From a virus (taxonomy: Duplodnaviria > Heunggongvirae > Uroviricota > Caudoviricetes): a stretch of DNA of 21,846 nt. The notes below the pieces were generated by a model, which saw only the letters and a list, made by a program, of their open reading frames with translations, was not told where the DNA came from and made no database searches. Below are positions 1-21,846 of this stretch, in pieces. The position numbers and the translations under genes are program-made. The stretch lies in the IMG/VR virus record IMGVR_UViG_2711768075_000012, positions 1 to 21,846 of that record, one strand, 5' to 3'. Positions within the stretch are counted from its first letter, which is position 1; each line of letters starts with the position of its first letter.

Positions 1-834
1 TTATAGATAAATATCCCCTCCCAAAGGAGGACCATCAAGAGTTACTCCGCTGATATTATCTGTTTGTTCAAAAATATCTCCCCCGAATATCATTTCAAAT
101 TCTGATTTAATATCTGCTAAGTATTTTAAAATCGTATTCAACAGTTCACGGAATGTGTCGCAATGCCATTGGATATGAGGAGTTATTTGAGAGAGCACTA
201 TAGCTTTAAAGTCATCTAGGCTTTTTGGAACGTTTAAAAATGTTCCTGTTTTTAGTCCTCTCGATATCGACATGTAGTTGAACATCGATAAAATCATTAT
301 TGAGCCACCTTCCTGTCTCCTTAAATCATCAAACATCTTTTTATTATGTGGAGTAAGCTTCCTATAAGCTCGGTCTCGCTGATGGTTGAATTCTTCAGTG
401 TATAAAAGAACCTTGTCAGCAGCATCACCTATAAGTGGGCAAAAATATCTTTTCCACCAAGCCTCAAAATATCTCTTTTGAAATTCTAGATATGTCATAC
501 CAGTGATATTTGTGTTTTGTGTATACTGCTTTGCTCCTTGCTGAAGCCCATGTTTTGAAATAATAAAACCAATGTTAGCCCCAGTTTCATGCATCACCGT
601 AGTGAACGAATGGACTACGCTCTGAGGCACAGAGTTACTCCAGTTTTTACATTCTACTATGTATCTGATTTTATCTACGCTCTTGGGATCTATTGCGAGA
701 ACATCCACATTCACCGAACCACGTGGAGTCTCTACATTGGCTTCGACTTCTGCATATAAGCCAACATTGCGGAAGATGCGTTGGACTCCGTTCTGGAGAT
801 CTTTCCAATTCGTTGGTAACGGGTCATCGATCAC
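1..834 (-). CDS. PD-(D/E)xK (Mrr-cat-like) restriction-endonuclease-fold protein, 277 aa; putative nuclease moron
   Basis: Complete ORF with stop at 1-3. N-terminal region has a D...E-x-K-like motif (VDVLAID ... YIVECKNW) typical of Mrr/restriction-endonuclease catalytic folds. C-terminal ~150 aa not recognised. Start appears to be GTG at 832-834 (no in-frame ATG nearby), which lowers confidence. Confidence 0.45.
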   Translation of the reverse strand: MIDDPLPTNWKDLQNGVQRIFRNVGLYAEVEANVETPRGSVNVDVLAIDPKSVDKIRYIVECKNWSNSVPQSVVHSFTTVMHETGANIGFIISKHGLQQGAKQYTQNTNITGMTYLEFQKRYFEAWWKRYFCPLIGDAADKVLLYTEEFNHQRDRAYRKLTPHNKKMFDDLRRQEGGSIMILSMFNYMSISRGLKTGTFLNVPKSLDDFKAIVLSQITPHIQWHCDTFRELLNTILKYLADIKSEFEMIFGGDIFEQTDNISGVTLDGPPLGGDIYL

Positions 835-1009
835 TTCTGTTTTTCCTATACACTGTCACATGACCCATAGATGCTACTGTATATTACAAAAATCGTCACT
901 CCGGACGGTGCATATTTTAAACTTTGATCTGTTTCTGGCGTAGGGCGTGCAGTCAGATTAGGTTTGCTTTGTGTTATAGAAGCGTCAGTTAACATCTGTG
1001 CTACCTACC

Positions 1010-1204
1010 TTACTCAATAACACCCGCAAACCTATAAATCTTGTGTGATGCCCATTTATTTGGGCAGGATTTTATATCAGGATCTGGAAAATCTGGTCTG
1101 TATTTCTGGCCAGTCCTCCTGTTTACGCTGTTCCAACGAAGTACTGTTGATACTGAAACGCCACAGAAGTCGGCGACCTGTTTAGTTGTCATTAAGTTGT
1201 TCAT
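1010..1204 (-). CDS. AlpA-family HTH regulator / excisionase-like protein, 64 aa
   Basis: Internal ATG (plus-strand cat at 1202-1204) gives MNNLMTTKQVADFCGVSVSTVLRW..., matching the AlpA/Xis-type HTH pattern. The longer listed ORF (to 1426) overlaps the upstream gene and has an implausible N-terminus. Confidence 0.55.
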   Translation of the reverse strand: MNNLMTTKQVADFCGVSVSTVLRWNSVNRRTGQKYRPDFPDPDIKSCPNKWASHKIYRFAGVIE

Positions 1205-1238
1205 TGCTATCCCTCCAGTGGTTGTGCAGTTGAAAGAC

Positions 1239-1775
1239 TCATGCGTATTTGCGTAACTCCGATAACCCGTTAAAGCGTTCCATAAACATCCCGTAGGCAT
1301 GGCCTGGCGACAGTGGAATAACTTTGAACATCTCTGTTGGCGGGATGCCTTCCAGTACAGGCCAGAAAGAGCCATCATCAAGCCCGAGATCGCGACGTTC
1401 GGTTGCCAGCATAATGAGATCGGCATATTTCACTGGCGTGCTCATAACAAGAGGTAACCCGTATTTCTCACGGATTACGGCGTCTATTTTTTCTTCCATC
1501 CGTTTATAGTCAGGAAGAAGTCGTTTCAGTGGTGCAGGGATGTCCTGGCAATATGCTTCTGTTGCATCATGCATTAACGCTTCAAAAGCAAATTCCTGCG
1601 GCACCAGCTGGCTGCAAAGCACCGCATGTTGGGCGACGCTGTAGAAGTGTGAAAGATGCCCTGCAAAGCGACAGATATTTGAAAGGGAAACCGCGATATC
1701 GTTAATAACGATGTCATCTTTATTTATCCTGTCATAATAAAAATGCTTCCCGGAAAAAGTTTTAATAAATGACAT
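1239..1775 (-). CDS. HD-domain phosphohydrolase (YfbR-like 5'-deoxynucleotidase family), 178 aa
   Basis: H...HD metal-binding motifs (AQHAVLCSQL, ALMHDATEAY). ATG at 1773-1775 is preceded by a GGAGA RBS; the listed ORF start at 1802 is a GTG. Length and motifs resemble CPS-53-type prophage YfdR proteins (from recall, not search). Confidence 0.6.
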   Translation of the reverse strand: MSFIKTFSGKHFYYDRINKDDIVINDIAVSLSNICRFAGHLSHFYSVAQHAVLCSQLVPQEFAFEALMHDATEAYCQDIPAPLKRLLPDYKRMEEKIDAVIREKYGLPLVMSTPVKYADLIMLATERRDLGLDDGSFWPVLEGIPPTEMFKVIPLSPGHAYGMFMERFNGLSELRKYA

Positions 1776-1902
1776 TTTGTTCTCCACGTATATGCGCTGC
1801 ACCGCGCTGAATTTTGGTTAAAGAAAACCCTCGCCATCAGGCGATTATTGAGTCAATTATGTTTCCATAAATGCCCCCGCAGGGGCATTTGCAGTAAGGA
1901 AA

Positions 1903-2727
1903 TCAGGCGGTAAAAGTACCAATAAAGGTTTCTACTTTGCTGTCTTTGAATTTCTCAACAAGCAGATCACGAAATTCGTTAGCCATTTCTTCCTGCACTG
2001 CTTCCAGCTGAATAATGCGCAGAACCAGTACAGGACGATCGCCAGTGATAATGCTGAGGCGTAATTTAAACGGACGTTCTTGCAGGCCTTCAAACGGAAC
2101 GCATTTAAATTCAAATGCCACTGGCATAATGTCTTTGGTCTTCGCTTCGACAGATTCCATCAGGGAGCGTTTGCCGCTGAAGTCATTATCTTCAAAATCA
2201 GCGGTCTGGTTTGCTTCAATCGTGATTTTACGGACTGCCGCAGCCGCTTTTGTTGCCTGAATGGCGTCACCATTAGCATCAAAGCCCACAAGGTAGTCGG
2301 CCCAGTCTTCAATCCATTCTGCCAGTGACTTCTGGGAGTTACGCTCGCCGTTAACAGACAACAGGGCAGAGAACGGTGCTGTCTTTTTCAGTTTGAGAGT
2401 GGCGGTGTTATCTGCGTGACCTGGTTCATCAATAGTACCCAGGTTAAGCACACTGACGGCACGCATATTATCAGCATCGATAAAGCAGCGGGTGCCTTCA
2501 TCTGCAAGATCTTTAGAATAACGGGTAAAATCATCGATGCTGGCAGTGGAAAGCGCGCCACGGAAACGGAAGCGATTCAAATTAAATTTTTCCAGATCAT
2601 GAATGCGGAAATTCTCAGGCAATGCCACAGCATCGGCACCAATCTTACTGATAATTTCATTAACACCCTGAGCAGAAATAAGGGCATGGATTTGATTAAT
2701 TGCGGTTGCGTCTAAGTTCTGAGACAT
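1903..2727 (-). CDS. conserved prophage protein, 274 aa (resembles YfdQ/DUF2303-type proteins)
   Basis: Clean 274-aa ORF with ATG at 2725-2727 and a GAGGA RBS upstream. Function not identifiable from sequence; the family assignment is from memory of CPS-53-like prophage gene order (yfdP-yfdQ-yfdR). Confidence 0.5.
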
Positions 2728-2792
2728 AATAAGTCCTCACTATATAAAGATATTCAGTGATGAGATAAATAATCAGTTAATTAAGAACGATA

Positions 2793-3155
2793 TTAATGAC
2801 CTGCTGCGCGTAGTTTTCCGTCAGGTTCACCGGCAAGAGTCAGTAATTGTCCCTGGTCTTCCTGCAGAATAGTCAGGCGACCACCGCGATTGACATACAT
2901 CGGCGTTTCGGTGGTGTCTTCTTCGGAAATTTTCCCGCGGTTAGTCGGGCGAACATATGAGAGTTTGTGTTTGATTTTCACACGGTTCTCATCAAATGGT
3001 TCGATTTCCAGGTTGAGTGAGACCTTACCTTTGGTTTTCGTGTTCATCACACCGGAAGCGACTTCACTGAGAACTGCGCCGATTTTGGTTTCAAATACGC
3101 CGCCGTCCAGCTCCCCGATAAATGCCTGCACATCAGTACTGCGTTCGCTAGCCAT
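2793..3155 (-). CDS. hypothetical prophage protein, 120 aa (YfdP-like by position and length)
   Basis: Internal ATG (plus cat 3153-3155) preceded by a GAGGAG RBS gives a 120-aa protein MASERSTDVQAFIGELDGG.... The longer ORF to 3386 has an unlikely Cys/Arg-rich N-terminal extension. Confidence 0.5.
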   Translation of the reverse strand: MASERSTDVQAFIGELDGGVFETKIGAVLSEVASGVMNTKTKGKVSLNLEIEPFDENRVKIKHKLSYVRPTNRGKISEEDTTETPMYVNRGGRLTILQEDQGQLLTLAGEPDGKLRAAGH

Positions 3156-3299
3156 TTTGCTGCTCCTCATCATATCGACCCTGCAAGGTCGGTTGGTTTC
3201 TCCACAAAACAGAGAAGAACACCTGCGGTGGCAGCCGCCCGGATGGATTGGGTTATGAGCCCGTCGTCCGGTGATGCTCTTCTCTGTTTTGTAAAAAGA

Positions 3300-3338
3300 G
3301 CGGTACCAGCCGGAAGCAAGTGTACAAACTGGTACCGC
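3300..3338 (-). promoter_or_regulatory. 10-bp inverted repeat with 19-bp spacer, followed on the minus strand by a U-tract; candidate leftward terminator/attenuator or OL-type operator
   Basis: gcggtaccag ... ctggtaccgc are exact reverse complements. On the minus strand the stem is followed by CUCUUUUUAC. Contains GTAC-core motifs like the OR palindrome at 4515-4533. Lies ~150 bp upstream of the leftward operon start. Confidence 0.3.
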
Positions 3339-3785
3339 CAAAGCAGTGGCTGTTGTGGTGGGGTTGTCACTCAGGCGTATGGTCAACCTGACAATCCGGT
3401 GTCCTCAACGGGGAAAGAGTAACCCCGCCATACTTACCGCCGCGCCATTTCGCGGATTACCACAACGCTGAGAGCACTTAGCCAGTTACGGCACCACACT
3501 TTGTCGCGGCTCTATAAATGCCCTCATCGTTGCACCCTGGTCTCTTCCCAGGCGTCAAACCGGATCGCCACGCTGGTTAGGCGTCTTATCAGCATCATCA
3601 TTGACTTGCACATTCCGGCTACCTGGTTTGTTTGCCCGAGCAAGAAGTGGATTGTCCCCTTTAACGTCCCCAGACCGCTAACGACGCATGTGCCATACGC
3701 CGTGTTACAACCAAATTTTGTTTGAATCTTGCCTGCCTCATGTTTCTTTTGGATACATTATGTATCCCATGGGTACATTGTCAAG

Positions 3786-3811
3786 TATAAAAAAACCTGC
3801 CGAAGCAGGTT
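3786..3811 (-). terminator. rho-independent terminator downstream of the repressor gene
   Basis: Plus strand reads aaaaaaacctgc-cgaa-gcaggtt. On the minus strand this is a 7-bp GC-rich stem with a 4-nt loop followed by a U7 run, immediately after the repressor stop at 3824. Confidence 0.6.
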
Positions 3812-3823
3812 CATAAATATTGA

Positions 3824-4498
3824 TTAGGCCTTTATTGTGTATCTTCTTGGTTTTCCCGAGAAAATCACTGTACCAATTATAGAGCAATTACCGTTAATCT
3901 TAATGTAAGGCTCAGGCCAGTTTGGGTTTAATGCTTTGAGATAACGCTGTGTTCCATCTTCTATCAATCGCTTGAAGGTGGTTTCGCCTGTATCGTGCAT
4001 CAATGCAATAACGTCGTCACCGTGGCAGGCAGGGACTTCGGGATCAACAAAAATCATGTCTCCAGGGCGGTACTCATCAATCATTGAATCACCAATCACC
4101 CGCAAGATATAAGTCATTTCGCCACAGGGTACAGGGCAGGGGTAAGTTTCTGCTGTGCTCAAATCAACCTCAGAATAGCCAACTTCTTTCCATGCTCCGG
4201 CCTGTACCCATGATATGACAGGGACTAACGTTATTTGTTTGTTAGTGATTGAAACATCAGGTTTTTTTGTGATGTTTGTGGTCTGGTGTTCTTGATCAAG
4301 CCATCCGACAGGCAGGTCGAAACATTTTTCGATGTGCCGCGCCATGCTGTCACCGATATTTTTAGTAGCACCATCTCCCATAAACCTGCTGGTCTGGGTT
4401 GGCTCGCGATCAATCATGGTGGCAAAGGAAGAATTCCCGCCAACACCATCTCTCAGTTTTCTGGCGTTAGACCGCCGGATGTCATGGATTGTTTTCAT
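3824..4498 (-). CDS. cI: CI-like phage repressor (N-terminal HTH, C-terminal S24 LexA-like peptidase domain), 224 aa
   Basis: N-terminal HTH-like segment. C-terminal region has the S24 self-cleavage signature (GDSM Ser motif, downstream Lys in FKRL). Divergent from a Cro-like gene across an operator-containing intergenic region. Confidence 0.75.
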   Translation of the reverse strand: MKTIHDIRRSNARKLRDGVGGNSSFATMIDREPTQTSRFMGDGATKNIGDSMARHIEKCFDLPVGWLDQEHQTTNITKKPDVSITNKQITLVPVISWVQAGAWKEVGYSEVDLSTAETYPCPVPCGEMTYILRVIGDSMIDEYRPGDMIFVDPEVPACHGDDVIALMHDTGETTFKRLIEDGTQRYLKALNPNWPEPYIKINGNCSIIGTVIFSGKPRRYTIKA

Positions 4499-4514
4499 AA
4501 CGAAATTAAAACCT

Positions 4515-4533
4515 TTGTACCGATAAGGTACAA
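4515..4533. promoter_or_regulatory. operator palindrome TTGTACC-GATAA-GGTACAA in the cI/cro divergent promoter region (OR-like)
   Basis: Perfect 7-bp inverted arms with a 5-bp spacer in the 90-bp gap between divergent repressor and cro-like genes. Further GTAC-containing partial half-sites at 4577-4588. Confidence 0.55.
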
Positions 4534-4588
4534 GTATCTTGAAGGTTCATTTCAATCATGTAATATGTATATCGGAGGTACATATTGT

Positions 4589-4789
4589 ATGAAAGCGTAT
4601 TGGGACTCTTTAACCAAAGAACAGCAGGGCGAGTTGGCCGGAAAAGTTGGCTCAACACCTGGCTACTTACGGCTGGTTTTCAATGGTTATAAAAAAGCCA
4701 GTTTTGTGCTGGCGAAAAAACTTGAGCAATGCACGTCAGGTGCAATTACGAAATCTGACTTAAGGCCGGATATCTATCCGAAAGATTAA
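4589..4789 (+). CDS. cro: Cro-like HTH regulator, 66 aa
   Basis: ATG at 4589 preceded by a GGAGGT RBS (4574-4579). Small HTH-like protein (MKAYWDSLTKEQQGELAGKVGSTPGYLRLVFNGYKK...) divergent from the CI-like gene. Confidence 0.6.
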   Translation: MKAYWDSLTKEQQGELAGKVGSTPGYLRLVFNGYKKASFVLAKKLEQCTSGAITKSDLRPDIYPKD

Positions 4790-4820
4790 CAGAACACCTT
4801 CAATTTTTAACCACAGAACG

Positions 4821-5384
4821 ATGAGGCTAACCGTGGGTAAGTATCACTGGAAAGTAGAAAAACAGCCTGAGTGGTACGTGAAAGCTGTCAGAAAAACTAT
4901 CGCAGCGTTGCCGGGTGGTTACGCTGAAGCAGCTGACTGGCTGGATGTAACAGAGAACGCATTATTTAACCGCCTTCGTGCCGATGGCGATCAGATTTTC
5001 CCGCTGGGATGGGCAATGGTTTTACAGCGCGCGGCTGGCACTCACTACATTGCGGATGCTGTCGCACAGTCTGCTGGTGGGGTGTTCGTATCGCTTCCTG
5101 AAATTGAGGAAGTAGAGAACGCCGATATAAACCAGCGCCTGCTGGAAGTCATCGAACAGATCGGGAATTACTCAAAGCAGATTCGTTCGGCAATCGAAGA
5201 TGGGGTCGTGGAGCCACACGAGCAGACAGCAATTAATGATGAGTTGTATCTGTCAATTTCGAAGCTCCAAGAGCATGCAGCACTGGTCTACAAAATCTTT
5301 TGCGCTCCAGAAAAGAGTGACGCCCGCGAGTGTGCAGCTCCGGGCGTCGTGGCGTTTTGTGTCTGTGGAGAAACTAACGCATGA
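4821..5384 (+). CDS. hypothetical early regulatory protein, 187 aa (possible CII-like/YdaT-type functional analogue)
   Basis: Immediately downstream of cro in the rightward early operon. No diagnostic motif recognised; the functional guess is positional only. Confidence 0.35.
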   Translation: MRLTVGKYHWKVEKQPEWYVKAVRKTIAALPGGYAEAADWLDVTENALFNRLRADGDQIFPLGWAMVLQRAAGTHYIADAVAQSAGGVFVSLPEIEEVENADINQRLLEVIEQIGNYSKQIRSAIEDGVVEPHEQTAINDELYLSISKLQEHAALVYKIFCAPEKSDARECAAPGVVAFCVCGETNA

Positions 5385-5529
5385 ACAGTTTAACGGCAAA
5401 TAACCGTTTGTCGCAACAGCTGGTGGTCAGTGTCGCTGAACACCTGTTGTTACGGCATGAATGCAGATTACCAAATCACCTGGCTGTAAGTAACCACAGA
5501 GAACTTTACCTGACTGTGGGGGGCGAGTT

Positions 5530-5709
5530 GTGCAGGAACTTAACCGCTGGTTTCGTGATGGAAGAGGGCTTTATGTCCATGTTATTCGTTGGGAGCCAGA
5601 AACACAGCGCGTTATCTATCTTCGCAAAGACTACCCGCATGAGTGCTTTAGTCCTTTGTGGAAATTCAGGCGTGATTTTGTTGAGTGTGAAGGACCACCA
5701 GCACATTGA
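5530..5709 (+). CDS. small hypothetical protein (59 aa from a GTG start); possibly the C-terminal part of a frameshifted gene
   Basis: Manual translation of the frame offset from listed ORF 5381: VQELNRWFRDGRGLYVHVIRWEPETQRVIYLRKDYPHECFSPLWKFRRDFVECEGPPAH, stop at 5707-5709. Protein-like composition. Upstream G6 run (5518-5523) is where the frame of ORF 5381 would join it. Confidence 0.25.
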   Translation: MQELNRWFRDGRGLYVHVIRWEPETQRVIYLRKDYPHECFSPLWKFRRDFVECEGPPAH

Positions 5710-5794
5710 TTCTGCCATTCCGGGACGTTACACTGTTCAGGCACCTTATAAAGCGGGTGCCGGGATTGGCGTCCTGAAATTGATTACTGAGCAT

Positions 5795-5816
5795 AACCGC
5801 GCTCATGCGGTTTTTT
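5795..5816 (+). terminator. candidate rho-independent terminator
   Basis: aaccgc-gctcat-gcggtt followed by tttt (6-bp stem including two AU pairs, then T-run). Downstream of the small early ORFs and upstream of rha. Confidence 0.35.
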
Positions 5817-5986
5817 CGTGTCATGAGCATTGCTACGCCCAAATTATGGTGGGGCGTACAGGGCCGACTTCGGTCGGGCCGGGTTCGGTAGTCTCCGGTA
5901 ACGCCAACCCTGTACGTCTCACCACCTCTGTGATTGGCGTCCCATGTGGTGAGTTTTCTAAAAAACTGACTACCGGGGCTGTCACT

Positions 5987-6544
5987 ATGACTACTCTCCC
6001 AACCCTCTCTCAACCTGAAATTGCCATCGTTGATGGTCAGGCTGTTACATCTTCTTTGGCTGTTGCTGACTTCTTCTCTAAACGTCATGACGATGTTCTG
6101 AAAAAGATTCGCATTTTGGATTGTTCTCCAGAGTTTTGTGCCCGCAATTTTGCGGAGACATCAATTTTGGTACGCCAGCCCAACGGCGGTACTCGCAAAC
6201 TACCTTGCTATCAAATAACCCGCGATGGCTTTGCGTTTCTTGCTATGGGTTTCACGGGTAAACGTGCTGCCCAGTTCAAAGAGGCATACATCAATGCCTT
6301 TAACCAGATGGAGAAACAGCTTTCAAAGCCCGCTGTACCGAGCGACGTTGCACATAACGCCAGTGTTCTCTATTCCTACATTTCATCAATTCATCAGGTC
6401 TGGTTGCAGCAGCTTTATCCCATGCTGGAAAAAGCTGAATCACCTCTGGCTGTAAGTCTGTATGACCGAATTAACGATGCGGCATTTCTTGCCCGTCTTA
6501 TTCATTCGTCGCTGAACTCTTCAGAGGTAAGGGGGCGCAAATGA
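5987..6544 (+). CDS. rha: Rha-family phage regulatory protein, 185 aa
   Basis: N-terminus MTTLPTLSQPEIAIVDGQAVTSSLAVADFFSKRHDDVLKKIRIL and YQITRDGFAFLAMGFTGKRAAQFKEAYINAFNQME are typical of the Phage_pRha domain. The listed 387-aa ORF starts 606 nt upstream, but that extension is not Rha-like. Confidence 0.65.
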   Translation: MTTLPTLSQPEIAIVDGQAVTSSLAVADFFSKRHDDVLKKIRILDCSPEFCARNFAETSILVRQPNGGTRKLPCYQITRDGFAFLAMGFTGKRAAQFKEAYINAFNQMEKQLSKPAVPSDVAHNASVLYSYISSIHQVWLQQLYPMLEKAESPLAVSLYDRINDAAFLARLIHSSLNSSEVRGRK

Positions 6545-6765
6545 TCCGGAATATTTTCAAACGATTTACCAATCAGACTTTCCGTTGTCCTCGCCCCGGT
6601 CAGTGGTACACCACGCCTGCAGGGCATGTTCTACGTGTTAGCCTGGTGGACCGTGAATGTCAGAAGGTGATTTGTGAACCGCTGGGTCGTAATTACCGCG
6701 TCAGTATGCCGCTTATAGCCTTTCGCTCCGGAAAAAACATGAAGCATCTCGGAGGTGCGGCATGA
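6541..6765 (+). CDS. hypothetical protein, 74 aa
   Basis: Start overlaps the rha stop (ATGA) and its stop overlaps the next start (ATGA), suggesting translational coupling. RBS-like AGGTAAGGGGG upstream. Confidence 0.45.
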   Translation: MIRNIFKRFTNQTFRCPRPGQWYTTPAGHVLRVSLVDRECQKVICEPLGRNYRVSMPLIAFRSGKNMKHLGGAA

Positions 6766-7754
6766 GTCTGTTAATGACATCCCAGCCCATTGTGATAAAT
6801 CGTGATCTTGCATGCCGTATTGGTCTGAATGAGGCAATTGTGTTGCAGCAGCTTCATTACTGGCTGAATGAAACGAATTCAGGCACTGAGCATGGCGGAA
6901 TTCGCTGGGTTTATAACACGACAGAACAGTGGCTGGAGCAGTTTCCGTTCTGGTCAGAGTCCACTCTGAAACGCACATTTGCAAGCCTGAAATCACTTGG
7001 GGTTTTGCGTCGCGAGCAACTCAATAAATCGAAGCGTGACATGACCAACTTCTACACGATCAACTATGAAAGTGAGCTTTTAGAAGAGGTCAAAGTGAAC
7101 GAATCCATCAGGTCAAAATGCACTTCTCCATCGGGTCAAAGTGACCTGATGGATGGGCGCAAAATGACACGATCCATTGGTTCAAAACGACACGCTGTCA
7201 TCGGGTCAAAATGGCCCAATGATCTTACAGAGAATACAACAGAGATTACTACAGAGAATAAAACCTCTTCTCGTCCGGACGCTTCGCAACCGGACACGCA
7301 AACGGCTGAACAGGAGTTTTTAACTCGCCATCCTGATGCGGTTGTATTCAGCCCTAAAAAGCGCCAGTGGGGAACGCAGGATGATTTGACCTGCGCACAG
7401 TGGCTCTGGAAAAAAATCATCGCCCTGTACGAGCAGGCCGCCGAATGTGACGGCGAGGTGGTTCGTCCCAAAGAACCGAACTGGACAGCATGGGCAAACG
7501 AAATTCGCCTGATGTGTGTGCAGGATGGTCGTACTCACAAACAAATCTGCGAGATGTACAGCCGCGTCAGCCGTGATCCGTTCTGGTGCCGTAACGTGCT
7601 CAGCCCGTCGAAGTTGCGGGAAAAATGGGATGAGCTTTCCCTGCGCTTATCGCCGTCCGTCAGCACGCACACAGAAAAACGTGAAGACCCGTACTTCAAA
7701 GCCAGTTACGACAACGTGGACTACAGCCAGATCCCGGTAGGATTCAGGGGGTGA
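6762..7754 (+). CDS. phage replication initiator (lambda O-like, N-terminal wHTH) with the origin iterons embedded in the gene, 330 aa
   Basis: GGAGGTG RBS. N-terminal LNEAIVLQQLHYWLNET ... TLKRTFASLKSLGVLRRE resembles replication-initiator wHTH. The central region encodes repeated peptides because the DNA carries six ~23-bp direct repeats (7088-7213) followed by an AT-rich tract, as in lambda ori within O. Confidence 0.65.
   Translation: MSLLMTSQPIVINRDLACRIGLNEAIVLQQLHYWLNETNSGTEHGGIRWVYNTTEQWLEQFPFWSESTLKRTFASLKSLGVLRREQLNKSKRDMTNFYTINYESELLEEVKVNESIRSKCTSPSGQSDLMDGRKMTRSIGSKRHAVIGSKWPNDLTENTTEITTENKTSSRPDASQPDTQTAEQEFLTRHPDAVVFSPKKRQWGTQDDLTCAQWLWKKIIALYEQAAECDGEVVRPKEPNWTAWANEIRLMCVQDGRTHKQICEMYSRVSRDPFWCRNVLSPSKLREKWDELSLRLSPSVSTHTEKREDPYFKASYDNVDYSQIPVGFRG
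7088..7213. repeat. six iterons (consensus GGTCAAARTG + 13-bp spacer containing TCCAT) at 23-bp periodicity; putative origin of replication
   Basis: Repeat starts at 7088, 7111, 7134, 7157, 7180 and 7204 (ggtcaaagtg / ggtcaaaatg / ggtcaaagtg / gcgcaaaatg / gttcaaaacg / ggtcaaaatg). An A+T-rich tract with repeated acagagaata follows at 7221-7270. Confidence 0.7.
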
Positions 7755-7756
7755 TC

Positions 7757-21846: not shown

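Follow-up and report, generated by a model that had tools for sequence, protein, structure and literature searches.

EcoKMrr, a member of the Mrr-family type IV enzymes, has an N-terminal winged-helix DNA-binding domain followed by a C-terminal catalytic domain. Other immune nucleases of the PD-(D/E)xK type, such as Shedu (SduA), Can2/Card1, NucC, Cap4, Hna and Upx, are also single proteins. Of 11 PD-(D/E)xK-like systems without a methylase in a functional selection carried out in E. coli, 7 provided direct immunity (PMC9519451). Further, defence hot spots of P2 and P4 have already been described (PMC9122126).

Here we analyse a 277-aa protein encoded at the edge of a prophage sequence of 21,846 nucleotides (IMG/VR record IMGVR_UViG_2711768075_000012, positions 1–21,846; hereafter the window). 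Like the Mrr-family type IV enzymes, it is a single polypeptide with an Mrr_cat domain and a D...ExK motif, and has no methyltransferase partner. In contrast to EcoKMrr, its domains stand in the opposite order, with the catalytic domain at the N terminus and no winged helix, while the C-terminal domain is an acidic helical bundle without known relative, and the architecture of EcoKMrr is thus not the one found here. The uncharacterised archaeal Mrr-like protein AF1548 (PDB 1y88, 184 aa) is 14% identical to the nuclease, has no equivalent of its tail (residues 161–277) and gives no sequence-level match. With Shedu and the other single-protein nucleases named above the protein shares a logic and not a family; it has no DUF4263, CARF, SAVED or helicase domain and differs from them in domain order and sensor fold. 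By analogy, single-protein immune nucleases such as Shedu may be its closest functional counterparts.

The sole PADLOC model matched by the nuclease is the candidate PDC-S02 (E=1.7e-5), and the match aligns 66 residues (43–108), those of the nuclease core common to both, with positions 236–302 of the 346 in the model. Membership of PDC-S02 was rejected because the overlap is limited to this core, and there was no full-length match to any system model of PADLOC-DB v2.0.0 (2023), which has no model for the family and thus offers no validated relative. Also, no paper describing or naming the nuclease family was found. Our main reading, to which we give about even chances, is that the protein is a self-contained Mrr-type DNase, sensor-gated or autoinhibited, which the prophage bears as defence cargo.

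The nuclease gene and its immediate signals

The gene is complete and occupies positions 1–834 of the window on the minus strand, with a GTG start codon at 832–834, a stop codon at 1–3 and an uninterrupted frame of 277 codons. The identical ORF is named 'restriction endonuclease' in the RefSeq annotation of collinear E. coli chromosomes. Among 5.8 billion proteins searched, 371 relatives were found at E<=0.001; the listed ones are for the most part full-length (about 270–280 aa), with 60–99% identity. Pairwise dN/dS is 0.09 in the nuclease domain, 0.10 in residues 113–160 and 0.19 in residues 161–270. Such a number of mostly full-length homologues, together with these low ratios, argues against a chance ORF; the profile match and the conserved motif described below point in the same direction, and the gene is thus real and under purifying selection, and predicted to be expressed as protein.

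Upstream of the start codon, a leader at 835–903 (minus strand) travels with the gene. It contains the ribosome-binding sequence AGGA at 844–847, 9 nt 5' of the GTG, and its approximately 70 bp are conserved with the cassette of Morganella described below. The leader, 'ATAGGAAA...GAA-GTG', is kept at many loci of the nuclease family and moves with the gene. In 31 distinct contexts the family starts with GTG in 15, TTG in 3 and ATG in 13, so that weak starts (18 of 31 contexts, at window 832–834 and the homologous sites) are unusually frequent. The GTG and TTG starts are consistent with a low dose of a potentially dangerous protein.

The gene is co-oriented with the early-left operon, which holds the recombination and excision genes, and a scan of the coding strand upstream of it found no sigma-70 consensus site at the threshold used. 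At the 3' end, a hairpin rich in GC (TCCTCCTTTGGGAGGG), with a weak T-run after it, lies at window 13–32 (minus strand) and overlaps the last codons. This terminator-like hairpin, seen in E. coli, might give the nuclease partial insulation from the HEPN gene that comes next.

Domain organization and predicted structure

Residues 1–114 (window 493–834, minus strand) form the N-terminal PD-(D/E)xK nuclease domain. Pfam Mrr_cat (PF04471) matches residues 9–112 with E=1.5e-12 and a score of 48.1 bits, well over its gathering cutoff of 21, while NERD (PF08378) stays below its cutoff (15.6 bits versus 22.1). The catalytic motif spans window 646–705 on the minus strand, with D44 at 703–705, E61 at 652–654 and K63 at 646–648. 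D44 and the triplet E61-C62-K63 are invariant among 31 homologues of 59–86% identity (alignment A1), and D44, E61 and K63 are each conserved in at least 90% of 39 sequences that reach down to about 21–30% identity (alignment A3). An AlphaFold2 model computed from the alignment (pLDDT 88, pTM 0.86) contains an alpha-beta-beta-beta-alpha-beta core in residues 1–114, followed by five helices. The elements of the nuclease domain are a helix at residues 10–23, strands at 27–36, 39–48 and 57–63, a helix at 71–84 and a strand at 88–93. By score, motif and fold, the protein is a member of the Mrr_cat group of the PD-(D/E)xK superfamily. The first-pass annotation, made from the letters of the window, had read a D...ExK motif of the Mrr type into the N-terminal part and had proposed a profile search for Mrr_cat or NERD domains; the motif has proved near-invariant, and of the two profiles it is Mrr_cat that scores above cutoff.

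Conservation extends past the Pfam boundary, and residues 115–160 are as conserved as the nuclease domain. Mean pairwise identity is 79% in the nuclease domain, 76% in residues 115–160 and 52% in residues 161–277. Identity, dN/dS and the model all mark residues 115–160 (window 355–492, minus strand) as a helical, highly conserved continuation of the core. Within it lie YLEFQxRYFxxWWxRYFCP and Y-T/V-E-P-x-N-x-x-R as motifs, and the long helix of the model covers residues 115–146. The remaining residues, 161–277 (window 4–354, minus strand), form a variable, acidic helical tail with a median pI of 4.7 and a median net charge of -7. Its evolution is faster than that of the catalytic core by two- to three-fold, yet the tail is under purifying selection.

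The C-terminal domain had been called unrecognised, and this description stands: it belongs to no Pfam family and matches no solved structure beyond generic helical bundles. A search of the PDB sequences with the family profile gave nothing at E<=1, NCBIfam gave no meaningful match, PHROGs gave weak matches to the core alone, all to families of unknown function, and among the viral structures of BFVD the nuclease core alone is matched, with a query-normalised TM-score of at most 0.35. The architecture is fixed within the family, with nearly all of 93 clusters (50% identity) sharing the two-domain layout, and the idea of the C-terminal domain as a promiscuous module that also sits on other effectors was rejected on this ground. 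The plasmid proteins H49–H57 from Bradyrhizobium and Bacillus, annotated 'restriction endonuclease', match residues 1–149 only, at 35–37% identity. The matched region comprises the nuclease domain and the first conserved helix, and these partial matches suggest that the extended core may occur with other C-terminal tails. The tail could also be a mere dimerisation module.

These features bear directly on the alternative that the protein is a type IV restriction endonuclease that cuts modified phage DNA carrying hmC, glucosyl-hmC, or m6A or m5C in a foreign context. This reading, which we regard as unlikely, would explain the absent partner methyltransferase. However, the architecture is opposite to that of EcoKMrr, and no winged-helix, SRA, EVE/PUA or other reader fold is detectable in the C-terminal domain, whose structural matches are the generic bundles mentioned above. 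In addition, an acidic and variable tail is unfavourable for DNA binding, and the enzyme would have to tolerate the marks set by the Dam-like enzyme and the N6_N4_Mtase of its own prophage. The label 'type IV-like' given to the protein on first reading has accordingly found no positive support.

The prophage and its int-xis slot

The prophage of the window is lambdoid and belongs to the yfdP/Q/R (CPS-53-like) type; it has a cI/cro/cII region as well as RusA, KilA-N, Q and lysis genes. Of 5426 complete E. coli genomes, only 7 match across the nuclease gene, against about 3000 in which the neighbouring yfdPQR segment is present. In the seven genomes, which are collinear with the window, the prophage is integrated beside yjjG, with int (+) followed by a 313-aa gene (-), then the nuclease (-), the 64-aa helix-turn-helix gene (-) and yfdR.

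The 64-aa gene, Xis/AlpA-like by its translation, lies 5' of the nuclease in the same orientation (window 1010–1204, minus strand). Its matches to the Pfam families HTH_17, HTH_23 and MerR score about 22 bits, all below cutoffs, and sister prophages have homologues of it with annotations as DNA-binding or HTH proteins. The AlpA/Xis-like gene thus lies where it had been placed from the sequence. The same reading expected int to come next and left the flank outside the window to be checked for it; int is indeed present beyond the nuclease in the seven collinear genomes and is close by, but the 313-aa gene, which is of the HEPN type, intervenes.

Base composition and DNA borders set the nuclease apart from its surroundings. 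Its GC content is 39% against about 47% for the locus, and across the cassette GC runs at 26–38% against about 45–50% in the flanks. The junction between cassette and prophage backbone lies at window 904–926, and homology to prophages that lack the cassette resumes at 927–928. Together with the discrete borders and the occurrence in 7 of 5426 genomes, this agrees with the description of the gene as a moron. Presence/absence polymorphism between conserved phage genes and atypical base composition, by which phage morons and hot spots are recognised, are both seen here.

Other cargos occupy the same slot at the yjjG site. A sister prophage (L053) carries a dGTPase-family gene at 2171–3397, with a score of 350 bits for the dGTPase model of PADLOC, and three others (L002, L054 and L055) hold unrelated genes, among them a 342-aa hypothetical protein, a 413-aa hypothetical protein and a pair of hypothetical proteins. 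With five different cargos, a dGTPase among them, the int-xis slot behaves as a hot spot for defence genes and other cargo.

The HEPN neighbour and the two-gene cassette

The HEPN-type gene encodes 313 aa (L001, 10969–11910, minus strand) and lies just left of window position 1, on the same strand as the nuclease, 90 bp downstream of it and before int. With 27.1 bits, the protein falls just short of the cutoff of HEPN_RES_NTD1 (PF18870), which is 27.4, and its homologues carry PF18870 and/or PF18735 (RiboL-PSP-type HEPN). It contains the sequence RNHLIH, and R257-x4-H262 is invariant in 16 homologues down to 29% identity. From its sequence, the neighbour is an intact candidate effector of the HEPN RNase type. 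The likeness to HEPN_RES_NTD1 and RiboL-PSP-type HEPN proteins concerns this neighbour and not the nuclease.

The same pair, in the same order, is found in prophages of Morganella morganii, with amino-acid identities of 82–83% for the nuclease and 74% for the HEPN protein. These prophages have a different integrase and are inserted beside icd, and the pair follows int. At the DNA level, the E. coli locus and the Morganella locus (L038) share one continuous block of 1993 bp at 79.5% identity, which includes the intergenic region, begins 69 bp before the nuclease start and ends 28 bp beyond the HEPN stop. This continuity defines a portable 2-kb cassette of the Mrr-type and HEPN genes. In addition, many assemblies of E. 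coli and Shigella give the two genes consecutive accession numbers, which indicates that they are neighbours there too.

Beyond E. coli and Morganella morganii the nuclease has other company. At nine other loci, in Phytobacter, Cronobacter, Enterobacteriaceae, Pantoea, Proteus, Morganella psychrotolerans, Pseudomonas and two more, DNA homology starts 0–84 nt (mostly 14–23 nt) before the start codon and is gone by 7 nt past the stop codon (3–7 nt). No HEPN gene was found by tblastn at about 50 other nuclease loci, including 17 IMG/VR viral contigs, and this holds even where the nucleases are 81–87% identical. All-against-all clustering of the flanking ORFs of 37 loci detected no conserved neighbour beyond close relatives. 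Homology that ends at the borders of the gene, together with the lack of a shared neighbour, indicates an autonomous single-gene mobile unit. Judged from these comparisons, the nuclease is an autonomous unit that is here linked to a second one, and the pairing with HEPN is specific to the E. coli and Morganella lineages.

Within E. coli, strain LR-64-1 (L056) has a HEPN gene with a 1-nt frameshift beside an intact nuclease that differs in one residue, and an IS2 lies at the junction of cassette and backbone, at the equivalent of window 921–926, about 100 bp upstream of the nuclease. An obligatory partnership with HEPN was rejected, because the HEPN gene is absent at all other loci and is frameshifted next to the intact nuclease in this strain.

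The nuclease and the HEPN protein might also constitute one two-component DNase/RNase system, in which they cooperate or one regulates the other. The short distance on a common strand, the shared block in Morganella prophages that differ in integrase and attachment site, the accession pairs in E. coli and Shigella and the invariant Rx4H motif of the HEPN protein all speak for such a system, which we nevertheless hold to be quite improbable. Each family occurs mostly alone: the HEPN gene is missing from every other nuclease locus, and a member of the HEPN family without the nuclease is found in an E. coli integrative element. The frameshift in LR-64-1, a single case with an IS2 upstream, is contrary to an antitoxin role. 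Across the family, no partner gene of the kind seen in toxin-antitoxin or other two-gene systems is conserved beside the nuclease. The word 'solitary', which the first-pass annotation had used for the gene, is therefore apt for the family, whose members are autonomous, but not for this locus, where a HEPN gene adjoins and travels in the same 2-kb cassette.

Spread and neighbourhoods of the family

Members of the family occur in Enterobacterales, Pseudomonas, Vibrio, Psychrobacter and Betaproteobacteria. Most of them are not prophage-borne and are found in chromosomal islands, next to Gabija-like genes or on a plasmid; a 3.6-kb Pantoea plasmid and a Buttiauxella plasmid each carry one. The genes found next to them include Abi_2, an OLD-type TOPRIM protein with FRG and DUF2971, an SRA-HNH enzyme with DUF5677 and DUF3800, type I HsdM with HNH_2, and a Gabija-like pair of OLD ATPase and UvrD. 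In a PADLOC scan of 114 proteins within two genes of the family at 30 loci, a qualitative survey, the models matched include GajB, LmuB, AriA, AbiLi, mad3/mad8, capH, RmrA, PDC-S31 and PDC-S06. In this qualitative sense, the neighbourhoods are typical of defence islands or prophage cargo.

Further, 18 IMG/VR viral contigs carry a family member, flanked by terminase, portal, tail-sheath, Mor or O/P genes, and these differing flanks indicate cargo at different positions of different temperate phages. A tblastn search of 50,697 genomes of sequenced phage isolates gave no match.

Such a distribution weighs against the reading of the protein as a housekeeping or selfish nuclease of the phage or mobile element, one that would process recombination or replication intermediates, degrade host DNA during lytic growth or serve in competition between elements. 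The orientation shared with the early-left genes and the lack of a detected promoter of its own would suit such a role, and the structural neighbours of the nuclease include NucS, Hjc and other repair or resolvase nucleases. However, most members reside outside prophages, in the islands, Gabija-like contexts and 3.6-kb plasmid named above, and among phages the gene takes many different positions. Also, among the more than 3000 E. coli genomes with the backbone, 7 have the nuclease, which is thus dispensable for the phage. We consider a housekeeping or selfish role likewise quite improbable.

No cognate DNA methyltransferase was found within two genes of the nuclease in about 30 neighbourhoods; a generic class-I SAM methyltransferase lies near a family member in Kangiella. 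A cognate methyltransferase was rejected, as none is adjacent, the methylases of the prophage are 7–13 kb away and the backbone is common without the nuclease. That the nuclease is the endonuclease of a type II restriction-modification system served by one of the two methylases of the window (the Dam-like enzyme or the N6_N4_Mtase) is very improbable, given their distance, the presence of their homologues in L001 and L002, the more than 3000 yfdPQR genomes against 7 with the nuclease, and the lack of an adjacent cognate enzyme here and of any DNA methyltransferase within two genes of the family elsewhere.

A proposed mode of action

A nuclease without a methyltransferase, an antitoxin-like partner or an NTPase must either have an intrinsic specificity for non-self DNA or be held inactive. 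Our main reading, that of a self-contained and gated Mrr-type DNase, builds on the second possibility. Residues 1–114 provide the catalytic domain of the Mrr-type PD-(D/E)xK fold, with an intact D44/E61-x-K63 site, and the family-specific conserved extension (residues 115–160) packs onto it. The acidic tail (residues 161–277) may hold the nuclease inactive, or gate it, until a phage-derived cue appears; this cue would most likely be some protein or DNA structure and not a modified base. The activated enzyme would then cut the invading DNA or all cellular DNA. Placed in the variable int-xis slot, the gene forms, with the independent gene of the HEPN RNase type, a two-gene mini-island of 2 kb.

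Five observations speak for gating or regulation by the C-terminal region rather than for a classic modification reader. Nearly all of the 93 clusters keep to one architecture, which is specific to the family, the tail has no reader-like fold and its acidity is unfavourable for DNA binding. Also, the tail evolves faster while purifying selection is maintained, and GTG or TTG starts in 18 of 31 contexts suggest a deliberately low dose. A fast-evolving tail is the pattern that might be expected of a surface that tracks phage partners. From its context, an abortive-infection or regulated effector fits the nuclease better than a type IV-like enzyme. From the evidence above we infer the nuclease activity, the defence role and the gating by the tail, and the outcome may be direct immunity or abortive infection.

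The nuclease is a plausible candidate for a new single-gene nuclease defence family. More tentatively, and as a possibility that we would not favour, it may represent an undescribed family of single-protein immune nucleases in which a new acidic helical sensor gates the Mrr-type DNase in response to a phage protein or replication intermediate. In the prophages of E. coli and Morganella, this nuclease and a HEPN RNase would then make up a portable cassette, with layered or synergistic protection as the effect.

Should the defence role prove true, a compact (277 aa) and widely transferred single-gene nuclease with a new regulatory domain would join the anti-phage repertoire, and the int-xis junction of lambdoid prophages integrated at yjjG would be a defence hot spot to set beside those of P2 and P4. 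The natural cassette of Mrr-type and HEPN genes offers a simple model for the cooperation of adjacent single-gene effectors. If there is no phenotype, the nuclease stays one among many genes generically annotated as 'restriction endonuclease'. Candidates of a similar type are common; this one is compact, widespread, cleanly delimited and easily tested.

Other features of the prophage

The two orphan methyltransferases of the prophage lie at window 8212–8898 (Dam-like) and 13146–14198 (N6_N4_Mtase), and they represent self-modifications that any co-resident modification-dependent nuclease must tolerate. A tRNA scan of the window found none.

In the region of window 16855–20106, the ORF of the terminase large subunit ends after the ATPase domain, at 331 aa, and is followed by a P4-type integrase (18012–19250) and a Bro-N protein. 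The shortened terminase and the P4-type integrase suggest that a second integrase-bearing element lies in or beside the terminase gene. A match to at least 80% of the 5.5-kb terminase/integrase stretch was obtained in nine E. coli genomes.

Just downstream of the Q antiterminator gene, window 11871–12515 holds a 214-aa ORF with no Pfam match. Strain A1_181, which is collinear, instead has a nucleoid-associated NA37-like protein and a hypothetical protein at this place, and this difference in cargo suggests a second variable cargo site downstream of Q.

Follow-up and report, generated by a model that had tools for sequence, protein, structure and literature searches.

Between an intrinsic terminator (stem 5795-5812 plus T-run) and the start codon of the rha gene (ATG 5987), the phage DNA analysed here, a stretch of 21,846 nucleotides referred to as the window, carries a compact folded element. 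What kind of RNA is it, and does it act on the gene that follows? An earlier note on this DNA had placed the element correctly between these two landmarks, had judged its three-stem fold unlikely to arise by chance, and had left its function between a put/nut-like antitermination RNA, a processing site and a small RNA. Our analysis identifies the folded element as an ordinary member of a long-known phage RNA family, the C4 antisense RNAs, described in phages P1 and P7 in 1990-95. We consider it very probable that it belongs to an immI-type module of the P1/P7 kind, in which the C4 antisense RNA would repress rha translation after RNase P processing, in the early-right operon of a lambdoid phage resembling mEp460 and cdtI. 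Shown directly are family membership, a conserved fold, and complementarity that co-varies with its targets.

All three helices named in the earlier note are present. The stem GCGTACAGGG (5854-5863) / CCCTGTACGT (5908-5917) forms 10 base pairs, one of them G·U, the hairpin CCGAC-TTCG-GTCGG sits at 5864-5877, and the CCGG/CCGG stem pairs 5879-5882 with 5895-5898. The closing stem is, however, longer than the 10 bp proposed, since both the Rfam model and the minimum free energy (MFE) fold extend it to 17 bp (5847-5863/5908-5924), and the second hairpin reaches 5 bp (G5878-U5899 to G5882-C5895) around a 12-nt loop. The MFE of the 88-nt stretch is −47.7 kcal/mol, compared with −30.1 ± 2.9 in 200 dinucleotide-preserving shuffles (z = −6.0), none of which folded as well. 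That the fold exceeds chance is supported in agreement by the shuffle z-score, the Rfam E-value and the pairing among homologues.

The whole window was scanned against Rfam 15, and two matches exceeded the curated thresholds, RF01695 (C4 antisense RNA) and RF01394 (isrK). The C4 match on the plus strand scores 82.3 bits (threshold 45, E = 4e-15), spans model positions 1-87 of 87 and is the best-scoring family at the position of the element; the MFE structure is the RF01695 structure. The C4 model matches the annotated c4 gene of phage P1, and the P1, Gifsy-1 and Stx2-F004 loci score 69-79 bits. isrK RF01394 and C4 RF01695 both occur at the homologous positions of Gifsy-1 and the Stx2-converting phage F004.

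Covariation among related phages, proposed as a check in the earlier note, is also found. An IMG/VR pattern scan for the conserved core gave 120 loci with 78 distinct C4 sequences, and pairing in the Rfam/MFE structure was counted on a plain MAFFT alignment of the 78. Paired cells amounted to 92.8%, versus 75.9% when partners were shuffled and 32-51% when partners were slid by 1-3 columns. Compensatory changes on both sides were observed in 16 of the 27 pairs, 12 of them in the closing stem and 4 in hairpin 1. Hairpin 2 shows no variation in its stem in this alignment, as the search pattern itself prescribed that stem; beyond this set of sequences compensated forms exist, with GCCGG/CCGGU here and GCUGG/CCAGU in P1 and F004. 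The UUCG loop of hairpin 1 is replaced by GAAA in Gifsy-1, which indicates that the loop caps the helix and carries no sequence information. The window phage is an mEp460/cdtI/PhiR55-like lambdoid phage; phage 1720a-02 carries the 88-nt element unchanged (100% identity), and an identical core was found by the pattern scan at 12 IMG/VR loci.

Table 1 Positions of the C4 module, its predicted target sites and neighbouring features in the window
Feature	Position	Strand	Basis or description
Promoter-like site	5706-5734	+	−35 TTGATT (5706-5711), 17-nt spacer, −10 TACACT (5729-5734)
isrK-type sRNA, a1/b1 leader of the C4 module	5741-5817	+	RF01394; intrinsic terminator at its end
a1 TTGGCGT	5766-5772	+	Loop of second isrK hairpin; perfect complement of a′
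b1 GATTACTGA	5782-5790	+	9 pairs with b′ including 2 G·U; to 5792, 11 pairs including 3 G·U
C4 antisense RNA, extent of Rfam match	5842-5929	+	RF01695
Closing stem, 5′ arm	5847-5863	+	Pairs with 5908-5924; 12/17 pairs changed on both sides among 78 homologues
Predicted mature C4 RNA, 79 nt	5848-5926	+	Homology with annotated 77-nt P1 C4; ends inferred
Hairpin 1 CCGAC-UUCG-GUCGG	5864-5877	+	Rfam model, MFE; 4/5 pairs co-vary; 100% of cells paired
Hairpin 2 GCCGG/CCGGU, 12-nt loop carrying b′	5878-5899	+	Rfam model, MFE
b′ CGGUAGUC	5886-5893	+	Hairpin 2 loop
a′ ACGCCAA	5901-5907	+	Unpaired between hairpin 2 and 3′ arm; position as P1 a′ (CUGUCAA)
Closing stem, 3′ arm	5908-5924	+	Rfam model, MFE, homologue alignment
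Alternative hairpin CTCACCAC (5918-5925) / GTGGTGAG (5946-5953), then TTTT	5918-5957	+	Read from sequence; a2 in loop; 5′ arm overlaps C4 3′ arm
a2 TTGGCGT	5934-5940	+	7 Watson-Crick pairs with a′; 8 nt past predicted C4 3′ end
b2 GACTACCG	5968-5975	+	8 Watson-Crick pairs with b′; 2 further G·U to 5977
rha, 185 aa, predicted controlled gene	5987-6544	+	Pfam Phage_pRha 2.2e-27

Reading the P1 sequence places a′ in the unpaired nucleotides that separate hairpin 2 from the 3′ arm, and b′ in the loop of hairpin 2. In the window, the corresponding segments are complementary to a2 and b2 downstream and to a1 and b1 upstream, all on the same strand. The relative position of a2 is that of P1 a2, and b2 corresponds in the alignment to P1 b2, which lies at the ribosome-binding site of icd. 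Here b2 ends 11 nt 5′ of the rha ATG and overlaps a G-rich, Shine-Dalgarno-like CCGGGG; the overlap is partial and the Shine-Dalgarno weak, which counts against the main reading. The motif TTGGCGT-N(5-35)-GAYTACYG has exactly three occurrences in the 21.8 kb, versus 0.01 expected, and these are a1b1, the antisense (reverse) strand of C4, and a2b2.

This complementarity is maintained as the sequences diverge. For 57 distinct a′/b′ combinations with full flanks, we asked whether the correct flank contained a perfectly complementary run of 7 nt or more. Downstream, this was so for 77% of cognate loops (b′) and 88% of cognate bulges (a′), and upstream for 72% of loops and 96% of bulges, against 2.2-2.7% for non-cognate combinations in each of the four comparisons. 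The alignment of the window, Gifsy-1 and F004 provides an example of such a swap, as F004 has a′ GUCCUAA with a1/a2 TTAGGAC, and b′ CCUUGAUUG with b2 CAATCAAGG. In most loci the site proximal to the ribosome-binding site overlaps the Shine-Dalgarno and ends 7-12 nt before the start codon.

The upstream partners a1 and b1 lie within the isrK match, which scores 59.3 bits (threshold 50) over the full length of the model and contains two hairpins at its 5′ side, the second of which holds a1 in its loop, and then an intrinsic terminator. The upstream candidate terminator of the earlier note is therefore real, and is the terminator of the isrK element. The c4-a1b1 model (RF03163) stays below threshold here, with 21.6 bits over 5728-5780 of the 46.7 needed; its threshold is reached in P1 and Gifsy-1. 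A promoter-like site, which would place the transcription start at about G5741, precedes isrK and aligns with TTGACA-N17-TATATT in Gifsy-1 and TTGACT-N17-TATATT in F004, an alignment from which its activity may be inferred. Its −10 is weaker than in either phage, which counts against the main reading. The promoter scan did not report this site, which with 8 of 12 matches falls below the cut-off. The earlier note had passed over three features of the locus, namely that the element belongs to a known family, that the upstream terminator is part of isrK, and that targets lie at the rha ribosome-binding site.

The ends of the mature RNA can be predicted from P1, where C4 is annotated at NC_005856 48343-48419 (77 nt), starting at the G after AU and ending in GCCACC. 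The context in the window matches on both sides, with A5846 U5847 preceding G5848 G5849 at the 5′ side and C5922 C5923 A5924 C5925 C5926 at the 3′ side. Such a U−1/G+1 with a 3′ A-CC resembles a tRNA acceptor end, as in RNase P substrates. Hartmann and colleagues are said to have reported in 1995 that RNase P processes the C4 precursor of P1/P7. Homology with P1 C4 makes it most likely that RNase P excises a stable RNA of about 79 nt here as well. The small RNA and processing site options of the earlier note were right in kind, given the membership in the C4 family, whose P1/P7 members are cut by RNase P and act by base-pairing. ARAGORN found no tRNA or tmRNA in the window, and the reading of the tRNA-like acceptor end as a tRNA gene was rejected on that ground.

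The predicted target gene follows directly. Besides Phage_pRha, its product matches PHROGs annotated as transcriptional regulators and anti-repressors, an annotation by which Rha may be an antirepressor. Genes after homologous C4 elements are mostly of the antirepressor type: Derepression (8), Rha (3), Bro-N (3), ORF6N (2), P22_AR_N and KilA-N. P1 Ant1 carries an ANT/KilAC domain and Gifsy-1 AnrP carries ORF6N. In the window, the module follows cII/DUF4222 in a lambdoid early operon.

For transcription, processing, repression and the role of Rha we reason from P1 and Gifsy-1, by analogy with which the module would operate as follows. Transcripts would begin at the promoter-like site or arrive from upstream, and many would end at the isrK terminator, yielding an IsrK RNA of about 77 nt that bears a1 and b1. 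In read-through transcripts the C4 fold would be present, and since its closing stem (5′ U−1/G+1, 3′ A-CC) mimics a tRNA acceptor stem, RNase P would cut between U5847 and G5848 to release the stable RNA. C4 would then pair with the rha mRNA leader through a′:a2 and b′:b2, the latter over 5968-5975/7, covering the rha ribosome-binding site and blocking Rha synthesis. The C4 of a resident prophage would act likewise in trans, as a second, RNA-based immunity over an antirepressor-type gene, and a1/b1 in IsrK or in the leader could compete for a′/b′ and so modulate repression. In P1, translation of icd is repressed and Rho-dependent polarity then acts on ant; with no icd-like small ORF between b2 and rha, that route cannot apply literally here, which counts against the main reading.

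The one mildly new angle of this work is a re-reading of a known system. In Gifsy-1, an inhibitory helix forms again in the compensatory pairs G28A/C162U and G31A/C159U (Hershko-Shalev et al. 2016, PMC4825925). With numbering from the transcription start that puts the orf45 start at A107, G28 and G31 lie in a1 (UUGGCGU, nt 26-32 of Gifsy-1 IsrK, the equivalent of a1 in the window), and C159 and C162 lie in a′ (ACGCCAA, nt 158-164). The mutated positions identify the Gifsy-1 inhibitory helix as the a1:a′ interaction and, falling precisely on sites defined in P1, suggest that IsrK may be a decoy for C4. As an anti-antisense decoy, IsrK would titrate a′/b′ of C4 through a1/b1 and free the rha ribosome-binding site, making a three-RNA switch of decoy, antisense and target on one strand, its state set by the ratio of isrK termination to read-through and by the hairpin at 5918-5953. 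We hold this proposal as tentative and somewhat doubtful. If true, the published Gifsy-1 mechanism, in which a small RNA acts on its own mRNA, would become a case of C4 sequestration, and it would apply as well to the many Stx and other lambdoid phages with the isrK-C4 tandem. STnc1160 is, by its RF01695 match at the Gifsy-1 locus, the C4 homologue, and when co-expressed with IsrK it enhanced the IsrK effect instead of relieving it (PMC4825925), which weighs against a simple picture in which C4 represses and IsrK titrates.

The best-surviving alternative to repression by a free antisense RNA takes the Gifsy-1 experiments at face value. The C4-shaped fold would then be mainly one of two alternative states open to the isrK read-through mRNA: in the inactive state, the leader a1 region pairs with a′ and the 3′ arm, and IsrK supplied in trans displaces this pairing, so that an upstream ORF (uORF) from AUG 5846 is translated and ribosomes enter rha, with no free antisense repressor. 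At the homologous locus, read-through from the isrK promoter yields an isrK-orf45-anrP mRNA, short IsrK in trans raises anrP translation 139-fold, and the activation depends on orf45 and is backed by the compensatory mutants (PMC4825925). The Gifsy-1 authors attribute control to alternative structures and the 45-codon upstream ORF, not to C4 repression at the anrP ribosome-binding site (PMC4825925). The conserved AUGG at the 5′ end of C4 contains Gifsy-1 AUG107, which aligns with AUG 5846; the latter is here in frame with rha, with no stop between them. Among the 57 homologues, however, the equivalent frame is erratic, stopping after 14-50 codons or continuing deep into the next gene or out of frame with it. 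The AUGG is absent from 9 of the 57 loci, and in P1 the frame from the conserved AUG meets a stop after 14 codons. A conserved uORF from AUG 5846 was accordingly rejected as a general feature of these loci. The downstream sites a2/b2 co-vary with a′/b′ as strongly as a1/b1, which a switch in cis does not require, and a stable processed RNA is found in both P1 and Gifsy-1, where STnc1160 is processed from the isrK read-through transcript (PMC4825925). Gifsy-1 lysogens transcribe both STnc1160 and IsrK at high levels under all conditions examined. We regard a locus governed mainly by the switch in cis as a possibility of clearly minor weight; it is not exclusive of the antisense model, with which it is compatible and partly overlaps.

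Control by transcription termination, as in P4 immunity, is improbable. Here pairing of C4 with a2, or competition between the C4 closing stem and the hairpin at 5918-5953 plus TTTT, would decide termination before rha. Such an 8-bp hairpin does exist, overlapping the C4 3′ arm with a2 in its loop, similar hairpins with altered arms recur among homologues, and the P4 CI RNA with seqA/seqC was named as a structural analogue by Hershko-Shalev et al. (PMC4825925). As a terminator, though, it has a 20-nt loop and just four U residues, was not reported by the terminator scan and is absent from the MFE structure of the 266-nt context. The U-tract is missing at this place in Gifsy-1, F004 and most other homologues, and co-variation of the arms is weak, with runs of 7 or more in 42% of cognate versus 15% of non-cognate comparisons. 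The position of b2 on the ribosome-binding site in most loci argues for translational control, as in the antisense reading.

A simple protein-coding role for the region, with the element as the N-terminal part of a longer antirepressor, as in GenBank KF030445 (288 aa), is very unlikely. An ORF at 5381-6544 is open through the element in frame with rha, KF030445 annotates its CDS across it, and the PHROG 821 and 995 profiles have 100-143 extra N-terminal positions. Substitutions in homologues nevertheless keep base pairs and not codons, the reading frame through the element is not conserved, the Rha domain begins about 20 residues after ATG 5987, the supposed CDS would contain an intrinsic terminator and two Rfam RNA families, and in a related record two annotated ncRNAs occupy the stretch, the CDS starting only beyond them. 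Least probable of all, and barely credible, is the put/nut-like RNA of the earlier note, acting in cis on RNA polymerase: an early-operon position just past a terminator and a compact multi-stem form would suit it, but HK022 put and lambda nut gave no model match in 5600-6100 at E up to 1, where the supported covariance-model matches are only C4, isrK and the sub-threshold c4-a1b1, the others being chance-level microRNA models, and the variable unpaired segments co-vary with flanking mRNA complements, an antisense signature that a polymerase-binding RNA does not need.

As a discovery the element carries little weight, since C4 and its target motif are already in Rfam and the isrK-C4 tandem has been annotated or discussed for Stx2, Gifsy-1 and APSE phages. 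Its value is practical and concerns annotation, as several GenBank records and two PHROG profiles run an rha or antirepressor CDS across both ncRNAs. The window prophage is likely to possess a second, RNA-based layer of immunity over an antirepressor-type gene, which would be relevant to the induction of mEp460-, cdtI- and Stx-type prophages.

Among the closest described counterparts is P1, whose record NC_005856 annotates a1, b1, the 77-nt C4, a2 and b2 ("repression of icd ant translation"), then icd and ant. The window shares with P1/P7 C4 the long closing stem, the tetraloop hairpin, the second hairpin with its b′ loop and the unpaired a′ that follows, together with the AU|GG 5′ processing context and the CCACC 3′ end. 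Shared with P1 are also the one-strand order a1-b1-C4-a2-b2-ribosome-binding site with the same spacing and the start-codon context GGC(N)GT(N)ACTATG. The two differ in the length of C4 (77 nt in P1, 79 nt in the window) and in a′/b′ specificities, and the C1-controlled operon of a plasmid prophage contrasts with the lambdoid early-right operon here. The icd-like ORF is absent, so that b2 directly precedes rha, and Rha (Phage_pRha) is not homologous to P1 Ant (ANT/KilAC domain).

At the Gifsy-1 isrK-STnc1160/orf45-anrP locus, isrK (RF01394) and C4 (RF01695) likewise stand in tandem ahead of an antirepressor-type gene, a1, a′ and a2 are identical (TTGGCGT/ACGCCAA), and the promoter position is conserved. 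The Gifsy-1 module, however, follows the Q antiterminator gene and not cII, its downstream ORF6N protein is unrelated to the Rha of the window, its hairpin 1 has a GAAA loop, and its 45-codon uORF stops where anrP begins; in the window the same frame is fused to rha. The P4 CI RNA with seqA/seqC resembles the module in being processed from the leader of its own operon and in having complementary sites upstream and downstream, but acts by premature transcription termination (PMC4825925), whereas the target proximal to the ribosome-binding site here points to translational control. In APSE phages, isrK and C4 are paired in the same order by a Bro-N gene (bioRxiv 10.1101/2020.03.17.996009). In the Stx2-converting phage F004 (LC710661), an "isrK Hfq binding RNA" and a "C4 antisense RNA" are already annotated upstream of a Rha-family gene; F004 differs in its a′/b′ specificities, with targets changed to match, a difference known from sequence.

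A megablast search with window 5380-6000 as the query showed that in many related phages, mEp460, PhiR40_1 and Stx2a_1447 among them, homology stops at query position 547. In window coordinates this is 5926, where the C4 antisense RNA is predicted to have its 3′ end, and the coincidence suggests a recombination or module boundary directly after the RNA. Stx2c phages (LC7278xx) share 93% identity with the window across the 621-nt region, but only 79.5% within C4 (5842-5929). The C4 RNA is where divergence from these phages concentrates, as would be expected if immunity specificity were being exchanged.

A hairpin has its 5′ arm in common with the 3′ arm of C4 (see table). Comparable hairpins recur in homologues with changed arms, but the comparison of cognate with non-cognate cases yielded a weak signal. 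The hairpin may be a weak terminator, or another conformation that the precursor can adopt.

Features around the isrK and C4 RNAs
Feature	Window position	Strand	Remarks
DUF4222 small ORF, 59 aa	5530-5709	+	PHROG 1343; between the cII-like gene and isrK
Hairpin CTCACCAC/GTGGTGAG followed by TTTT	5918-5957	+	5′ arm common with C4 3′ arm; a2 in loop

A subgroup of C4 homologues in IMG/VR (loci L007, L049, L079, L092 and L099) possesses clear a1/b1-type complements upstream, and no a2/b2 complements were found downstream of C4 at these five loci. The small protein specified by the gene that follows, MEGVAGMN..DWHQADIIAALRKRGTTLAAVSREAGLS, looked Ner-like by eye. This subgroup may represent a differently wired C4 variant.

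Upstream, the last codons of the DUF4222 ORF are overlapped by the -35 element of the putative isrK promoter. IsrK appears to be homologous to the immI leader of phage P1, because the P1 a1/b1 leader (L124 12218-12312) matches both the c4-a1b1 model (RF03163; 51 bits) and, below threshold, the isrK model (35 bits, E 5e-6). The leader in the window reaches only 21.6 bits with the c4-a1b1 model.

A mechanical ORF on the plus strand (5381-6544) runs in the rha frame across isrK and C4 without a stop, and in the GenBank record KF030445 a CDS spanning both non-coding RNAs is annotated as a 288-aa 'putative antirepressor'. Since the window Rha covers only positions 144-324 of PHROG 821 and 101-285 of PHROG 995, mis-annotation of start codons over the isrK and C4 RNAs seems to be widespread, judging from these alignments.

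The locus can be compared with that of Salmonella phage Gifsy-1 (L122), in which isrJ, a tRNA-Arg and isrI (2235-2309, 2544-2617 and 2805-2902) lie downstream of anrP; none of the three was found in the window by whole-window Rfam and ARAGORN scans. The AUG at the 5′ end of C4 (5846) is conserved and equivalent to AUG107 of Gifsy-1 orf45, and the frame that follows it is erratic among 57 homologues. In Gifsy-1 this AUG opens a 45-codon uORF that terminates in an ATGA overlap with anrP, whereas in the window the frame (5846-5986, plus strand) contains no stop and is instead fused to rha.
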